Below the pieces are notes generated by a model. That model was not told the origin of the DNA. It did not search any database and saw nothing but the letters and a program-made list of their open reading frames with translations. The translations under genes and the position numbers were made by a program. From the NCBI GenBank assembly GCA_017472065.1, contig JAFURB010000007.1:64626-128625 (forward strand): a stretch of DNA of 64,000 nucleotides, in the 5' to 3' direction. The DNA is from Alphaproteobacteria bacterium (GTDB lineage: Bacteria; Pseudomonadota; Alphaproteobacteria; Rs-D84). Within the stretch, counting starts at the first letter, position 1. The number at the start of each line of letters is the position of its first letter. Positions 1-64,000 of the stretch are shown here, one piece after another.

Positions 1-30
1 TGCAATAATTGCAATGTTGCGAATTTTCAT
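1..30 (-). CDS. 5' end (10 codons) of a gene running off the left edge, possibly a translational GTPase (BipA/TypA- or LepA-like)
   Basis: The reverse complement of 1-30 reads ATG AAA ATT CGC AAC ATT GCA ATT ATT GCA = MKIRNIAIIA. This resembles the N-terminal lead-in to the G1 motif (IRNIAIIAHxDHGKT) of translational GTPases. Only 10 codons are visible. Confidence 0.3.
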   Translation of the reverse strand, partial: MKIRNIAIIA

Positions 31-177
31 TTGTATTATCCTTAGATTTTTTGTGTCGGGTCATAATTTTATATGAAAAAAACCAAATTTCAAGAATTTA
101 TATCAAAAATATTGACTTTTAAGTAATTTTGTCTATATTAATAGGTGTGGGTTTGAATAAACCAAAGGAGTTTATAG

Positions 178-744
178 ATGAAAAAGAGTTTATTAGCCAA
201 GTGCCCGGTTATGACCAATGACAATGTGTACAACGCGATAAAAAGTGCGCTGTTTAACTATTATTACTTAATGCGTGCGGATTTGAAAAAACGTTGGAAG
301 TCTTTGCCAAAAAAAGATCGTCTTGAAGCGGTTGCAGCGTTGCGTTATCTGGAAAATGTTTTTAATAATCCGGCTGCGTACTTTTCGCGTGCCGCGACAC
401 AGGATGTGTGGAACAACCGTGCGGTTGAATATGCAAAATCCAAAGGAATTGGGGTTGTGGATTCGTTTTACATTGTGCATGGGCCACGTGAACAGTTTAT
501 TGAAAATGTAAAAAATGCATGCTATTTACCAGAATTATATCAAGATTTATATAAATTTGCGGGTGTAATTCAAAACTGGGAATATGACAGAACATCGGCA
601 CGATCATATGTTCGTGAAAATTCTGATAAATTCGCAAAAGAAATCGTTAATGTGGCACGCACAACACAAAAAATTGTTGATGTTATGGATGCAAATCCAT
701 TGGTGCGCCCGCTAAAACAATTTGTAAACTGTTTTCAACGATAA
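178..744 (+). CDS. hypothetical protein, tandem paralogue A
   Basis: 188-aa ORF with an aaaggag SD 7 nt upstream. It shares a central NPxxYF box and a C-terminal NPLVRxxKxxV motif with the next ORF. Confidence 0.6.
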   Translation: MKKSLLAKCPVMTNDNVYNAIKSALFNYYYLMRADLKKRWKSLPKKDRLEAVAALRYLENVFNNPAAYFSRAATQDVWNNRAVEYAKSKGIGVVDSFYIVHGPREQFIENVKNACYLPELYQDLYKFAGVIQNWEYDRTSARSYVRENSDKFAKEIVNVARTTQKIVDVMDANPLVRPLKQFVNCFQR

Positions 745-759
745 CTAAGGGAACATAAA

Positions 760-1200
760 ATGAGTGAAGTAAAAAAATATGATTGGTCTTTGGCAGAAGA
801 TGTTTTAACTAAATTGGCGGTTTATACAAAACTGACCAATGCTAAAAGATTACAAAAAATGACAGTTGGTGATGTAGCTGAATATCAGAAGGCGGCTAAG
901 TTGCTGGATGATATTGTCAAAAATCCAGGTAAATATTTCAAGGACAATGGTTCGTTTGATGTGGATTTGTTTGCGTTCAGTAGTGTATATGGTCAAGGTG
1001 GCCTGTATCACATATATGCCAATGTGTTTAATACTATTGCATCGTGGCACATGATACGTGTTGCAAATGCAAATGAGATTAATTATATGAATGATGTTTT
1101 GGAAAGTTTTTCAGTACAGTTGGACGAACGTATTAAGATTGCGCGTTCAAATCCGTTGGTGCGCGCGTTCAAAGAAATTGTGTATAAAATCCAACACTAA
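760..1200 (+). CDS. hypothetical protein, tandem paralogue B
   Basis: 146-aa ORF starting 15 nt after the previous stop. It has the same NPGKYF and SNPLVRAFKEIV motifs as ORF 178-744. Confidence 0.6.
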   Translation: MSEVKKYDWSLAEDVLTKLAVYTKLTNAKRLQKMTVGDVAEYQKAAKLLDDIVKNPGKYFKDNGSFDVDLFAFSSVYGQGGLYHIYANVFNTIASWHMIRVANANEINYMNDVLESFSVQLDERIKIARSNPLVRAFKEIVYKIQH

Positions 1201-1202
1201 AA

Positions 1203-1228
1203 AAATCCCGGCATTGCCGGGATTTTTA
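1203..1228. terminator. bidirectional intrinsic terminator between convergent genes
   Basis: aaaaatcccggcattgccgggattttt forms a GC stem (tcccggc/gccggga) flanked by A-run and T-run. It lies between the stop at 1200 and the serS stop at 1232. Confidence 0.75.
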
Positions 1229-1231
1229 CTG

Positions 1232-2509
1232 TTAATGTTTGCCACCGATTTTGGTGCGCCCACCCATTAACGGTTGTAAACATTTTGGAATATTTACAGA
1301 CCCATCTGGGTTTTGATGATTTTCAATTACCGGTACAATCGCGCGTGGCAGGGCAATTCCCGTATTATTCAATGTCGCGCAGAATTGCAGTGAACCGTCC
1401 GCTGCGCGATAACGCGTGTTTGTGCGACGCGCCTGGAATTGGCCAATCGAAGAACATGACCCCAGTTCACGGTATGCATTCTCGCTTGGGAACCAGGCTT
1501 CGACATCGTGCATTTTAACCTTGTTAAAGCCCATGTCACCGGTGCATGCCGCAATAACGCGGTATGGTAATTCAAGATCCGCCATAACTTCGCACAGGTT
1601 GTTTAGTAAATGTTCGTGCATTTCGTCCGATTGTTCTGGGGTGCAATAGATATATTGTTCGACCTTGTTAAATTGATGTATACGCACGATTCCACGTGTG
1701 TCGCGACCGGCGGCGCCGGCTTCTTTGCGGAAACATGGTGAAAATCCAGCATATTTAATTGGCAGGTCTTTTTCATTTAATACTTCGTCACTGTGCAGGG
1801 AATTTAGGATAATTTCCGCCGTCCCGGCCAAACAACGATCTGTGTCGGTCAGCATAAATACATCGTTTGCCATAACCGATGGGTCAGATCCCATAAAGTG
1901 GCCCGCATTAAAGATTGTTTGTGGTTTTGTAATCGATGGACAGTTTACAAATGTGAATCCTTTGCCCATTAATTTTTGCAGAACATATGTCTGGATGGCC
2001 AGTTCAAGTTCGGCTGCTTCGCCAAACAGGGCATATGTGCGCGTGCCACAAATTGATGCGATTTTTTCCGGTTTCCACCAACCGTTCATTTCCAGTAATT
2101 CCCACTGGGGGCGGGGGGTGAAATCAAATTCGCGGGGGGTGCCAATGCGACGAACCTCTATGTTTTCTGTGTCGTCACGACCAATTGGGGCATCCGTACT
2201 GGGAATTTGGGGAACGCGATGTAATAAATCATCTAATGCAGCCTCTTTATCCGCCAATTCCGCCATGTCTGCCGCGATTTCGTTTGCGATTTCCTTGGAA
2301 CGCGCAATCAGTGGTGCGCGGTCAGTCGCGGTTGGTATTTCGCGTGTGATTTTATTCTTTTCGGCGGTTTTTGTTTGTGTAATTGTTTTTAGTTCGCGTA
2401 CGCGCGCATCCAGTGCCAAGATTTCATCGGTGTTATCGGCAATACCCTTTAATTCGCATGCGCGTTTAACGGTCGCTGGGTTTTCACGAATAAATTTAAT
2501 ATCCAACAT
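1232..2509 (-). CDS. serS: seryl-tRNA synthetase
   Basis: 425 aa with an N-terminal coiled-coil arm (MLDIKFIRENP...). Class II core motifs are present (FRKEAGAAGRDTRGIVRIHQFNKVE; GTRTYALFG; NNTGIALPRAIV). Confidence 0.95.
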   Translation of the reverse strand: MLDIKFIRENPATVKRACELKGIADNTDEILALDARVRELKTITQTKTAEKNKITREIPTATDRAPLIARSKEIANEIAADMAELADKEAALDDLLHRVPQIPSTDAPIGRDDTENIEVRRIGTPREFDFTPRPQWELLEMNGWWKPEKIASICGTRTYALFGEAAELELAIQTYVLQKLMGKGFTFVNCPSITKPQTIFNAGHFMGSDPSVMANDVFMLTDTDRCLAGTAEIILNSLHSDEVLNEKDLPIKYAGFSPCFRKEAGAAGRDTRGIVRIHQFNKVEQYIYCTPEQSDEMHEHLLNNLCEVMADLELPYRVIAACTGDMGFNKVKMHDVEAWFPSENAYRELGSCSSIGQFQARRTNTRYRAADGSLQFCATLNNTGIALPRAIVPVIENHQNPDGSVNIPKCLQPLMGGRTKIGGKH

Positions 2510-2761
2510 GTTTTATCCCCTTATGGATTTGTTTAATTGTTTGTTATTGTATGCAAAATTATGAAAAAGTACACAGATAAATTATTCCCCCAGGGGGGAT
2601 GATGATGAACTGAAAAATGTAAATACGCGTTTCATATTGATGTTATTATAAGATTCTTTATAGTAAAAATCAATAAAATCATGTGTGGCGAATTTGTTTG
2701 CATAGGATAAATTTATTGTGTATGCTGTGCCCGTGTTAATCAAAGGGAAAGGTTATATATT

Positions 2762-3679
2762 ATGTCTGATGAATTCACAATGTATGATGTGATTATCCTA
2801 GGTTCTGGGCCGGCAGGGTTGACGGCGGCATTGTATGCAGGACGCGCAAATAAAAAGACAATTGTTTTGGGTGGTGACCGACTGGGGGGTCAGATGGCGG
2901 GTATCGCAACACTGGAAAATTATCCAGGGTGGCGCGGTTCTGGGATGGAATTGGCCGAATTTATGAAGGGGCAAGCCGAATCCTTTGGTGCCGAGGTTGT
3001 GTTTGTGTCCGCAAAAAGTATTGATGGTGATGCGGAATCTGGGTTTAATATCTTGGGTGATAATGGAAAGCACTATATCGGTAAAACCGTCATTATTGCA
3101 ACCGGTGCATCACCACGCAAATTAGAAATAGAAGGCGCGCGCGAATTAATGGGACGGGGTGTGTCATATTGTGCGACATGCGATGGATTCTTTTACAGTT
3201 ACAAAGATGTTATCGTTATGGGCGGTGGTAACAGTGCGCTGAACGATGCGTTGTACCTGGCAGATTTAGCGAAAAGTGTAAAAATCGTTTATCGCAAGGG
3301 GGCATTTACCCGGGCCGAGGCAGTGTTGCGTGAACGCGTATCACAGCGCGAAAATATCGAATGTTTGTTTAACACAGACCTGGCAAAAATCGAAGAAAAA
3401 CCGGGTGACCCAGATGGTCGCTTAATCGTTACAACAACAGATGGCGCACAGATTGAAACAGATGGTTTGTTCGTCGCCATTGGACACGAAGCGAATACAG
3501 ATTTCCTAAGCGAAGATGTTACGCGCGACGGTATGGGGCGCCTTAGCCCATGTCAAATGCCAGCCGGTATTTTTGTCGCAGGTGATGTTCATTCGGAATT
3601 AAAGATGCAGATTGCAACGGCGGTGGGGACGGGGTGTTCGGCGGCCATGGACGCAATCGCATATTTGAATAAGCAATAA
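2762..3679 (+). CDS. trxB: thioredoxin-disulfide reductase
   Basis: 305 aa with an FAD GxGxxG motif (ILGSGPAGLTAA), a redox CATC (SYCATCDGFF) and an NADPH site GGGNSA. Confidence 0.95.
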   Translation: MSDEFTMYDVIILGSGPAGLTAALYAGRANKKTIVLGGDRLGGQMAGIATLENYPGWRGSGMELAEFMKGQAESFGAEVVFVSAKSIDGDAESGFNILGDNGKHYIGKTVIIATGASPRKLEIEGARELMGRGVSYCATCDGFFYSYKDVIVMGGGNSALNDALYLADLAKSVKIVYRKGAFTRAEAVLRERVSQRENIECLFNTDLAKIEEKPGDPDGRLIVTTTDGAQIETDGLFVAIGHEANTDFLSEDVTRDGMGRLSPCQMPAGIFVAGDVHSELKMQIATAVGTGCSAAMDAIAYLNKQ

Positions 3680-3700
3680 TAAATGCCAACCGGTTCATCT

Positions 3701-3759
3701 GTGGCGGTTTTGACAAGTTCATGTAACAATTTGTACACTACACTTGTCAAAACCACCAC
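3701..3759. terminator. long inverted repeat / probable bidirectional terminator between convergent trxB and the J-domain gene
   Basis: gtggcggttttgacaagt (3701-3718) pairs with acttgtcaaaaccaccac (3742-3759). The arms are 18 nt with one G.A mismatch. A second hairpin tcccccc...gggggga follows at about 3793-3820. Confidence 0.5.
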
Positions 3760-3824
3760 ATGTGACACAATTGTTCAATTACTTTTGTTTTTATTCCCCC
3801 CTGTTTTGTGTCGGGGGGATTCTT

Positions 3825-4328
3825 TTACTTTTTCCCAAAATGTTTCTTTAATATTTCATATGCGGTGGAAATGCGCGCAAATTCAGTGGCGGCATTTTTC
3901 TTGTCATCTGCAGTGTCGGGGTGGTATTTTTTTGCCAATGCACGGTATTTTACACCGACATCACGCCATGTGGCAGATATGCCCAAATCAAATACTTTTA
4001 ATGATGATACAACATTGGTTGGTAATTTGCTTTTCGCAGGAATCCGGTCGAATTTAGAACGGCCAGTGATAAAGTCGTTTATAAAGCGTGCGTAATCGTT
4101 TGCATCTGTGTTTGCGGTGTCTTTATCTTTCAGCGGTGCGCCAAATGTTTGACGTTCCCAATCATCTTCGATTTCATCAGGGGTCATGTCCGCATAGTAA
4201 TTCCAGTTCTTGTTATATTCGGCGGCATGTTCTGGACAGAAAAACCAGTATTCACGCAAATCGCGTGATTTAGGGGCACGGCATGTGCCGGCCTTGGTGC
4301 AGCCTGGTTTGTCACATTTTTTTATCAT
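3825..4328 (-). CDS. J-domain protein (C-terminal DnaJ domain, N-terminal Cys-rich region)
   Basis: 167 aa. The C-terminal J domain is LGISATWRDVGVKYRALAKKYHPDT...AYEILK, which includes HPD. The N-terminus CDKPGCTKAGTCRAP...FCPEH is Cys-rich. The gene shows ATGA-type overlap with the upstream xerD stop. Confidence 0.75.
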   Translation of the reverse strand: MIKKCDKPGCTKAGTCRAPKSRDLREYWFFCPEHAAEYNKNWNYYADMTPDEIEDDWERQTFGAPLKDKDTANTDANDYARFINDFITGRSKFDRIPAKSKLPTNVVSSLKVFDLGISATWRDVGVKYRALAKKYHPDTADDKKNAATEFARISTAYEILKKHFGKK

Positions 4329-5191
4329 TTATTATCTACCTTTGTGTTGGACAGCGGGTGATGCATTTCAATCGTTTCGCGCAATTGTTCCGGTAAAACA
4401 TGCGTGTATATTTGGGTTGTAGAAATGTCTTCGTGGCCCAACATTGTTTGTATCGCACGCAAATTTGCGCCACCGGCCAGTAAATGTGATGCAAACGAGT
4501 GGCGCAGTACATGTGGCGATACGCGTGCCGGATCAATGCCCGATAATACAGCACACTTTTTGATTAATTTGAAGAACGCATCACGCGTTATATGGCCAGA
4601 TGCCCCACGCGACGGAAATACGAATTTTGATGCATCATCACCACGCAGATTTAGCCATTTATCTAAGGCGCGAATTGCGCCGCTGTGCATTGGGACGATG
4701 CGTTCTTTGGCACCTTTGCCATGGATAAGTAATTTATCACCCAAAATGGCGGTCATTGGTAATTCACATAATTCAGATATACGCAGGCCCGACGCGTACA
4801 GTAATTCAATCATTGCGCGCAGGCGCGTTGATGTGCGGATGTCACCGGCCGATGATATCAATAAATCTATTTCATCAATGGTTAAGAATTTTGGTAATGC
4901 GCGACCGCGTTTCGGTAATTCCAGATTTGCCGCAGGGTTTGTTGTGATGATTTTTTCAATCATTAAAAATTTATAGAATCCGCGCAGGGCAGATGCCTTG
5001 CGGGCGATGGATGTTGGCTTTTCAGGCAGGCCAGACAAATATGATTGTAATGCGTTTGCGTCTGCCCCCATCAGACCGCCGGTAATTGCATCGTTTGCCA
5101 GGCGCAGGTCGGATTCATAACTTTCCAATGTTTTTTGACTGCGGCCGCGTTCGGCAGATAGGGCCTCTAAAAATATATCTATGTAATTCAA
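4325..5191 (-). CDS. xerD: tyrosine site-specific recombinase, XerD/XerC family
   Basis: 288 aa with the catalytic signature ...RISEL..., LRHSFASHLL and LGHEDISTTQIYTHV. The start is an apparent TTG. XerD versus XerC cannot be settled by eye. Confidence 0.8.
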   Translation of the reverse strand: MNYIDIFLEALSAERGRSQKTLESYESDLRLANDAITGGLMGADANALQSYLSGLPEKPTSIARKASALRGFYKFLMIEKIITTNPAANLELPKRGRALPKFLTIDEIDLLISSAGDIRTSTRLRAMIELLYASGLRISELCELPMTAILGDKLLIHGKGAKERIVPMHSGAIRALDKWLNLRGDDASKFVFPSRGASGHITRDAFFKLIKKCAVLSGIDPARVSPHVLRHSFASHLLAGGANLRAIQTMLGHEDISTTQIYTHVLPEQLRETIEMHHPLSNTKVDNK

Positions 5192-5322
5192 GGGTACACC
5201 ACAATTTCATTCATATGTTGAACCGGGGCAAATGATATTATCATTAATGCAATCGCGCACAGAACAATTGCCCATATTAAAATCTTAATAAATGTGTTGT
5301 TCTTTTTCTTTTTTATCGGCAT
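5188..5322 (-). CDS. possible 44-aa single-pass membrane peptide
   Basis: Not in the ORF track because it is under 60 aa. It reads MPIKKKKNNTFIKILIWAIVLCAIALMIISFAPVQHMNEIVVYP. Its stop TGA overlaps the xerD start and a weak SD is present. Confidence 0.25.
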   Translation of the reverse strand: MPIKKKKNNTFIKILIWAIVLCAIALMIISFAPVQHMNEIVVYP

Positions 5323-5345
5323 TGTAATATCCCTGGTATGTGGTT

Positions 5346-6404
5346 CTAGATTGTATCAAAACTGGTGATAAATATTCCGGCCCCGGCAATAATAATCAAT
5401 GGTGGTGCAATAATCGCCAACAGTGGTGGTAACGCACCCGTTGCCCCCAGGGCATTGAACATATTGGTCAGGAAATATACCGCAAAGCAGGTTAAAATCC
5501 CAATGCTGAATTTTATACCAAAACTGTAGTTGCGGCGCTGTTTCGTTTGGGAAAATGCAACCCCCAATGTCGCCATGGCAATCATTGTTAATGGCAAGAA
5601 TAGCAGGGTCCAAAACTGAACCAGGTGACCGCGTGTTGGTGCGCCAATGTCAGACATTTTTTCAATGAATTCAGGTAAATCCCAAAATGAAATCTGGTCG
5701 GGTTGCAGGTATCTGTCCAAAACGGTTTGTGGGTTTAACAATGTTTCCATATGCCAATCAGATTTACGCATGTTGCCGTTGTTGTCCCAGATTGTGGCGT
5801 TTGTTGCATTTAATCCGTCGTTTGACAGACGTACGGTTTCCGCCTGAATCCGTTCTGTTAACTTAAAAGATGGGTCCTGGAAAAATATGGTTGTGTTTTC
5901 AAATATCAATATGTTGCCGGATTTGTGCATCGTGTCAGCGTTTAATGTAGTGTATCCGTTATCTGATGCCTCACGCAGCCAGATTTGATTATCAACCAAT
6001 TGCAGGTGTTCGGGGGTGATGTTATCCGTGCTGACCCGGACGGAATAGGGATTGACCAGTGTGGTTGCAATAATGCCAATCAGGGCCGCGCCAATAAAAA
6101 ATGGACGGGATGCCTGGTATGGGGACATTCCGGCACTGGATACAATAATACTTTCACTGGATTTAGTCAGGTTATATGATGCCAATAAGGTTCCCATAAA
6201 TACCGCCAATGGCAAGAACAGTGGTACATATTCCAGTAATCGTACCCATGATTCATAAAGGGCAGCAAAAGCATCTGGATTTGATGGCAAGCGTTCTACA
6301 AATGTCACCGCCAAAATAATCCCGCACACAACAAGCATTACCAGGCCAAATCCACTGAAAAATCGGCGCATTAAAAATCTGGTTAAGATATTAAGTCTAA
6401 ACAT
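5346..6404 (-). CDS. LPS export ABC permease, LptF/LptG (YjgP/YjgQ) family
   Basis: 352 aa. It has an N-terminal 3-TM block, a periplasmic beta-jellyroll-like middle region and a C-terminal 3-TM block, which is typical of the YjgP/YjgQ family. Confidence 0.7.
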   Translation of the reverse strand: MFRLNILTRFLMRRFFSGFGLVMLVVCGIILAVTFVERLPSNPDAFAALYESWVRLLEYVPLFLPLAVFMGTLLASYNLTKSSESIIVSSAGMSPYQASRPFFIGAALIGIIATTLVNPYSVRVSTDNITPEHLQLVDNQIWLREASDNGYTTLNADTMHKSGNILIFENTTIFFQDPSFKLTERIQAETVRLSNDGLNATNATIWDNNGNMRKSDWHMETLLNPQTVLDRYLQPDQISFWDLPEFIEKMSDIGAPTRGHLVQFWTLLFLPLTMIAMATLGVAFSQTKQRRNYSFGIKFSIGILTCFAVYFLTNMFNALGATGALPPLLAIIAPPLIIIAGAGIFITSFDTI

Positions 6405-6492
6405 AGCCTAAATTATAGACCGAAGATTTCCTAATTGCAAAATTAAAATGAATCCTTATAATTTGGTTACAAAAAATAATAGGAAGTTAAAA

Positions 6493-6963
6493 ATGGATAA
6501 AAAGCCAATTTCACGCGCAGGGTTTGATAACCTGATTAAGGAATTAAAGGATTTGAAAGAGGTTCAACGCCCTGAAATCTTGAAAACTGTCCAGTGGGCG
6601 CGGTCACTGGGGGATTTGTCTGAAAATGCAGATTACAGCGCGGCCAAGGAAAAACAGCGCCAAATTGATAAGCGGATTCAGTTTATCGAAGGGGTTATTG
6701 AAAATGCCACCATTATTGATGTGGACAGTCTGTCGGGTAATCGTGTTGTGTTCGGTGCGCGTGTCACCGCCGAAGATGATGATGGCAATGTTATGCAGTG
6801 TCGTATTTTGTCTGATATTGAATCAGATGGTCGCACGGTGATTTCGTGTACATCACCGGTGGGGCGCGCTATGATTGGGCGATGTGTTGGTGATACATGT
6901 ATTGTAAAGTTGCCAGGTGGTGAAAAAGAATATGAAATTTTAGAAGTAAAATTCAAGGATTAA
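6493..6963 (+). CDS. greA: transcription elongation factor GreA
   Basis: The start is taken at MDKKPISRAGFDNLIKELKDLK, with an aggaag SD at 6481-6486. There is a coiled-coil N-terminus with DLSENADYSAAKE and a Gre C-terminal domain. Confidence 0.9.
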   Translation: MDKKPISRAGFDNLIKELKDLKEVQRPEILKTVQWARSLGDLSENADYSAAKEKQRQIDKRIQFIEGVIENATIIDVDSLSGNRVVFGARVTAEDDDGNVMQCRILSDIESDGRTVISCTSPVGRAMIGRCVGDTCIVKLPGGEKEYEILEVKFKD

Positions 6964-6980
6964 TCATATAAGTTAAAGTC

Positions 6981-8732
6981 ATGTCTGTACGCGTATTGCC
7001 TGATTTTTTAATCAATCAAATTGCCGCCGGCGAAGTGGTCGAACGACCCGCCAGTGTCGTCAAAGAATTGGTGGAAAATGCGCTGGACGCGGGGGCAGAC
7101 CAGATTGTTATTGATGTTGTTGATGGTGGGCGCACATTAATCAGTGTTATTGATAATGGGTCGGGGATGGGACGCGAAGACCTGGCGACGGCTGTGATGC
7201 GACATGCGACATCTAAATTACCAACCGACGATTTGTTAAATATTAACTTTATGGGATTCCGTGGCGAAGCGTTACCGTCAATCGCATCGGTATCAGATAT
7301 GGAAATTGATACATATAACGGTATGGATGCAAATGGGTGGCACCTGGATTGCAATACGATGGAAATAAGTCCCAGTTCATGGGATGCAGGCACGCGTATT
7401 CGTGTAAAAAATCTGTTCGGGCGAACACCGGCACGATTAAAATTTTTGCGCGGTGACCGGGCAGAATTGATGAGTGTATTGGATGTTGTAAAACGTTTGG
7501 CGATGGCGCGTGTGGATGTCGGATTTACATTGAATAATAAATGGCGATTCCCAAAGAACCAGGATTTAATCGAACGCATCGTGGCGGTTATGGGTGACGA
7601 TGTTCGTGGACGGATGCTGGATATAGATGCAAAATCCGGATCAAATTCGGGATTAAAAATATCTGGATTTATTTCTGAACCGACATTGCGCCGTGCATCC
7701 AGTGTGGATCAATATTTATTTGTAAATGGTCGCCCGGTCAAGGACAAGGTTCTGGTCGGGGCATTGCGGGCGGCGTATATGGATGTTATGCATGCGCGTG
7801 AATTTCCGCTGTGTGCGCTGAATTTGACACTGGACCCCCAGGCGGTTGATGTTAATGTGTCGCCCGCCAAGACCGAGGTGCATTTTTTAGAACCGTCACA
7901 TGTTCGCGCATTTATAATCAAGAATTTGCGAGACAGATTGGCACAAACGATGGTTTCGCAACCGTCGGTTGCAAAGAGTTCAGATGGTGGAATAAATAAT
8001 ACATTTTTTAAGCCAAATGTGTCGCAACCAGCGCGTTTTGATTTTGGTTTGGTGCCGGGGGCGTTTCGTGTTGCGTCAACTGTGGCGGAAAATGTTGATT
8101 TGCCCCAGAAATCGTGCGTACAGAACGATTTTGAACATGTGCAAATCGATAATGATGTTTCGGTATTGGATATGCCATTGGGACGTGTTGTTGGGCAGAT
8201 TGGAAATAAATATATTATTGCCCAAACGGAAAGTGCAATGGTTGTTGTCGATCAGCATGCCGCCCATGAACGAATTACATATGAAAAACTGCGCGCGCAT
8301 GCGATAAAGACCCAGCCGTTGTTAACGCCGATTGTAATAAATCTGCGCGAAGAAGATGTGGCGGCGGTATTGACGATTGCAGATGAAATGCGTGCATCGG
8401 GGTTACATATTGATGCGTTCGGTGATGATGCAATTGCGATTTTTGAAAAGCCCGCCGACTGGGATTTAGATTGGGTAACCGTGTTCAAATCAATCGCGGA
8501 TGAGGTACGCGTTAACGGTCATTCATCGGGGTTAAATGAAAGACTGCATTTGAAATTGGCAAACTATGCGTGTCATCATTCGGTGCGGGCGGGGCAAAAA
8601 TTAGACATAAATCAAATGGATGCTTTGTTGCGTGATATCGAAAATACCGAACGGGCAGGGCAATGTAATCACGGGCGGCCGGTCTATAAAATTATTCCAT
8701 TAAATGAAATTGACGGTTGGTTCGAAAGATAG
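6981..8732 (+). CDS. mutL: DNA mismatch repair protein MutL
   Basis: 583 aa with GHKL ATPase motifs (INQIAAGEVVERPASVVKELVENALDAGA; DNGSGM). The C-terminal dimerisation/endonuclease region contains DQHAAHERI. Confidence 0.95.
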   Translation: MSVRVLPDFLINQIAAGEVVERPASVVKELVENALDAGADQIVIDVVDGGRTLISVIDNGSGMGREDLATAVMRHATSKLPTDDLLNINFMGFRGEALPSIASVSDMEIDTYNGMDANGWHLDCNTMEISPSSWDAGTRIRVKNLFGRTPARLKFLRGDRAELMSVLDVVKRLAMARVDVGFTLNNKWRFPKNQDLIERIVAVMGDDVRGRMLDIDAKSGSNSGLKISGFISEPTLRRASSVDQYLFVNGRPVKDKVLVGALRAAYMDVMHAREFPLCALNLTLDPQAVDVNVSPAKTEVHFLEPSHVRAFIIKNLRDRLAQTMVSQPSVAKSSDGGINNTFFKPNVSQPARFDFGLVPGAFRVASTVAENVDLPQKSCVQNDFEHVQIDNDVSVLDMPLGRVVGQIGNKYIIAQTESAMVVVDQHAAHERITYEKLRAHAIKTQPLLTPIVINLREEDVAAVLTIADEMRASGLHIDAFGDDAIAIFEKPADWDLDWVTVFKSIADEVRVNGHSSGLNERLHLKLANYACHHSVRAGQKLDINQMDALLRDIENTERAGQCNHGRPVYKIIPLNEIDGWFER

Positions 8733-8798
8733 TGATTTGTCCTTTACTTTTCTAGGTTTTTTTACTATTGTGCCAGTATTAAAGCAAGGAGAAATCAT

Positions 8799-9113
8799 AT
8801 GGAACAAGCAGCAGTTGTTGTAGATAATGCAGTGCAAACAGCCGCACCAGCCCAGCAAGGCAGTGTGTGGGGGATGATGTTGTATCTGATTGTGGTGTTT
8901 GGAATCATCTATCTGTTAATGGTACGGCCAAACAAAAAACGTATGGCGGAATATCAAAAAATGCTGGACGCGTTACAGGTTGGTAATCGCGTTATGGCCG
9001 CAGGTATTTACGGTACAATTAAAAAGATTAACGAAAAAACAATTGAACTGGAAGTCGCCAAGGGCGTTGTTATCGAAGTGAATAAAAACGCCGTGGCATC
9101 GGTTGAAGAATAA
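8799..9113 (+). CDS. yajC: preprotein translocase subunit YajC
   Basis: 104 aa with a single TM followed by RPNKKRMAEYQKMLDALQVGNRVMAAGIYGTI. It lies immediately upstream of secD. Confidence 0.85.
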   Translation: MEQAAVVVDNAVQTAAPAQQGSVWGMMLYLIVVFGIIYLLMVRPNKKRMAEYQKMLDALQVGNRVMAAGIYGTIKKINEKTIELEVAKGVVIEVNKNAVASVEE

Positions 9114-9119
9114 AAGGGT

Positions 9120-10679
9120 GTGGGTATGTTTAAAAAACTGGCTATTATTTTCACAGCAGTATTTTGTGTTCTGTTGGCGGTGCCGACAATGTCGCCAAAT
9201 TTAGCACCTTATTTTCCGTCGTGGATTAAACCGGTTCCATTGGGATTGGATCTGAAGGGTGGGGCCCAATTGTTATTGGAAGTTGATACAAACACTATGT
9301 TCCAGGAAAAGGCGGCGCAATTATACGAAGAAACACGCAGTACACTGATTAATCGTGACAAGGGTGTTATTCGTTTTTCAAATCTGCGGAATCATGATGG
9401 GGTGGTGTCTTTTGTTGTGCGCGAAGAAGATCAAGTGTCAGATGCCAAAGGACGGTTGAAAAGTGTGTTTGGGAACACCGTTGATATCGCGTCCAGTGGC
9501 AAAACAATCACTTTGTCTTATTCAGATACACAAAAGGCAGAAATGACCAAAGATGCGTTGGCGCGCAGTATTGAAATTGTTCGTCGTCGTATTGATGCGC
9601 TGGGGACCAAGGAACCATCTATTCAAAGCCAGGGTGGTAAATATATCATGGTTCAATTGCCGGGTGTTGATAATCCAGAACATATTAAACAGTTGATTGG
9701 TCAGACGGCCAAGATGACATTTCATTTGGTAAATGAAAATGTGTCGCCTGAACAAATTGCATCAGGGCGTGCGCCAAATGGTACAGAATTTTTACCATAT
9801 ATGGACGCATCTGGTCAGGTTGTGCCAGTGTATTCCCGTGTCGAAGTGTCGGGTGAATCATTAAAAGATTCCCAGGCGGATTATGACCAAAATAATATGC
9901 CGGTTGTGACAACTGTGTTCGATGCCACAGGTGCGCGTAAGTTTGCGCGTTTGACAACAGAACATGTTAACGAACGGTTTGCAATTGTTTTGGACGGTCG
10001 TGTGTTGTCTGCGCCGACAATTCGTGAACCAATTCCGGGTGGCCGTGGTCAGATTTCGGGTGGTTTTTCATTACAGGGTGCAAAGGATTTGGCGGTGTTA
10101 TTGCGTTCGGGTGCATTGCCGGCGCCATTGACAGTTATCGAAGAACGCACCGTTGGTGCAGGATTGGGGGCCGATACAATTGAACGCGGTAAAATTGGCG
10201 CGATTGTTGGGGTATTGTTTATCTTTATATTCCTTATCTTTACATATCGTATGTTTGGTGTGTTGGCCAGTGCGACATTGATTGTCAACCTGGGGATGAT
10301 TGTTGGGTTGACCGCGCTGTTTGGGGCAACACTGACATTGCCAGGTATCGCAGGTATCGTTTTGACATTGGGTATGGCGGTTGACGCAAATATATTGCCG
10401 TTTGAACGAATCCGTGACGAAGTTAGGGCCGGTGTCCCAACACTGCGTGCGGTAAATATGGGATTTGATCGTTCGTTAAAGACGGTCTTGGACGGGAATT
10501 TAACAACGCTTATTTGTGGTTTGGTGTTGTTCCAATTCGGTGCCGGTCCAATCCGTGGATTTGCAGTAACTTTATCAATCGGTATTTTGACAACACTGTT
10601 TACATGTGTGTGGTTTGCCAAGGTTCTGATTGACTGGTACATGAACGGCAAAAATAAAAAGATTGGTTTTGTTAAATAA
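9120..10679 (+). CDS. secD: protein translocase subunit SecD
   Basis: 519 aa with a large periplasmic loop and a C-terminal 5-TM block (AGIAGIVLTLGMAVDANIL). An alternative ATG lies at 9126. Confidence 0.95.
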   Translation: MGMFKKLAIIFTAVFCVLLAVPTMSPNLAPYFPSWIKPVPLGLDLKGGAQLLLEVDTNTMFQEKAAQLYEETRSTLINRDKGVIRFSNLRNHDGVVSFVVREEDQVSDAKGRLKSVFGNTVDIASSGKTITLSYSDTQKAEMTKDALARSIEIVRRRIDALGTKEPSIQSQGGKYIMVQLPGVDNPEHIKQLIGQTAKMTFHLVNENVSPEQIASGRAPNGTEFLPYMDASGQVVPVYSRVEVSGESLKDSQADYDQNNMPVVTTVFDATGARKFARLTTEHVNERFAIVLDGRVLSAPTIREPIPGGRGQISGGFSLQGAKDLAVLLRSGALPAPLTVIEERTVGAGLGADTIERGKIGAIVGVLFIFIFLIFTYRMFGVLASATLIVNLGMIVGLTALFGATLTLPGIAGIVLTLGMAVDANILPFERIRDEVRAGVPTLRAVNMGFDRSLKTVLDGNLTTLICGLVLFQFGAGPIRGFAVTLSIGILTTLFTCVWFAKVLIDWYMNGKNKKIGFVK

Positions 10680-10682
10680 TAA

Positions 10683-11564
10683 ATGCAAAGGGGAAATGTT
10701 ATGAAACTGCATTTTATGAAATATCGTAAGTTATCGTATATTATTTCGGGGGCACTGTTGCTGATATCTGTGTTGTCGATAATGATACGCGGATTTAATT
10801 ATGGCATCGACTTTTCTGGTGGTATTTCGATGGAGGTTACACCAGTCGTCGAAAACATGACAATTGACAAGATGCGTTCTGAATTATCTGAATTTAATCC
10901 GGAATTGCAACAGATTGACGGTAATGCGATTTTGATTCGTGTCGGTCTGCCCAAAGGGGTGACAGATACAGAACAAAATCAACGCGTGACCGAAATTAAA
11001 AATATTCTGGGTGACAGTGTACAATATTCCCAGGTCCAAATCGTTGGGCCAAAAATTGGGGGCGAATTGGTGCGCGGTGGTATTCTGGCAATTCTGTTCG
11101 CGTTCTTGATGATGGCGGTTTATGTCTGGGTGCGCTATCGCGGGGGGTATGCCGTTGGGGCATTGGTGTCGCTGTTCTTGGACTTTGTATTGATGTTTGG
11201 ATTCTTTTCAATTACGGGGCTGGAATTTAATCAGACGGCAATCGCAGTTATTTTGACGGGTATTGGGTATTCTATTAATGACAAGGTTGTAAACTATGAC
11301 CGTATCGAAGAAAATATTAATAAATATCACAAGATGCCGTTGCCAGAACTGGTTGATTTGTCGATTAATGAAATGTTCCGTCGTACAATGATGACCAGTG
11401 TATCAACATTGTTGGCGATGTTGGGATTGTTCTTGTTCAGTGGCGAAGTGCTGCGCGAATTTGCAATCGCAATGACATTTAGTATCATTATGGGAACATT
11501 TACAAGTATTTATATCTCGAACGTGGTGTTGTTGAATTTTGACCTGCGTGGGGAAAATAAATAA
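10683..11564 (+). CDS. secF: protein translocase subunit SecF
   Basis: 293 aa containing GIDFSGG and a SecF TM block. An alternative start lies at 10701 (MKLHFMKYRK). Confidence 0.9.
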   Translation: MQRGNVMKLHFMKYRKLSYIISGALLLISVLSIMIRGFNYGIDFSGGISMEVTPVVENMTIDKMRSELSEFNPELQQIDGNAILIRVGLPKGVTDTEQNQRVTEIKNILGDSVQYSQVQIVGPKIGGELVRGGILAILFAFLMMAVYVWVRYRGGYAVGALVSLFLDFVLMFGFFSITGLEFNQTAIAVILTGIGYSINDKVVNYDRIEENINKYHKMPLPELVDLSINEMFRRTMMTSVSTLLAMLGLFLFSGEVLREFAIAMTFSIIMGTFTSIYISNVVLLNFDLRGENK

Positions 11565-11605
11565 GAATTCTTATGCGCGTGTAATACCGTCGGCCAAGGG
11601 GGAAA

Positions 11606-13114
11606 ATGATGAGAATGCTGAACAAAATCATGGTAATGTTTATGTCATTATTTGTGATTGGTACTGCACGCGCAGATGGTTTGTTCTTTCCTGATGAACC
11701 GGTTCAAGACGGTATTCAGGTGTTTGAAGTATCTAAAATATTTGCTGAAATTTATGAAAAACTGGATAATGTGAACTGGGCCGGCAAGGATATAAATATT
11801 GCAATTGAAAGTTTGGAAAACCTGAACAAAGATGCACATATTGCGGCGACGGATGAACGGGTCGTATTGGTGTGGGGTGATAAAATTATTGCAAATTATC
11901 CACGGCCTGAAAAACATGATTGGAACGGTTTTGGTGAAATTACAACGGCGTTGGTGTTGCGTATGCGGGCAATGGATGAAAATCTGCGCGCATTATCTGA
12001 AAGTCAATTGTACCAGGCGGTTATTTCTGCATTAATGCGTGGTATTGATGAAAACGGTCGATATGTTTATTCGCGTGCGGCCGAAATTACCGAAGACGGT
12101 CGTTTGTTGACTAGTGTTGGGCTGGAAGGAATGCGGGATGCGCGTGGGAATTTCCGTATCGCAGGTATTTTCAAAGATGGACCAGCTGATATTGCAGGTA
12201 TTCGGGCCGGTGATTTAATTTCACAGATAAATGGTGTGGCCGTGGCAAAAATGACCGATGCCCAGGTGGCGGCGGCATTGTCTGGATTTAATTCTGGTAC
12301 ATCCAAGATTCATGTCTTGGGGCCGGATGGGGCACGTGATGTTGTGCTGCGCCGTGCAACGGTTATTGTGGCGGATTCAGATGTTATTCATCGTTCGGCG
12401 GATAATGGTGGAATACTGGAAATAGTGGTTCATCGTGTGTCTGATAATGCGGTTGCAATTATTAACGAGGCGTTGGCCCGTTATCCAGATGTATCGGGAA
12501 TCGTACTGGATTTGCGCGCATCGACGGGTGATGATGAACGCGCCGCGGCAAAGTTGGCAGGGCTGTTTATCGGGGCGCAGCCCGTGATGCGTATCGCAGA
12601 AACATCCATGGACGAAGTAGAAGTTGTTCCCGGTGGCAGTGCCGTGACAGATGTGCCGATGGTTGTTTTGATGTCTAATATGACACGCGGCACCGCAGAG
12701 GCAATTGTGGCATCAATGTATGATAATGCGCGTGGCGTATTGGTTGGTACGCCGACGGCGGGTAATGCGCGTATTGCATCGCGGATTAATCTATCAAATG
12801 GTGGTGCATTAGAATTGCTGAATAAATCGATTAAGACCGGGGGTGGGCGCGTGCTGGATGGACGCGGGGTTTTCCCGATTGTATGTCTGTCAAATATTCG
12901 CACCAGTCAGCAACAAAATGCTTTTTTCCTGAATGTGTTGAATAATGATTTTAATGCCCAGGACTTTAACAAAGATGACAAGGTTGATGCATCTGTCATC
13001 AGAAAGGGGTGTCCGATTATTATAAATGGTGCCGACGAAGATGCGGTGGCGGCGGCGGTATCTGCCAAAATCTTAACAGATAAAAAAGTATATAATCGAT
13101 TAATTGCAGAATAA
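11606..13114 (+). CDS. S41 (C-terminal processing peptidase)-like protein with PDZ domain; catalytic dyad apparently not conserved
   Basis: 502 aa with a signal peptide and a PDZ domain (GIFKDGPADIAGIRAGDLISQINGV). The S41 core is recognisable, but the GSASASE box reads RGTAEAI and the TFGKG box reads TAGNA. Confidence 0.65.
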   Translation: MMRMLNKIMVMFMSLFVIGTARADGLFFPDEPVQDGIQVFEVSKIFAEIYEKLDNVNWAGKDINIAIESLENLNKDAHIAATDERVVLVWGDKIIANYPRPEKHDWNGFGEITTALVLRMRAMDENLRALSESQLYQAVISALMRGIDENGRYVYSRAAEITEDGRLLTSVGLEGMRDARGNFRIAGIFKDGPADIAGIRAGDLISQINGVAVAKMTDAQVAAALSGFNSGTSKIHVLGPDGARDVVLRRATVIVADSDVIHRSADNGGILEIVVHRVSDNAVAIINEALARYPDVSGIVLDLRASTGDDERAAAKLAGLFIGAQPVMRIAETSMDEVEVVPGGSAVTDVPMVVLMSNMTRGTAEAIVASMYDNARGVLVGTPTAGNARIASRINLSNGGALELLNKSIKTGGGRVLDGRGVFPIVCLSNIRTSQQQNAFFLNVLNNDFNAQDFNKDDKVDASVIRKGCPIIINGADEDAVAAAVSAKILTDKKVYNRLIAE

Positions 13115-13126
13115 AAAAGCCCGGGG

Positions 13127-13828
13127 GTGTGGAATATGTTTTTGACGGCTGATAATCAAATTAAATGGAAACGCATGGGGTGGGGTGCAGTTGTGACGGC
13201 TATGCTGGTCGTGCTGGGGATGTGTGTTGTGGATGTGCCAATCTATGTGTTTGCAACGCGTATTGCAGGATGGAAATTGTGGGAAATTTTGGGCAGTGTT
13301 TTTGATGCCAAGGTTTGGATTGTTGTTACGACCATTATTATGGCGGTTTATGGGGTAAAAAGATTAGTGAAAACAATTCAATCAGTTCGTGATAAGAGAA
13401 TTCAGTTCAAGTTTATCGATATTTTCAAAGAAACATGGGTAAAAACAAGGACTAGTCATGCGTTTTTGATATTTAGTAGCATCTTTTGTGCATCGGCCGT
13501 TGTGTGGGTGTTAAAGGTGCTGATTGCGCGTTTGCGACCGGTTTTTGTTATGTCTGGTATCGTGCCAGAATTTAATCGGTTTTCATGGGCGTGGCATTCG
13601 ATGCCATCGGGACATACGACGGTGACATTTGCGGGGTTAATTATGATTGGTATGTTGGCACCAAAATATAAACCGTTGACATGGACATTGGCGATTGTTG
13701 TCGGGGTGTCGCGTGTTTGTGTTGGGATGCATTGGCCATCAGATGTGATTTTGGGGGCATTTATCGGTATGGTGTTGGCCGATATTGTAAAGTGGTTTAT
13801 GCTAAATAAATTGTCCAAGGGTGTATAG
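13127..13828 (+). CDS. PAP2-family phosphatase (membrane)
   Basis: 233 aa with the PAP2 motifs KVLIARLRP, PSGHT and SRVCVGMHWPSD. It is a multi-TM protein. Confidence 0.8.
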   Translation: MWNMFLTADNQIKWKRMGWGAVVTAMLVVLGMCVVDVPIYVFATRIAGWKLWEILGSVFDAKVWIVVTTIIMAVYGVKRLVKTIQSVRDKRIQFKFIDIFKETWVKTRTSHAFLIFSSIFCASAVVWVLKVLIARLRPVFVMSGIVPEFNRFSWAWHSMPSGHTTVTFAGLIMIGMLAPKYKPLTWTLAIVVGVSRVCVGMHWPSDVILGAFIGMVLADIVKWFMLNKLSKGV

Positions 13829-13850
13829 CCTATATACATATAAATAAAAT

Positions 13851-13883
13851 AGGGGCAATAATATTTATTGCCCCTGTTTTTTT
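13851..13883 (+). terminator. intrinsic terminator
   Basis: aggggcaataatatttattgcccct is followed by gttttttt. Confidence 0.7.
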
Positions 13884-13901
13884 ACCAAATTTTATGATAA
13901 A

Positions 13902-16169
13902 ATGCATCACATGAGCAATAATTCAAGATTTTTGCCCGAACGTATGTCTGGGGCATTGAAAAGTATGGCCATGCGCCTATTTGGCGCAGGGGTTTTGTTG
14001 TTGGGCGTTTGTTTGGTGTGGTCGTTGTTTTTCCATAATCCATACCTGGATGGATTTGCCGCCGCAGGAACATTTGGTTCGCAATCATGGTTGGGGCAGA
14101 TTGTGGGATTCTTGCGTTATGGTATTGGATTTGTGCCGACACTGTTTGTGTTTTTATGTATGATACGCGGTGGGTTGGCATTAATGATAAACTGGTCCGA
14201 TGATGTGACACCGGAATATAATATTTTGCGCGGTTTTATTGCGACATTTGTTGGGGCGGCGGCCTTTGGTCTGGTTATGCCGGGGGCAACATTTGGTGGT
14301 TTGGCCGGGGCAATTGTGGCAAATGATTTAGGTATGTTGATTGGTTCGTGGTCTGTGTTAGTGGGTGTGGTATTTATTGCTATATTCATTATAATGGCGG
14401 CCAAATTATTACATATTAAGTGGACGCATGTTCGTGCAATTGCAACACGCGCTTGGCATGCTGTGCGATGGGTGTTGGCCGCATTTCATATGGGCGGTGG
14501 GACATACGCGCATCAGGCGCGTGCCGATGCAGAACCGGGTGCAGAAGACGAAGAAATTGATGATGCAGAAGATGATGACAATGCCCAAGAAGATACAAAA
14601 AAGCGCGCATCGCGCAGACGCGCGACACGCGCAATCAGTGCGCCTGTTGCGGCGGCGCGGCCTGCAATTGCAATGGGCGATTATCCGTTGCCAGATCCTA
14701 AATTCTTGGAAAAGTCGAATTTTGGTAAATGTGTTGTGACCCCAGAATTAAAGCAAAATGCAAAAAACATGGAAATTCATTTTGCACAATATGGGGTGCA
14801 TGGACATGTTGTTGGAATTAAGCCGGGACCGGTTGTAACACTGTATGAATTTATGCCAGACGAAGGTACCCGTATGACCGATGTAAACAAGACGGTTACC
14901 GATATGGTGCGTGCAATGGCAACCGAAAATATTCGCATCGCGCATATTCCGCGTACACAATTAATTGGTGTGGAAATGGTGAATCTGAACCGTCAAACGG
15001 TGCGGTATCGTGGGCTGATTGATAATCCAGTGTTTACCGAATCTAAATATAAAATCCCATTGGCGTTGGGTGTGGATATTGGTGGAAATCCGATGTATTT
15101 TGATTTGGCAAAAATGCCACATATGCTGATTGCAGGGCGTACGGGGTCTGGTAAGTCTGTGTTTGTGCAATCACTGATTACATCGATTGTTTATCATTTT
15201 ACCCCGGACAAGTGCAAGTTGATGATTATTGACCCCAAGGGGGTGGATTTTGGGTTCTGGGATGAAATTCCGCATCTGATTACACCGATTGTAAAACTGG
15301 ACCCAGCGGCGGCGGTTAATGCGCTGAAATGGGCGGTGCGTGAGATGGAGGAACGTTATAAACAATTACAAGTTCTAAATGCGCGCAATATCGAAAGTTA
15401 TAATGAAATGGCGGCGGAAAAGCGCGCGTCGGGTGAAAAATTAACCAAGCAAGTTGCCGTCGGTACAGACGAAGAAACCGGTGAATTATTATTCGAAACC
15501 CAGGAAATCGATTTGTCTGATATGCCATACATTGTCATTATTATTGACGAGGTGGCAGATTTGATGAGTCTGGCCCGAAAAGAGGTCGAGGCATGTGTTC
15601 AGCGTATCGCACAAAAGGCACGTGCGGCGGGTATCCACCTGGTGATGGCGACCCAGCGACCAGACGCAACTACAATTACCGGCGTTATCAAGGCGAATTT
15701 CCCAACCCGCGTTTCTTTCCAGGCGCGCAGCCGTATCGACAGTACAACATGCCTGGGCGAAGGGGGGGCAGAAAACCTGTTGGCGATGGGTGATATGTTG
15801 TTTAGCGAGGCCGGCCGTATCCCGGTTCGTATCCATGGTGCATTTATTGCCGATGATGAATTGACGAAAATTGGTAATTTCTTGCGTGCACAGGGGGCGC
15901 CTGAATATGCCGCCGGTGTTACCGATGGTGATGAACCAGTGGGCGGGGGCGCGCCTGCGCCATCCGCCGCCGAGGTCAAGGCAGAAAAGAACGCCGACCT
16001 GTATGAACAGGCCAAAGAAGTCGTTATTCGTGATAAAAAACCGACGATTTCATATGTTCAACGCAGATTGGGTGTTGGGTATAACAAGGCCGCCGGCTTT
16101 ATCGAACGGATGGAACAAGAGGGTATTGTCAGCGCCCCCGATGCCAGTGGCAAGCGCCAGGTGCTGTGA
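13902..16169 (+). CDS. ftsK: DNA translocase FtsK
   Basis: 755 aa with N-terminal TM segments and an acidic/basic linker. The motor has Walker A GRTGSGKS and IIIDEVADL. A C-terminal gamma winged-helix is present (ISYVQRRLGVGYNKAAGFIERME). Confidence 0.95.
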   Translation: MHHMSNNSRFLPERMSGALKSMAMRLFGAGVLLLGVCLVWSLFFHNPYLDGFAAAGTFGSQSWLGQIVGFLRYGIGFVPTLFVFLCMIRGGLALMINWSDDVTPEYNILRGFIATFVGAAAFGLVMPGATFGGLAGAIVANDLGMLIGSWSVLVGVVFIAIFIIMAAKLLHIKWTHVRAIATRAWHAVRWVLAAFHMGGGTYAHQARADAEPGAEDEEIDDAEDDDNAQEDTKKRASRRRATRAISAPVAAARPAIAMGDYPLPDPKFLEKSNFGKCVVTPELKQNAKNMEIHFAQYGVHGHVVGIKPGPVVTLYEFMPDEGTRMTDVNKTVTDMVRAMATENIRIAHIPRTQLIGVEMVNLNRQTVRYRGLIDNPVFTESKYKIPLALGVDIGGNPMYFDLAKMPHMLIAGRTGSGKSVFVQSLITSIVYHFTPDKCKLMIIDPKGVDFGFWDEIPHLITPIVKLDPAAAVNALKWAVREMEERYKQLQVLNARNIESYNEMAAEKRASGEKLTKQVAVGTDEETGELLFETQEIDLSDMPYIVIIIDEVADLMSLARKEVEACVQRIAQKARAAGIHLVMATQRPDATTITGVIKANFPTRVSFQARSRIDSTTCLGEGGAENLLAMGDMLFSEAGRIPVRIHGAFIADDELTKIGNFLRAQGAPEYAAGVTDGDEPVGGGAPAPSAAEVKAEKNADLYEQAKEVVIRDKKPTISYVQRRLGVGYNKAAGFIERMEQEGIVSAPDASGKRQVL

Positions 16170-16231
16170 TGCTAAAAATGCTTGGATAGCCGTGGGGTTT
16201 ATGGTATAATCGTGGCAAAAGGAGTTTTATA

Positions 16232-17431
16232 ATGAATAAGGTTTTATCTTGTTTTGCAATGTTGGTGGCGGCGTTTGGTATTGGAACCGCCGGGGCGGCA
16301 ACTAATTTTGGTACACGCGGTGCATCCAGTGCTGATTTAACAAGCGCGCCCGCAACGCGTACACGCGAAAATGTAAACTATCAAAAATATCAGACACGCA
16401 CAACAACACGCACATATAAACAGTCTGATGGTGGGGATTTATACTATGCACAGCCGGCCAAGCGCAGCGATTTGTACAAGCAATATGATGCGGCATCTTC
16501 GTCATCGGCGCGTGCAACAAAGAATACAGTTCGTACAACGCGTTCTGAAAAAGTTGTAACAAAGTTAAATCGTAAATATTATTTGGCACATCCGTTCTTT
16601 CAACCATTGGGTGGAAACTTTGGTTCAATCACAGATTTGTCATATAATCAAAATGGTTTCGATTTCAAATTGCCAGATACATTTGTAGAACCCGGTGGAT
16701 CATGGAAATCTGAAATGTTTTCAATCAAAGAAGATTTTAGTTATGGTATCACGGATCGTGTTGCATTGGTTGTGATGGGACGCTTTGATATGGCAGACTA
16801 TGAATACGATTTTGATGAAACCGATGCAGACAGTAAAATGTCAGATGATGGGTTAAATGTTTATGGTATCGGCGCCCAGTGGCGTATGATTGATAATACA
16901 AAATGGATTGCGACCGCATCTGCGTATTATCAACATCAAAATGATTTTTCAAATAACTTTGTTCTGGATTTGAAAGCAGGGTACAAGGTTGCGCGTTCGA
17001 CAATCTATGGTTTGGCACGCGGGTGGTATCTGGATTTGGATGAAAATTCATATGGTGCAATCGTTCAGGAATCTGGGGGCGATGCGTTCTATATCGCATA
17101 TGATACGGATGCAAGCAGTGCATTGTATGTCGAAGGTGGATTGGGTGTGTTCAGTGTATTAAATGAAGACTGGACATTAAATGTCGAAGGTATCTTTGGT
17201 AACTATGATTGGCATAATCAGGCATCGGTCAAGGCGGCCCTGGGGTGGCAGCCAAATGACTGGTTTGCGTTAAATGTTTATGCAAAAACATCCTTCTTTG
17301 ATAGTGCCGACGATAAAAGTCTGAAAACATATATGTCGACGGTGGGCGGTGCATTGAATTATTATGGTGATTCCAAGATTGATAATTCAAATGAAATGTC
17401 ATTGGGCGCCCAGGTAATATTGCATTTCTAA
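16232..17431 (+). CDS. putative outer-membrane beta-barrel protein
   Basis: 399 aa with a signal peptide (AFGIGTAGAA) and alternating aromatic/polar strands. It ends in a terminal aromatic residue (...QVILHF). Confidence 0.5.
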   Translation: MNKVLSCFAMLVAAFGIGTAGAATNFGTRGASSADLTSAPATRTRENVNYQKYQTRTTTRTYKQSDGGDLYYAQPAKRSDLYKQYDAASSSSARATKNTVRTTRSEKVVTKLNRKYYLAHPFFQPLGGNFGSITDLSYNQNGFDFKLPDTFVEPGGSWKSEMFSIKEDFSYGITDRVALVVMGRFDMADYEYDFDETDADSKMSDDGLNVYGIGAQWRMIDNTKWIATASAYYQHQNDFSNNFVLDLKAGYKVARSTIYGLARGWYLDLDENSYGAIVQESGGDAFYIAYDTDASSALYVEGGLGVFSVLNEDWTLNVEGIFGNYDWHNQASVKAALGWQPNDWFALNVYAKTSFFDSADDKSLKTYMSTVGGALNYYGDSKIDNSNEMSLGAQVILHF

Positions 17432-17443
17432 ATTGTAATAATA

Positions 17444-17470
17444 AAACCGTCCCCAAAAGTGGGGCGGTTT
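17444..17470 (+). terminator. intrinsic terminator
   Basis: aaaccgtccccaaaagtggggcggttt forms a hairpin directly after the stop at 17431. Confidence 0.6.
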
Positions 17471-17502
17471 GCCATTTATAAACCGGAGAGAGGATTTTAA
17501 TC

Positions 17503-18204
17503 ATGCGTAAATTTTTATCTGCGTTTTTGTTTGGTTCGATGTTAATTGGTTCCGCAAATGCAAATGTGTTGGAATTTGATTCGTCTGATCCGTTGTATAT
17601 GCTGAAAACCGAAGAGATTTTATCAGAAACATCTGCATCGTTTGGACGTGATATTTTGCGTTTTGGTGAAACATTGTCATATGGGCTAAATGAAAAATTG
17701 ACTGTTTCGGTCAATGCAAATTACCAGATTGATTTTTCAGGGCATGATGACGGTTTTACCAGCACTGATTTAGGAATCGTTTATCGTGCAGGTGCATCCG
17801 ATACATTTATTTCAGATGTTTTGGCCGGATTCAAAGTAGGGGGCAGTCGCAGTGTTCGAACACCATGGTACGCGGATTCAACATATTATGTTGGGTGGCG
17901 TTTTGGTCGTCAATGGGCGGGGCTGACATTGGCGGGAACAATCCAGTCGAACTGGATTTTTGATGATGCGCGTGGTATGGCGTATATTGATTTCCTGCCC
18001 GAGGCATATTTTAGATTCGATGCTGATTGGCGTTTGGGATTGAATCTGTTATTTAGAAAAGCCACAACCCCATCATATGATGAAGAGTGGATTGGGGCAA
18101 AAGTGGTTCGTCAATTTGGTCGCACGCAATATATTGGTCATATTGATTATGAATTTGAACACGAAGATGTGCAGATTGGCGCGCGCGTCAACATCCTTTT
18201 TTAA
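17503..18204 (+). CDS. putative outer-membrane beta-barrel protein
   Basis: 233 aa with a signal peptide (LIGSANA) and beta-strand periodicity. The C-terminus is ...GARVNILF. Confidence 0.5.
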   Translation: MRKFLSAFLFGSMLIGSANANVLEFDSSDPLYMLKTEEILSETSASFGRDILRFGETLSYGLNEKLTVSVNANYQIDFSGHDDGFTSTDLGIVYRAGASDTFISDVLAGFKVGGSRSVRTPWYADSTYYVGWRFGRQWAGLTLAGTIQSNWIFDDARGMAYIDFLPEAYFRFDADWRLGLNLLFRKATTPSYDEEWIGAKVVRQFGRTQYIGHIDYEFEHEDVQIGARVNILF

Positions 18205-18234
18205 AAAATTAAATATAATAATCTATCTAAAAAC

Positions 18235-18276
18235 AAATCCGGTGGCTCATGTAGCGTTTGTACACTACGCCACCGG
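18235..18276. terminator. bidirectional terminator between convergent genes
   Basis: aaatccggtggc...gccaccggattt forms a stem followed by gttttt. It lies between the stop at 18204 and the rarA stop at 18304. Confidence 0.7.
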
Positions 18277-18303
18277 ATTTGTTTTTATCAAGTGCAAGGG
18301 GTA

Positions 18304-19575
18304 CTATTCATCTGAATTTATTTTCTGGCGCAGGGATTCCCAATAATCCAGGCGCTTTTTTATTTCGCGTTCGAATCCGCGCTCAACGGGATAATAAAAT
18401 TTTTGCCGACCCAGCGATTCCGGGAAACAGTTTTGACCACTGAAACCATTGGCGGTATCGGGGTCATAGATATATCCCGCGTTATAGCCCAAATTTTTCA
18501 TCATTTTTGTTGGTGCGTTCAAAATATTTTTTGGTGGCATTAGTGAACCCGTTTCACGGGCCACGGCGTATGCCGCCTTTTGCGCTTTGTAATTGCCAAT
18601 ACTTTTTGGGGCGGTGCCCAGGTAAATTACCAGTTGTGTCAAGGCCAAGTCACCCTCTGGACTGCCCAATCTTTCATAAGCCTGCCATGCGGCAATCGCC
18701 ATTTGCAATGCGTTTGGATCGGCCAGGCCTACATCTTCGACCGCAAAGCGGGTCAGGCGGCGGAATATGTACATTGGATCCTGGCCGGATGTCATCATAC
18801 GCGCCGTCCAATACAATGCGGCGTCCGTATCACTGGCCCGCAGGGATTTATGCACCGCCGATATCAGGTTGTAATGTTCGTCCCCATTTTTATCAGACAG
18901 TGGTGCGCGCTTTTGAACCGCGTTGTCCAATTCGTCGGGGTTTAAATCATGTTTGAAATTTGCACTAATTAAATATTCAACCGTGTTTAATAAAAAGCGC
19001 GCATCGCCGTCTGCCATCTGGGCCAGGTGTGTTCGTGCGTTTTCATCCAGTGGTAATTTTTTTCCTAAAAATTCTTCGGCGCGTTTTATTAATGTCAATA
19101 AATCTTCGGTGGCCAATGGTTGCAAGACCCCAACATGGCAACGTGACAGTAACGCGTTGTTCAAATTAAAACTGGGGTTTTCGGTGGTTGCGCCCATAAA
19201 TACAACCGTGCCATCTTCGAGATATGGCAACAGGGTATCTTGCTGGGTCTTATTAAATCGATGAATTTCATCAATGAACAGTAATGTGTTGCGACCAATG
19301 TCACGGTTCATACGTGCGGCATCCATTGCCTTTTTTATGTCCGCCGTGCCAGAAAATACCGCCGACATCGGTACAAAATCCATATCGACCGAATTTGCCA
19401 ATGCGCGTGCGATTGTTGTTTTTCCGCATCCGGGCGGCCCCCATAAAATTAAATTTGATAATTTTTTATTATCGACCATACGACGGACCAGGCCGTTTTC
19501 CCCCAGCAATGTTGTTTGACCAACAACATCCGCGATTGTATTAGGGCGCATTAAATCAGCCAGTGGTCGTGTCAT
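18304..19575 (-). CDS. rarA: replication-associated recombination protein A (AAA+ ATPase)
   Basis: 423 aa containing LILWGPPGCGKTT, LFIDEIHRFNK and a MgsA C-terminal domain (HYNLISAVHKSLRASDTDAALYW). Confidence 0.9.
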   Translation of the reverse strand: MTRPLADLMRPNTIADVVGQTTLLGENGLVRRMVDNKKLSNLILWGPPGCGKTTIARALANSVDMDFVPMSAVFSGTADIKKAMDAARMNRDIGRNTLLFIDEIHRFNKTQQDTLLPYLEDGTVVFMGATTENPSFNLNNALLSRCHVGVLQPLATEDLLTLIKRAEEFLGKKLPLDENARTHLAQMADGDARFLLNTVEYLISANFKHDLNPDELDNAVQKRAPLSDKNGDEHYNLISAVHKSLRASDTDAALYWTARMMTSGQDPMYIFRRLTRFAVEDVGLADPNALQMAIAAWQAYERLGSPEGDLALTQLVIYLGTAPKSIGNYKAQKAAYAVARETGSLMPPKNILNAPTKMMKNLGYNAGYIYDPDTANGFSGQNCFPESLGRQKFYYPVERGFEREIKKRLDYWESLRQKINSDE

Positions 19576-19647
19576 GGTTTTACTTCGCTTTTATTTAATG
19601 TTTATTTATGGTATAATTATTTTATTAAAAAACATAGGGGTTGGCAA

Positions 19648-20010
19648 TTGGTAAATGTAAATAAAAGTTCTGAATTTGCGTTGGCGGTGGCAAACCTGGC
19701 GGCGGCGGCAATTGCAGCAAATCCGGCGTTGGATATGGAAACCGCGGTAAAGCAGGCACGTGAAATTTTACGTGGGGCATCTGTTACACCACAACAAATC
19801 GAAGATTCTATTCAGCCGGATAAAATTCAATGCCTGGAAGATGGCACATGGCACATTATGTTGCGTCGATATGTTAAACGGAAATTTAATTTAACCCCCG
19901 AACAATATCGGGCCAAGTGGGGGTTGCCGGTGGATTATCCATTTGTTGCGCCCGCATATGCACGAAAACGTTCAAGAATTGCAAAAAAAACAGGACTGGG
20001 GAAAAGATAG
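19648..20010 (+). CDS. Ros/MucR-family transcriptional regulator homologue (zinc ligands not conserved)
   Basis: 120 aa with a TTG start. The segment LTPEQYRAKWGLPVDYPFVAPAYARKRSRIAKKTGLG is a clear Ros/MucR signature. The C2H2 box reads CLEDG...LRRYVKRKF. Confidence 0.8.
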   Translation: MVNVNKSSEFALAVANLAAAAIAANPALDMETAVKQAREILRGASVTPQQIEDSIQPDKIQCLEDGTWHIMLRRYVKRKFNLTPEQYRAKWGLPVDYPFVAPAYARKRSRIAKKTGLGKR

Positions 20011-21861
20011 ATGTCAAAAAAATTTGAAAAAATTGTAAATACACCGCACAGGTTTTTTGGCGATGCGCGCAAAAAATTAGTTCGTGGCAAGTGGCCAAAA
20101 AGTACGGGCAAACGCGTTGGACGCAGTGGGAAAATTGCGTTTCATTCTTTGATGCAGTTTATTACATGGGCACTGAAATATGCGTTGCTGGATAATCATC
20201 TGACACGCAAACTGGAAGAGTTGTTGGCGAAAACAAAAAAGACTGACCGCAAAGGTAAAAAGAAACTGTGGCGCGCATTTATTAAAAAGAATCCTAATTT
20301 TATGGGGCATGTTGTTTACTATATGATGTTGGCGGCGACGGCGGCGGGTATTGATTTAAGCCGGGATGAATCAGTGATAAAAGAAACGGTTAAAGAGTGG
20401 ATTGCAGAACTAACAGATGATGATTCAGATGATGATAATACCATAGATATCATGGGTGTTAATGTAAATTCAAAAGTAAAAGATATTAATAATACAGTGC
20501 CACATTTGCGTGCCGTTTCAACAAATCAGTCGCAATCGGAATTTGTAAAGCAGGCAGCAAAAGAATACTGGGATGAAATTGCGGTGGCATTAACAGAACT
20601 GGAAACATATCGTGCAGCACCAAAATTGCACTCCGGGGAAAGGCGATATACAAACGGTTTGGGATGTACATGGCAATATTGGTATAACGACAATGGCGTT
20701 TTGTATAAAGAAAAAAATCTTAAAAATAATACCAAGGCTTTGAGCCCAGATGCAAATTATGAACAAGTGCGTCGCCATTTAATTGTTGAAACACTGCCTG
20801 CGCTGTATAACGCAATAAAACCGTATGATAATATTACACCGCAGATGCAAATTGCATTGTTAATGGCGGGCTATCAACGGCCTGCGGATATGAAGCATAT
20901 CGCAAAAAAATTGGCAGTGGCCACAACCGTGCAACAGGTCGCAGATGCGTTTGCAGATGTTTCAAGTGTGCCGTCTGAGTACCGTGATGGGACACGTGTT
21001 CGTCGATATACATGTGCACTGTATGCGATTGGCGCAATCAGTGCAGAACAAATGTTGGACTGGACACGGGATTCTTTTTCTATGATTAATGTTAATACGA
21101 TTTATAGAAATGGGCACTTTGTCATAAGTCAGCAAAATGTTGAATTTTTATTGGGACGCAGTCGGCCAAATACAAATACTGTGCGCGAATTTTTGAATGA
21201 TTTTAATACAGGGCGTAAGATTGTTGCCGAAATAAAAAAGTCTGATAAACTTTTTAAGTTTGATGAAAAAGAACAAGATTCAAATTATGAAAAATCTATG
21301 GCCGTGGTTAACAAGGCTGATAAAAAGTTTAAGCAGAAAAAGTATAAAGATGCAGAAAAATTGTATGTCGAAGCATTGACATTAAACCCTGATAATATGG
21401 AAGCATACAGTTCACTGGCATTAACATATAAAATGCTGGGGGATGAAAAAAAATCCGAAGAATATTATCAGAAATGTATTGATACAGTTGTAAAATGTAA
21501 CGAACGTATGAATTCAAACAAGTCTATGTTGCTGGACCGACGGGTTAAGGCAATGACATATTATAATGCAGGACTGGCACGCCAAGAAATGGGGCGTATG
21601 GCCCAGGAATCTGGGGATGTGTCAGCGGCCAAAGAACAATATCAATTGGCACAAAAGAATTTTAAGACCGCCAAAGATAATGCGGAAATGATAGATCTGG
21701 ATTCAGAGATAATTGATGTTTATGACAAGGCGATTGATGATGTAAAGAAAATGATGGATGCGTTAAAAAAGTTGTCGTTCAAGGCATCTGCGGCAAAGAT
21801 GAAAAAGAAATCAGCAGTTCTTGATGCTGCACGCGCCAAGGATGGCGAATATCGGGCATAA
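20011..21861 (+). CDS. large hypothetical protein with possible lysozyme-like central region and C-terminal TPR repeats
   Basis: 616 aa. The ATG abuts the preceding TAG (aga tag atg). TPR-like repeats are present (AEKLYVEALTLNPDNMEAYSSLALTYKMLGDEKKSEEYYQKCI). The central LTELETYR...RYTNGLGCTW is weakly reminiscent of the GH24 E...Y..G.T.G.G motif. Confidence 0.6.
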   Translation: MSKKFEKIVNTPHRFFGDARKKLVRGKWPKSTGKRVGRSGKIAFHSLMQFITWALKYALLDNHLTRKLEELLAKTKKTDRKGKKKLWRAFIKKNPNFMGHVVYYMMLAATAAGIDLSRDESVIKETVKEWIAELTDDDSDDDNTIDIMGVNVNSKVKDINNTVPHLRAVSTNQSQSEFVKQAAKEYWDEIAVALTELETYRAAPKLHSGERRYTNGLGCTWQYWYNDNGVLYKEKNLKNNTKALSPDANYEQVRRHLIVETLPALYNAIKPYDNITPQMQIALLMAGYQRPADMKHIAKKLAVATTVQQVADAFADVSSVPSEYRDGTRVRRYTCALYAIGAISAEQMLDWTRDSFSMINVNTIYRNGHFVISQQNVEFLLGRSRPNTNTVREFLNDFNTGRKIVAEIKKSDKLFKFDEKEQDSNYEKSMAVVNKADKKFKQKKYKDAEKLYVEALTLNPDNMEAYSSLALTYKMLGDEKKSEEYYQKCIDTVVKCNERMNSNKSMLLDRRVKAMTYYNAGLARQEMGRMAQESGDVSAAKEQYQLAQKNFKTAKDNAEMIDLDSEIIDVYDKAIDDVKKMMDALKKLSFKASAAKMKKKSAVLDAARAKDGEYRA

Positions 21862-21898
21862 AATCCAATATGATTAGGCACAGGGGGACCCTTATAAT

Positions 21899-23926
21899 AT
21901 GAAAGCATTTGTTGATATACATGATAAACGGTGGAAAAAGTATAAAATCGATATTGAAAAAATCGTATGTGAGATTGGGGGGGCAAAATACAGTGAATCA
22001 GAGGTGTCTATAATTTTGACCAATGATGCAGAAATTCATGCGCTGAACCGTGATTGGCGTGGTATCGACAAACCAACAAATGTGTTGTCTTTTGAACTGG
22101 GGGATGATGTGTTGCTGGGTGATATTTATATATCGATTGATACAGTTGAAAAAGAAGCAAACGCACAACAGAAAACTTTGATTAATCATGCGACACATAT
22201 GGTGGTGCATGGTGTTCTGCATTTAATGGGATACGATCATATTGATGATAAACAGGCAAAAATTATGGAAGGCAAAGAAGTGAAAATATTGGAAAAACTG
22301 GGAATAAATAACCCATATGAAACAGATGTAGATTGTGCATGTCAATGCAAAATGGGATGCCCCGGGGGTGGGATATTTTCATTGTTGAATAAATTCAAAA
22401 TACCTGTTGATTCGTTTTGGCAATATGCGCTGTACGCAGTGTTTGGTGCGTTTGCCGCATTTGGATTCGCGCCGTTTAATATGTGGTGGTGTACAATTTT
22501 GTGTTTTATGGGGGCATACTGGTTAACAGTGCGCGCAGATAAGCCGGTTGGTTTTTTACGCGCATTTGTGCGCGTGTCACCATTTGGGGCGATGTATGGA
22601 ATTTCTATGTTCTGGTGGGTGTTGAATTCTATTTATGTTGTGCCGGAATTGGCCACCCAATATGCAATTTGGACCGTGCCAGGATTAATTGGATTAGGGA
22701 TTGCGGGGGCGATAATATTTGGTGTGCCGTTTGCTTTTTTGCGTGTTACAAAAATTAGAACCGGGGCGCGTCCGTTCTTTTTCGCAGCGATTTGGACGAT
22801 TGTTTTATGGATGCGTGAATGGGTGTTTACAGGTTTCCCATGGAACCCGATTGCAAATATTACAATGGATTTTCCGATGCTTGCAAATTCAATGTCGTTA
22901 TGGGGGGCGTTGGGATTAACTTTTGTGGTTGTTGGTTTTTGTGGTGCATTTACAGAATTGTTATATGTGCGTCGTCGTGTGAATTTGGCGACATTGATGG
23001 TGTTTGTTGTGCTGGGACTGGTTGGGGTGTTTGTGGGCCATGAAAATATGATGCGTGGTGATGCGGGCGCAGAATTAAAGCCACAATTAATTCGCATCGT
23101 TCAGCCGGCGTTATCGCAATCGCAAAAGGCAACACATAATCGCGAGATGGCAATAAAAAATGCCGAAGAGAATTTGGGAAAATTGTTATTTATGGGGGTT
23201 GATGATGTTACCCCAGATTTGATTGTATATCCAGAAACAGCATATCCATTTGTTGTGGTAGATGGTGATAAAATGCCGTTGGGGGTGGCACTGGGGACAA
23301 ATGTTATTGTGGGGGCGACAACATATAATCCATCATTGGGATTGCAAAACTCATTAATCGTGTCTGATGAAAATGGCCGGATTTTAAGCGTATACAGCAA
23401 ATCTCATCTGGTGCCATTTGGGGAATATAGACCGTTGGGATTTTTGCCAGCACCGGCAAATTTAGCACCCGGTGACGGACCAGAATTGATAAGCCTGAAT
23501 ATAGCGGGACGCGATTTTGTGTTCGCGCCGGCGGTGTGTTATGAAATTATTTTTTCTGATTCGCTGACACCAAACGGGGCAGGGTTAAATCCAGATGCAA
23601 TTATAAATATCACAAATGATAATTGGTTTGGGGAAACACCCGGAACATATCAGCATCTGGATATGGTGCGCCGTTATGCGATTGAATCAGGTTTGCCAAT
23701 TATTCGCGCGAACTATTCAGGGATAAGTGCGTTTGTTGGTGCAGATGGTGTAATCATAGAAAGTATGCCAATCGGTGCATCGGGGCATATTGATGGTTTT
23801 GTGTGGGGGGCGCACATGACACCATATCGCGCAATTGGTATGAATTGGTGGTTTGTTATCATATTGGCATTTGCGTGTCTGTCATCAATTGCAATGACGG
23901 CAATTGATAAAGAAAGCAAAATGTGA
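21899..23926 (+). CDS. fused YbeY endoribonuclease / apolipoprotein N-acyltransferase (Lnt)
   Basis: 675-aa single ORF. Residues 1 to about 142 match YbeY (HMVVHGVLHLMGYDH zinc motif). The remainder is Lnt, with multiple TM segments and a CN-hydrolase domain containing VYPE, YSKSHLVPFGEY and the active-site Cys in APAVCYE. Confidence 0.85.
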   Translation: MKAFVDIHDKRWKKYKIDIEKIVCEIGGAKYSESEVSIILTNDAEIHALNRDWRGIDKPTNVLSFELGDDVLLGDIYISIDTVEKEANAQQKTLINHATHMVVHGVLHLMGYDHIDDKQAKIMEGKEVKILEKLGINNPYETDVDCACQCKMGCPGGGIFSLLNKFKIPVDSFWQYALYAVFGAFAAFGFAPFNMWWCTILCFMGAYWLTVRADKPVGFLRAFVRVSPFGAMYGISMFWWVLNSIYVVPELATQYAIWTVPGLIGLGIAGAIIFGVPFAFLRVTKIRTGARPFFFAAIWTIVLWMREWVFTGFPWNPIANITMDFPMLANSMSLWGALGLTFVVVGFCGAFTELLYVRRRVNLATLMVFVVLGLVGVFVGHENMMRGDAGAELKPQLIRIVQPALSQSQKATHNREMAIKNAEENLGKLLFMGVDDVTPDLIVYPETAYPFVVVDGDKMPLGVALGTNVIVGATTYNPSLGLQNSLIVSDENGRILSVYSKSHLVPFGEYRPLGFLPAPANLAPGDGPELISLNIAGRDFVFAPAVCYEIIFSDSLTPNGAGLNPDAIINITNDNWFGETPGTYQHLDMVRRYAIESGLPIIRANYSGISAFVGADGVIIESMPIGASGHIDGFVWGAHMTPYRAIGMNWWFVIILAFACLSSIAMTAIDKESKM

Positions 23927-23932
23927 TATAAT
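23904..23932 (+). promoter_or_regulatory. sigma70-like promoter (TTGATA-17-TATAAT)
   Basis: ttgata at 23904-23909, a 17-nt spacer, then tataat at 23927-23932. It lies directly after the lnt stop. Confidence 0.5.
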
Positions 23933-23938
23933 ACAGTT

Positions 23939-24127
23939 TGATATCAGATGTTGTGTCTGGTGTCGGGGGCGTAGAAACCCTTGAAATCGGTGCCTGGGGC
24001 TAAACCAGGTAGAAAAAAACTCCAACCCGTGGTTGGAGGGTGGCGATATATAAAAATAAGCCCGCTATACCGATTTATAGTTTCTAACCTCCAACCACTT
24101 GAAAAAAATTTCAGTGGTTTTTGTTTT
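23939..24127 (+). ncRNA. candidate structured RNA (sRNA or terminator-containing leader), copy 1 of a 2-member family
   Basis: A GAAACCC box lies at about 23974-23980. A perfect hairpin ctccaacc-cgt-ggttggag lies at 24020-24038. A second copy cctccaacc at 24088-24096 overlaps the 5' arm of a terminator (aaccact..agtggtt + T-run, 24093-24127). The layout matches 37309-37546. Confidence 0.4.
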
Positions 24128-24142
24128 GCAAATGGGGGGGAA

Positions 24143-25036
24143 ATGCGATTTGGTTTGTGTGTGTTTTGGTTGTTTATGTTTTGCTGTCCAGTGTGGGCAG
24201 AAGATGTCCAAATGGAAAAAGAATTGCTGATGGCAGATGTCGAGGGCATCGCAATTGAATTGCAGTCAGACTATGAAAATATAGTAAAAAAAATGCGAGT
24301 GATAGACCCAGAATATGTCGAGTTATTAGAAGATACTGTTGAAAATAATGAAGTAAAATTAATAAGGATGCGTTCTTATTTGGCGCAGTTGTCATACGAA
24401 TACTATAAAAATAAATTTTTATCAGATTTGAAAACGGCGGCAGGAAAAATGGGCCGTGAATTAAAATATGAAGATAATCCTTGGTATGAAGAGTATTGGT
24501 TATCAAGGGGAGAACTGGACGAAAAAAAGTGTTTCAAAGACGGATGGGAAATTTGTCATTGGCCAGATGGTTTTGTTGAGTATACGGTTAGAATACAAGA
24601 AACCTTGTTGTCTGATACCGAAAAGGGGATGTCGGACAAATTGTCTGGAAGTATTTTGTATGAAGAGAGAATTGTCTCATTTACAAAAGATGTTCCAGAA
24701 GAAAATAAAAGAATATCTTGCGATGTATCTTTACTCAATAATGCCAATCATGATAGTGATGGTTATACTGGTGAAAATTTAAGAATAGAGGTGATATGTG
24801 ATACATATAAGTATGATGAATATTATGCTTGGGTAAATCAAGAAGTGGAAGATACACTGGCTGGTAAATATGATATTGTGTCTGTTGAAAGGCAACCAAA
24901 GGGGGCGCCATTTGGGAAAAAGTTATATAGTGTTCGTTCAAATGAAAATCCCAAAGAGTGGAAGAGTAATACTTTGCCATCAGCAGAAATCAGTGGTCTT
25001 GATTTTGATATTTCAAGACATATATTTAGGAGATAA
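24143..25036 (+). CDS. secreted hypothetical protein
   Basis: The start is moved to MRFGLCVFWLFMFCCPVWA (a signal peptide) with a G-rich SD upstream. The 5' part of the tracked ORF (23981-24142) overlaps the RNA element and terminator. Confidence 0.6.
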   Translation: MRFGLCVFWLFMFCCPVWAEDVQMEKELLMADVEGIAIELQSDYENIVKKMRVIDPEYVELLEDTVENNEVKLIRMRSYLAQLSYEYYKNKFLSDLKTAAGKMGRELKYEDNPWYEEYWLSRGELDEKKCFKDGWEICHWPDGFVEYTVRIQETLLSDTEKGMSDKLSGSILYEERIVSFTKDVPEENKRISCDVSLLNNANHDSDGYTGENLRIEVICDTYKYDEYYAWVNQEVEDTLAGKYDIVSVERQPKGAPFGKKLYSVRSNENPKEWKSNTLPSAEISGLDFDISRHIFRR

Positions 25037-25039
25037 GGG

Positions 25040-25777
25040 GTGAAAAAAATAACCTTGTTTTTGATGGGTGTGTGTTTCCCATTTGCGGGGTTGGCTCAGG
25101 ATTGGTTTATGTTGTCGGAAATGGATAATCCTTATATTGGGGTGTACAATGAGGTTTCTGGAAGGGAATTTGTTGCCCTTTATGAAGAAATGTCTGTTTT
25201 GGAACAAAAATACGAAGCAGCCAAAGCCAAAGAACAATCGTTGGCGAATCGTATGTTGGGGGCGGCGGCAATGGGTGCGGGTGGTATAGGCGGGATGATG
25301 TTGGCGTCGGGCCTGGCAGAACAGAAGGCAGATAAAGACGCAGAAATGGATATGACCGCGTATTTAGCAACTTTCAAATGTGATTATGGTGCGGGTATGA
25401 ATATCCATGGTGGCCAAACAAATGTTGAATTGCCGGGGGCAAGCGAACTGGTGCCACTGTATGCGGAATATGTTATGTTGGCAAATGATTTGAAAAAACG
25501 CAAAGAGCAACTGGGGCTAAAACCCGGGATTGAATCAGAACCAATTTTGGATTCTGCGACAACGGGTTTGTATGATGATGTCGGTGTCGGAATTACATCT
25601 GGTGCGTATGCATCTTTGTCACGAGCATTGGCGGACCCCGATGGCGCAGATGCAAAAAAGTGGGCGGCGCAGGTAGAGACTACAAAACAAAAAACTAAAA
25701 CTGGTGTTGTGGTTGGTGGTGCGGGTGTGGCTGGTGGCGCGGTGGGAAATTTAATTATAAATCAGGATGAAAATTAA
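25040..25777 (+). CDS. secreted hypothetical protein with Gly/Ala-rich segments
   Basis: 245 aa with a GTG start and the signal peptide MKKITLFLMGVCFPFAGLA. Gly-rich hydrophobic stretches are present (GAAAMGAGGIGGMMLASG; VVVGGAGVAGGAVG). Confidence 0.6.
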   Translation: MKKITLFLMGVCFPFAGLAQDWFMLSEMDNPYIGVYNEVSGREFVALYEEMSVLEQKYEAAKAKEQSLANRMLGAAAMGAGGIGGMMLASGLAEQKADKDAEMDMTAYLATFKCDYGAGMNIHGGQTNVELPGASELVPLYAEYVMLANDLKKRKEQLGLKPGIESEPILDSATTGLYDDVGVGITSGAYASLSRALADPDGADAKKWAAQVETTKQKTKTGVVVGGAGVAGGAVGNLIINQDEN

Positions 25778-25998
25778 TCTTTCATAACTTGGTTCAAAAT
25801 CCAAACGCGGATGGCGGATGATAAATTTGTGTCTGGCGCGCGGTTGTTATCAATTTCACAAATTATCGATGCGACGGATACATCACGCGCAATGGCTATT
25901 TTTTTTAATACATCAATAAATTCTGGTTCCAGGGTGATGCTGGTTTGATGGCCGGATAAAGATACGGATATTTTTTTCATCTTAATATTTTCCTGCAA
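25774..25998 (-). CDS. ribbon-helix-helix (RHH_4-like) small protein
   Basis: 74 aa. ISVSLSGHQTSITLEPEFIDVLKKIAIARDVSVASIICEID...NLSSAIRVWIL matches the RHH_4 pattern as I remember it. An alternative start lies at 25980 (MKKISV). Confidence 0.65.
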   Translation of the reverse strand: MQENIKMKKISVSLSGHQTSITLEPEFIDVLKKIAIARDVSVASIICEIDNNRAPDTNLSSAIRVWILNQVMKD

Positions 25999-26422
25999 TC
26001 AAGCAATCGGTCATTGCGCGATATGGATCGTCGTATTTACGTAATACACGTAGTGATAAATTATCCAGCATATAGCACACGCCAAATGTATCAAATGCAA
26101 ATAAAAATAAATCGTTGCGACCAAATATTGTTTTGCCACTTGTCCCGGGCAGGGTCCCAAATTCTCGATTGATATCAATAACATTTGGAACCGGGGTTCG
26201 TGGGCCATTATCAAATTCGTTTGGTCCAAATATATATCCAGAATCCAAAGACAATCCACCCGTTGTTGCGTACAGTTCAATCATAAACATTGGTAAAATT
26301 GCCGCGCGAATATGTTGCAGAACCGAATTTGTATTTGTTATTTGTTGGGGTGTTGCGGCCGGTGCAAAATTTGCCCCACGGGATTTCATCGCAGATAAAA
26401 ATTCATCACGTGTCATTGTCAT
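25982..26422 (-). CDS. hypothetical protein, possibly SMI1/KNR4 (SUKH)-like
   Basis: 146 aa with weak resemblance to the SUKH immunity-type fold (LPMFMIELYATTGGLSLDSGYIFGPNEF...). It lies immediately downstream of the HNH-like ORF. Confidence 0.4.
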   Translation of the reverse strand: MTMTRDEFLSAMKSRGANFAPAATPQQITNTNSVLQHIRAAILPMFMIELYATTGGLSLDSGYIFGPNEFDNGPRTPVPNVIDINREFGTLPGTSGKTIFGRNDLFLFAFDTFGVCYMLDNLSLRVLRKYDDPYRAMTDCLIAGKY

Positions 26423-26435
26423 TTGTCATCCGTTT

Positions 26436-26939
26436 TTATTCACGCCCCGCCGCCAGTTGTGCCGCCATTTGGGCCAGTCTGTCTTCGGTTGCGTTGCCAC
26501 CATCGCCACCACCCGTCGTATGTGCCGGCAGGTATATTTTTTTTGCCGGATTTGGCAACCAAACACTGTTTGCGTCCGATTGCATTATTAGGAATTTATC
26601 AAGACGCAGGCTGTGTGGAAATGTCCAGCACATAAACAGGTTGTCAATTTCCATTTTGCCACCCCACATTAATGGGATGCGAAAACGAAATGATATATTC
26701 TGGGGGATGTTTTGCCCCATCAGCAGTCCCATAAACTCATCCTGGGATAAATTCATAAATGCTAATTCTTGGACAGAATCGGTCAGGTTTGATGCAAATT
26801 GATGGCACAATTCTTTATATTTCTTGAACCAATCTGGGGCCAGGGCGGTGGGGTGGGGTGTGTATTCCATGACCGGCATATCGTCCATTGACATGTCGGA
26901 CAGGATTTTTTCCGCCGTGCTTTCGTTTAATTGCATCAC
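26436..26939 (-). CDS. hypothetical protein with degenerate HNH-like box
   Basis: 167 aa. RFRIPLMWGGKMEIDNLFMCWTFPHS resembles the HNH core (H-x-x-P-L-x-x-G-G-x5-N-L-x3-C-x4-H), but the first His position is not His. Confidence 0.4.
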   Translation of the reverse strand: MMQLNESTAEKILSDMSMDDMPVMEYTPHPTALAPDWFKKYKELCHQFASNLTDSVQELAFMNLSQDEFMGLLMGQNIPQNISFRFRIPLMWGGKMEIDNLFMCWTFPHSLRLDKFLIMQSDANSVWLPNPAKKIYLPAHTTGGGDGGNATEDRLAQMAAQLAAGRE

Positions 26940-27865
26940 AGTTTCCCTATGTACTCTATAACTGTTGTTATGTATTCAGAATATGCTGTAAAGTTTTCAG
27001 CATCATCCGCATCCAATGGTGGATTGCGGTGTTCACTGATATATTTACGCAAATCTTCGACGGAATCAAATGTTAATATATCCGATTCGTTTGTGTTATC
27101 TGATGGGTTCAAAACAAATGCGTTCACATGTATTTCAATGCCGTCAAGGGTGTCGCTGAATAATTTTGTTAATTTGTTGACGCAACCACGCATGTCAGAT
27201 GTTGATGTTCCAACGGTTCCCATCCATAAAACCTCGTCAGTGCCGATTGCAAACAATGCCATCTTTTTGCCATTGATAAATGGTTCGGATTTAATAACAT
27301 ATCCGGCCATAGAAAAGATTTCACGAATTTCAGGCCAATCCTGTTTAGCGGGTGTTTGTGTTTTCTGGGGTACCGGCATGGTTGTTGCGGGCATCGGGGT
27401 AATAGCGGTTGTTGGTGCGGATTGTGCCGGGGCAAAAGTGTTTGCCGGTGCAATATTTAGTCGTGGTGGACGTGGCGGCATTGGGATCGCAGGCTTTTCC
27501 GGGACAGGTGCCGGTGTATGCGTGTCCGGTGTTGGGGTAATATTTATCTGGGATGCGTCGGTTGATTGTGTTGGCGCGTTATTTGTGGCCGACCGCTTTT
27601 GCGGGGCAGATATTTGTATGTTGCGCCGACGGGGACGGATTAACATATACAGTACGAACAATGTAATAAATGTTGCAGCAATAAATGAAAAATAGAACCA
27701 AAAACTGACCGGACTGCGTGTTGCCTGTTGTGTCGCCAGGTAATCCCAATGCGCGCCCGAAAACAGGTTGAATCCAAATCGCATGTTAAACCAAAAACAT
27801 GTCCCCAGTGTCGCAGCAAGCAGCCACAGCACCCCTAGTAAAATATTATCAATTTTCTTGTTCAT
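26936..27865 (-). CDS. membrane protein with two N-terminal TM helices, Pro-rich linker and C-terminal globular domain
   Basis: 309 aa with TM helices LLGVLWLLAATLGTCFWF and FWFYFSFIAATFITLFVLYMLI and a P/T/A-rich linker. There is a 4-nt overlap with the next gene. Confidence 0.55.
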   Translation of the reverse strand: MNKKIDNILLGVLWLLAATLGTCFWFNMRFGFNLFSGAHWDYLATQQATRSPVSFWFYFSFIAATFITLFVLYMLIRPRRRNIQISAPQKRSATNNAPTQSTDASQINITPTPDTHTPAPVPEKPAIPMPPRPPRLNIAPANTFAPAQSAPTTAITPMPATTMPVPQKTQTPAKQDWPEIREIFSMAGYVIKSEPFINGKKMALFAIGTDEVLWMGTVGTSTSDMRGCVNKLTKLFSDTLDGIEIHVNAFVLNPSDNTNESDILTFDSVEDLRKYISEHRNPPLDADDAENFTAYSEYITTVIEYIGKL

Positions 27866-27908
27866 TTGTTTTTTATTGTATCATATTTGTGATAAAGTAA
27901 AAAGTATT

Positions 27909-28580
27909 ATGATTGATATTAAGACTTTTTTAAGTGGTATTGATGCGCGTGTTGGTATCTGGTCGGGGGCGACGGATGGTGCCGAATTGGTGCGTATGGT
28001 TGAATTCGCAACAGAAAACAAGGTGGATATGCTGTCTGTGCTGCCAGATGCGGTTGGTGTCGTTTGGCCATGGATAGAAAAACAGCATATTGGTATGTTG
28101 GGGCGGTTTTATGTGAACGACGATAAAATAGATGAAGCGGTTATGTCTGATTTGACCGCGCGTATAAATATGTCGTTTAAGCATGGTGCAAATGGCGCAA
28201 TCGTATTTGTGCGATATAAAAATATGAAATCTATGATAGACCAGGTGGCCGTTATTCGTGATGATTTGTTCTTTAATCGCGAATTAATTATTGGTGTCGA
28301 TATTGGGGATATCGATTCGAATCAATGGGGGGATTTGTTCGAAAACCTAAGGCGCATAAATGCATCGGCGGTAATGTTTGCATTGACAAAGGATATGGGT
28401 AAAAAATCGGACTTTGTGGGGCGGGTGTATGGAATGCTGAACGCGTGGGATGCTGAATTTAATGGGGCATTGCATTTCGCGTTGGGTAACAGCACAGAAC
28501 GAATCGACCAGGCGCAAAGATTGGTTGCATCAATGCGGCCCGATTTGATGTCTGGATTGCGAATTTGGGTAAATTATTAA
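27909..28580 (+). CDS. hypothetical protein
   Basis: The start is taken at MIDIKTFLSG (27909). The longer tracked ORF overlaps the divergent gene. No motif was recognised. Confidence 0.5.
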   Translation: MIDIKTFLSGIDARVGIWSGATDGAELVRMVEFATENKVDMLSVLPDAVGVVWPWIEKQHIGMLGRFYVNDDKIDEAVMSDLTARINMSFKHGANGAIVFVRYKNMKSMIDQVAVIRDDLFFNRELIIGVDIGDIDSNQWGDLFENLRRINASAVMFALTKDMGKKSDFVGRVYGMLNAWDAEFNGALHFALGNSTERIDQAQRLVASMRPDLMSGLRIWVNY

Positions 28581-29200
28581 GCGTTTTTTAAGATTAAATA
28601 TTTTGGGGCATCTGTGCCGGCCTTGTTTTTATGCTGATAACGCGTTTGAATAATTTCCATGTCTGGGACGGTCGTAATCAGGGATGTTGATTTTATTTGT
28701 TCCAATATCCAATCAAAATATTCCCAGTGATCTGTGCCAATTATTATTTCACCATTTTCGGATAAATATTTTGATAACAGATTTAAGAATTCAGCGGACA
28801 GTAATCTGCGTTTTTCATGTCTGGCTTTCGGCCAGGGGTCGGGGTGTAATACCCAGATTTGTTCGAATTTTGAATCTGTTTCGCGCAAAAAATCCCGCAC
28901 ATCATCCGCCCATATACGAATACCAGAATATTCATCCAAAATCCGATTCGATTTTTCGTCCGTCATTGCGGACAGCAAAGATGCAACCCCGTTCATAAAT
29001 GGTTCGGCGCCGATTATGATTTTATCCGGGTTATTGTGTGCCAGGTCGCGCACATGTTCGCCCGCGCCAAAGCCGATTTCCAAAATGTCGCCCGTTGTTG
29101 GTTTTATGGTTGGTAAAACCGTGTCAATCAGTGCCGATTGACGGGCGGATAATTTTTTGCCGTGACGGCGTCCAAATGTTCTTATTTCTTGTTTTTCCAT
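28577..29200 (-). CDS. trmB: tRNA (guanine-N7)-methyltransferase
   Basis: Contains FGRRHGKKLS, the SAM site EIGFGAGEH and LHPDPWPKARHEKRRL. The start is chosen at MEKQEIRTFGRR. The tracked ORF extends to 29233. Confidence 0.85.
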   Translation of the reverse strand: MEKQEIRTFGRRHGKKLSARQSALIDTVLPTIKPTTGDILEIGFGAGEHVRDLAHNNPDKIIIGAEPFMNGVASLLSAMTDEKSNRILDEYSGIRIWADDVRDFLRETDSKFEQIWVLHPDPWPKARHEKRRLLSAEFLNLLSKYLSENGEIIIGTDHWEYFDWILEQIKSTSLITTVPDMEIIQTRYQHKNKAGTDAPKYLILKNA

Positions 29201-29248
29201 ATATTTAGTATAGAATTGAGTAACTAAAAACACAAGGAATATATAGAA

Positions 29249-29809
29249 ATGAAAGAGTTTCCAAAAGAGTTAACTGTTGGAAAATATCGTTTAAAACTGT
29301 TGCCGGCGTCTATGTCGCTGGCCTGTGAGTTGTATAATGTGTTCGTATCTGATGCGGAAAATATGATTTTCTGGATGCCAAATGGTTTGCCAAAGTCGAT
29401 AGATGATGTTTTTAATGATTTGGTTAGTTATGATACTGATAAACAGTATTGCATGTATTATACATATGATAAAGACGTCTTGTTGGGACAGATTGGCTTT
29501 TCACGAATTAGTTGGCGGCATGGTGTTGGTACAATTGGGTATTGGTTGAAAAAAGAAGCACGTGGCAAAGGTGTTGTTAGCTCTATATTACCAGGGATAG
29601 AGCGATTAGGGTTTGAAACATTTGAATTACGAAAATTAATTATCGGGTGTGATGGTAAAAATATGCCCAGTCGTAAAATCGCAGAAAAAAATGGATACAC
29701 GCTGGATGCGTTTTGTCGCCAAGATATTGTATGGCCGGATGGGACGATACGTGATAATTGTGAATATTCAAAATTAAAATCAGAATGGGAAAAAGGGAAA
29801 CAAAAATGA
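29249..29809 (+). CDS. GNAT-family N-acetyltransferase (RimJ/RimL-like)
   Basis: 186 aa. IGYWLKKEARGKGVVSS...GFETFELRKLIIGCDGKNMPSRKIAEKNGY is a typical GNAT A/B motif region. Confidence 0.75.
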   Translation: MKEFPKELTVGKYRLKLLPASMSLACELYNVFVSDAENMIFWMPNGLPKSIDDVFNDLVSYDTDKQYCMYYTYDKDVLLGQIGFSRISWRHGVGTIGYWLKKEARGKGVVSSILPGIERLGFETFELRKLIIGCDGKNMPSRKIAEKNGYTLDAFCRQDIVWPDGTIRDNCEYSKLKSEWEKGKQK

Positions 29810-31386
29810 GAACGGGTTTATCAAAAGACTTAATCGCACGTGTGTTGGGCGCGGCACCAAAATATACACTGGATGAATTAGAAGAAAAATTTCCGGCGCG
29901 TAATCTTGCGGATGGCGCAATGGTTACAAGATTCGCCCCCAGTCCAACGGGATATATGCATATTGGTGGTTTGTATGGTGCGTTGATAGACTGTAAATTA
30001 GCCCAGCAATCGGGTGGTGTGTTTATGTTGCGTATCGAAGATACAGATACCAAGCGCGAAGTTATGGACGCCGTTAAAATTATAGAGGCATCAATGGACC
30101 GATTCGGTTTGAATTATAATAATGATGAAAAATATGGTCCGTACTATCAATCGAAACGCAAAGATATTTATCATTCGGTGGTGGCACACTTGTTAGAAAA
30201 TGGGTTAGCATATCCGTGTTTCTTGACGGCGGATGATATGGAAAAAATTCGTGACAATCAAAAGGCGGCGGGATTTGCAACCGGTATATATGGCGAATTT
30301 GCGCGTGATCGTGATTTGACAGACGCGGAAATTATTGCGTATTTGGATAAAGGTTTGATTCCATCGATTCGTTTGTATTCAATGGGTAATCCAGAACAAA
30401 GAATTTTCTGTAAGGATGCGGTGCGCGGATCAATCGGATTCCCGGAAAATAACGAAGATATTGTTTTAATTAAATCAAATGATGGTTTGCCGACATACCA
30501 TTTTGCACATTTGTGTGATGACCACTTTATGCGTACAACACATGTTATCCGTGGCGAAGAGTGGTTGCCGTCATTGCCGTTGCATGTGCAATTGTTCCGT
30601 ATGATGGGCTGGACCGCGCCACTGTATATTCATACATCAACCATTGATAAGATTGATGATGAGTCGGGCAAGCAACGCAAACTATCCAAACGCAAAGACC
30701 CAGAGGCTAATGTTGCCTTTTTCTTAGAGGCGGGTTGGCCGGTCGAATCGGTGATTGAATATTTGGGGAATATTGCGGCGTCGGGCTATGAAGAAGCCAA
30801 GATGAAAGGGCAGGTAAAGTCTTTTTGGGATTATGAAATGCGCGCGAAAAAAATCCCAATGTCGGGGGCGCTGTTTGATATGAAAAAGTTAGAGTGGTGG
30901 GCCAAGGAATTTATTGGGGCGCTGTCGGTGCCGGAATTGGTTGCGCGTGTTGTAACTTGGGCCAATGAATATGGAACCGAAACGAATCGGATGCAGGTCG
31001 CAGATATAGATTACCTGACCGGTGTGTTGGGGATTGAACGCGATAATCCAAAACGTGTACGCAAGGACTTTGTCACATGGTCACAGACATTGGAAAATGT
31101 TGCGTTTTTCTGGGATGAATTGTTTGTTCCAAGCACGGAATATGAATTCAATAAGGATGCGTTGCGTGCGTTCTTGGAAACATATAATCCGGCCGATGAC
31201 AAAGATACATGGTGGGCGAAGATTGTTGCAATTGCCGAAAGGACAGGTGTTAAAAATGGTGATGTGGCAATGAACCTGCGTGTGGCATTGTCGGGTCGCA
31301 CAAATACACCAGACCTGTATTCTATTATGTCGGTTATGGGCGGTGAACGCGTAAAACAAAGGGTGCAAAATGCAATTGAAGCCTAA
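29806..31386 (+). CDS. gltX: glutamyl-tRNA synthetase
   Basis: Class I HIGH (PSPTGYMHIGG) and KMSKS (KLSKRK) motifs are present. The ATG at 29806 overlaps the TGA of the GNAT gene (ATGA). Confidence 0.9.
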   Translation: MRTGLSKDLIARVLGAAPKYTLDELEEKFPARNLADGAMVTRFAPSPTGYMHIGGLYGALIDCKLAQQSGGVFMLRIEDTDTKREVMDAVKIIEASMDRFGLNYNNDEKYGPYYQSKRKDIYHSVVAHLLENGLAYPCFLTADDMEKIRDNQKAAGFATGIYGEFARDRDLTDAEIIAYLDKGLIPSIRLYSMGNPEQRIFCKDAVRGSIGFPENNEDIVLIKSNDGLPTYHFAHLCDDHFMRTTHVIRGEEWLPSLPLHVQLFRMMGWTAPLYIHTSTIDKIDDESGKQRKLSKRKDPEANVAFFLEAGWPVESVIEYLGNIAASGYEEAKMKGQVKSFWDYEMRAKKIPMSGALFDMKKLEWWAKEFIGALSVPELVARVVTWANEYGTETNRMQVADIDYLTGVLGIERDNPKRVRKDFVTWSQTLENVAFFWDELFVPSTEYEFNKDALRAFLETYNPADDKDTWWAKIVAIAERTGVKNGDVAMNLRVALSGRTNTPDLYSIMSVMGGERVKQRVQNAIEA

Positions 31387-32056
31387 CTTTGATTTGTTGC
31401 AGGCATGGGAAGATGCAGAAAAACAGAAACATTATCCATGTGTTGCCGTGTTTGAAAAAGATGGCAAGACACTGGTATATATGTGTGATAAACATGGTGC
31501 AAACAAATCGTTTGATATGGTTGATATGTGCATGAAATCCGGCATGTATCCACGACCAGATGTCTTGTTAACGGAATTTGAAAATTCTGGTCGTGATGTG
31601 ATGCCAGGGATGATGCAAAATAATTCTTTGATGTATGCCGCAGCGGTTGCAACACAGCAAAATATTCCGGTGGTGTTTGCGGATTTGTCTGATGAACAAA
31701 TGTTAAACGTGTTGCGGGTGCAATATCCGAATCGGATATTTGAATCGGCGGATTTGACCAAGGTTTTGCGTGCAGGACCGATTCGTTCAAATGGTGAATT
31801 TGGTGAAATGGGAATCGCATTAAACAAGTATGGTCGTGATAAATTTATGTTGCAAAACATAGCCACTGCATTGAACAAATATGATGTTGTGTTTGCGATA
31901 TTCGGTTCGGGGCATTTTGTATCACAGCGGTTGGCACTGATTGATATGATGGGAATACCGAAATATATTACAGATATGCCAAATACACGCGGTGATTTTT
32001 ATGGGCTGAAAATTAATCCAATAAAATTAATTGATTTTGAAACAGGGGGATTGTGA
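31370..32056 (+). CDS. hypothetical protein (weak TraB/GumN-like features)
   Basis: 228 aa overlapping the gltX end by 17 nt. The FGSGHF box is weakly reminiscent of the TraB/GumN GxGH motif. Confidence 0.45.
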   Translation: MQLKPNFDLLQAWEDAEKQKHYPCVAVFEKDGKTLVYMCDKHGANKSFDMVDMCMKSGMYPRPDVLLTEFENSGRDVMPGMMQNNSLMYAAAVATQQNIPVVFADLSDEQMLNVLRVQYPNRIFESADLTKVLRAGPIRSNGEFGEMGIALNKYGRDKFMLQNIATALNKYDVVFAIFGSGHFVSQRLALIDMMGIPKYITDMPNTRGDFYGLKINPIKLIDFETGGL

Positions 32057-32057
32057 T

Positions 32058-32795
32058 ATGACACAGACAAAACGGGCGCGTGTTCGCGCGGTTAAAAAAG
32101 ATGAACATGCATCAAGATTGTTAAAGGTTTTGCGTGCAACGGGGTTGTTCCGCTGGGAAAAACCAAGTACACATGCCGAAGAAATTGTAAATATTTTAAC
32201 CCACGGTATTGGCATCGGTCTGGCCATTGCGGCATTGACATTGTTGGTGGTGTTTGCGGGCATCAAGGGTGACGCATGGGCGATTGTGTCATGTGCGATT
32301 TTTGGGGTGACGATGATAACGCTGTATTTTGGGTCAACAATGTGTCACGCAACAATTGGTAAAAAGCACGAATGCTTTTTTGAGGTGTGGGACAGTGTTG
32401 CAATCTATGCCCTGATTGCGGGGACGTACACACCGTTTTTGTTGGTGAATTTGCGGGGGCTGATTGGATGGATTGTGTTTGGAATCCTGTGGGGGATTGT
32501 ATTGTTCGGGTCGTACATGAAAATCCGTAATCCAAAGCAGCAGCCAAAGTGGATGGTCGGATTGTATGTTGCGATGGGGTGGACATTGCTGTTTATATTG
32601 CCGGCAATGATTCGCAGTATCCCAATGCGCGGGTTGTGGTTTATTTTGGCCGGGGGATTGGCGTACACAATTGGTGTGATATTCTATTTGTGGCGCCGGA
32701 TGAAGTTTTCGCACGGCGTTTGGCACTTGTTCGTAATTGGGGGCAGTGTGTGCTTCTTTTTCGCCGTCCTGTTCGGATGTATTTTGGATTTGTAA
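32058..32795 (+). CDS. hemolysin III / PAQR-family membrane protein
   Basis: 7-TM protein with NILTHGIG, STMCHA and HGVWHLFVIGGS, the conserved His pattern of the HlyIII family. The start is taken at MTQTKRARV. Confidence 0.8.
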   Translation: MTQTKRARVRAVKKDEHASRLLKVLRATGLFRWEKPSTHAEEIVNILTHGIGIGLAIAALTLLVVFAGIKGDAWAIVSCAIFGVTMITLYFGSTMCHATIGKKHECFFEVWDSVAIYALIAGTYTPFLLVNLRGLIGWIVFGILWGIVLFGSYMKIRNPKQQPKWMVGLYVAMGWTLLFILPAMIRSIPMRGLWFILAGGLAYTIGVIFYLWRRMKFSHGVWHLFVIGGSVCFFFAVLFGCILDL

Positions 32796-32807
32796 AAGGG
32801 GTGTATT

Positions 32808-33155
32808 ATGGCATATGAACGTAATTTTGCAAAAGATATAAGCGATTGTGAATGGCCAAAGCCTAAGTTGCCATCGGGTTTGTGCTGTAACGGTTGTGAA
32901 ACGCATTGCAAACTTTCTATGCAGTTAAATGTAAGAGATGAAAAGTTTATGCCAGAAAGTGGAAGGCAGAACTTTTATGTTAGACCTGTAATATATGCGG
33001 GTGGTGTGGAAGCGTATTATTGTGGTTTGGCGGCTGCTAACACTACAACAATTCTTGAATCAGAAACGATGATTGAAATATGGAATGCAGATTGTTTGTA
33101 TCAAGACGCTTTGGCGTGGTGTCGTGCAACCTGCAAGCATAGCAAGATGCGTTAA
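32808..33155 (+). CDS. small Cys-rich hypothetical protein, tandem paralogue A
   Basis: 115 aa with the motifs CCNGCETHCKLS and WCRATCKHSKMR, both shared with the next ORF. Confidence 0.55.
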   Translation: MAYERNFAKDISDCEWPKPKLPSGLCCNGCETHCKLSMQLNVRDEKFMPESGRQNFYVRPVIYAGGVEAYYCGLAAANTTTILESETMIEIWNADCLYQDALAWCRATCKHSKMR

Positions 33156-33210
33156 TTTATAAATTTGCGAGGCGAGGGTGTAAGTTTTAATAGATGAAAA
33201 AGGATATGTT

Positions 33211-33483
33211 ATGTCGTATGAATATAAATTTAATAAAAGTTTTTTCTGCCCAAATATATGGCGTAGTGAACCGAGGGCAAAGGAACTTACATCCGATGAA
33301 TGTTGTGATGGTTGTGAGGAACACTGTAAGTTAAGTGTTAATTCCGCTTTTTGGTACGGCCATGTTGAGATGATGGCAAATGATAAGATGGTCTTGACTG
33401 TAAAGGGCAGCGGGAGAGAAAATGATTTAAAAGCACTACTAATGTACTGCAGAAAAAGCTGTGCAAAAAGCAAGATGCGGTAA
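33211..33483 (+). CDS. small Cys-rich hypothetical protein, tandem paralogue B
   Basis: 90 aa with the motifs CCDGCEEHCKLS and YCRKSCAKSKMR. Confidence 0.55.
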   Translation: MSYEYKFNKSFFCPNIWRSEPRAKELTSDECCDGCEEHCKLSVNSAFWYGHVEMMANDKMVLTVKGSGRENDLKALLMYCRKSCAKSKMR

Positions 33484-33499
33484 TGCGGAATACATAGGA

Positions 33500-33600
33500 C
33501 TGGATTGCCACGCTACGCTCGCAATGACAAGGGGATTAAGAATCCAGGAGATTAAACACATTTGTCATTGCGAGGGAGCAGGGCGACCGTGGCAATCCAG
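33500..33600. repeat. palindromic MITE/REP-like element (family 'tgtcattgcgagg...cgtggcaatccag')
   Basis: ctggattgccacgctacgctcgcaatgaca (33500-33529) faces tgtcattgcgagggagcagggcgaccgtggcaatccag (33563-33600). The same unit recurs at 36.9-37.2 kb and 39.2-39.3 kb. Confidence 0.8.
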
Positions 33601-33796
33601 TAAATATAATCAAACTATAAATCTTGATTTCCCCGAAAAATAGGCGTATGATAATCATCATGAAACAAATTTATATGTTCTTTACAACAACTACTACAAC
33701 CCCGTTGGGGGTGTAATTTCTGTATTGCGGTGGGCCGCGTTAATTCTTATAATCAATCAGTCAAAAAATAATAAAAAACACTAAGGGACAGTTATT

Positions 33797-35530
33797 ATGT
33801 CATATGATATTGAAATTATTCGTCACTCGTTGGCGCATGTTATGGCGGCGGCGGTAAAAAAATTACACCCAGATGTTAAATTCGCGGGTGGGCCGGCAAT
33901 CGAAAATGGGTTCTATTATGATTTTGATACAGAATACCGTTTTTCCGAAGAAGACTTTGCCAAAATCGAAAAAGAAATGCGTGATTTGATTAAATCAAAT
34001 GGTCGATTTGAACAACGTAATGTATCGATTGACGAAGCCAAAGAAATTTTCGCATCGCAACCATATAAAATGGAATGGTTGAATGAATATGATGCGGCGG
34101 GCGAAGCGTTGTCGATTTATTCGTTCCGTGATTTTGTGGATTTGTGCCGTGGGCCACATGTTGAATCCTCTAAAGACCTGCCAAGGGATGCGTTCAAAAT
34201 CCGCAGTGTTGCCGGCGCATACTGGAAGGGGGACGCAAAAAATAAAATGTTACAACGCATTTATGTTGATGCGTTTGCCACACGTGAAGAATTGGATAAT
34301 TTCCTGAAAATGCAGGAAGAGGCCGCCGCACGCGATAATCGCAAACTGGGCAAGGATATGGATTTGTTCCACTTTGAACCAGAATATGCGCCGGGGTCGG
34401 TGTTCTGGCACGACAAAGGGTACAAGATTTATCGTCGTTTGATTGAATATGTACGCATGCGTCAAGAATTGGCCGGATACCAGGAAATTTCAACGCCGGC
34501 GGTTATGGACAGATGTTTGTGGGAACGGTCGGGCCACTGGGCAAAATATGGTGAACATAATTATTCTGGTAAAACCCAGGATGGCAAGGTGTTCTGTATT
34601 AAACCAATGTCTTGCCCGGGTGGGATGCTGGTGTTTGGACATGGGCTGCGTTCATACAAAGATTTACCATTATATATGGCCGAATTTGGCAAGGTTCATC
34701 GTTACGAGGCGGCGGGTGGTCTGTCTGGATTAATGCGCGTGCGTGAATTTACCCAGGACGATGCACATATTTTCTGTACCGAAGAACAGTTGGAAGAAGA
34801 AGTTGTAAAAATCCTGCGCTTTATCAAGGATATTTATGGCAAATTTGGATTTGAAAAAATAACAATGAAATTGGCCACGCGCAAAGAATCTGAATTCCGT
34901 ATCGGGTCAGATGAAATCTGGGACAAGGCCGAAGGGGCATTAAAGCACGCGCTGGAATCAAACGGTATTGAATTTGAAATTGCCGAAGGGGATGCCGCGT
35001 TCTATGGTCCGAAAATTGATAACTATCTGCGCGATTCGATGGGACGCGTATGGCAATGTGGTACGGTGCAATTGGATATGAATTTGCCAGAACGATTCGA
35101 TTTAAGTTATGTCGGCGAAGATGGTGAAAAGCATCGTCCGATTATGTTGCATCGTGCAATGTTGGGTTCAATTGAACGGTTTATGGGAATCTTGCTGGAA
35201 TCGACGGGTGGTAATTTGCCATTGTGGTTGTCACCAGAACCGGTTGTGGTAACACCGATTTCAGAAAAGCATGCAGAATACGCAAATGAAGTGGTTAATG
35301 CATTGCGTGTGGCGGGCGTAAATACGCGTGCAGATTTGCGTGATGAAAAAGTGAACTATAAAATCCGTGAATTGTCGTTGGCAAAAACACCAATCATCGC
35401 CATTGTTGGTGAAAAAGAAGCCGCCGACAAAATGGTAACATTGCGCCGTTTGGGTGTGGAAAAACAGGAATCAATGAAACTTGCGGAATTTGTCGAAATG
35501 ATGAAAGATGCAGTGAAATTACCATTGTAA
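33797..35530 (+). CDS. thrS: threonyl-tRNA synthetase (no N-terminal TGS domain)
   Basis: 577 aa. It begins at the editing domain (IIRHSLAHVMA...NGFYYDFD), followed by a class II core and an anticodon-binding domain. Confidence 0.9.
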   Translation: MSYDIEIIRHSLAHVMAAAVKKLHPDVKFAGGPAIENGFYYDFDTEYRFSEEDFAKIEKEMRDLIKSNGRFEQRNVSIDEAKEIFASQPYKMEWLNEYDAAGEALSIYSFRDFVDLCRGPHVESSKDLPRDAFKIRSVAGAYWKGDAKNKMLQRIYVDAFATREELDNFLKMQEEAAARDNRKLGKDMDLFHFEPEYAPGSVFWHDKGYKIYRRLIEYVRMRQELAGYQEISTPAVMDRCLWERSGHWAKYGEHNYSGKTQDGKVFCIKPMSCPGGMLVFGHGLRSYKDLPLYMAEFGKVHRYEAAGGLSGLMRVREFTQDDAHIFCTEEQLEEEVVKILRFIKDIYGKFGFEKITMKLATRKESEFRIGSDEIWDKAEGALKHALESNGIEFEIAEGDAAFYGPKIDNYLRDSMGRVWQCGTVQLDMNLPERFDLSYVGEDGEKHRPIMLHRAMLGSIERFMGILLESTGGNLPLWLSPEPVVVTPISEKHAEYANEVVNALRVAGVNTRADLRDEKVNYKIRELSLAKTPIIAIVGEKEAADKMVTLRRLGVEKQESMKLAEFVEMMKDAVKLPL

Positions 35531-35546
35531 AAGCAGGGGGGATAAT

Positions 35547-35687
35547 ATGAAAAAAATAATGATGTTGGTGGTTTTGGCCATGCCGTGCGTGTTGTCGGCA
35601 TGTGCCAAACAGTGCGAGGTTGAACCAATCGTTGCAGAAAATCATAAACTGATTGTGCCACCTAATTTTGGGCAAATGCCGAAATAA
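35547..35687 (+). CDS. 46-aa putative lipoprotein
   Basis: Not in the ORF track. It reads MKKIMMLVVLAMPCVLSACAKQCEVEPIVAENHKLIVPPNFGQMPK, with a lipobox VLSAC and a ggggg SD upstream. Confidence 0.45.
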   Translation: MKKIMMLVVLAMPCVLSACAKQCEVEPIVAENHKLIVPPNFGQMPK

Positions 35688-35692
35688 TGATA

Positions 35693-35724
35693 AAAGAGAT
35701 ACGGTTTTCGTATCTCTTTTTTTA
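35693..35724 (+). terminator. intrinsic terminator
   Basis: aaagagatacggttttcgtatctcttttttt. Confidence 0.7.
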
Positions 35725-35800
35725 TTCTATGCGTTTGGTTATTCACTTTTTTTATGATATAATATTACCAGAACGATTTTATAAATGGGGGGATTTTACC

Positions 35801-36574
35801 ATGAACGATGATAACTTGGATTTATTAGATTTAGATGATGGTGCATCAATGGATGCATTGCCAGATGCGGCGCCGTTTGCCGCCCCGCGTCCAAAAAAAC
35901 CGTGGTTGTTGTTGACGGTGGGATTGGTTGTCATCGTGTTGGCAACATATGTAATTATTCGTACTGTTGGGGGAACATCTTCGTCCGCGATAGAGGTTGA
36001 TCTGGACGCGCCTGCGATTGTTGTTGATGGTGCGCCGTCACCGGAAATGAACGTTATGCCACCGGCACCAAAGCCTGTTGCCCAGCCGGCGGTGGCACAG
36101 CCAACACCGGGTGTCCCGGTTCGTGTCGTCGAAGACAGAAAAGATGTCACATTTAATCCAAATGCCACCCAGCCAAAGCCACAACCAGTTGCCAAACCGG
36201 TGGCGGAACCAGTGGTGGCCCAACCAAAACCACAACCGGTCGCAACACAGCCAGTTGTAAAGCCACAGCCAAAACCAGCGGCCAAGCCGGCCACCAAGCC
36301 AGCGGTTAAAAAGACCACAACATCTGCCCCGGCGGGTTCATGGTATGTTCAGTTTGGTTCATACAGCACACGCGCATTGGCAGAAAATGCCCAGCGTCAG
36401 ATACGCAATGCACACCCAAGTCTGTTCGCAGGTCAGCAATTTGTAATTCTGGCGGCCCAGGTCAAGGGGGCAACGACATATCGTCTGCGTGTTGCGTTCA
36501 AGACGGCAAATGATGCAAATGGATTCTGTCGCAATGCGAAATCCGATGGTTTGGATTGCTATGTTGCAAAATAA
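35801..36574 (+). CDS. SPOR-domain protein with Pro-rich linker
   Basis: The start is at MNDDNLDLLDLDDG. It has one TM, PKPQPVA repeats and a C-terminal SPOR domain (GSWYVQFGSYSTRALAENAQRQI...YRLRVAFKTANDANGFC). Confidence 0.8.
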   Translation: MNDDNLDLLDLDDGASMDALPDAAPFAAPRPKKPWLLLTVGLVVIVLATYVIIRTVGGTSSSAIEVDLDAPAIVVDGAPSPEMNVMPPAPKPVAQPAVAQPTPGVPVRVVEDRKDVTFNPNATQPKPQPVAKPVAEPVVAQPKPQPVATQPVVKPQPKPAAKPATKPAVKKTTTSAPAGSWYVQFGSYSTRALAENAQRQIRNAHPSLFAGQQFVILAAQVKGATTYRLRVAFKTANDANGFCRNAKSDGLDCYVAK

Positions 36575-36589
36575 TCAAAGGGGATAGAT

Positions 36590-36781
36590 ATGAGATTAGG
36601 TTGGACCGAAATAATTTTAATTGTCATCCTGGTTATGATTTTGTTTAACAGTCATAAAATCCCGGGTATGATGCGTAATCTGGCCAATGGTGTTAATGTG
36701 TTCAAAAAAGAATTAAAAGACACCAAGAAGTCAGAACCTAAAAAGGCCACAAAAAAATCACCGGCCAAGAAAAAGAAATAA
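36590..36781 (+). CDS. tatA: twin-arginine translocase subunit TatA/E
   Basis: 63 aa. MRLGWTEIILIVILVMILFNSHKIPGMMRNLANGVNVFKKEL matches the TatA TM plus amphipathic helix pattern. Confidence 0.8.
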   Translation: MRLGWTEIILIVILVMILFNSHKIPGMMRNLANGVNVFKKELKDTKKSEPKKATKKSPAKKKK

Positions 36782-36784
36782 AAA

Positions 36785-36809
36785 ATCCCGCCATTTGGCG
36801 GGATTTTTT
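36785..36809 (+). terminator. intrinsic terminator
   Basis: atcccgccatttggcgggatttttt. Confidence 0.8.
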
Positions 36810-36882
36810 CAAAGTGCAGAGTGCAAAGTTCAAATAATGAATACATGATATTACCGCGATAAATAAAAGTTTAGTGGGGTCA

Positions 36883-37238
36883 CCCATTGTCATCGCGAGG
36901 GTGTGAAACACCCGTGGCGATCCAGTAAATAGAAACAAATAGGAATACATAAAACTGGATTGCCGCGCCTGCGCTTTGCTTGGCTCGCAATGACAACTCG
37001 TCGCCAAGGCTTTGGGTTGCAGGCAAACCCGTCGCCAAGGTTTTGGGGTGTGGGCAAGAGCCACGGTGGGGCTAGCCCCATTGTCATCGCGAGGGTGTGA
37101 AACACCCGTGGCGATCCAGTAAATAGAAACAAATAGGAATATATAAGACTGGATTGCCACGCCTGCGCTTTGCTTGGCTCGCAATGACAACCCGTCGCGC
37201 TGTCGCTGCGCCGCGACAAGAACCACGGGATGACAACA
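36883..37238. repeat. cluster of palindromic repeat elements: about 115-nt composite element present twice (36883-36997, 37077-37191; period 194 nt)
   Basis: cccattgtcatcgcgagggtgtgaaacacccgtggcgatccagtaaatagaaacaaataggaata[c/t]ataa[a/g]actggattgcc[g/a]cgcctgcgctttgcttggctcgcaatgacaac occurs twice. A further motif ccacgggatgacaac at 37224-37238 recurs at 39174-39188. Confidence 0.9.
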
Positions 37239-37274
37239 GTATTAATCTCTTAACTGCCCAAAAAAACTAAACAA

Positions 37275-37303
37275 TTGCGAAATTGGAAATAATCAGTTAT
37301 AAT
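37275..37303 (+). promoter_or_regulatory. sigma70-like promoter (TTGCGA-17-TATAAT)
   Basis: ttgcga at 37275-37280, a 17-nt spacer, then tataat at 37298-37303. Confidence 0.5.
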
Positions 37304-37308
37304 ATGCA

Positions 37309-37546
37309 TGTCATGACCGATGGTCATGATGGGGTGTGGAAACCCGTACAATACGCGTCTGTGGAACGAAAACCATGAAATGGCGCGCCAAATGGCGTGT
37401 TTTTCATGCAATGTTTCGCAGATGAAAAATATGAAAAAACTCCTGACTGGTGTCAGGAGGGCTTGCGAATATATTGAATAAGCAGCACAATTCGTATTGA
37501 TTGTTTCCAACCTCCTGACCACTCGAAATAAATTCGGTGGTTTTTT
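37309..37546 (+). ncRNA. candidate structured RNA (sRNA or terminator-containing leader), copy 2, upstream of the DGR target gene
   Basis: Hairpin tcatgacc-gat-ggtcatga lies at about 37311-37329 and a GGAAACCC box at 37338-37345. A perfect hairpin ctcctgac-tggt-gtcaggag lies at 37440-37459. A second copy cctcctgac at 37511-37519 abuts the terminator ccactcgaa..ttcggtgg + T6 (37519-37546). Confidence 0.4.
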
Positions 37547-37680
37547 ATGTAAACATCCGGGGGGAACATGTTTGGAACGAATAATCGCAGTAATGGAATA
37601 ATCGACCGATGTCGCCGTGTGCGTCATGGGTCGATTATTTTTATTACAACCAAACACAGCACAAAGGAAGGAAAACAACA

Positions 37681-39015
37681 ATGACACGAAAAATATTTTT
37701 AACATCCGTTATTGCGATGGGGATTGTGTGCGGTGCCGGTGCGGCACGTGCCGAATCGTTTCCATCCAGCGGATATATGCAAGAAAACAAGACATACGAA
37801 TCGGCGGCGACATATAAAAACACGGGTGTGTACGATGGCGAAGTGTCTGCGACGGCGGAATATACCGACACAATGTACCAGATTGCGGCGGGAACATATC
37901 TGCCCGCGGCCAGCGAAGGTGTAACCGAATCTTGTCCCGCCAACAGTTATTGCCCCGGGGCCAGCAATGTTACATATAATGCGACCGCGGCCCAGGGATT
38001 AACATCATGTCCATCATCGTATCCAAATTCATCCACGGGGGCCAGCAAGCAAACCCAATGCTATACCGCGTGTACATTGTCGGTTGCGAACATCGCGCAT
38101 GCGACGGCGGTAACCGGTAACGATTATTATGGCACCGGCACAGATACATGTGCGGCAACCGCATGTGAAAACGGATATCATGTATTAAATGAAATTGGTG
38201 TTATGGATACGACACCATTGATATCGGTTGATTACACCGAATCGGGTGATGGATATGCATATATTAGTGCCAGTGGCAATGCCAGCAACAGTAATTTATC
38301 GGATGCGGGCCTGACCGAAAATAACACATGGGCGTCGCATTTTGACTATGGCACGGTTTATGGCCATGCCAGTTGCCAGCCAACAGATAGCACAGGTTTG
38401 ATGGAGGCATTTAATGGTATGCAGTCTGTTATGAATGGTGATGTAACAGCCGAAGAATACGAATCGCAAATGACGGACATCATTGGTGCGGCCAAGGCCG
38501 CGTATATGGCGGATTTAGCGACGGGCATGATGGATGGGTCAAAAACCGAATACGATATGTACGAGGCGATGTTTATCATCCTGGGCCAGGATTATGACGC
38601 AGATTATGACACAAGCAGCACGGGCCAGTATTGCTGGTGCCAGATGACGGGCTATAAACCAACCGATGGTGAGCAAAGTTCAGTCGCGGCCGCCCCGTGG
38701 GTGTCCGGCAGCGACTTCGGCTCGGCGGACTATTGCGCGTCCTACTGTGCGGGCGACTGTGCGAACTACCTGCGGAACGATCGCGATGTCTCTCGCGCAT
38801 TCCGCGCTGCGGTGTTCGGGTCGCGTGGCGCCTTGGCGGCTGGCACATGCGAGGCTAATGAAATTAGCATCACATGGACAGACGCCGCGCCAGAGGACGT
38901 TGCCGCGAATAACGCCGGCATGTGTACATACGGCGGTGATATCCGCACACCGGTCAAGGCAGCAACCATCCCAGGTAAGACGTTCAAGGGATGGAAGTTC
39001 GTCAAGGTGAATTAA
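37681..39015 (+). CDS. DGR target (variable) protein: secreted Cys-rich protein carrying the VR
   Basis: The start is at MTRKIFLTSVIAMGIVCGAGAARA (a signal peptide) with an aggaagga SD. It is 444 aa and the VR occupies codons 335-383. The C-terminal tail ...IPGKTFKGWKF resembles a Listeria-Bacteroides repeat (Flg_new) ending. Confidence 0.85.
   Translation: MTRKIFLTSVIAMGIVCGAGAARAESFPSSGYMQENKTYESAATYKNTGVYDGEVSATAEYTDTMYQIAAGTYLPAASEGVTESCPANSYCPGASNVTYNATAAQGLTSCPSSYPNSSTGASKQTQCYTACTLSVANIAHATAVTGNDYYGTGTDTCAATACENGYHVLNEIGVMDTTPLISVDYTESGDGYAYISASGNASNSNLSDAGLTENNTWASHFDYGTVYGHASCQPTDSTGLMEAFNGMQSVMNGDVTAEEYESQMTDIIGAAKAAYMADLATGMMDGSKTEYDMYEAMFIILGQDYDADYDTSSTGQYCWCQMTGYKPTDGEQSSVAAAPWVSGSDFGSADYCASYCAGDCANYLRNDRDVSRAFRAAVFGSRGALAAGTCEANEISITWTDAAPEDVAANNAGMCTYGGDIRTPVKAATIPGKTFKGWKFVKVN
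38683..38829 (+). repeat. DGR variable repeat (VR)
   Basis: It aligns without gaps to 40052-40198 (offset 1369). It encodes VAAAPWVSGSDFGSADYCASYCAGDCANYLRNDRDVSRAFRAAVFGSRG. The identical flanks are 22 nt at the 5' end and 30 nt at the GC-rich 3' end (IMH-like). Confidence 0.9.
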
Positions 39016-39024
39016 TATCACCGT

Positions 39025-39047
39025 CCCCGCCCCCCCCGGGGGCGGGG
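39025..39047 (+). terminator. 10-bp all-GC hairpin just after the target gene stop
   Basis: ccccgccccc-ccc-gggggcgggg, with no T-run. Confidence 0.4.
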
Positions 39048-39049
39048 GC

Positions 39050-39323
39050 CAGCCCATTGTCATTCCGTGGCCTGACCCCGGAATCCAGGTGTATGCAAAT
39101 AAAAAGGCAAACATGACCTGGGTCCCGGTGTCAAGCACCGGGATGACAAAAAAGATAGGTCGCGGTGGGAAAACCACGGGATGACAACCCGCCATTGTCA
39201 TCGCGAGGGTGTGAAACACCCGTGGCGATCCAGTAAATAGAAACAAATAGGAATACATAAAACTGGATTGCCACCATACTACGCTAAAGCTTCGTGTGGC
39301 AGGCGCTGCGCCTCGCAATGACA
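39050..39323. repeat. cluster of palindromic repeat elements downstream of the DGR target gene
   Basis: A variant palindrome is present (cattgtcattccgtggcctgaccccggaatccagg ... cctgggtcccggtgtcaagcaccgggatgaca). It is followed by ccacgggatgacaac and a third copy of the 36883-type element (39192-39323). Confidence 0.85.
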
Positions 39324-39360
39324 AAAGGAAAGAGATAGTAAATAAAACAAAAGGTTCGTT

Positions 39361-39951
39361 TTGGGTAAACGGTATGTGTTTTTAATGACTGTGATTCCTT
39401 TTTCCACGAATTGTTTCGCGGATACGGCATTAGATATCTTGATGCCGGGCGCAGTCGTACAAAATGCATGTGTGTTCCAAAATACCGGCGTGTATGCAGA
39501 TTCATTTACAATGGTGCCTGTGTACGAAGATACGGTGTTTACATGTGAACGCGGATACTATTTGCCAAAAGAATCTGAAACATGTGCGTTGTGTCTGGGT
39601 GATGCATGGTGCCCCGGTGGGGAATATGTTTATTCGGTCGATATGGACAGTGGAATAAATGTTTGCCCGCCCGGAACATACGCACCAATTGGCATGTGGG
39701 AATCGGCACAGTGTGGACGAAGATTCTTTGTCGGGGATGCGTTTTTATACCTGCGCGTGGGAAAAACAACGGCACCCGCACTGCATTTCGATTTCGATGG
39801 TGATGGCACCGCAGATATGTTCGCCAATATGACAACGGCGGACGTGCCAATGAACATGGATACCGAACGTAAATTGAAAATACGTATCGGTGATGTGGTT
39901 TATTCGGTATATGACGATACCGTCACAATACCAAAAACATCAGGGGAATAA
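39361..39951 (+). CDS. secreted Cys-rich protein, N-terminal paralogue of the DGR target (no VR)
   Basis: 196 aa with a TTG start and a signal peptide. NTGVYADSFTMVPVYEDTVFTCERGYYLPKESETCALCLGDAWCPGG aligns to target NTGVYDGEVSATAEYTDTMYQIAAGTYLPAASEGVTESCPANSYCPGA. Confidence 0.65.
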   Translation: MGKRYVFLMTVIPFSTNCFADTALDILMPGAVVQNACVFQNTGVYADSFTMVPVYEDTVFTCERGYYLPKESETCALCLGDAWCPGGEYVYSVDMDSGINVCPPGTYAPIGMWESAQCGRRFFVGDAFLYLRVGKTTAPALHFDFDGDGTADMFANMTTADVPMNMDTERKLKIRIGDVVYSVYDDTVTIPKTSGE

Positions 39952-40051
39952 TCATGTTATTGTGTATATACCCGTTGATGTTAAATCAGGTTCCCGACAT
40001 GAAAATCGGGAATAGGTTGCATTGCCGTTTTTGCGGTTGGTTCGTCGTGTG

Positions 40052-40198
40052 GTCGCGGCCGCCCCGTGGGTGTTCAACAACGACAACGGATCGGCGGACA
40101 ATTGCGCGTCCAACTGTGCGAACAACTGTGCGAACAACCTGCAGAACGATAACGATGACAATCGCGCTTTCCGCGCTGCGGTGTTCGGGTCGCGTGGC
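40052..40198 (+). repeat. DGR template repeat (TR), non-coding
   Basis: It has 31 adenines, all within 40076-40161. In the VR reading frame it holds 10 AAC and 2 AAT codons. It lies in the gap between gene 39361-39951 and the accessory ORF. Confidence 0.9.
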
Positions 40199-40448
40199 TC
40201 CTGGGGACAAAAGTTTTGCTAACCTGTGGGACAAAGTGTACAAACACTTTTCAGATGTGAAAAAATCATCTGGTTTCGAATTGTGCCGTTTTTGTATCCA
40301 AGGCGGGGCGGTGTAACCTGTTTGGACGTGATGAAAAAAAGTCATGTCCCTACGAATACATTACGCAGGGAACATCTGGGTTGGTAACCAATTGTGGCGA
40401 AGACCCGGGATGTTCAATCGTTAAATATTAAAAACAAGAGATTGTACA

Positions 40449-40775
40449 ATGACAATTGATGAAATCAGTCATCTGGATGTCGATGGGGTCCGATGCTTTG
40501 CAGATATGGCACGCGATAAATTACCATTGCCGGGAACAAAAAAAAGACTGGAAGAAATCTTGAATAAAAAAATAGTCGTGCTGGATTTCCGTATCACAAA
40601 ATCTAATAAACGCGAAAATTCAGATTGCCTGCAAATTCAATTCTTGTGCGATGGGGATGTTCATGTCTTGTTCACAGGCAGCGGCGTTTTAATCGACCAA
40701 ATCCAGGCAATCAAAGATAAATTGCCATTGAAAACAGTCGTCGTGAAAATCGATAAATATTATTCCTTCTCGTGA
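40449..40775 (+). CDS. DGR-associated small accessory protein, not recognisably Avd-like
   Basis: 108-aa ORF located 10 nt upstream of the RT gene on the same strand. The sequence looks beta-rich (KKIVVLDFRITKS...CLQIQFLCDGDVHVLFTGSGVLIDQI) rather than the helical basic Avd pattern. Confidence 0.6.
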   Translation: MTIDEISHLDVDGVRCFADMARDKLPLPGTKKRLEEILNKKIVVLDFRITKSNKRENSDCLQIQFLCDGDVHVLFTGSGVLIDQIQAIKDKLPLKTVVVKIDKYYSFS

Positions 40776-40785
40776 TAAAAAAAAT

Positions 40786-41814
40786 ATGAAACGGTACAAA
40801 AATCTTTGGGATGATTTTATTTCTATGGACAATTTGGAATTGGCCGCAAAAAAAGCTGTGCAATCCAAAAAGTCTAAACGCGCAACTAAATTCTTTTTGA
40901 AACATAAAAAAAAGTTACTGAATAAACTGCAACGGCAATTGCAAAACGGAACATTTTATACATCGCAATACAAAATTAGAAAAATTTTCGAACCAAAAGA
41001 AAGACTGATTTATATATTGCCACTGTATCCAGACCATGTGTTGCACCATGCGTTGATAAATATTTTGGGACCAATTTGGCAAAGCGCATTCGTGCGCGAT
41101 TCGTATGCGTGTATCCCAGGCAAAGGACTGCACAAGGCATCCGGCACAATCATGCGATTTGTTCGACGAAATAAATATGTGTTGCAATGCGATATCAAAA
41201 AATTCTATCCGTCAATTAATCACAATGTTATGTTCAATATTATAAAAAGAAAAATCGGTGATAAAAAATTACTGGCGGTGTTGTGGGATATTATAAAATC
41301 GTGCGGGGATGAAAAAAATCTGCCAATCGGAAACCTGACCAGTCAATGGATGGGTAATGTTTATCTGAACGAATTAGACCATTTCGTCAAAGAAAATCTG
41401 CGATGTCGGGATTATATTCGGTACTGTGATGATTTCTGTCTGTTCGCAGATGATAAAAAAATTCTGTGGGAATATAAACAAAAAATCGATGAATTCGTGC
41501 GCGATAAATTAAAATTGGAATTTTCTAAGTCTTCAATTTATCCAGTGGCGCGTGGGGTGAACTTTATCGGGTATCGACATTTCAAAAAATTTATAATGCT
41601 GCGAAAATATGGCGCAAAAAAGTTGCGGCGACGCATCGAAAATATCGCAAATCATGATGATGTGTCTGATTTGGCGGTGGGGCAATTGGCCGCGTATCAC
41701 GGGTGGATTAAATGGTGTTGCAGTTATAATTTCTTGAAAAATCTGTGTCGGCGCGCGTGGCGAATTTCAAATGATTCAGGCCTGTTTATTTGGAACGGGA
41801 TGGCGTTTAGTTAA
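40786..41814 (+). CDS. DGR-type reverse transcriptase
   Basis: 342 aa. Motifs present are NLWDDF...NLELAAKKA, EPKERLIYILPLYPDHVLHHAL, DSYACIPGKGLHKA, CDIKKFYPSINH, LPIGNLTSQWMGNVYLNELDHF (the DGR hallmark [IL]GxxxSQ), YIRYCDDFCLF (YxDD) and GVNFIGY. Confidence 0.92.
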   Translation: MKRYKNLWDDFISMDNLELAAKKAVQSKKSKRATKFFLKHKKKLLNKLQRQLQNGTFYTSQYKIRKIFEPKERLIYILPLYPDHVLHHALINILGPIWQSAFVRDSYACIPGKGLHKASGTIMRFVRRNKYVLQCDIKKFYPSINHNVMFNIIKRKIGDKKLLAVLWDIIKSCGDEKNLPIGNLTSQWMGNVYLNELDHFVKENLRCRDYIRYCDDFCLFADDKKILWEYKQKIDEFVRDKLKLEFSKSSIYPVARGVNFIGYRHFKKFIMLRKYGAKKLRRRIENIANHDDVSDLAVGQLAAYHGWIKWCCSYNFLKNLCRRAWRISNDSGLFIWNGMAFS

Positions 41815-41815
41815 A

Positions 41816-41910
41816 TATCAACTGGGTGGCCGCGTTTTTTGCGTACGCACATTTTAACTGCGTTCCACTTTCTTTGAAGTGTTGTACGCGGCGCGGCCCC
41901 CCAGTTGATA
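41816..41910. repeat. 19-nt inverted repeat pair separated by 57 nt, immediately 3' of the RT gene
   Basis: tatcaactgggtggccgcg (41816-41834) faces cgcggccccccagttgata (41892-41910), with one mismatch. Confidence 0.6.
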
Positions 41911-41933
41911 AAAAAATCCCCCACACGGGGGAT
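41909..41933 (-). terminator. intrinsic terminator of dksA (may also stop RT transcription)
   Basis: The minus strand reads aatcccccgtgtgggggattttttt. Confidence 0.75.
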
Positions 41934-41935
41934 TG

Positions 41936-42367
41936 TTATTTCTTGCGGGCTTCGTATTCTTCTTGTTCTTCGACCGTCATGGTCGCCAATGGGCGTGCCA
42001 TCATCCGTTTAAGACCAATTTCATCGCCGGATACAACACTGAAACCATATGTGCCGTTTTCAATGCGGGCCAGGGCGGCATTAACCTTTTGTAATAATTT
42101 ATTGCTGCGTTCAGACATACGCAGGTCCATGGTGATATCTTGGTTATACGATGCGTTGTCCGATTCGTCACCGGCACCGGCGGCCTCGGTCTTGTCGGCC
42201 ATGCGGACCGCGTTTAATACTTCGTCGCGTTCGCTAAGCAGTTCTTCGCGTTGGTTGTTCAAGATGTTATAGAAGTATGCCAACTGTTCCGCGCACATAT
42301 ATGGTTCAGACAGTTTTGGCTTGTACTTTGATGACAGTTCAATTGTCTTGTAATTAGCTGTTGCCAT
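41936..42367 (-). CDS. dksA: RNA polymerase-binding factor DksA (no Cys4 zinc finger)
   Basis: 143 aa with a coiled coil carrying the DxxDxA tip (DESDNA). The C-terminal ENGTYGFSVVSGDEIGLKRMMARPLATMTVEEQE is homologous to the DksA zinc-finger region but contains no Cys. Confidence 0.8.
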   Translation of the reverse strand: MATANYKTIELSSKYKPKLSEPYMCAEQLAYFYNILNNQREELLSERDEVLNAVRMADKTEAAGAGDESDNASYNQDITMDLRMSERSNKLLQKVNAALARIENGTYGFSVVSGDEIGLKRMMARPLATMTVEEQEEYEARKK

Positions 42368-42680
42368 TTTGTAATTCCTTTATCCAATCAATAACAGTTT
42401 CTTCGTCCATAAGGCCACTGCGTGCCTCAACCAATTCGCCATCCTTGAATGCAAGTACCGACGGAATACTGCGGATGCCGTATTTCGCAGGTGTGCGTCG
42501 ATTGGATTCATCTATTTCAAATTTTACAAATGTAACATCGGATACTTTTTCAGATGCCGCCTCGAATATAGGACCGAACATACGGCATGGACCACACCAT
42601 GATGCCCAGAAATCAACCAATGTTATACCGTTGCCAATATATGTATCAATAGTTGCATCGTTTGCATGTACAAGTGCCAT
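42354..42680 (-). CDS. trxA: thioredoxin
   Basis: The start is taken at MALVHANDAT (42680). The active site is WASWCGPCRMF. Confidence 0.9.
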   Translation of the reverse strand: MALVHANDATIDTYIGNGITLVDFWASWCGPCRMFGPIFEAASEKVSDVTFVKFEIDESNRRTPAKYGIRSIPSVLAFKDGELVEARSGLMDEETVIDWIKELQNGNS

Positions 42681-42755
42681 CTTTTTCCCCTTTATAGTTA
42701 TTGATATTTGGCAAGAGTGTATTATAATCAGCGCAAAATGCAAGAGAAAAACAAA

Positions 42756-43847
42756 ATGAATAAATTCATATACTTAGACAGTGCTGCGACAATGCAAAAA
42801 TCAGATGCGGTTATTGATGCCCAGACGCATTTTTTGCGCGAAAAATACGCGAATTCTGGGCGCGGGGTTTGTATGCGGGTGGCCGCGGTTGATGATATGG
42901 TCCGTGACACGCGGCGCAGCATCGCAGAATTTATAAATGCAGATTATAGGGATGTTATATTTACATCGGGGACAACAGATTCTTTTAATCGAATCGTTAA
43001 TATATTAAAACTAAAGCCTTATACCGTTGTGGCGGTGTCTGATCTGGATCATCACAGTGCGCGGTTGCCGTTTCAAATGGCGGGCGCAAAAATTACTGTT
43101 TGCCCACTGGATGATAATATGAACATTGATATAGACAATGTGCCGTATGCAGATGTGTTTGTTGTGACGGCGATGTCTAATGTTTTAGGAATGCCCCAAG
43201 ATGTTGCGGCAATTGTGCGCGCGGCACGCGAAAAAAATCCAGATGTAATCGTGGTGGTTGATGCCGCGCAATATGTCGTGCATGAAAAAATAGATGTAAA
43301 AAAATGGGATTGTGATTTCTTGGCTTTTTCAGGGCATAAAATTGGTGCAGATACCGGTGTGGGGGTAATGTATATAAAAAATGCCGACGGATATCCCGCA
43401 GATAAATTCGGTGGTGGGATGGTTGAACGCCGTATATATGAAAATGACTTTTTATTTATGCGCGCCCCAGAAAAGTTTGAGGCCGGAACATTACCATTAA
43501 CACAAATATGTGGATTTGGGCGCGCGGTGCGTGAAATTCAAAGTGCACGCCCAGATTTGAATTTAATCAAATATCTTTATGATGAATTGTTAAAAATTAA
43601 TCGTGTGAAAATCTTAACACGGCGCGATGCATCGATGTTAAGTTTTATAATTGATGGGATGCATGTTCTGGATTTTGGGGCGATTGCAGGCGCGCATAAT
43701 ATATGTGTGCGTGTTGGTAATATGTGTGCGTCATGGATTCATCAGCACTTGAATATTGATGGTTCAATACGCGTGTCGGTTGGGCCATATAATACAAAAG
43801 ATGATATTGATTCATTTATTAGTGTTGTTCGGGGGTGTGTGAAATGA
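42756..43847 (+). CDS. sufS: cysteine desulfurase (class V aminotransferase, SufS-like)
   Basis: The start is at MNKFIYLDSAATM. The PLP lysine box is FSGHKIGADTGVGVMYI. It is followed by sufT/sufE-like genes. Confidence 0.8.
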   Translation: MNKFIYLDSAATMQKSDAVIDAQTHFLREKYANSGRGVCMRVAAVDDMVRDTRRSIAEFINADYRDVIFTSGTTDSFNRIVNILKLKPYTVVAVSDLDHHSARLPFQMAGAKITVCPLDDNMNIDIDNVPYADVFVVTAMSNVLGMPQDVAAIVRAAREKNPDVIVVVDAAQYVVHEKIDVKKWDCDFLAFSGHKIGADTGVGVMYIKNADGYPADKFGGGMVERRIYENDFLFMRAPEKFEAGTLPLTQICGFGRAVREIQSARPDLNLIKYLYDELLKINRVKILTRRDASMLSFIIDGMHVLDFGAIAGAHNICVRVGNMCASWIHQHLNIDGSIRVSVGPYNTKDDIDSFISVVRGCVK

Positions 43848-44158
43848 GTGTCACGCGCGATGATATAATTAATGCAATCAAAACTGTGTATGATCCAGAA
43901 ATCCCAGTTAATATTTGGGATTTAGGTTTGGTGTATAATATTGATATACAGGAAACGGAAATTGTTATAACGATGACTTTTACCAGTCCGACATGCCCAA
44001 TGATGGAAGAATTGATGTTACAACTGAAAGATGCAGTGCAAAATGTTTCGGGCGGGGTGCCGGTTCGTGTGGAACTGGTCTGGGATCCGCCATGGGATTT
44101 GTCGCGCATGTCTGATGTGGCGCGGTTGGAACTGGATTTAACAGAGCAGGGATGGTAA
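43835..44158 (+). CDS. Fe-S assembly DUF59/MIP18-family protein (SufT-like)
   Basis: 107 aa. IINAIKTVYDPEIPVNIWDLGLVY...FTSPTCPMME is a typical DUF59 pattern. Confidence 0.8.
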   Translation: MCEMSVTRDDIINAIKTVYDPEIPVNIWDLGLVYNIDIQETEIVITMTFTSPTCPMMEELMLQLKDAVQNVSGGVPVRVELVWDPPWDLSRMSDVARLELDLTEQGW

Positions 44159-44167
44159 AGACTACAA

Positions 44168-44530
44168 ATGACATATGCGGAAATAAAAAATATTTTGTTG
44201 GCGATTACAGACCCGGTGGAAAAACTGGAAATGGTCATGGATTTGGGGCGTACATTGGACCATGTGCCAGATGATGCCGCGTGTACGGAAATTCTGGGGT
44301 GTGCATCGCGTGTTGAAATATGTCGCAAAGGTAATGTGTTTTATGGTCGTGCCGATTCGGCATTGGTTCGTGGAATTGTTGCAATATTGATTGCGATGGT
44401 AAACCATAAAGACACAGATGAAATTCGCCAAATGGATATTGGGGGCGAATTTTCAATGCTGAATATAAACCTGGGGGCGGGGCGGCTAAATGGTCTGCAA
44501 TCTATGATTAGTTTTTTTCATAATTTATGA
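44168..44530 (+). CDS. sufE: SufE-like sulfur acceptor
   Basis: 120 aa containing the active-site Cys box ILGCASRVEI and GAGRLNGLQSMI. Confidence 0.75.
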   Translation: MTYAEIKNILLAITDPVEKLEMVMDLGRTLDHVPDDAACTEILGCASRVEICRKGNVFYGRADSALVRGIVAILIAMVNHKDTDEIRQMDIGGEFSMLNINLGAGRLNGLQSMISFFHNL

Positions 44531-44569
44531 TAGAATATATGGGAATAAAATGTTGGGGGGACGGCATCA

Positions 44570-44875
44570 ATGAGTGAAGATGAAAAAATGTTTCATATTG
44601 GTATATGGGCATTGTGTGGGGTGCTGTTTTTAACCATCGCATTACAGGTTTGTTATCGTACACAAAATCGTACACGAAATCATGTGCGGGCGGAAATCGT
44701 GCGTACACAGCAAGAAATCGCGGATGCTGCAACCAGATTCGAAGGATATAAACGCCCTGAGGTTTTAAGAAACCTGGTTGGTGGGGTTGTGCCAAATGCG
44801 GCTGCGATTGGATATCAGAAATCTGTGACCATTGATTCGTTGCCAGACAGGGATATGAAAAAGTCAGATGTTTGA
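44570..44875 (+). CDS. ftsL: probable cell division protein FtsL
   Basis: 101 aa with a single TM followed by a coiled-coil-like segment. It overlaps the ftsI start by 8 nt. The assignment rests mainly on position. Confidence 0.5.
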   Translation: MSEDEKMFHIGIWALCGVLFLTIALQVCYRTQNRTRNHVRAEIVRTQQEIADAATRFEGYKRPEVLRNLVGGVVPNAAAIGYQKSVTIDSLPDRDMKKSDV

Positions 44876-46493
44876 TGTTGGTAAAGATATTTTTAAGCGT
44901 GGATTTACCGGTATTCGTGGTGACGGTGCAGGGCGTGGCCGTATGCATGTTGTGTATTGGTGGTTGCGGTTGGCGTTCTTTGTATTTATTGGTTGGACAC
45001 TGTATCTGGGGATAAGTGGTACGGATAATACGCGTCGTGCGGTAACAGATGGTTCGTGGGCGGTTCATCGGGCAGATATTATCGACAGAAATGGCGATAT
45101 ATTGGCAAAAAATGTTATGTCGGGGCATATTGTGTTGCGTAATCGTGATGTCACAGACAAAGATGCCGTTGCGAATATGATTCATCGTGCAATGCCGTAT
45201 GAATACTCATTGAACGATGCAATTGATTTGGTTAATTCTTCACGTCGGTTTATATATTTGAAAAAATATGCCAGTGAATATCAGCGTGACATGATTAAAA
45301 AAGCCCGTTTGCGTGGTCTGGAAATAGAACCTGTTCAAGACAGAAAATATCCAAAAGGGCGGATGTTTTCGCATGCAGTTGGGTTTGTTGGTGGCGATGG
45401 TCGTGGTCTGGAGGGGGCCGAACGCACATACAATAAATATTTAACAGAAAATAAAGATGCATTGCAATTATCGTTGGATGCCCGTGTTCAGGCGGTGTTC
45501 TATGATCAATTGTCAATCGCGATGCAGACATATCGCGCAAAATCTGCGATGGGGATGTTGATGAATTCGCGTACCGGGGAAATTGTCGCAATGGTGTCGT
45601 TGCCAGATTATGATCCAGAAAATATATCCTTGGACCCGGCACGCAATCGTATGTTTATGCCGATGCGTGGTGTGTTTGAAATGGGGTCTATATTCAAAAT
45701 ATTTAATACGGCACTGGCATTGGAAAATGGTATTAACAAAGAATACTATGTCAAAGAACCGTTCCCAATCGAAGATAAATTTGGGCGCGTTGTTCACAGA
45801 ATTCGCGATATCCGCAGTTTTAAGCCACCACGACCACATTTGACGATTGAAGAAATTATGGTTCATTCTTGTAATGTTGGCAGCGCACAAATCGCAATGG
45901 ATTTGCCAGATGGTGCACAACGCGAATTCTTTGAAAAGTTACATTTTAACGAAGCGTTGGATTTAGAATTTGGACGCACAGAACGCAGTTTGATGCCGCA
46001 AAAATGGGGGCCGGTGGAACGCGCAACGATTTCTTTTGGACATGGGATGAGTGTTACACCAATGCATTTAATGTTGGCGGTAAATGCGGTGACAAATGGT
46101 GGTATCTATATTTATCCAACACTGCAAAAACGCGGTTTGGGGGTTGTGCGTGGTGAACGCGTCTTAAGTGAAGAGATTTCATCCCGCCTGCGCCAGATTA
46201 TGGTTCGCGTTAACGAAGAAACCAGTGGAAAAAAAGCGCGCATCGCGGGTATTGAAATTGGTGGTAAAACCGCAACTGCGGAAAAATACAGCAATGGTCG
46301 TGTTGATAATAAACGCAACCTGACGGCGTATGTGGGAATCTTTCCGGCCAGTGCGCCACAATATACAATTTTGGTAATACTGGACGAACCCCAGGCAACC
46401 AAGGATTCGTGGGGATGGAAAACAGCAGCCTGGAACGCAGTGCCAACAACGGGTAAGATTCTGGACAGCATACTGCCGTTGCTATTTGAATAA
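44868..46493 (+). CDS. ftsI: penicillin-binding protein (FtsI/PBP3-type transpeptidase)
   Basis: 541 aa with a TM anchor and the motifs SxxK (GSIFKIF), SxN (HSCN) and KTG (GGKTATA). Confidence 0.85.
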   Translation: MFDVGKDIFKRGFTGIRGDGAGRGRMHVVYWWLRLAFFVFIGWTLYLGISGTDNTRRAVTDGSWAVHRADIIDRNGDILAKNVMSGHIVLRNRDVTDKDAVANMIHRAMPYEYSLNDAIDLVNSSRRFIYLKKYASEYQRDMIKKARLRGLEIEPVQDRKYPKGRMFSHAVGFVGGDGRGLEGAERTYNKYLTENKDALQLSLDARVQAVFYDQLSIAMQTYRAKSAMGMLMNSRTGEIVAMVSLPDYDPENISLDPARNRMFMPMRGVFEMGSIFKIFNTALALENGINKEYYVKEPFPIEDKFGRVVHRIRDIRSFKPPRPHLTIEEIMVHSCNVGSAQIAMDLPDGAQREFFEKLHFNEALDLEFGRTERSLMPQKWGPVERATISFGHGMSVTPMHLMLAVNAVTNGGIYIYPTLQKRGLGVVRGERVLSEEISSRLRQIMVRVNEETSGKKARIAGIEIGGKTATAEKYSNGRVDNKRNLTAYVGIFPASAPQYTILVILDEPQATKDSWGWKTAAWNAVPTTGKILDSILPLLFE

Positions 46494-46536
46494 TTTTAGA
46501 TTATAATATTTCTGATAATAAAAAAAGAGTAAGCGC

Positions 46537-48285
46537 GTGAGAAGTATAGTAGAAAAATCCATGCTGGGCCAGGCATGGGTGTTGCCGGCATATTCAGATG
46601 ATGGTTTGCCATCACTGGATAATCTGGTGGATAGAATTTTAGCCAGTCGTGGAATTACTGATACGGAAAAATTTCTGAACCCCAGTATCAAGGAATATAT
46701 GCCAAATCCATCTGTGATGACTGATATGGATTTAGGGGCCAAGATAATTGCAGATGCCGTTGCAAATGGGGAAAAGATTGCGATATATGGTGATTATGAT
46801 GTAGATGGTATTACATCGACGGCGGTGTTTGTAAAATATCTGCGGGAAATAGGGGCGGATGTTATATGGCATTTACCAACCCGCGAAGGCGAAGGGTATG
46901 GATTAAATATTGCCGCAGTCCAAGAAATTTTCGATATGGGCGCACGATTGTTGGTTACCGTTGATTGTGGTATCAGTGGTATAGAAGAAGTTGCGTACGC
47001 AAAAAAAATCGGTATGCGCGTTGTTGTGACAGATCACCACTCGCCTGATTCTGTGTTGCCAGATGCAGATGCGGTTATTAACCCAAAACGTGGCGATGAT
47101 ACATCGGGACTGCAATATCTGGCCGGTGTTGGGGTGGCGTTTTTAACCGTTGTTGCATTAAATCGTGAATTAAAATCGCGCCAATTGTCAGCCGATATTG
47201 CGGGTAAGGTTGACGCATTAAACCTGATGAATTTTATGGATTTGGTTGCGTTGGGGACAATTTGCGACACGATGCCATTGGTTGGATTAAATCGTGCGTT
47301 TGTTGCGACGGGGCTGAAAGTTTTGGGGTTGCGGCAAAACCTGGGGTTGCGTGTGCTGATGGATATGGCGGGGATTAAAAAGCCGTCTGTGTATGCGGCG
47401 GGATTTGCGTTGGGACCGCGCTTAAATGCAGCTGGACGATTAGATTCGGCGTCACCGGCGCTGGAATTATTATTAACAGACAACCCATTAATTGCACATG
47501 ATTTGGCAGAAAAATTACACCAAATGAATCAGGATCGTATTGATATTCAAAATGCAATTATGTTGCGTGCGGTGGAAATGGCCGAACAATGCTGTGCCAA
47601 TGGAAATTGCAGTTTATTCTTGTGCGGTGATAATTGGCATGGTGGTGTTATGGGAATTATCGCAGGGCGCCTGAAGGATAAATATAATTTGCCATCATGT
47701 GTTGCAACCAAGGCCGATGGGGTAATTAACGGATCTGGACGTTCAATCCCGGGTGTTGATTTAGGAAAGATTATTCATGATGCATTGGCGGCCGGCATTG
47801 TATCCGAAGGTGGTGGCCATGCGGCGGCTGCTGGATTTTCATTGCTGGCAGAAAACGAAGATGCGTTTTGTAAATTCCTGGAAGATGCCGTGCGCGCACA
47901 ATTACATGGCCAGATGCCAATGCGTGAAATTGTGGTTGATGCAGAAATGGATGCCGGGGCCGCAACAATGCGATTGGTAAAAAAACTAAATGCGCTGGAA
48001 CCTTTTGGCCAGGGTAATCCAGAACCAACATTGGTATTGCATGGGGCAATGTTGCGACATGTGTCAACAATGGGAAATGGTTCGCATTTACGTGGAACGA
48101 TTGCAACCAGTGCTGGGACAAATGTATCCTTTGTCGGATTTAATTTGGTCGGGACTGCGGTGGGGGACTTTTTGCTGGACGATGGGAATATCAATGCTAA
48201 GATAATGATGTTAGGAAAGCTGAAGGAAAACGAATACAACGGACGTGTTTCGGCACAGTTTGTTTTGGAAGATATTGCGGTATAG
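46537..48285 (+). CDS. recJ: single-stranded-DNA-specific exonuclease RecJ
   Basis: 582 aa with DHH motifs (IYGDYDVDGITS, VTVDCG, VVTDHH) and a DHHA1 motif (GGGHAAAAG). Confidence 0.92.
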   Translation: MRSIVEKSMLGQAWVLPAYSDDGLPSLDNLVDRILASRGITDTEKFLNPSIKEYMPNPSVMTDMDLGAKIIADAVANGEKIAIYGDYDVDGITSTAVFVKYLREIGADVIWHLPTREGEGYGLNIAAVQEIFDMGARLLVTVDCGISGIEEVAYAKKIGMRVVVTDHHSPDSVLPDADAVINPKRGDDTSGLQYLAGVGVAFLTVVALNRELKSRQLSADIAGKVDALNLMNFMDLVALGTICDTMPLVGLNRAFVATGLKVLGLRQNLGLRVLMDMAGIKKPSVYAAGFALGPRLNAAGRLDSASPALELLLTDNPLIAHDLAEKLHQMNQDRIDIQNAIMLRAVEMAEQCCANGNCSLFLCGDNWHGGVMGIIAGRLKDKYNLPSCVATKADGVINGSGRSIPGVDLGKIIHDALAAGIVSEGGGHAAAAGFSLLAENEDAFCKFLEDAVRAQLHGQMPMREIVVDAEMDAGAATMRLVKKLNALEPFGQGNPEPTLVLHGAMLRHVSTMGNGSHLRGTIATSAGTNVSFVGFNLVGTAVGDFLLDDGNINAKIMMLGKLKENEYNGRVSAQFVLEDIAV

Positions 48286-48288
48286 GCT

Positions 48289-49245
48289 ATGGAAGAAAGT
48301 GTAAAAATTTTTATAGATAAAATTAAAAGTGCAAAAAATATTGCAATCATGGGACATAAAAATCCAGATGGCGATTCTTATTGCAGTGTGTTAGCGTTGG
48401 CAAAATTGATTGAAATAAATTATGGTGTGCGTCCAACGTGTGTATATGATGGCAATATCCCAGAATACTTGGATGAAATGCCAATGCGTTCGTGGATTAA
48501 GTATTATGAACGCGTCGATTTGGCCGAGGTTTATGATCTGGTAATTTTATTAGATTATGGCACGCCAAAGCATATCGGGGGGGCAAAGCCACTGGTTGAT
48601 AATGCGCGTTTTATCGTAGAAATAGACCATCATCAAAACGATGAAAAGTTGGGGATGTTGTGCATTGATGATGAAAATGCTGCCGCCGTGGGTCAGATAA
48701 TTTTTGAAATTATGAAATCTGCAAATTGGCAATTTGATAAGGATGTTTTGGATTTGTTGGCGGTTGCTATTATCACAGATACAGGAAATTTCAAGTTTGT
48801 ACGCGATGGTCGTGTTATGCAGATTATGGCGGAAATGGTTGAAAGTGGGGTTGTGTTGCGCCATCTGTTCGAAGCGTTGCGTAACAAACCACGCAAATCT
48901 GTTGTCGCAGAATCAGGGGCGGCATCACGCGCGCAATTCTTGTTTAAGGGCCGTTTGGCCATTGCGATTGTACCACACAAGGATTATAAATACCTTGACG
49001 GGCGCGGGGATACTGTATTGAATTTGCTGGGGTCGATTAAAGGGGTGGAATATATCGCGCTGCTTAAAGAACAAAAAGAAAATCAAACAGGTGTGTCGTT
49101 ACGCAGTCGTGGACAACCAGTCAATCATATTGCAGAGGCACTGGGGGGTGGGGGGCATATGTGCGCCGCCGGTGCGGTTGTGAACGATTCGGTCGAAAAT
49201 GTTCGTAATAGAATTGTTGAACTGTTTCAAGGGGAGTTAAAGTAG
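48289..49245 (+). CDS. nrnA: DHH-family phosphoesterase (NrnA-like oligoribonuclease/pAp phosphatase)
   Basis: 318 aa containing GHKNPDGDS, EIDHHQND and GGGGHMCAAG. Confidence 0.8.
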   Translation: MEESVKIFIDKIKSAKNIAIMGHKNPDGDSYCSVLALAKLIEINYGVRPTCVYDGNIPEYLDEMPMRSWIKYYERVDLAEVYDLVILLDYGTPKHIGGAKPLVDNARFIVEIDHHQNDEKLGMLCIDDENAAAVGQIIFEIMKSANWQFDKDVLDLLAVAIITDTGNFKFVRDGRVMQIMAEMVESGVVLRHLFEALRNKPRKSVVAESGAASRAQFLFKGRLAIAIVPHKDYKYLDGRGDTVLNLLGSIKGVEYIALLKEQKENQTGVSLRSRGQPVNHIAEALGGGGHMCAAGAVVNDSVENVRNRIVELFQGELK

Positions 49246-49247
49246 AT

Positions 49248-49859
49248 ATGAAAAAAGTTTTAATTCTTGTTTGTGCGATGTTTATTGGTGTGGCAAATGC
49301 CGCGGTTGATTCGTCGTTGGTGGTAAATGCAGAAAAGTATTTGAATTCAATTACAGGTCTGGCGGGGAAATTTGTGCAGACTGCAAATGGACACCAAGAA
49401 CGCGGTGATTTCGCAATGTTGCGTCCGGGACGGGTGCGCCTTGATTATGCAAATATGCCGGTTCAATTAATTTCAGATGGGGACGATTTATATTTCTTTG
49501 ATAAATCATTGGATCAAATTACAACTGTGCCATTGACCAGTACACCGGCCGGTATTTTGGTTCGGAAAAATATCGATTTGCGTAATGCAGATATTAATGT
49601 TGTTGAAACAGTTGATGATAAAAATGTTTTTTCACTAAAAATGAATTTGCGTGACCAAGAAGGTTTGGGCCATATGACCGTTGTATTTAATAAAAGTCCG
49701 GTTAAATTAAATTCTTGGTCGGTGGTTGATGCAACCGGTGCAAAAACAGATGTGGTGTTCAATGATTTGAAAACAAAAACAAATTTTGGACGCGACTATT
49801 TCCAGATTGGACGACACAAAACAGTCAGTACCAGTGGTGGCGATGAATACTATGACTAG
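49248..49859 (+). CDS. lolA: outer-membrane lipoprotein carrier LolA-like
   Basis: 203 aa with a signal peptide and the LolA pattern GKFVQT...GDFAMLRPGRVRLDY. Confidence 0.7.
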   Translation: MKKVLILVCAMFIGVANAAVDSSLVVNAEKYLNSITGLAGKFVQTANGHQERGDFAMLRPGRVRLDYANMPVQLISDGDDLYFFDKSLDQITTVPLTSTPAGILVRKNIDLRNADINVVETVDDKNVFSLKMNLRDQEGLGHMTVVFNKSPVKLNSWSVVDATGAKTDVVFNDLKTKTNFGRDYFQIGRHKTVSTSGGDEYYD

Positions 49860-49865
49860 GGCAAG

Positions 49866-50147
49866 ATGTTTGGGATAAGTTGGGCAGAATTCTTGGTTGT
49901 GGTTTTGGTTGCAGTGTTGGTAATACCGACACGCCATTGGCCAGATGTGGCGCGATTCTTGGCACGAGTGGTGAAATTTGTGCGTTCTGTTATGTGGCGG
50001 ATATCGGATGCAACCGAAAAAATCAAAGACCAAATTGAACGCGAATCGCCAATTGATGATTTAATAAAAACAACAACAGATGATATTTTGGCCGAAATTT
50101 CACAACCTATAAAAAAATCAGGGGGAAAAAGAAAATGCAAGAAATGA
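49866..50147 (+). CDS. tatB: twin-arginine translocase subunit TatB
   Basis: 93 aa beginning MFGISWAEFLVVVLVAVLVIPTRHWPDVAR. It lies directly upstream of, and overlaps, tatC. Confidence 0.8.
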   Translation: MFGISWAEFLVVVLVAVLVIPTRHWPDVARFLARVVKFVRSVMWRISDATEKIKDQIERESPIDDLIKTTTDDILAEISQPIKKSGGKRKCKK

Positions 50148-50842
50148 CCCTGATGCAGCATTTTGCAGAACTGCGCCGCCGTGTATTGTACTTGGCATTG
50201 ATATTCGTTGTAAGTTTCTTTGTCGGAGTATATTTATCCCCAATGATTCAGGAATTTTTAACCGCACCATTATTAAATGTGTGGCCGAATGGGGCGTTGC
50301 AATATAATGGGCTGTCAGATGGTATGATGATAAGTTTTTCATTAGGGGTTACATTTGCGTTACTGGTATCATTGCCGATTGCGATGTGGCATGTTTGGGC
50401 ATATGTTGCGCCGGGCTTGAAAAACAAAGAACGTGATTTTATATGGCCGTTTTTAGTTATGTCGCCGGTGTTGTTTCTAATTGGGATGGCGTTCGCGTTT
50501 TATGTGTTGTTCCCGGTCGTGTTTGGGTTCTTTGTGGAACTGAATCTGGATGCGCCTGTGCCGGCAATGATTATGCCGGCGGCGCGCGATTATCTGGGGG
50601 TGGCAATCGGGTTGCTAAAGGTTTTTGGGGTGGCGTTTCAATTGCCGTTGATATTGGTATTACTGAATCGAATAGGGGTGTTATCGCGCAATCGTGTGGT
50701 GAAATTTCGTCGGTATGCAATTGTCTTGATTGCGGTGGCGGCGGCGATTCTTACACCGCCAGATGTGGTCAGTCAAATTTTATTAGCCATACCATTATGG
50801 TTGCTATTTGAAATCAGTATTTTATTCATGCGACATGATTGA
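50135..50842 (+). CDS. tatC: twin-arginine translocase subunit TatC
   Basis: 235 aa and 6 TM, containing HFAELRRRVLY and TPPDVVSQILLAIPLWLLFE. Confidence 0.9.
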   Translation: MQEMTLMQHFAELRRRVLYLALIFVVSFFVGVYLSPMIQEFLTAPLLNVWPNGALQYNGLSDGMMISFSLGVTFALLVSLPIAMWHVWAYVAPGLKNKERDFIWPFLVMSPVLFLIGMAFAFYVLFPVVFGFFVELNLDAPVPAMIMPAARDYLGVAIGLLKVFGVAFQLPLILVLLNRIGVLSRNRVVKFRRYAIVLIAVAAAILTPPDVVSQILLAIPLWLLFEISILFMRHD

Positions 50843-50862
50843 TTTTATGATATAATTGATGT

Positions 50863-52224
50863 GTGAAAAAATTCGGTCTATTTTTTTGTGCATGTGTTAC
50901 GCCTGTGTTGGTCGGGTGTGATTTACAACCACAAATTTTATCGTTACCAGATACAGTTGGTGAATTTATTTCGACACGATATCCGGCATTGCTGGCCGAT
51001 CCAAATGCAAATCCAGAAATTTATGCGTCGGCGGCAACGGACTATGGCATATATGCGTCGCCTGACTTGTATGGAACTGGTGCGGTGTCAATGGATGATT
51101 ATGTTATGTATGCGTCGGTTGATGACTATATTATTCCACCCCAGGTACAAGATGAACAAGAACCAACACAAAAAGAACAAGATGTAACAGAACCGGTTGT
51201 TGTTGCAGAATATCAATCACCAGACGGTGGGGAAAATGTCGAGTTGGCAACACCGCAACAGTCAGATGAATATATCCGCGTGCCAATGTATGGTGGTGTG
51301 ACAGATGTAAAGTCAAATGATATTGTTGTGGCGCGCGGCGATACGATGTATTCTTTGGCGCGCAAGCATGGTACGAGTGTTGATGAATTGGCACGGGTGA
51401 ATAATTTAAGTGCGCCGTATGTTTTGTCTGTGGGACAGAAACTGAAATTGCCAGGTGGGGCGCCGTCAATAACAACATCGGCAAAGCCAGATGTTATTTC
51501 TGTGCCGGTTAAAAAGGCCACAGGCGTCCAGACGACAACACGTGTTGCATTGGCGGATATAACGGTTGGGCCGGGGGATACATTGTATTCTATTTCACGA
51601 AAGTATTCTGTGCCGGTTAATGATTTAGCAGTAATGAACAGGTTAAAGGCACCGTTTACATTGTCTGTGGGACAGAAACTAAAAGTTCCAAATTTGAAAA
51701 GTGCAAATGTTAAAACACAATCCGTATCACAGGGGGGCAAAGTTGATGCATCAAAGACAGAAAAAGTAGCCACCACACCGGTTAAGACAGAAACAAAAAA
51801 GATTTCATCAGATCCGTCAAAAAAATTGCCAAAGATAACGGCACGGTCTTCATCTAAATTTTCGTGGCCAGTGCGTGGAAAAATTTTGTCTAATTATGGG
51901 GCAAAACCCAGCGGATTGTTTAATGATGGTATAAACATCAGCGCCGCACGCGGAACCGCGGTCAAGGCCGCAGAAAATGGTGTGGTCGCATATGCCGGGA
52001 ACGAGGTTAAGGGTATGGGAAACCTGATTATTATTCAACACGCGGGCGGTTGGATGACGGTGTATGCACATCTGGATTCGTTGGCGGTTAAGCGCGGTGC
52101 GCGTGTAAGTGTTGGTCAAAAAATTGGTGGTGTTGGCAGTACTGGCAAAGTAGATGTGCCACAATTACACTTTGAAATACGCAAGGGAACCAAGGCATAC
52201 AATCCATCGGCTTATTTGAAATAA
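50863..52224 (+). CDS. LysM-domain M23 metallopeptidase (NlpD-like)
   Basis: 453 aa with a GTG start and a lipobox-like LVGC. It has two LysM repeats (GDTMYSLARKHGTSVDELARVNNL; GDTLYSISRKYSVPVNDLAVMNRL) and an M23 core (IIIQHAGGWMTVYAHL, LHFEIRKG). Confidence 0.85.
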   Translation: MKKFGLFFCACVTPVLVGCDLQPQILSLPDTVGEFISTRYPALLADPNANPEIYASAATDYGIYASPDLYGTGAVSMDDYVMYASVDDYIIPPQVQDEQEPTQKEQDVTEPVVVAEYQSPDGGENVELATPQQSDEYIRVPMYGGVTDVKSNDIVVARGDTMYSLARKHGTSVDELARVNNLSAPYVLSVGQKLKLPGGAPSITTSAKPDVISVPVKKATGVQTTTRVALADITVGPGDTLYSISRKYSVPVNDLAVMNRLKAPFTLSVGQKLKVPNLKSANVKTQSVSQGGKVDASKTEKVATTPVKTETKKISSDPSKKLPKITARSSSKFSWPVRGKILSNYGAKPSGLFNDGINISAARGTAVKAAENGVVAYAGNEVKGMGNLIIIQHAGGWMTVYAHLDSLAVKRGARVSVGQKIGGVGSTGKVDVPQLHFEIRKGTKAYNPSAYLK

Positions 52225-52293
52225 TGTGAATAGTGTCGTATAAATTTACATCCCCCCATTATGATAAAGTCATATCAAATGGGGGATTTTGTT

Positions 52294-53505
52294 ATGAAAA
52301 AATTTTTTTTATGGGTTTTGTTTATTTGTTTGTTGGCATCGGCATTTGGATATATTTTATATCGATATAATCGTATGCGTGCGGAAAATCAAAAATATAG
52401 CGCGCCAACAAATATTAATTCGATTGAAATAATCGATGTAAATGAACTGGAATCGCGTGCGGCATCTGTTATTCCGCGTGGTGGTTTTGATTATATCGCA
52501 GGGGGCGCAGAAACAGAACAGACACTGCGTCGTAATATAAGTGCGTTTGATGAAATAGATATTGTGCCGCGTGTTTTGCGTGGTGTGGATAAACCCGATT
52601 TAAGAACATCTGTATTGGGAATAGATATTTCATTGCCGGTGATAATTGCGCCGGCGGCGGCGCATGGGTTGGCGCATATCTCGGCCGAGGCGGGCACCGC
52701 CCGTGCGGCGGCCGAGGTTGATACAATTATGGCAATCAGTAATTATGCCAGTTCCCCGTTGCGTGATATTGCAATTGCAGGTGGTGGGGCGCCACAATGG
52801 TTTCAATTATACCTTAGCAAGGATGATGAATTTAATCGTGAGATTGTACAGCAGGCAGAAAAATTAGGGATGCGTGCGATTGTGTTAACGGTTGATGCGC
52901 CAATTGGTGGCAATAGATTCAGGGATGCCAGAAATAATTTTAAGTTCCCGTTGGAATTGCCAAATGTTGCAAAAAAGTCTGGTGATACAAAAGGCCAGGG
53001 GATAAGTGCGATATTTGCCGCCGCCCAGAACAGTTTTGCATTTGATACAGTTCAATATGTAAAATCAATGACACGGTTGCCGATTATTGTCAAAGGTATT
53101 CAACATCCAGATGATGCAGATGTCGCAATTGCCGCTGGGGCGGATGCAATCTGGGTGTCTAATCATGGTGGTCGGCAATTGGATGGTGCGCCTGCATCGA
53201 TTGAGGTTTTGCCAGAAATTGCCGCGCGTGTAAACAAACGGGTTCCTATTATATTTGACAGTGGTATTCGAAACGGTACGCATATATTCAAGGCGATTGC
53301 CGCCGGTGCAGATGTTGTCGCAATCGGTCGTCCAGTGATTTATGCGCTATCCCTGGGGGGATGGATGGGGGTTGTATCATTGTTTGATTATCTAAAACAA
53401 GATTTATCGCGGGTTATGACACTGGCGGGCGCGCAGACGATCCAGGATATAAAAAACACCCAATTGCGACCGAAATGTATGCTGGTTAGGTGTGCGGAAT
53501 TATAA
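52294..53505 (+). CDS. FMN-dependent alpha-hydroxy-acid oxidase/dehydrogenase (L-lactate oxidase/LldD-like) with N-terminal TM segment
   Basis: Contains WFQLY, VLTVDAP and SNHGGRQLD. The N-terminus MKKFFLWVLFICLLASAFGYILY is hydrophobic. Confidence 0.8.
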   Translation: MKKFFLWVLFICLLASAFGYILYRYNRMRAENQKYSAPTNINSIEIIDVNELESRAASVIPRGGFDYIAGGAETEQTLRRNISAFDEIDIVPRVLRGVDKPDLRTSVLGIDISLPVIIAPAAAHGLAHISAEAGTARAAAEVDTIMAISNYASSPLRDIAIAGGGAPQWFQLYLSKDDEFNREIVQQAEKLGMRAIVLTVDAPIGGNRFRDARNNFKFPLELPNVAKKSGDTKGQGISAIFAAAQNSFAFDTVQYVKSMTRLPIIVKGIQHPDDADVAIAAGADAIWVSNHGGRQLDGAPASIEVLPEIAARVNKRVPIIFDSGIRNGTHIFKAIAAGADVVAIGRPVIYALSLGGWMGVVSLFDYLKQDLSRVMTLAGAQTIQDIKNTQLRPKCMLVRCAEL

Positions 53506-53568
53506 AAACTTGCATTTTGTGTAAAAATGTCTATAATATGCCCCGTTCTGAAAAAGAATTTCAGTTCT

Positions 53569-53644
53569 GGATGCGTAGCTCAGTTGGTAGAGCAACTGAC
53601 TCTTAATCAGTGGGTCCAGGGTTCGAGTCCCTGCGCGTCCACCA
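53569..53644 (+). tRNA. tRNA-Lys (anticodon CUU), CCA encoded
   Basis: Cloverleaf read by eye. The acceptor is ggatgcg/cgcgtcc, the anticodon loop is ct-CTT-aa, the T-arm is cagggttcgagtccctg, and it ends acca. Confidence 0.9.
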
Positions 53645-53648
53645 GAAA

Positions 53649-53676
53649 TAAACGGTCACAGTCGTGGCCGTTTTTA
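53649..53676 (+). terminator. intrinsic terminator after tRNA-Lys
   Basis: aaacggtcacagtcgtggccgttttta. Confidence 0.6.
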
Positions 53677-53804
53677 TATTTCTATTTTTGGATTCTTTCC
53701 CCAGGGATTCATACCTATGCAAATGTTTATATTAGGTTGATAGAATTAGGGTGTTGACATGAAACTAAAATAAAACATAAACACAAAACCTAAAAGGAGA
53801 GAAA

Positions 53805-54416
53805 ATGAAAAAAATAGTTGTATCAACACTGGCGGTGTTATTGGCGTGCCCTGCGTTCGCTATGAATAACCCAAACCAGGGCAGCAGTTGGACAATGTGG
53901 GGGATGGACCCATATGTCGGTTTGCGTGGTGGTGCATCATATACAAATTTGAACTATCGCTATAACGGACAAAAGGAATCTTTGACGGATACTGTATTGC
54001 AGGGCCGCGCAGCGTTGGGTTTAGAAGTTTGTGACAAAATGCGTGCAGAAATCGAATGGACTATGTTCGGTAAACTGGAAGATACAGAAAACTTTGGTAG
54101 CGTTGGCGACGCACAAATCAAAGCGAAAATGCAAACATTATTAATGAACGGATACTGGGAAATTGGACCATATGAAATTGTACGTCCGTTCGTTGGTATG
54201 GGGGCCGGTGTCGCATTTACAGATATTACACGCAGTGGAACATTGGTACCACATCATGGCGACAGCAAGACACGCTTTTCTGCCATGGGTACATTGGGTG
54301 TAACCTTTGATATGAAACGATTCGCAGTTGATTTGGCTGCACGTTATAACTATGTAGATGTTAATTCAGGACTGCATAATTTTGGCGGTGATGTTGGTAT
54401 CCGCTTTATGTTCTAA
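53805..54416 (+). CDS. small outer-membrane beta-barrel protein (Omp25/OmpA-like 8-strand type)
   Basis: 203 aa with the signal peptide LLACPAFA and alternating strands. The C-terminus is GGDVGIRFMF. Confidence 0.6.
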   Translation: MKKIVVSTLAVLLACPAFAMNNPNQGSSWTMWGMDPYVGLRGGASYTNLNYRYNGQKESLTDTVLQGRAALGLEVCDKMRAEIEWTMFGKLEDTENFGSVGDAQIKAKMQTLLMNGYWEIGPYEIVRPFVGMGAGVAFTDITRSGTLVPHHGDSKTRFSAMGTLGVTFDMKRFAVDLAARYNYVDVNSGLHNFGGDVGIRFMF

Positions 54417-54439
54417 GTATGACATTTCGTTCATATGGG

Positions 54440-54466
54440 CGCCGGCAGATTTTGCCGGCGTTTTTT
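54440..54466 (+). terminator. intrinsic terminator
   Basis: cgccggcagattttgccggcgtttttt. Confidence 0.8.
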
Positions 54467-54518
54467 GTGATCGTTATAAAGGAAAATAATAAAGCCCCAC
54501 TGATGTGGGGCATAGTCT

Positions 54519-54878
54519 TTATTTTGTTAATTTTGCCAGGGCTAATTTGCCTAAAAATGCCGATTCGATGTCGCCCAGTAATGACAGGTCGCCTTCGTTC
54601 AGGTCATTGTCATTTTGTAATTTTTCCAGGTATTCAATAATTGTTTCGCACATCTTTACTAAATTTTTATTAATCAATTTTGCATTTAACAGGTCGGGTT
54701 TGAAAATATCTTTTTTGTTCTGCGACATAAAATGCGATTCGGCGATATCATCGACAAATGTATCTATGTCCTGGGTCAGGCGATCGTACAATAAATGTTC
54801 TGAATACGAATCGGTGGACCAATGATTTATCTTTGACGCATATTTGAATGCGACCAGGTGTTGCATTAATGTGTACAT
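54519..54878 (-). CDS. hypothetical protein, weakly Dps/ferritin-like helical
   Basis: 119 aa. LVAFKYASKINHWSTDSYSEHLLYDRLTQDIDTFVDDIAE resembles the first two helices of Dps. A cctcc-complementary SD lies upstream, and a hairpin gccccactgatgtggggc lies downstream at about 54494-54511. Confidence 0.45.
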   Translation of the reverse strand: MYTLMQHLVAFKYASKINHWSTDSYSEHLLYDRLTQDIDTFVDDIAESHFMSQNKKDIFKPDLLNAKLINKNLVKMCETIIEYLEKLQNDNDLNEGDLSLLGDIESAFLGKLALAKLTK

Positions 54879-55072
54879 GTGTTATTCCTCCTTTGGCTTG
54901 TATAGTTTGTGTAATAAAAATATCATTTTTAATTCAGTGAAATAACAGGTGTCTATTCCCACGCTGTACGCATGAAATCCGGCGATTCCTAGGTAATCAA
55001 ACCTGGCGAAAAATGATGAATTTTATTATAAAATGATTTGCGTAACCATAAGGAAACAAAAGGAGACAACTT

Positions 55073-55627
55073 ATGAAAAATGTAATGAAAAAAATGTTTA
55101 TGTTAACATCTGTGTTGGGTATGGCGGTACTGTTGGCGGCATGCGCCGGTGGGTGCCCAGAAAAAAAAGCGCATCATCATAAAAAAGCAGTTTATGCACA
55201 ACCTGTTGAAATGGTTGAATCTGATACGATTGTTGTCTATCAGACATATGAAAATGCGGATATTGATAAAGTATATGCAAAAATGTACACCCGCAGCAGT
55301 CATGGTGGTACATCATACATGGGGCATATCAAATTCCATGATACAGATAATGGTCTGAAAATGGTTGTTGATTTGAAAGATTTGCGCCCGGGTGTGCCAT
55401 ATACAGTTAAGTTGGCCAAGTGTGGTGCGTGTGCATATGGTGAAACAGGATGCTGTAACAAGAAAATGATTAATGTTAATTTGCCAATGCTGGAAACAGG
55501 TGTAAGCCGTAAATTAGACCAGACATACATGATTCAGGGTATGAGTGCCGCACAATTAAATGGTGCAAAAATCTGGCTGGAACGTGATGGTGGTTATAAG
55601 GCTGGATGGGGTAAATTAGAAAAATAA
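55073..55627 (+). CDS. lipoprotein with SodC (Cu/Zn-SOD)-like fold signature but lacking the metal-binding histidines
   Basis: 184 aa with a lipobox LLAAC. GHIKFHDTDNGLKMVVDLKDLRPGVPYTVKLAKCGAC parallels SodC G.V.F....G..V...L.GL.PG.HGFHIHE.G.C. Confidence 0.4.
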   Translation: MKNVMKKMFMLTSVLGMAVLLAACAGGCPEKKAHHHKKAVYAQPVEMVESDTIVVYQTYENADIDKVYAKMYTRSSHGGTSYMGHIKFHDTDNGLKMVVDLKDLRPGVPYTVKLAKCGACAYGETGCCNKKMINVNLPMLETGVSRKLDQTYMIQGMSAAQLNGAKIWLERDGGYKAGWGKLEK

Positions 55628-55645
55628 TTGATTGCGCTACAAACT

Positions 55646-55681
55646 ATAATCCCGATTTTTTCGGGATTATTTTTGTTTTTT
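55646..55681 (+). terminator. intrinsic terminator
   Basis: ataatcccgattttttcgggattatttttgttttttt. Confidence 0.8.
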
Positions 55682-55734
55682 TATTGGGTTTTTTATCCTA
55701 CTGTGATAATGTCCATGTCTGGGGATAAGGTATA

Positions 55735-57216
55735 GTGGACGCGTCTTTTGTAGATATTAATAATGATATGTATGTTTATGCAACATATATGATGGATAAT
55801 TCTATCATGGTTGCAGATGGTGTTGACCTTTATGCACCGAATATTTCCGTATTGGGATCTTATACAATTGAAAACTTTGGAACAATAACGGGTGATATAA
55901 ATGTTTGTGCAGGTTGTCAATTAACAATACATAATATGGGTGTGTTTAATGCCACATTTGATTTAGAGTCCGGCGCATCAATTGTCCAGGTTGTGTCCAG
56001 TTCCACAGATATGCAATCAATTAATTTTAATACAGATTATGATTTGCATGTGATAAATGCAGAAGGATTAAGTTTGTCGGGGATTTTGGCGTTTGGTGCG
56101 GATGCAGATTCAATATTGTTACGCGATTCGTTTGTTGTATGGGATGTCTATGATGTAAATTTAGATAAATTGAACCTGGATGGGAATATTAAAATAAAAA
56201 TCGATAATATTGATGTGTATGCAGATGTGCCAATTTTGTCGGATGTACCAGATAATGTAAATGTTCGCATTATTACCAATGAATCAAATCCGTTATTTGT
56301 GGTTCGTACACATGTCGTGGACAATAATTTATATATGACGCGTGTGCGTGAAACAGATTATACAAAAATATTAAGTAAGGATGTTGGTGCGTTTGTTAAT
56401 TCTTTGCGTGATGATGGGACGGCGACATCATTGACAGGTGCATTGGATAATGCAACAACAATGGGTGCGATAAATAATATTGTTCAAAATTCTGGGCGGT
56501 TGTCACCCATTAATTTAATGAAACCGATTCGTATGTTAAATGATTTTGAAACACTGAATTTTAATCCAGATGTTGGTATTGGGGCAGATTATTTGTTTGC
56601 AGATGAATTTTATGTAACTGGATTAAATCTGACATTGGGAACAGGTACAGATAATTTTAATTTTGGTTTTCGTATGTATTTGGACTATATAATGGCAACA
56701 GATTCGTTTGATGAATTTAGTGCATCTGTTCTTGGGATGACGGCATACGGAGATTATCGTATGCATGATATTGTTGTGCGTGGCGCGTTGGGTGCAAATA
56801 TGTCTGTGTTCGATATGGATAATGTTTTTGATGGTAATGGCGCATCAGATAATCCATATGGATTTTCATGCTATGGTGCCATGGATGTTGGGTATTTGTT
56901 TGATGCTGATAATAATATTTATCTTATGCCGTATGTTGGTGTGGCGACCGAGTATATGAAAATACTGAACGATAATGATAGTGCGTTAACAATGCGTGGC
57001 GGATTAGATATTGGATACAGGTTTAGTGTATTGGGAATTTTATATGACTATTCGGCATATGCAAATATGGATATGGATGGTGATGTTGTGGCCGGGGTTC
57101 GGGTTGGTTTTATGTCCGATATTGATATGATTGGTGGACATGGGGAAATCGGTTTTGTCGATAATGACATAGGGCGGGGATATAAAATCACCGCCGGTAT
57201 AGATTTCAAATTTTAA
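55735..57216 (+). CDS. autotransporter-like outer-membrane protein (C-terminal beta-barrel), no signal peptide detectable; possibly 5'-truncated
   Basis: 493 aa with a GTG start preceded in frame by TAA at 55726-55728. It has a repetitive passenger-like N-half and a C-terminal barrel ending GYKITAGIDFKF. Confidence 0.5.
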   Translation: MDASFVDINNDMYVYATYMMDNSIMVADGVDLYAPNISVLGSYTIENFGTITGDINVCAGCQLTIHNMGVFNATFDLESGASIVQVVSSSTDMQSINFNTDYDLHVINAEGLSLSGILAFGADADSILLRDSFVVWDVYDVNLDKLNLDGNIKIKIDNIDVYADVPILSDVPDNVNVRIITNESNPLFVVRTHVVDNNLYMTRVRETDYTKILSKDVGAFVNSLRDDGTATSLTGALDNATTMGAINNIVQNSGRLSPINLMKPIRMLNDFETLNFNPDVGIGADYLFADEFYVTGLNLTLGTGTDNFNFGFRMYLDYIMATDSFDEFSASVLGMTAYGDYRMHDIVVRGALGANMSVFDMDNVFDGNGASDNPYGFSCYGAMDVGYLFDADNNIYLMPYVGVATEYMKILNDNDSALTMRGGLDIGYRFSVLGILYDYSAYANMDMDGDVVAGVRVGFMSDIDMIGGHGEIGFVDNDIGRGYKITAGIDFKF

Positions 57217-57222
57217 TGATTT

Positions 57223-58533
57223 TTACTTTATAAATTTGCCGCGCAGGGATGCCTTGTTCGCATCGGTAATTTCAATATTGGCCAATGTTGGTATGTCATC
57301 TGTTACGGGGCGCGCAACAATGCATTGTTGCATGTATGGGGTGCGATACAGCAGATTGTGGCCTGTTTTATCGGGTCCTTCGTACAGGCATGATAATGTT
57401 TTTCCAATGCATGATTCATTAAATGACCGCTGAATTTCGTTCAGTGTCGCATCCAGTATCGCCAGGCGCCCTGATTTAATGTTTTCTGGGATTTGATTGG
57501 GCATTATTGCGGCCGTCGTGTGTGGGCGCGGTGAATACTTGAAACAGTATGAATTTATATATCCAATGCGTTTTGCAATATCAACCGTTTGTTCAAAATC
57601 CGAATCGGTTTCGCCGGGAAATCCAACAATAAAATCAGACGATATTTGGATGTCTGCACGCGCATCACGCAATTTATCAATTATGCCAATGTATTGTTCC
57701 AGGTCGTATGGACGATTCATGCGGCGCAATACATCAGGGGCGCCACTTTGAATTGGCATGTTCAAAAATGGTAACAGTTTTGATTCTGTCCGAAACATTT
57801 TAATCAGGTCATCTGTCATTTCTGTTGGATAACTGGATGTGAATCGTATACGCATGATTTCTGGGATTTTTGCCGCTTCACGAATTAAGTCAGAAAGACG
57901 ATATGTATGCCCGTTTTCGTCGGTATATTTATATCCATTTACATTTTGGCCCAGGAAACAAATTTCCACCGCGCCGGTTTTTGCAGCATGAATTGTGTCG
58001 CGAACGCAATCTTCAAATTTGCGTGATATTTCACGGCCACGTGTGTATGGCACAATGCAATATGTGCAACAGTGATTACAGCCTTCTTGGATTGGAATAT
58101 ATGTGACAGTGGGTGATTTTACCATCTGGGGCAGGGAATCGAATTTTTCAAGGCCCCCTAAATCTATATTCAATAATCTTGCATCTGGATTGTTCAGAAT
58201 TTCGGGCAGTTTATGATAGGATTGTGGCCCCAAAACAAAATTCAAATCGGGTACGCGACGAAATGCATCGGCGCCCGATTCGCGCGCAACGCATCCAACA
58301 ATCCCCATCAATGCAGATGGCTTTTTTGCGTGTCTGATACGCCCTAGTGCAGAATAGACTTTGTCTGTTGCCTTGGCGCGGACGGCACATGTGTTCAATA
58401 TAATGATGTCGGCATCAGAAACATCGTCTGTACGCACGAAACCGTGGTGTTCAAGCATTGCCGCAATGCGCCATCCGTCATAGACGTTCATCTGACAACC
58501 AAATGTTTGAATATAGAATTTTTTCATTGGCAT
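57223..58533 (-). CDS. miaB: tRNA-2-methylthio-N6-dimethylallyladenosine synthase MiaB
   Basis: 436 aa with an N-terminal UPF0004 Cys triad (TFGCQMN, NTCAVR), the radical-SAM CNHCCTYC box and a TRAM C-terminus. Confidence 0.92.
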   Translation of the reverse strand: MPMKKFYIQTFGCQMNVYDGWRIAAMLEHHGFVRTDDVSDADIIILNTCAVRAKATDKVYSALGRIRHAKKPSALMGIVGCVARESGADAFRRVPDLNFVLGPQSYHKLPEILNNPDARLLNIDLGGLEKFDSLPQMVKSPTVTYIPIQEGCNHCCTYCIVPYTRGREISRKFEDCVRDTIHAAKTGAVEICFLGQNVNGYKYTDENGHTYRLSDLIREAAKIPEIMRIRFTSSYPTEMTDDLIKMFRTESKLLPFLNMPIQSGAPDVLRRMNRPYDLEQYIGIIDKLRDARADIQISSDFIVGFPGETDSDFEQTVDIAKRIGYINSYCFKYSPRPHTTAAIMPNQIPENIKSGRLAILDATLNEIQRSFNESCIGKTLSCLYEGPDKTGHNLLYRTPYMQQCIVARPVTDDIPTLANIEITDANKASLRGKFIK

Positions 58534-58535
58534 TA

Positions 58536-58718
58536 TTATTTATTTTTAGTGCGTTCACCACGTACTTTGTGTGTTTGTTGTGTTTTGAAGTTTTTATATT
58601 GTTTTTGCGCGTGTACGATGTCTTCGGGTATGGTTGCAACAGGTTGTGTTTTATATGTCGTTCCCAAGATTGGATCTGTTGTTGCAACAATTACGTTTAT
58701 TGTATTTTTTTTAGCCAT
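58536..58718 (-). CDS. small hypothetical protein (60 aa)
   Basis: The ORF fills the gap upstream of miaB and its stop lies 2 nt from the miaB start. It is a basic protein with no recognised motif. Confidence 0.3.
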   Translation of the reverse strand: MAKKNTINVIVATTDPILGTTYKTQPVATIPEDIVHAQKQYKNFKTQQTHKVRGERTKNK

Positions 58719-58737
58719 AATTTACCCCTTTTTTAGT

Positions 58738-58956
58738 TTATATTTTTTTTGTATGTGTGTGTTTGAATTGATGTTGGATTTGGCGATATTTTGCATTGCA
58801 ATTGCGCCATGCGTTTTTGGCCGCGTATTCACGTTCGCGGGCGCGTACCTGGGCGCGCGCTTCGTCTGTTTTCATTTCATTTAAGATATGCAACATTGAA
58901 TACACTTCGACCTCGCTTTGTTTTATTAGTTTCAGTGCAAAATCCCGTATAGTCAT
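58738..58956 (-). CDS. small hypothetical protein (72 aa)
   Basis: It starts 2 nt after the gatB stop. It is helical and basic with no recognised motif. Confidence 0.35.
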   Translation of the reverse strand: MTIRDFALKLIKQSEVEVYSMLHILNEMKTDEARAQVRAREREYAAKNAWRNCNAKYRQIQHQFKHTHTKKI

Positions 58957-58958
58957 TG

Positions 58959-60479
58959 TTATGCCAGTTTGTTTCGCAACATTTCATTTACAACAGCCGG
59001 GTTTGCGGTGCCACCGGTTGCCTTCATGACATTGCCAACAAAGAAACCCAGCAATCCCACCTTGCCAGATTTATATTGTTCAACCTGGGCTGGGTTTTTG
59101 GCGATAACTTCGTCAACGATTGCTTCTATTGCAACTGTGTCGGTCATTTGTTTCATGCCAAATTTATCTGCGATTTCGCGTGGTGTGCCGGATTCGCCGT
59201 CCAGCATTTTGATAAATATTTCCTTGGCCTGTTTGCCGTTAATTGTGTTTTCGCCCAGCATATCAACCAGTTCGGCCAAATCTGATGGCGTAATAATACG
59301 CATTTCATTAACGATGCCTGATTTTTCGTTTTTTACATCCCAGTTTTCAGGGTGTGCGAATAATTCACTTATCATCCAGTTGGCAACCCCCTTGGCACGA
59401 GATGCGTTGTCGGCAACGGCCGTGTCGTACCATTTTGAAATATCCGTTGTTTCGGTCAGGCGCGCCGCATCATATTCAGACAGCCCGAAATCATGTGTAT
59501 AGCGCGCGCGTGTTGCGGATGGTAATTCCGGCATGGTCGCGCGGATGCGTTCGATTGTTTCGTCGTCGATTTCAATTGGTAATAAGTCGGGATCTGGGAA
59601 ATAACGATAATCCAAGGCATCTTCTTTGCTACGCATTACGGATGTTGTGCCATCGCCCTGGTTGTAACGCATTGTATCCTGGGTGACAGTGCCGCCATTT
59701 TCATAAATTTCGATTTGGCGACGGGCCTCGTATTCAATAGCAGATTTGATGAATTTGAAAGAAACCATATTTTTTGTTTCAGTGCGGGTGCGGAATTCTG
59801 TTGAACCCACCGGACGGACAGATACATTTACATCGGCACGCATAGAGCCTTCTTCCATGTTTGCACGTGATACGCCCAAGGCACGTGCAATTTCACGAAT
59901 TTCACGCAGGTAACGTTCCGCTTCGTCTGGGGATGAAATATATGAATTGTTTTCTGGGTTTTTTGTGTCCAGGAAAGTAACAATTTCCAACAGGGCAACA
60001 CCCGTACGGTTATAGTCTGCAAATGATTTTGATGGGTGTACATCGTGCTTTAATTTGCCGGCATCTTGTTCCAAGTGGGCGCGTTCGATGAAAATCTTTT
60101 TAGGATTGCCGTCGTCGCCCATAATTTCAACCCAGCCGCGACCGACAACGGGTGGTTCGTCGGCGGGTTGTGAAATCTGATACCCCTGGGGCAGGTCAGG
60201 GTAAAAATACTGTTTACGTGCAAATCGACTGTGGCGTGAAATTTCTGCATTTATCCCCAGACCGAACTTGATGGCCTGTTCGACGCAATATTCGTTTAAT
60301 ACCGGTAACATACCGGGCATTGCAACGTCAACCATGGAAACCTGGGTATTTGGGGAAACGGTCGGATTATAGTCGGCGGATGCGCCACTAAATAATTTAG
60401 AATTGGACAGTACTTCGATATGTGTTTCAAGTCCAATTACCAGTTCCCAATCACATGTTTTGCCTTTCATTGTAAACAT
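58959..60479 (-). CDS. gatB: Asp-tRNA(Asn)/Glu-tRNA(Gln) amidotransferase subunit B
   Basis: 506 aa containing WELVIGLETHIEL-type N-terminus, ADYNRTGVALLEIV, RADVNVSVRP and a C-terminal YqeY-like tail. Confidence 0.95.
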   Translation of the reverse strand: MFTMKGKTCDWELVIGLETHIEVLSNSKLFSGASADYNPTVSPNTQVSMVDVAMPGMLPVLNEYCVEQAIKFGLGINAEISRHSRFARKQYFYPDLPQGYQISQPADEPPVVGRGWVEIMGDDGNPKKIFIERAHLEQDAGKLKHDVHPSKSFADYNRTGVALLEIVTFLDTKNPENNSYISSPDEAERYLREIREIARALGVSRANMEEGSMRADVNVSVRPVGSTEFRTRTETKNMVSFKFIKSAIEYEARRQIEIYENGGTVTQDTMRYNQGDGTTSVMRSKEDALDYRYFPDPDLLPIEIDDETIERIRATMPELPSATRARYTHDFGLSEYDAARLTETTDISKWYDTAVADNASRAKGVANWMISELFAHPENWDVKNEKSGIVNEMRIITPSDLAELVDMLGENTINGKQAKEIFIKMLDGESGTPREIADKFGMKQMTDTVAIEAIVDEVIAKNPAQVEQYKSGKVGLLGFFVGNVMKATGGTANPAVVNEMLRNKLA

Positions 60480-60534
60480 TTTGTCTTTTTCCCTTGCTTT
60501 TTTGTTTTTAGTATCTTATTATTGACCTCGCGTT

Positions 60535-60610
60535 GGCTAGGTAGCTCAGTTGGTAGAGCAAGGGACTGAAAATCCCTGTGTCGGCGGTTCGATTCCGTCC
60601 CTAGCCACCA
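60535..60610 (+). tRNA. tRNA-Phe (anticodon GAA), CCA encoded
   Basis: The acceptor is ggctagg/cctagcc, the anticodon loop is ct-GAA-aa, the T-arm is ggcggttcgattccgtc, and it ends acca. A hairpin ggccgtttttacggtc + T-run follows at 60623-60646. Confidence 0.9.
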
Positions 60611-60644
60611 CTTCTTTTAAAGCGGCCGTTTTTACGGTCATTTT

Positions 60645-62111
60645 TTATTTCCCCATAATTGTTGTTGGGCGGTTGTCAATTGCGGCCGCGGTTTCAATAT
60701 GTTTCGCCAATTGCAGAACGCGCATGTCGTCAAAACAATTTCCTACAACCTGCATCCCCAGGGGCAGACCGTTTTGTCCCAATCCACATGGGACGCTGCA
60801 TGCTGGTACACCCGCCAGGTTCATCGCAACCGTGAATAAATCCAATGCATAGAATTCCAATGGTGATAATCCAGAATCTAATGGCATTGCCGTGCCGGCA
60901 GATGACGGGCATACAATCAAATCACACTGGGTAAATGCGGTATTAAAACTGTCTGCAATCATGCGACGAACGCGGGCGGCCTGCATAAAGTACACATCGT
61001 ATGATTGACTGCTTAATACGGCGGTGCCGATAATCATGCGACGTTTAACCTCGTCACCGAAACCGGCGGCGCGTGTCTTTTTGAATGTGTCATAGATATC
61101 TTTACCTTCGACACGCAGACCATAACGCATGCCGTCATAACGGGCGAGATTCGATGATGCCTCGGCCGGGGCAATGATATAATATGCCGCCAATGCATCC
61201 AAGATGTTTGGAATTGAAACCTCAACAATTTCGGCGCCCATTGATTTCAGGTCGTTGATGCGTTTTTCAAATAATGTTTTCATATCATCTGAAATTTTAA
61301 CATCGTTAAATTCGCGGATAACGCCAATGCGTAATTTTTTGCCTTCGCCCAGGATTGGTTCCAGTGGTGCGGTGCATGTAAAGCCGTGTTTGCTGCTGGT
61401 TGAATCTTTTGGATCATGACCCGCCATGGCGGACAACATTAATGCAGTATCATCAACCGTGCGTGCAATTGGACCCGGTGTATCAAGGGACGACGCAAAT
61501 GCAACGCATCCCCAACGTGAACACAGACCGTATGTTGGTTTCATGCCAACCAATCCGGTAATCGCAGCCGGAAAACGAATTGAACCACCCGTGTCGGTAC
61601 CGGTCGCCGCAATGGCCAAACCGGATGCGACCGCGGACGTTGAACCGCCCGAAGAACCACCGGCGGTTAAACGATTTTCCATTTGCCATGGATTGATTGG
61701 GGCACCAAAGAAACTGGTCTTGCTGAACGTTCCCATTGCGAATTCGTCCAGGTTGGCCTTGCCCAATAATACAGTGCCGGCGTCAATTAGTTTTTGTGAT
61801 ACAGTTGATTCGTATTCGGGAACAAAGTTTTCCAGCATATGTGATGCCGCCGTTGTGCGGATGCCGCGTGTGGCAAATAAATCCTTCATCGCGATTGGTG
61901 CACCGTCCAAGAATTTTGCATCGCCCGCCGCCCGTCGTGCATCAGATGCGGCTGCATCGGCCATGGCGCGTTCCGGTGTTGTGGTGATATAGCAATTCAA
62001 ATCCGCTCCATATTGTTCAATGCGATCCAGATAGCACCGTGTTAATTCCACGGCGCTAATTTCGCCACTGTTTAATTTCTTTAATGCTTCGGTAAGGGTC
62101 AGGTTTATCAT
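60645..62111 (-). CDS. gatA: Glu-tRNA(Gln) amidotransferase subunit A
   Basis: The start is taken at MINLTLTEALKKL, 4 nt after the gatC stop. The amidase signature is GGSSGGSTSAVASG...GTDTGGSIRFPA. Confidence 0.93.
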   Translation of the reverse strand: MINLTLTEALKKLNSGEISAVELTRCYLDRIEQYGADLNCYITTTPERAMADAAASDARRAAGDAKFLDGAPIAMKDLFATRGIRTTAASHMLENFVPEYESTVSQKLIDAGTVLLGKANLDEFAMGTFSKTSFFGAPINPWQMENRLTAGGSSGGSTSAVASGLAIAATGTDTGGSIRFPAAITGLVGMKPTYGLCSRWGCVAFASSLDTPGPIARTVDDTALMLSAMAGHDPKDSTSSKHGFTCTAPLEPILGEGKKLRIGVIREFNDVKISDDMKTLFEKRINDLKSMGAEIVEVSIPNILDALAAYYIIAPAEASSNLARYDGMRYGLRVEGKDIYDTFKKTRAAGFGDEVKRRMIIGTAVLSSQSYDVYFMQAARVRRMIADSFNTAFTQCDLIVCPSSAGTAMPLDSGLSPLEFYALDLFTVAMNLAGVPACSVPCGLGQNGLPLGMQVVGNCFDDMRVLQLAKHIETAAAIDNRPTTIMGK

Positions 62112-62115
62112 AATT

Positions 62116-62418
62116 TTACTCTCCGTCCATAACTTTTGGTACTGCGAAATAACCGCGGGATGTGCCGGCATTGTCGGGTGTGTTAGCCAAAACCAAGTCG
62201 CGAATGTTGCCATCGGTCACCACGTCGGCGCGACGCGGTAATTTGTGTTCCGCAGGGTTTAGTATTGGTTCAACACCGGTGGTGTCAATTTTTTGTAGTT
62301 TGTCCAACCATTCAACAACCGAATCGATATTCATTTCGGCCAGTTTTTCGTCCGTAATTTCGATTTTGATTAAATCTGCGAATTTTTGTAATTGTTGCTT
62401 GCTAAATGCCATTTTCAA
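62116..62418 (-). CDS. gatC: Glu-tRNA(Gln) amidotransferase subunit C
   Basis: 100 aa with a typical GatC layout (KFADLIKIEITDEKLAEM...LRRADVV) directly upstream of gatA. Confidence 0.85.
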   Translation of the reverse strand: MKMAFSKQQLQKFADLIKIEITDEKLAEMNIDSVVEWLDKLQKIDTTGVEPILNPAEHKLPRRADVVTDGNIRDLVLANTPDNAGTSRGYFAVPKVMDGE

Positions 62419-62449
62419 TCCTATATTTACAAAGTAAAGGAATTATACA

Positions 62450-62896
62450 ATGATTTTGCCAGATTTCAAGGCTTTTCCGCGCGTGGGGCGCATTATTGGT
62501 GTTGACTGGGGCGCACGTCGCGTTGGTGTGGCGGTATCTGATGAAACGCGCTGTTTCGTTTTTGCGCGTCCCACGATAAATGTTGGGCCTGGTGATGATG
62601 TGGCCGCAGTTGTTGCACGTGTGGCAACCGATGAAAGGGTGGGTGGTATTGTTGTAGGGTTGCCACTGTATCCAGATGGCGCGGAAAGCGACACAACAAA
62701 AATGGTTCGTGAATTTATAAATGCTTTGTCGCAGAAAACGGATTTGCCAATTGTAACGGTTGAAGAAAACCTGACATCTGTTTCGGCCCAGGAATCAATG
62801 GGCCGTGTTCGGGTTCGTGATATAAAAGAAAGGCTGGATTCAGAATCCGCACGCGTGATACTGGAAAATGCCATCGCATTAATAAACCGGAACTAA
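62450..62896 (+). CDS. ruvX: Holliday-junction resolvase-like nuclease RuvX (YqgF)
   Basis: 148 aa containing GVDWGARRVGVAVSD, GGIVVGLPLYPDG and DERLTS-like EENLTS. Confidence 0.85.
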   Translation: MILPDFKAFPRVGRIIGVDWGARRVGVAVSDETRCFVFARPTINVGPGDDVAAVVARVATDERVGGIVVGLPLYPDGAESDTTKMVREFINALSQKTDLPIVTVEENLTSVSAQESMGRVRVRDIKERLDSESARVILENAIALINRN

Positions 62897-62931
62897 AAAA
62901 GTTCCGGTTTTTATGCGTATAGATTGATTTT

Positions 62932-63975
62932 TTAGTCTTCGTTTTTATCTGGAATTTTTCCATCCGCAGACAACAATATTGCAATCCAACGAGTGTTGTC
63001 AAACTGGGCCGTCACAATATATAAACCGACCAGGATTGGAACACTGAAAAACATACCGGCAATGCCCCAAATCATGCCCCAGAATACCAGGTTGATTAAT
63101 ATGGCCAAGGTTGACAGGTTCAAACTTTTACCCATCAGTTTTGGTTCCATGATGTTGCCAAATAATATCTGTAATCCAATTAAACCACCGGCGGTCAGTA
63201 ATGGTAATTCCCAGCCTGGGGCAACGGTAAATGAATACAGTATCGGCAATGAACATGCCACAATCGCACCGATTGTTGGAATATAACTGGTTATAAATAC
63301 GATAAATGCCCAGACACCCGCAAATTCTAGACCAATCATTTGTAGCCATATATATGACGCGACCCCAGTAATGCCAGATATTACAGTTTTCATGAATAGA
63401 TATTTTTTCATGTTGTTATCGATGCTGTCGATTATATAGCGCATCTTTCTGGCACGGGATTTGTTGGGAATCAATGCGGTAAATTTCTTGTTAAATGTGC
63501 TTTGTTCGACAAACATGAATATCATGTATACAAACACCATGCCGATTGATGTTGCAAATCCGGCGGCAGATGAACCGATGCTGGTCACGGCCTTGGTTAT
63601 ATTTGGGATCATGTTGGCGTCGAATTTTAATCCGACGGAATTAGACAGATAGTTCCCAAATGATACCAATTTATCTTGAATCGCGGGCAGGGCAGATACC
63701 AGTTCGTTAAACATTGGTTTTATCTGGGATGCGAACAAGTATATTATGCCACATATCGTCGCCAATGATGTAATGTGTGCCGTCCAATCGAATATTATAT
63801 CCAAAATTCTTTCGCGACGTGTGGTCGGTTGGGTGTGTGGAAATACGCGACGAAAATAGTCAGATATCGCATTTACCAGATACCATAAAAATGCCGCAAC
63901 CAACAGTGGGATAAATATTGATCGTCCAATCCACAATAATAATATTAGTGCGCCAAAGATTAATAATCCGTTCAT
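62932..63975 (-). CDS. AI-2E family transporter (PerM/UPF0118)
   Basis: 347 aa and multi-TM, with the conserved C-terminal block EPKLMGKSLNLSTLAILINLVFWGMIWGIAGMFFSVPI. Confidence 0.8.
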   Translation of the reverse strand: MNGLLIFGALILLLWIGRSIFIPLLVAAFLWYLVNAISDYFRRVFPHTQPTTRRERILDIIFDWTAHITSLATICGIIYLFASQIKPMFNELVSALPAIQDKLVSFGNYLSNSVGLKFDANMIPNITKAVTSIGSSAAGFATSIGMVFVYMIFMFVEQSTFNKKFTALIPNKSRARKMRYIIDSIDNNMKKYLFMKTVISGITGVASYIWLQMIGLEFAGVWAFIVFITSYIPTIGAIVACSLPILYSFTVAPGWELPLLTAGGLIGLQILFGNIMEPKLMGKSLNLSTLAILINLVFWGMIWGIAGMFFSVPILVGLYIVTAQFDNTRWIAILLSADGKIPDKNED

Positions 63976-64000
63976 GGGGTGGTCCTTTCTAGATTATGTA

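Follow-up and report, generated by a model that had tools for sequence, protein, structure and literature searches.

Organization of the locus

The window, that is, the whole 64-kb stretch of DNA analysed, carries between positions 37681 and 41814 a gene for a target protein with a variable repeat (VR), a small Cys-rich paralogue of the N-terminal part of that protein (ORF196), an intergenic template repeat (TR), a structured RNA, a small accessory protein (ACC) and a reverse transcriptase (RT) (Table 1). All the ORFs of the element are intact, and the catalytic and signature motifs of diversity-generating retroelements (DGRs) are present.

Table 1. Features of the locus, in window coordinates
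Feature	Position	Strand	Remarks
Target (variable protein) gene, 444 aa	37681-39015	+	ORF/gene calls
Variable repeat VR	38683-38829	+	Target codons 335-383; 147-nt ungapped match to TR
Candidate target-recognition hairpin	38846-38876	+	Imperfect inverted repeat, GAA loop, 17 nt downstream of VR
C-terminal domain after VR, like Listeria-Bacteroides repeat (Flg_new)	38848-39012	+	Includes motif GKTFKGWKF
ORF196, 196-aa Cys-rich paralogue	39361-39951	+	Signal-peptide-bearing; without VR
TR-RNA-ACC-RT presence/absence unit, ~1.95 kb	39959-41908		Alignment of window with L078
Template repeat TR	40052-40198	+	Intergenic; 31 adenines
Structured RNA, ~220 nt	40199-40418	+	Directly 3′ of TR; conserved, covarying
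TR-3′ RNA helices	40223-40227/40365-40369, 40230-40238/40245-40252, 40304-40307/40317-40320	+	24-locus alignment
TR-3′ RNA helices, continued	40370-40381/40403-40415, 40387-40389/40396-40398	+	24-locus alignment
ACC, 108 aa	40449-40775	+	Predicted beta1-beta2-beta3-alpha-beta4-beta5; short helical N-terminal part
DGR-type RT, 342 aa	40786-41814	+	Motif IGNLTSQ, catalytic YCDD, equivalents of bRT Arg74 and Ile181
19-nt inverted repeat, 41816-41834/41892-41910	41816-41910		Repeat search; right edge of module, directly after RT stop codon

Adenine-specific differences between TR and VR

Machine alignment of VR and TR reproduced the gap-free match that the earlier note had described, with a constant offset of 1369 and 20 mismatches. 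Eighteen of these fall on TR adenines, at exactly the positions listed there, the other two being T40074>C and T40168>A, and the count of TR adenines was likewise the same. By the hypergeometric test (equal to Fisher), at least 18 of 20 mismatches would fall by chance on 31 adenines among 147 positions with a probability of 5.9e-13, which upholds the bias and shows that the TR/VR relationship is adenine-specific. When TR is read in the frame of the target gene, 30 of its 31 adenines lie at codon position 1 or 2. This reading yields the 10 AAC and 2 AAT codons already reported, and further adenine-bearing codons (3 GAC, 2 GAT, 1 CAG and 1 GGA). The repertoire of 15^12 proposed previously hence holds as a lower bound but not as a total, since adding the six GAY/CAG codons brings it to ~5e17 protein variants. 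Similarity between VR and TR ends abruptly at both sides, a repeat search extending the pair to 154 nt at 86%. No further VR-like copy of TR was found in the 64-kb window. The last 30 nt of both repeats are identical, and no clear IMH/IMH* difference was found.

Downstream of VR, DNA folding yields the same hairpin in the window and in loci L083, L007 and L008, with CATG/CATG changed to CGTG/CACG in L008. Because this hairpin lies inside conserved coding sequence, its conservation points only weakly to a candidate target-recognition element.

VR alleles in natural populations and loss of the module

Other metagenome contigs bore out the expectation that VR polymorphism should be confined to positions matching TR adenines, with TR invariant. 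Natural populations indeed carry an invariant TR together with hypervariable VR alleles. TR is 100% identical in three independent contigs with differing VRs (L003, L083 and L084), and comparison of four VR alleles (window, L077, L082 and L083), which come from contigs of different strains and samples and not from one clonal population, shows polymorphism at 30 of 31 TR-adenine positions versus 3 of 116 non-adenine positions. Strains sharing the 100% identical TR differ by 6-14% in the 5′ region of the target gene. Non-adenine positions of VR are 97-100% identical to TR across strains, and hence more conserved than neighbouring target sequence (86-94% identical). The identity of TR and of these positions despite the divergence of the target implies that VR overwriting postdates strain divergence.

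A sister strain (L078-L081) has lost the module: in L078, ~4 nt replace it between the ORF196 homologue and dksA. A single VR was found for this strain in four samples, with 7 non-adenine differences from the window TR. That TR is identical while VR alleles differ among related contigs, and that VR is fixed in the module-less strain, argues that the DGR is active or was recently. In the window, a bidirectional dksA terminator hairpin (41915-41934, terminator scan) follows the inverted repeat that borders the module on the right.

A DGR-type RT and a non-Avd accessory protein

Both motifs on which the RT had been recognized, LPIGNLTSQ and YCDD, are present in the 342-aa ORF. Its IGNLTSQ fits the DGR RT signature [I/V/L]GxxxSQ, and the equivalents of R74 and I181 of Bordetella bRT are conserved; this signature and the roles of both residues were defined previously (PMC7826257). 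On PDB, PHROG and NCBIfam evidence, the protein groups with DGR RTs rather than with those of group II introns, retrons or Abi systems. Among PDB entries it matches bRT best (8ub7, E = 8.3e-47, residues 2-317); the strongest match to a group II RT has E = 2e-17, and that to retron Ec86 4e-05. It matches phrog_1423 at 6e-96, and none of the NCBIfam models for group II, retron or DRT enzymes comes near its cut-off (TIGR04416, 109 versus 300 bits). The enzyme is thus a DGR RT.

The "accessory ORF" of the earlier note is a small ORF adjoining the RT, but it does not encode Avd. ACC has no match in Pfam, NCBIfam, PHROGs, PADLOC or PDB sequences and belongs to an unannotated family of ~990 clusters. 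The prediction of an OB-fold-like protein draws on the topology of its AF2 model (pLDDT 91.7) and on PDB Foldseek matches no stronger than E = 0.05-0.5. Among viral proteins, those that it matches best in structure carry an RT annotation. Its pI is 7.7, the family mean being 8.2.

Linkage between ACC and DGR RTs is tight across phyla: ACC adjoins a DGR-type RT in all 80 IMG/VR viral loci and in nearly all of the 71 loci from genomes, and more than 100 of these 151 loci carry adenine-biased TR/VR pairs. Hosts include Alphaproteobacteria, Omnitrophota, Nitrospirota, Desulfobacterota, Spirochaetota, Bacteroidota and Fibrobacterota, as well as ANME and Woesearchaeota archaea and viruses. Both gene orders (ACC-RT and RT-ACC) occur, with short or overlapping junctions (median gap 56 nt in the 80 viral loci). 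Occasionally the two proteins are fused, independently and in frame, as in a cluster of 15 members, mostly of 421 aa. Strong purifying selection acts on the family, in which 14 columns are invariant across 45 sequences. We infer that ACC is required and that it has both the RT and RNA or cDNA as binding partners.

A structured RNA directly 3′ of TR

In the alignment of 24 loci (A3), RNAalifold gives 31 pairs in the element that follows TR, 16 of them with compensatory changes, and covariation is strong. Paired cells amount to 96.6%, versus 33-47% when partners are slid. For four of the five measures no shuffle out of 500 matched the real alignment, and for pair types 19 of 500 did; the MFE z is -3.4. 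The element has no Rfam match. Its nhmmer profile matches 58 alphaproteobacterial loci, directly after TR wherever the position was examined. It may serve priming or ribonucleoprotein assembly. No recognisable sigma-70 promoter was found upstream of TR.

The target protein and its VR domain

In the target protein, a Cys-rich N-terminal region precedes a central alpha/beta domain, which ends in VR, and a Flg_new-like domain at the C terminus. Its description as secreted stands as probable: by eye, the N terminus (MTRKIFLTSVIAMGIVCGAGAARA) resembles a signal peptide, and residues 1-20 have a low mean pLDDT of 25-28; this is the whole basis of the claim. The location and function of the protein are likewise putative. 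Sequence searches of Pfam, NCBIfam, PHROG and the PDB gave no match for it, and its 389 homologues, all unnamed or "hypothetical", come from gut and rumen alphaproteobacterial MAGs. VR is followed by 62 codons and is hence not at the extreme C terminus; PF09479 is matched at the aligned C terminus by the relatives P0149 and P0226, the window protein itself being under threshold.

The AF2 model has pLDDT > 90 for residues 170-383 and 90-96 within VR, which is modelled as a Cys-rich helix with one variable face. AAY codons lie at i, i+4, i+7, i+8, i+11 and i+12, with invariant cysteines between them at i+1, i+5 and i+9, a spacing that implies helical periodicity. No Pfam family, even at E up to 10, and no solved structure, C-type lectin (CLec) folds included, matched the VR domain; Foldseek against the PDB, which holds Mtd, TvpA, AvpA, TaqVP and FGE, gave nothing with E below 2.

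ORF196 is paralogous to the N-terminal 110 residues of the target (30% identity to residues 3-111, BLASTP E = 3e-12). The RT-less sister strain keeps its homologue, and ORF196 probably stands outside the mutagenesis machinery.

Interpretation and alternative readings

The locus is a genuine DGR, of an Avd-less variant. RT, TR/VR and allele evidence all favour the earlier reading of an intact element, every check that could be run being positive, and we consider it very probable that 37681-41814 is a chromosomal DGR whose host, an uncultured alphaproteobacterium of the gut, is related to Candidatus Enterousia. Three points were unanticipated: the non-Avd accessory protein, the structured RNA 3′ of TR, and a VR domain of no known family or fold. 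In the mechanism that we propose, an RNA would be made across TR and its structured extension, and the RT would copy TR into cDNA, misincorporating opposite template adenines. ACC would probably work with the RT in the place held by Avd in the Bordetella phage system. The cDNA would then replace VR, recoding up to 18 codons, that is, a strand-loop segment, one face of the Cys-rich helix and the loop after it. Retrohoming could thus yield up to ~5e17 variants of a presumed ligand-binding surface in a signal-peptide-bearing protein, and this variant merits experimental follow-up.

The reading in which the 147-nt copies arose by ordinary duplication or gene conversion, beside an RT of group II intron, retron or defence origin, is refuted, and the chance left to it is negligible. 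The sub-threshold matches of the RT to group II, retron and DRT models could be read that way, but those models stay far under their cut-offs, no group II intron or retron RNA was found by Rfam in the 64-kb window, and the mismatch spectrum (p = 6e-13) recurs in more than 100 related loci. It is very unlikely that the DGR is a fossil whose TR/VR pattern and strain differences are left from ancient retrohoming. Activity is read here from sequence alone, VR carries two non-adenine mismatches and one sister lineage lost the entire module; yet ORFs and motifs are intact, VR has stayed close to an identical TR while the target diverged, and the seven non-adenine mismatches of the strain that did lose the module show what decay looks like.

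ACC could also be a mere neighbour or a hitch-hiking phage or host gene, with the RT acting alone ("Architecture A" of Wu et al.) or with an Avd encoded elsewhere. Indeed, 29% of catalogued DGRs are without a recognised accessory gene (PMC5758913), the genome inspected amounts to 64 kb, with Pfam annotation from ~7 kb upstream to ~10 kb downstream of the RT, and the role proposed for ACC comes from sequence and model. Adjacency in ~150 loci of bacteria, archaea and viruses, which survives the swap in gene order, together with the independent in-frame fusions and the purifying selection, makes this unlikely. As for the VR domain, a highly diverged CLec fold, with the helical model wrong, is possible but doubtful. 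VR ends in ...RAFRAAVFG, which resembles the terminal GFR motif of FGE-type VRs. Moreover, all solved DGR variable proteins are CLec, including AvpA, unclassifiable by sequence (PMC5006420), and a large survey ties annotated VR regions systematically to CLec (PMC8144416). Against this stand the high pLDDT of VR, the helical spacing of its AAY and Cys codons, and the Pfam and Foldseek searches.

Comparison with known DGR systems

The locus shares with the prototype, the Bordetella BPP-1 DGR (mtd-avd-TR-brt), a homologous RT with the same signature and R74/I181 equivalents. In both systems TR is rich in AAY codons and nearly identical to VR, the two differing at adenines only, and a functional RNA follows directly 3′ of TR (the Sp spacer in BPP-1, the covarying element here). 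Both also have a gene for a small accessory protein beside that of the RT. However, Avd of BPP-1 is a basic pentameric four-helix bundle, whereas ACC is predicted to be an OB-fold-like alpha+beta protein, and the order is TR-ACC-RT instead of avd-TR-brt. The BPP-1 DGR is phage-borne, whereas ours is chromosomal, among housekeeping genes, and its target, a cellular protein with a signal peptide, shows no CLec fold that could be detected and has a further 62-residue domain after VR. Two of the differences between VR and TR in the window fall outside adenines.

In the archaeal virus ANMV-1 (KP703175.1; PMC4372165), a clear ACC homologue (AJP62065.1; hhalign probability 99.7%, E = 1e-25) lies directly after the RT. 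Its ORF is annotated as hypothetical, and the figure of Paul et al. 2015 shows an "Avd" ORF (PMC4372165); such ORFs have been termed Avd-like by pI, mass or physical properties (Nanoarchaeota figure legend in PMC4372165; PMC5006420). ANMV-1 and many uncharacterised viral DGRs (VR-TR-RT-ACC) likewise combine an RT of DGR type with adenine-biased TR/VR pairs, but their ACC follows the RT, they target tail-fibre proteins of phages whose VRs are C-terminal and Mtd-like (...GWRVVxLGG...), and nhmmer does not detect the alphaproteobacterial TR-3′ RNA in them. In 46 related loci (35 viral, 11 genome), ACC is followed by another conserved ORF, of ~100 aa, which is absent from the window.

Avd-less DGRs (Architecture A; Lineage 3) were described by Wu et al. 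2018, who inferred Avd-independent mutagenic retrohoming and defined the accessory classes HRDC, MSL, CH1 and PAG1-4 (PMC5758913). The window also is without avd, but ACC matches neither HRDC (PF00570) nor MutS_I (PF01624) and differs in size and charge from CH1 (160-169 aa, pI 4.7). It is from these three alone that ACC is set apart, and it may equal one of the PAGs (3-4 DGRs each). The DGRs of Legionella pneumophila LdtA and Treponema denticola TvpA resemble ours in being cellular and chromosomal, with a signal-peptide-bearing surface or secreted target. They use Avd (plus MSL) or HRDC, and their VR domains have the CLec fold and lie at the very C terminus, whereas the window combines ACC with a VR scaffold without class and a further domain after VR.

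Template and variable repeats in their chromosomal setting

Machine alignment of the variable repeat (VR) with the template repeat (TR) of the diversity-generating retroelement (DGR) runs ungapped over 147 nt and gives 20 mismatches, of which 18 lie at TR adenines, the remaining two being T40074>C and T40168>A. The probability that at least 18 of 20 mismatches land by chance on 31 of 147 positions is 5.9e-13. This recount reproduces the adenine-biased pair described in the earlier note, down to the individual adenines. A repeat finder independently reports the same pair (154 nt, 86%), the similarity breaks off abruptly at either side, and no second VR or further TR copy was found in the 64-kb window. 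Among the 31 adenines of TR, 30 occupy codon position 1 or 2 of the target frame, in which TR reads 10 AAC and 2 AAT codons (12 AAY, the count on which an AAY-rich template had been proposed), 3 GAC, 2 GAT, 1 CAG and 1 GGA. If each AAY codon can yield 15 residues and each GAY or CAG codon 4, ~5e17 protein variants are possible. DGRs typically have, as defined in BPP-1, a 3′ boundary of the IMH type and, downstream, a hairpin or cruciform at VR. In our case the GC-rich last 30 nt are common to VR and TR, so that no IMH/IMH* distinction is visible; downstream of VR, an imperfect inverted repeat inside conserved coding sequence recurs in relatives with one compensatory change.

Features of the DGR cassette and its surroundings
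Feature	Position	Strand	Remark
~122-nt intergenic repeat, weaker copy	33487-33614		
~122-nt intergenic repeat, upstream copies	36883-37004, 37077-37198		in tandem, 97% identical
Target gene, 444 aa	37681-39015	+	VR = codons 335-383
VR	38683-38829		inside target gene
Imperfect inverted repeat	38846-38876		downstream of VR
GC-only palindrome	39027-39048		12 nt past target stop codon
~122-nt intergenic repeat, partial copy	39192-39274		81 nt, 100% identical
ORF196, 196 aa, Cys-rich	39361-39951	+	
Presence/absence module, 1.95 kb	39959-41908		
TR, intergenic	40052-40198	+	
Spacer from TR to ACC, 250 nt	40199-40448	+	
12-bp RNA helix	40370-40381/40403-40415		in the spacer
Accessory protein (ACC) ORF, 108 aa	40449-40775	+	
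Reverse transcriptase (RT), 342 aa	40786-41814	+	
19-nt inverted repeat	41816-41834 / 41892-41910		57-nt spacer

The cassette has tatA as its upstream neighbour and dksA, trxA and sufS downstream, and gene annotation shows no phage genes from ~7 kb upstream to ~10 kb downstream of RT. A metagenome scaffold of 190 kb (ENA ERZ28653980) contains the window. Among named genomes, MAGs of Candidatus Enterousia and further alphaproteobacterial MAGs from gut or rumen come nearest; cultured genomes are absent from the matches, and the lineage is one of poorly known gut symbionts. A promoter scan returned fewer promoter-like sites than in shuffled sequence, none of them convincing upstream of TR, and the only clear hit of a terminator scan is the dksA terminator. 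Small ORFs overlapping TR (39954-40316 and others) were discarded as genes, being repeat-frame artefacts that no gene caller calls. ORF196 was likewise considered, and rejected, as a second target or as Avd, the usual DGR helper: it is a VR-less paralogue of the target N terminus (E = 3e-12 over the first 110 residues of the target), and it is kept in a sister strain without the module.

A reverse transcriptase of the DGR type

The best solved relative of RT is the Bordetella phage DGR RT (bRT, 8ub7), with E = 8.3e-47 over residues 2-317, compared with 2e-17 for group II intron RTs and 4e-05 for retron Ec86; RT also matches PHROG 1423 (phrog_1423) at 6e-96. It carries YCDD together with IGNLTSQ, which fits the signature [I/V/L]GxxxSQ that replaces QGxxxSP in DGR RTs (PMC7826257). 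Arg74 and Ile181 of bRT, which have been shown to promote adenine mutagenesis (PMC7826257), have conserved equivalents in the alignment of RT with bRT. A group II intron, retron or defence RT was weighed and rejected: the NCBIfam models of the group II, retron, Abi and DRT families all leave RT far below their cut-offs (TIGR04416, 109/300; retron St85, 65/235; Drt3a, 59/200), and the Rfam content of the window is two tRNAs only. PADLOC gives weak matches of RT to generic RT and DRT models, no match for the other three proteins and no defence-system context. Judged by its sequence, RT is of DGR type, as the earlier note had it.

VR variation between natural strains and a strain without the module

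Three other loci (L003, L083 and L084) have a TR 100% identical to that of the window. Four different VR alleles are present in the window and in loci L077, L082 and L083, each with 17-21 differences from TR at adenines and 0-2 elsewhere. Compared between strains and samples, rather than among reads within one population, 30/31 TR-A positions are polymorphic among the four alleles versus 3/116 non-A positions, and the confinement of VR polymorphism to TR adenines that had been put forward as a check is thus borne out at this level. The 5′ kilobase of the target gene, next to VR, is only 86-94% identical between these strains, and the non-A positions of VR are 97-100% identical to TR. Conserved non-A positions beside a diverged 5′ kilobase are what repeated overwriting from TR predicts. 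The element is evidently an intact, chromosomal and recently active DGR, its activity being read from comparisons between strains, and the reading of an intact chromosomal DGR stands.

A sister strain, recovered in four samples (L078-L081) and with a target 88% identical, is without TR, ACC and RT. Its dksA directly follows the ORF196 homologue, so that 39959-41908 of the window is a presence/absence module; the segment corresponds to L078 5681-5686, a clean polymorphism between closely related strains. The sister VR is the same in all four samples and has 7 non-A differences from the window TR. The target gene and ORF196 stay in place, so loss or gain can affect the diversifying machinery as one block.

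Comparison of the window with L083 places the divergence along the locus: 37681-38682 is 86% identical to L083 3501-4514, and identity is 97-99% in the DGR core further downstream (38830-42000). The receptor's N-terminal part is evolving, or recombining, at a much higher rate than the machinery. DGR loci also break short-read assemblies: L077 ends ~400 nt downstream of the target gene, and positions 4-55 of L004, a short contig with ACC and RT, are a TR-like 52 nt with 5 differences from TR, probably an assembly join of a VR allele and TR across their common 3′ end.

ACC is linked to DGR RTs across bacteria, archaea and viruses

Genomic linkage ties ACC to DGRs. An ACC profile retrieved 71 genome loci, and in each whose contig extends far enough a DGR-type RT lies next to ACC. 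ACC precedes RT in Alphaproteobacteria, and RT precedes ACC in nearly all loci of Omnitrophota, Nitrospirota, Desulfobacterota, Spirochaetota, Bacteroidota, Fibrobacterota, ANME-2 and Woesearchaeota. In IMG/VR, RT adjoins ACC in 80/80 loci, and in 77 of them RT comes first. The gap between the two genes has a median of 56 nt, and some overlap. TR/VR pairs with adenine bias were found in both sets (48 genome loci, 57 viral loci). In addition, RT and ACC occur as in-frame fusions, namely the proteins P0313 (414 aa) and P0270 (507 aa) and a 15-member cluster, mostly of 421 aa, on many contigs. On this sequence evidence of adjacency, TR/VR pairs and fusions, ACC is a DGR component. The domain order of the fusions (P0270, P0313, P0340 and the 15-member cluster) is RVT_1 N-terminal and ACC C-terminal, on many independent contigs.

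The family includes a protein of a virus whose DGR has been published. In the archaeal virus ANMV-1 (L165, KP703175.1), 4980-5276 encode the ACC member AJP62065.1 directly after RT (hhalign 99.7%, E = 1e-25). GenBank names this protein 'hypothetical', and the cassette is without an Avd Pfam match. A figure of the ANMV-1 paper labels an 'Avd' ORF, and its Nanoarchaeota legend calls such ORFs Avd-like by pI, mass or physical properties (PMC4372165), as does a later paper (PMC5006420).

Directly after ACC, phage-type ACC DGRs carry another conserved ORF, of ~100 aa (MKGFPxHLNT...) (46 loci overall; seen in L060, L062, L063, L065 and L070 at ~6290-6620). It has no Pfam match and no homologue in the window; it may encode one more accessory protein or be a gene conserved in phages.

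ACC belongs to an unannotated family with a predicted OB-like fold

Whether searched as a single sequence or as a profile, ACC has no match in Pfam, NCBIfam or PHROGs (each at E up to 0.1), in PADLOC or among PDB sequences, the Avd chains in PDB included. The family is nonetheless strongly conserved. Its close relatives form 111 clusters with 14 invariant columns, and a profile search extends the family to 987 clusters at 50% identity (E up to 1e-3), 447 of them with E up to 1e-10. Nearly all members are 95-110 aa long, the mean pI is 8.2 (7.7 for ACC itself), and every named member is a 'hypothetical protein'.

The AlphaFold2 model of ACC (pLDDT 91.7) has five strands and one main helix, preceded by a short helical N-terminal part: beta 41-51, 59-67 and 70-76, alpha 79-87, beta 94-101 and 104-107. 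This predicted order fits the classical OB-fold topology beta1-beta2-beta3-alpha-beta4-beta5. Foldseek found no significant match in PDB, and Avd was not found; the leading matches include, with E = 0.05-0.5 and TM 0.3-0.5, RuvBL2 domain II, SSB, HIN-200, Teb1 and RPA, which we take to be OB-fold nucleic-acid binders. Against a library of viral structures (BFVD), the best matches are RT-annotated proteins (E = 4e-6 and 1e-5, the latter at 24% identity), followed by uncharacterised phage proteins of ~100 aa; an 'SsDNA binding protein' is also returned (E = 0.02).

The recognised DGR accessory classes are Avd, HRDC, MSL and CH1 (PMC5758913, PMC10053308), and assignment of ACC to each was considered. 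Avd is a basic four-helix bundle of ~128 aa (pI ~9.5, PF05635-like), in contrast to the 108 aa, pI 7.7 and five strands plus helix of ACC; ACC is not Avd. Neither the HRDC domain (PF00570) nor the MutS_I-like domain of MSL (PF01624) is matched by ACC in Pfam, and CH1, with 160-169 aa and an acidic pI of 4.7, is set apart from ACC by its description. The accessory ORF of the earlier note is present and RT-linked, and belongs to an unannotated, non-Avd family with a predicted OB-like fold. According to Wu et al., Avd-less DGRs imply an Avd-independent mechanism (PMC5758913). Our literature search on Avd-independent or OB-fold DGR accessories returned only Wu et al. 2018, which also describes accessory classes PAG1-4, and general reviews; it found no paper describing the ACC family.

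A covarying RNA element follows TR

The spacer between TR and ACC is conserved far beyond expectation for loci whose proteins are 50-60% identical (alignment A3, 24 loci). RNAalifold applied to A3 predicts 31 pairs, 16 with compensatory double changes. By explicit count, 96.6% of cells pair, versus 33-47% when partners are slid by 1-3 columns, and the 16 double-change pairs compare with 3-5 in these slid controls. None of 500 shuffles reached the observed values on four of five measures; on the fifth (further pair types) 19/500 did. Nine covarying pairs fall in the 12-bp helix, and the single-sequence fold has z = -3.4. At the gathering threshold Rfam returns two tRNAs for the whole window, and with E up to 10 it gives chance-level matches for 39900-40500, so the element is in no curated Rfam family.

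An nhmmer profile detects the element in 58 alphaproteobacterial loci and in no phage-type locus. Where TR lies away from ACC (L055) the element still follows TR, and in L038 both lie beyond RT. The element is probably the section of the template RNA that takes part in RNP assembly and priming, a reading based on analogy with the Sp segment in the Bordetella DGR RNA. In L014 (1706-2159) and L020 (5170-5670) the element is split between profile positions ~73 and ~175-180 by ~300-360 nt of extra sequence, presumably an insertion in variable central hairpins.

The target displays VR on a predicted helical scaffold

The N terminus of the target holds a signal-peptide-like segment (read by eye; model mean pLDDT 25-28 for residues 1-20), so that of the secreted target in the earlier note we retain 'probably secreted'. 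The last ~40 residues correspond to a Flg_new repeat of relatives. Pfam has no family matching the VR domain, even when E up to 10 is allowed. In the AlphaFold2 model, pLDDT exceeds 90 for residues 170-383 and is 90-96 over VR, where residues 340-345 form a strand and residues 349-365 and 369-379 a helix each. Within the family the consensus reads APWVFxxDxGSAxxCAxxCAxxCAxxLxxxxxxxRxFRAAVFG. AAY codons stand at i, i+4, i+7, i+8, i+11 and i+12, and Cys is invariant at i+1, i+5 and i+9; such helical spacing independently supports the modelled helix. Many other Enterousia-like DGR targets have the scaffold 'CWCxMT...WVF...CAxxCAxxC...FRxxVFG' in common, unlike phage-type ACC DGRs, whose VRs are ordinary and Mtd-like.

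The fold of C-type lectins (CLec) is typical of all solved DGR variable proteins, though not strictly defining. Foldseek with the whole target model gave nothing in PDB with E <2, hence no CLec variable protein. On the other side, AvpA was unclassifiable by sequence until it was solved as a CLec (PMC5006420), and because of this precedent we grade a non-CLec fold of the target VR domain, suggested by the model, as likely but unproven.

Implications for Avd-less DGRs

No natural protein diversifier is more extreme than the DGR, and directed-evolution tools are being built from DGRs. To our knowledge, a single system, Bordetella bRT-Avd, is the source of almost all that is understood of their mechanism. 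Avd is lacking from about one in four catalogued DGRs, whose mode of working has been in question since 2017 or earlier (PMC5758913). Our tentative reading, to which we give slightly less than an even chance, is that ACC defines a mechanistically distinct and widespread Avd-independent DGR class, in which an OB-fold cofactor would bind RT (to which it is fused in some lineages) and the RNA 3′ of TR or nascent cDNA, in the role of the Avd pentamer; the alphaproteobacterial branch would add its own structured RNA of ~220 nt and a new non-CLec display scaffold with hypervariable residues along one face of a Cys-rich alpha-helix.

Beyond a routine DGR, the locus offers an Avd-less system with a widespread, unannotated, RT-linked cofactor predicted to be OB-like, a lineage-specific covarying DGR RNA, a module-less strain as natural control and a VR display scaffold that, going by the model, is probably new. 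It is a handle on Avd-less DGRs, with a compact 342-aa RT, a 108-aa cofactor and a defined structured RNA, and further resources are ~990 cofactor sequence clusters, natural RT-cofactor fusions and the module-less control strain. The helical Cys-rich scaffold, if real, would be the first predicted departure from the CLec display rule. The locus is also a case of targeted hypermutation acting on a probably secreted protein in a poorly known gut symbiont lineage.

Repeats around the target gene and the module

A family of ~122-nt intergenic repeats, which could be a REP or MITE-like element, flanks the target gene with two tandem copies upstream and a partial copy downstream. In the module-less sister strain, a 102-aa GIY-YIG ORF takes the place of the upstream copies. 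The GC-only palindrome shortly past the target stop codon, CCGCCCCCCCCGGGGGCGGGGG, is without a T-run; it may act as an unusual terminator or mark a site prone to recombination. Finally, the 19-nt inverted repeat at the module's right edge has arms that are 95% complementary and directly follows the stop codon of RT.

What the first reader, a model, noticed from the sequence alone, without database searches (positions are those of the whole stretch)
40449..40775. DGR accessory gene that does not look like Avd
**Seen.** A 108-aa ORF sits 10 nt upstream of the RT gene on the same strand and downstream of the TR. This is the slot usually occupied by the accessory variability determinant. Its sequence is MTIDEISHLDVDGVRCFADMARDKLPLPGTKKRLEEILNKKIVVLDFRITKSNKRENSDCLQIQFLCDGDVHVLFTGSGVLIDQIQAIKDKLPLKTVVVKIDKYYSFS. 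It has alternating hydrophobic patterns suggestive of beta strands.

**Established knowledge.** Avd is a small, basic, four-helix-bundle protein. Some DGRs instead carry HRDC-type accessories or none at all.

**Inference.** This may be an uncharacterised class of DGR accessory factor, for example an OB- or barrel-like nucleic-acid binder. I cannot place it in a family by eye.
Basis: partly seen in the sequence, partly recalled or inferred. Interest (0 to 1): 0.7.

Follow-up and report, generated by a model that had tools for sequence, protein, structure and literature searches.

The report
Non-Avd partner protein of DGR reverse transcriptases
The small gene next to this diversity-generating retroelement's reverse transcriptase is real, is not Avd, and belongs to a large unnamed family of small beta-barrel proteins found beside (or fused to) such reverse transcriptases in bacteria, archaeal viruses and phages, so it is a strong candidate for the missing helper protein of Avd-less DGRs.

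Summary
A 108-aa ORF (40449-40775, +) lies 10 nt upstream of a DGR reverse transcriptase (RT) and 243 nt downstream of a template repeat whose mismatches to the variable repeat fall mostly on adenines (18/22). It is under purifying selection (dN/dS about 0.09-0.24).

It is not Avd, HRDC, MSL or CH1:
- no Pfam or PHROG hit and only sub-threshold NCBIfam noise;
- pI 7.7;
- a confident AlphaFold2 model (pLDDT 91.9) with OB-like b1-b2-b3-alpha-b4-b5 order, not a four-helix bundle.

It belongs to a large unannotated family (988 clusters at 50% identity). Among 160 loci found through the protein, 156 hold a DGR-type RT, almost always adjacent and co-oriented. There are two gene orders: TR-acc-RT (gut Candidatus Enterousia, as here) and TR-RT-acc (phages, archaeal viruses including ANMV-1, other phyla). 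At least 13 clusters are natural RT-domain fusions. Avd is essentially absent (1 of 220 neighbour ORFs).

Caveats: 30 of 80 loci sampled through the RT lack the protein, nucleic-acid binding is untested, and OB similarity to solved structures is weak.

Best reading: an RT-bound, probably nucleic-acid-binding subunit of an Avd-less DGR class. I found no description of it in the literature searched.

The parts
37609..39015 (+). DGR target gene (468 aa, no Pfam family). It contains the variable repeat, followed by about 59 further codons.
   Evidence: ORF list. The VR is in frame. No Pfam hit.
38683..38836 (+). Variable repeat (VR)
   Evidence: 154-nt direct repeat with the TR, 86% identical. 18 of 22 mismatches lie opposite TR adenines.
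40052..40205 (+). Template repeat (TR)
   Evidence: The same VR-TR-acc-RT order occurs in 33 related loci that have a detectable TR/VR pair.
40223..40415 (+). Structured non-coding RNA in the TR-to-ORF spacer, the probable counterpart of the BPP-1 'Sp' RNA. It has a long-range helix (40223-40227 / 40365-40369), a hairpin (40230-40237 / 40246-40252) and a 3' hairpin (40370-40389 / 40396-40415).
   Evidence: RNAalifold on 33 Enterousia-type spacers gives 29 pairs, 19 of them with compensatory double changes. Coordinates were mapped. The covariance model of the viral-type spacers aligns at 40289-40425 with a weak score (10.7 bits) but in register with the shared core motif.
40449..40775 (+). The finding: a 108-aa OB-like beta-barrel protein, a candidate non-Avd DGR accessory subunit ('acc')
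40786..41814 (+). DGR reverse transcriptase (342 aa)
   Evidence: RVT_1 and phrog_1423 hits. The RT part of a related natural fusion superimposes on the Bordetella phage DGR RT in 8UB7 (TM 0.90 normalised to bRT, rmsd 2.2 A, 30% identity).

Best explanation
The ORF encodes a small OB-like beta-barrel protein that is a dedicated partner subunit of the reverse transcriptase in an Avd-less class of diversity-generating retroelements. Proposed mechanism: TR, the structured spacer RNA, acc and RT are transcribed as one unit. The protein is made together with the RT (the two genes are tightly adjacent or overlapping) and docks near the RT's C-terminal (thumb) end, the point where it is covalently joined in natural fusions. 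There it binds single-stranded or structured nucleic acid (DGR RNA and/or nascent cDNA). In this view it does for this RT clade what the Avd pentamer does for the Bordetella phage RT: it organises or stabilises the ribonucleoprotein so that adenine-mutagenic cDNA synthesis can start and proceed. Shown here: the gene is real and under selection; it is not Avd, HRDC, MSL or CH1; it has an OB-like predicted topology; it is tightly and specifically linked to DGR RTs in two gene orders; it is recurrently fused to the RT; and Avd is absent from these cassettes. Inferred, not shown: physical binding to the RT, nucleic-acid binding, and a requirement for cDNA synthesis or retrohoming.
For: Gene reality: 111 near-equal-length relatives, 988 clusters at 50% identity, and dN/dS 0.09-0.24.

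Not a known accessory: no Pfam or PHROG hit and only sub-threshold NCBIfam noise; no PDB sequence hit; pI 7.7 with a family mean of about 8.0-8.2.

Fold: AF2 pLDDT 91.9, with strands at 41-51, 59-67 and 70-76, a helix at 79-87, then strands at 94-101 and 104-107. Most of the weak PDB matches are OB folds, namely RuvBL domain II, hSSB, RPA, HIN-200 and AB5 B subunits. Matches to predicted viral structures include 'ssDNA binding protein' entries and two RT-annotated proteins at E about 1e-6.

Linkage: 156 of 160 acc-sampled loci contain a DGR-like RT. The architectures are VR-TR-RT-acc (64 loci, plus 24 with no TR/VR detected) and VR-TR-acc-RT (33, plus 22). 113 of 161 sequences have an A-biased TR/VR pair. 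The acc-to-RT intergenic median is 4 nt, and 17 of 60 overlap by 4 nt.

Fusions: RVT_1 plus a C-terminal acc domain in P0149, P0194 and P0221. At least 13 full-length fusion clusters exist, including a Labilibaculum euxinus genome, and they sit in real DGRs (14/15 and 14/16 A-specific mismatches).

The RT is of the DGR class: best structural match is bRT in 8UB7.

Avd absence: 1 Avd-family hit among 220 neighbour ORFs, and no HRDC or MutS.

Breadth: present in archaeal virus ANMV-1 (AJP62065.1, directly after the RT) and in a Methanosarcinales virus, both annotated 'hypothetical'.

Avd's role as an RNP scaffold about 40 A from the active site comes from Handa et al., bioRxiv 10.1101/2023.10.23.563531.
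Against: Among 80 viral loci sampled through the RT rather than through the protein, 30 with room downstream have no detectable acc and no Avd. The protein is therefore not universally required in this RT clade, or it can be supplied from elsewhere or replaced. The conserved spacer RNA is present in both acc+ and acc- cassettes (by my tally, 23/30 and about 29/49), so no acc-specific RNA element was found. The protein is near neutral (pI 7.7), which is not what one expects of a non-specific nucleic-acid binder. Foldseek similarity to solved OB folds is weak (best E 0.03, TM at most 0.54). The fusion model gives no usable information on the domain interface, because no coordinates or PAE were available and the linker has pLDDT 63-79. 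Three loci carry acc with no RT within 6 kb.
Confidence: 0.6

Rival explanations
1. Post-synthesis single-strand binder. The protein is an SSB-like factor that coats or protects the adenine-mutagenised cDNA and hands it to the homing or recombination step at the VR, rather than helping the RT make cDNA.
For: OB-like topology, with weak matches to hSSB and RPA and to phage 'ssDNA binding protein' models. A tandem-duplicated form, P0131, recalls multi-OB ssDNA binders. The spacer RNA does not differ between acc+ and acc- cassettes, which fits a ligand other than the RNA. Thirty of 80 cassettes in the RT clade do without it, as could happen if a host SSB can substitute.
Against: Covalent fusion to the RT C-terminus through a very short junction would limit stoichiometric coating of a roughly 100-nt cDNA. 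There is no sequence-profile match to the SSB family. The protein is near neutral. This rival overlaps with the best explanation, and the two cannot be separated by computation.
Confidence: 0.22
2. Regulator or passenger. The gene is carried with the RT for another reason, for example as an inhibitor or timer of RT activity or as a phage-module gene that hitch-hikes, and is not part of the diversification chemistry.
For: It is absent from 30 of 80 RT-sampled cassettes. Other small, lineage-specific acidic ORFs also follow the RT or acc in phage loci: 38 of 84 viral-type loci have ORF X.
Against: It is retained next to the RT in chromosomal, non-phage contexts, as in the window, where the flanking genes look like housekeeping genes. 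It is also retained in archaeal viruses and across several bacterial phyla. It keeps adjacency through an inversion of gene order and is repeatedly fused to the RT. That is not the behaviour of a passenger gene.
Confidence: 0.12
3. A highly divergent Avd or another already-named accessory (HRDC, MSL, CH1).
For: It has the same kind of genomic association with a DGR RT and a similar size to Avd.
Against: No hit to PF05635 or to any other Pfam or NCBIfam model above noise. The confidently predicted fold is beta-rich, not a four-helix bundle. No Avd, HRDC or MutS structure appears among the 50 best PDB matches listed. pI is 7.7, against 9.5 +/- 0.7 for Avd. Length and pI do not fit CH1 (160-169 aa, pI 4.7). 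MSL always co-occurs with avd, which is absent here (Wu et al. 2018).
Confidence: 0.03
4. Not a gene: a chance ORF within the DGR transcript.
For: No strong Shine-Dalgarno motif is evident upstream.
Against: 988 homologous clusters with conserved length and invariant residues. dN/dS is 0.09-0.24. The AF2 model is confident.
Confidence: 0.01

Closest known systems
Avd (accessory variability determinant, Pfam PF05635 / four-helix-bundle family) of Bordetella phage BPP-1 and most DGRs
   Same: A small protein encoded within the DGR cassette, co-oriented with the RT, and presumably forming an RNP with the RT and the TR-Sp RNA. The cassette here also has a structured RNA 3' of the TR, as BPP-1 does (Handa et al.).
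   Different: Unrelated in sequence and predicted fold (beta-barrel against four-helix bundle). It is not strongly basic. It sits after the TR (TR-acc-RT or TR-RT-acc) rather than before it (avd-TR-RT). It is recurrently fused to the RT C-terminus, whereas Avd contacts the RT N-terminal extension. Its oligomeric state is unknown.
Other named DGR accessories of Wu et al. 2018 (HRDC, MSL, CH1, PAG1-4)
   Same: Alternative small accessory genes defined by conserved adjacency to DGR RTs. CH1, like this family, occurs only in DGRs without avd.
   Different: No HRDC or MutS_I profile hit. CH1 is 160-169 aa and acidic (pI 4.7), whereas this protein is 108 aa with pI 7.7. MSL always co-occurs with avd. 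PAG1-4 sequences could not be retrieved, so identity with one of those minor candidates (3-4 DGRs each) cannot be excluded.
OB-fold single-strand nucleic-acid binders (bacterial/phage SSB, hSSB1, RPA domains, HIN-200)
   Same: The same order of secondary-structure elements (b1-b2-b3-alpha-b4-b5) and a similar domain size. These are the recurrent, though weak, Foldseek matches. Conserved aromatic and basic residues lie on the strands: F65, F75, Y104, Y105, K31, K53, K100.
   Different: No sequence-profile relationship. TM-scores are at most about 0.54. There is an extra conserved N-terminal helical segment with the FSDF motif. Ligand binding is untested.
C-terminal DNA-binding (D) domain of group II intron reverse transcriptases
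   Same: An extra nucleic-acid-binding module placed after the thumb of an RT from the sister lineage of DGR RTs. In the natural fusions the acc domain occupies that position.
   Different: No homology was shown. This is an analogy of position only, based on my own knowledge of group II intron RT architecture.

Membership tests
Avd (PF05635 / TIGR02436 four-helix-bundle proteins) | Significant match to the family profile | tested here: not met
   No Pfam hit at E<=1, and no Avd or four-helix-bundle model among the NCBIfam hits at E<=1. No PDB sequence match beyond noise.
Avd (PF05635 / TIGR02436 four-helix-bundle proteins) | All-alpha four-helix-bundle fold | tested here: not met
   AF2 model with pLDDT 91.9, six beta strands and one main helix. 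No Avd among the 50 best Foldseek PDB matches listed, although bRT-Avd entries (8UB7 and others) are in the library.
Avd (PF05635 / TIGR02436 four-helix-bundle proteins) | Strongly basic (pI about 9.5 +/- 0.7, Wu et al. 2018) | tested here: not met
   pI 7.7 and net charge about +0.7. Family mean is 8.0-8.2.
Avd (PF05635 / TIGR02436 four-helix-bundle proteins) | Homopentamer that binds the RT N-terminal extension and a stem-loop 3' of the TR | not testable with these tools
   No multimer or RNA-protein modelling was available.
HRDC-type DGR accessory | HRDC domain profile match and all-alpha fold | tested here: not met
MSL (MutS-like) DGR accessory | Similarity to the MutS mismatch-recognition domain, and co-occurrence with avd | tested here: not met
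   No MutS_I Pfam hit. No MutS among the fold matches listed. Avd is absent from these cassettes.
CH1 DGR accessory (Wu et al. 2018) | 160-169 aa and acidic (pI 4.7 +/- 0.2) | tested here: not met
   108 aa with pI 7.7. CH1 sequences themselves could not be obtained for direct comparison.
OB-fold superfamily | Five-stranded beta-barrel with a helix between strands 3 and 4 | tested here: inconclusive
   The order of elements fits and most of the top weak Foldseek matches are OB folds. However, the best E is 0.03 and TM is at most 0.54. Barrel closure could not be inspected because no coordinates are returned.
OB-fold superfamily | Binds single-stranded nucleic acid or oligosaccharide on the b2-b3 face | not testable with these tools
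   Only the conservation of aromatic and basic residues on the strands is seen.
Diversity-generating retroelement (the system that contains the ORF) | TR/VR pair whose differences are concentrated at TR adenines, with the VR inside a coding gene | tested here: met
   18 of 22 mismatches are at A, and the VR is in frame in the 468-aa ORF.
Diversity-generating retroelement (the system that contains the ORF) | RT of the DGR clade | tested here: met
   phrog_1423 6e-96. A related RT is structurally closest to bRT in 8UB7, with TM 0.90.
New 'acc' family defined here | About 95-110 aa; conserved F17, G29, K31, S52, Q64, the F75-T-G-S78 motif, P93 and the C-terminal KxDKYY-like motif; adjacent to or fused with a DGR RT | tested here: met
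   Alignments and synteny.

The most novel reading that the evidence does not exclude
This OB-like protein defines a second, Avd-independent way of building the DGR ribonucleoprotein. In it, an RT-tethered (sometimes RT-fused) single-domain nucleic-acid binder replaces the pentameric Avd scaffold. This architecture would be shared by gut Alphaproteobacteria, many phages and archaeal viruses such as ANMV-1. The natural RT-acc fusions would then be single-polypeptide DGR enzymes, attractive as minimal parts for programmable in vivo mutagenesis.
Probability: 0.4. Interest if true: 0.8.

Novelty: new variant of a known kind. Interest (0 to 1): 0.7.

Why it matters
Wu et al. 2018 counted 29% of catalogued DGRs as having no accessory gene and inferred that some undefined Avd-independent mechanism of mutagenic retrohoming must exist. 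Mechanistic and engineering work, by contrast, rests almost entirely on the Bordetella phage bRT-Avd pair. A conserved RT partner with a different predicted fold makes that open question directly testable, because there is now a defined protein to delete, purify and co-fold with the RT and its structured RNA. The family is linked to the RT in two gene orders, is recurrently fused to the RT, and occurs in bacteria, phages and archaeal viruses. It also flags the small ORF after the ANMV-1 RT as a likely functional component, and it offers compact (even single-chain) DGR enzymes for directed-evolution tools. For annotation, roughly a thousand clusters of 'hypothetical proteins' gain a context-based name.

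Tried and rejected
1. Profile searches of the protein against Pfam, PHROGs, NCBIfam and PDB sequences found nothing above noise. PHROGs gives only a weak link between some viral relatives and phrog_19665, 'unknown function'.

2. Foldseek against the PDB gave no significant match, only a consistent set of weak OB-fold hits.

3. Retrieving Wu et al.'s accessory-gene sequences (CH1, MSL, PAG1-4) for direct comparison failed because the supplements are not held.

4. Literature searches for an OB-fold, SSB-like or Avd-independent DGR accessory found nothing (papers read).

5. I looked for Avd among neighbour ORFs by scanning 72 recurrent-cluster representatives and 148 singletons. There was one Avd-family hit, and I did not trace its locus.

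6. I modelled a natural RT-acc fusion to see the docking. The model is confident per residue, but no coordinates or PAE are returned, so the interface is unresolved.

7. I tested whether the TR-proximal RNA differs between acc+ and acc- cassettes. It does not at the level of a covariance model.

8. I tested whether the acidic ORFs that follow the RT or acc in phage loci are divergent acc homologues. They are not (hhalign probability 0.08%).

9. I asked whether ORF X is a universal third component. It is not: 38 of 84 loci, and absent from the window and from ANMV-1.

10. An Rfam scan of 36000-42500 found no known family above threshold.

Full report
**1. The observation**

The window has an ATG-initiated ORF at 40449..40775 (+) of 108 codons with exactly the quoted sequence. 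Ten nucleotides downstream, the 342-aa ORF 40786..41814 (+) begins. It is a reverse transcriptase (RT): Pfam RVT_1 at 9e-14 and PHROG phrog_1423 'Reverse transcriptase' at 6e-96.

A 154-nt direct repeat links 40052-40205 (TR) with 38683-38836 (VR) at 86% identity. Eighteen of the 22 differences lie at adenines of the TR copy. The VR is in frame inside the 468-aa ORF 37609..39015. So this is a real DGR cassette in the order target(VR) - 196-aa ORF - TR - 243-nt spacer - 108-aa ORF - RT.

The only imprecision is that the prototypical Avd gene lies upstream of the TR, not between TR and RT (Wu et al. 2018, PMC5758913).

**2. Is it a gene?**

Yes.
- A word-indexed search of 5.8 billion clusters found 111 relatives. 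Nearly all are exactly 108 aa, 43-99% identical, and where named they are 'hypothetical protein' from Alphaproteobacteria, Candidatus Enterousia or Rickettsiales MAGs.
- An exhaustive HMM search of 1.84 billion representatives found 988 clusters at E<=1e-3 and 448 at E<=1e-10, mostly 91-115 aa.
- Fourteen positions are invariant in the 45-sequence alignment.
- Across 138 diverse members the most conserved positions are F17, G29, K31, S52, Q64, F75, S78 and P93 (all at least 93%). T76, V80, L81, Q84 and F94 are also highly conserved, and the C-terminus is aromatic and basic.
- Nei-Gojobori dN/dS between the window gene and its closest relatives is 0.09-0.24.

**3. What it is not**

The protein has no hit in Pfam or PHROGs at E<=1. 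NCBIfam gives only noise: Fos-family hits at E 0.04-0.09, scoring 13-14 bits against curated cut-offs of 250-290 bits. A family profile finds nothing in PDB sequences beyond E=1.6.

Its pI is 7.7. The family mean is 8.0-8.2 with SD 1.0-1.4, against 9.5 +/- 0.7 for Avd.

Wu et al.'s other classes do not fit either:
- HRDC and MSL are defined by HRDC and MutS-like similarity, which is absent here, and MSL always accompanies avd.
- CH1 is 160-169 aa with pI 4.7.
- The minor candidates PAG1-4 could not be compared, because the supplements are not held.

**4. Predicted structure**

AlphaFold2 with the family alignment gives a confident model (mean pLDDT 91.9, pTM 0.74). It has two short N-terminal helices (3-7, 17-20) and a short strand (30-32). 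These are followed by strands 41-51, 59-67 and 70-76, a helix at 79-87, and strands 94-101 and 104-107. That is the b1-b2-b3-alpha-b4-b5 order of an OB fold and is incompatible with a four-helix bundle.

Foldseek against the PDB gives no match below E=0.03. Most of the weak matches are nonetheless OB folds: RuvBL domain II (2CQA, TM 0.48/0.54), DUF2500, hSSB1, RPA, HIN-200 domains and AB5-toxin B subunits. No Avd appears among the 50 best matches listed.

Against predicted viral structures, the two best matches (E about 1e-6) are proteins annotated as reverse transcriptases. Several others are annotated 'ssDNA binding protein'. I therefore call the fold OB-like, with the superfamily assignment tentative.

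**5. Synteny, sampled through the protein**

A profile-guided scan returned 80 genome loci and 80 viral loci, out of 102 and 241 confirmed matches. The hosts are mostly gut and rumen Candidatus Enterousia or Alphaproteobacteria MAGs. They also include Omnitrophota, Nitrospirae, Deltaproteobacteria, termite-gut 'Rickettsiales' and an ANME-2 archaeon.

tblastn with the window RT finds an RT in 156 of the 160 loci. A de novo search for A-biased repeat pairs finds a TR/VR in 113 of 161 sequences, that is, the 160 loci plus the window segment.

Two stereotyped, co-oriented architectures account for almost all loci:
- VR-TR-RT-acc: 64 loci, plus 24 where no TR/VR was detected.
- VR-TR-acc-RT: 33 loci, plus 22. 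This is the Enterousia clade, as in the window.

The acc-to-RT gap has a median of 4 nt, and 17 of 60 overlap by 4 nt. In the other order the ORFs overlap or abut. Keeping adjacency through an inversion of gene order is strong evidence of a functional link.

Of the four loci without an RT hit, one is cut by a contig end (L071). Three lack an RT within 6 kb (L024, L063, L080), and L080 still has a TR just upstream of acc.

**6. Fusions**

Several family members are long proteins with an N-terminal RVT_1 domain and the acc domain at the C-terminus (P0149, P0194, P0221).

A search with P0194 found at least 13 full-length fusion clusters at 48-83% identity. They include a protein from a 5.19-Mb contig of Labilibaculum euxinus, where it occurs twice.

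The junction is short: the RT C-terminal motif YWGWFKHANTYNL runs within a few residues into the FSDFAK start of the domain.

These fusion loci are real DGRs, with 14/15 and 14/16 mismatches at TR adenines. One member (P0131) is a tandem duplication of the domain.

The AF2 model of the P0194 fusion (pLDDT 92.1) has an RT part that superimposes best on the Bordetella phage DGR RT within its RNP (8UB7: E 5.8e-22, TM 0.90 normalised to bRT, rmsd 2.2 A, 30% identity). So the partner RT is a true DGR enzyme. The domain interface could not be read, because no coordinates or PAE are returned and the linker has pLDDT 63-79.

**7. Avd is missing from these cassettes**

I collected ORFs of 75-200 aa within 2.5 kb of the RT/acc pair in about 155 loci and clustered them. 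I then scanned 72 representatives of recurrent clusters and 148 singletons against Pfam.

There was one match to the Avd family (PF05635, 1.7e-27) and none to HRDC or MutS. In the compact phage form there is also no room for avd: the TR-to-RT spacer is 103-191 nt and the VR-to-TR gaps are similarly short in the loci inspected.

The archaeal virus ANMV-1 carries the gene directly after its RT (AJP62065.1, 'hypothetical protein'), as does a Methanosarcinales virus. Paul et al. 2015 (PMC4372165) do not discuss that ORF.

**8. Converse control, sampled through the RT**

I took 80 viral loci found with an RT-only alignment.
- 49 carry acc: 29 directly after the RT, 16 lying 300-545 nt downstream of or overlapping the RT match, 3 upstream, and 1 fused.
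- 30 with room downstream carry none.
- 1 is cut off downstream by the contig end.

The 30 without acc have no Avd either. They usually have a small acidic ORF (pI 4.3-5.0) after the RT. That ORF is unrelated to acc (hhalign probability 0.08%) and resembles Wu et al.'s description of CH1.

So acc is a frequent but not universal partner in this Avd-less RT clade.

**9. The RNA next to it**

The spacer between the TR and the next gene is a conserved structured RNA in both architectures.
- Enterousia-type spacers: 29 consensus pairs, 19 with compensatory double changes.
- Viral-type spacers: 18 pairs, 16 with compensatory changes.

Both share a core motif: A(A/U)ACAnAACG(G/C)AGG - stem - YUAGUA - mini-hairpin - CGAA - stem'. 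In the window the element spans about 40223-40415. It aligns weakly, but in register, to a covariance model of the viral type (10.7 bits).

That model hits immediately upstream of the RT in 54 of the 80 RT-sampled loci. By my tally of the hit list this is 23 of the 30 acc- loci and about 29 of the 49 acc+ loci, and it also hits the fusion locus L163. The RNA therefore tracks the RT clade and not acc, and no acc-specific RNA feature emerged.

For comparison, in BPP-1 the Avd pentamer binds a stem-loop just 3' of the TR and the RT's N-terminal extension, about 40 A from the active site, and acts as an RNP scaffold (Handa et al., bioRxiv 10.1101/2023.10.23.563531).

**10. Interpretation**

Shown:
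- The gene is real and under purifying selection.
- It is not Avd, HRDC, MSL or CH1.
- It has an OB-like predicted topology.
- It is specifically and tightly linked to DGR RTs, in two gene orders plus recurrent C-terminal fusion.
- Avd is absent from these cassettes.
- The family ranges widely across bacteria, phages and archaeal viruses.

Inferred: it binds the RT near the thumb and C-terminus and binds nucleic acid, serving as the accessory subunit of an Avd-less DGR RNP.

The main rival is an SSB-like role after cDNA synthesis, which cannot be separated from this by computation. A passenger or regulator role is less likely given the fusions and the chromosomal, non-phage occurrences. Divergent Avd and non-coding readings are rejected.

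**11. Novelty**

No library (Pfam, NCBIfam, PHROGs, PDB) and no paper reachable here names this family or an OB-like DGR accessory. I rate it a new variant of a known kind: a DGR with a different accessory class. Identity with one of Wu et al.'s minor 'PAG' candidates could not be excluded.

Noticed in passing
window 40206-40448 (core 40223-40415); also L001-L074 spacers and L065-L160 TR-to-RT spacers: A conserved structured RNA lies between the TR and the next gene, with many compensatory base-pair changes and a core motif (ACAnAACGSAGG - stem - YUAGUA - mini-hairpin - CGAA - stem') shared by both cassette architectures. It is not in Rfam. It tracks the RT clade whether or not the small protein is present.
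   Followed up: yes
L171:4047-4349, L203:4004-4420, L214:3986-4345, L093:6291-6563 and others (RT-sampled viral loci): In cassettes of the same RT clade that lack the small protein, a small acidic ORF (pI 4.3-5.0, 84-140 aa) follows the RT directly. It is unrelated to the finding's family and resembles the published description of accessory class CH1. One member weakly matches DUF4376, so it may instead be a phage tail-module gene.
   Followed up: partly
e.g. L140:5970-6278; 38 of 84 viral-type loci: A different acidic ORF of about 103-107 aa (pI about 4.3, no Pfam or PHROG hit) sits 15-18 nt downstream of the small protein. It is absent from the window and from ANMV-1.
   Followed up: partly
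window 36883-37004, 37077-37198, 39191-39312; also 39058-39152: Three copies of a 122-nt repeat (97% and 71% identity to the reference copy) flank the DGR target gene. A palindromic stretch just after the target gene gives sub-threshold Rfam hits on both strands (WsnRNA46, 33 bits against a gathering score of 65). These look like MITE- or REP-like elements.
   Followed up: no
window 39361-39951 (+): A 196-aa ORF lies between the target gene and the TR. It has an apparently signal-peptide-like N-terminus and a Cys-rich segment resembling the target's N-terminal part (weak TNFR_c6 hit, E 0.013). Similar proteins recur near other Enterousia DGRs (e.g. L059:7942-8526). It carries no VR.
   Followed up: no
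window 38836-39015: The target ORF continues for about 59 codons beyond the VR, whereas DGR VRs usually lie at the very C-terminus.
   Followed up: no
L161 (ANMV-1, KP703175.1) 2708-2902 and 3980-4276: The 64-aa ORF between the ANMV-1 target and RT (AJP62063.1) overlaps the TR (L161 2693-2810). It is probably what was drawn as 'Avd' in the original figure. The conserved partner gene found here is the ORF after the RT (AJP62065.1).
   Followed up: partly
P0131 (233 aa): A protein with two tandem copies of the domain behind an acidic N-terminal tail, which hints that the functional unit may be a dimer.
   Followed up: no
L080:5688-6279; L024; L063: Three loci carry the small gene with no RT within 6 kb. 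In L080 a TR still lies directly upstream and a VR lies nearby, which suggests RT loss or an RT acting in trans.
   Followed up: no
one of the 148 singleton neighbour ORFs in alignment A3: One neighbour ORF matches the Avd family (PF05635, 1.7e-27). I did not trace which locus it comes from or whether it belongs to that DGR.
   Followed up: no
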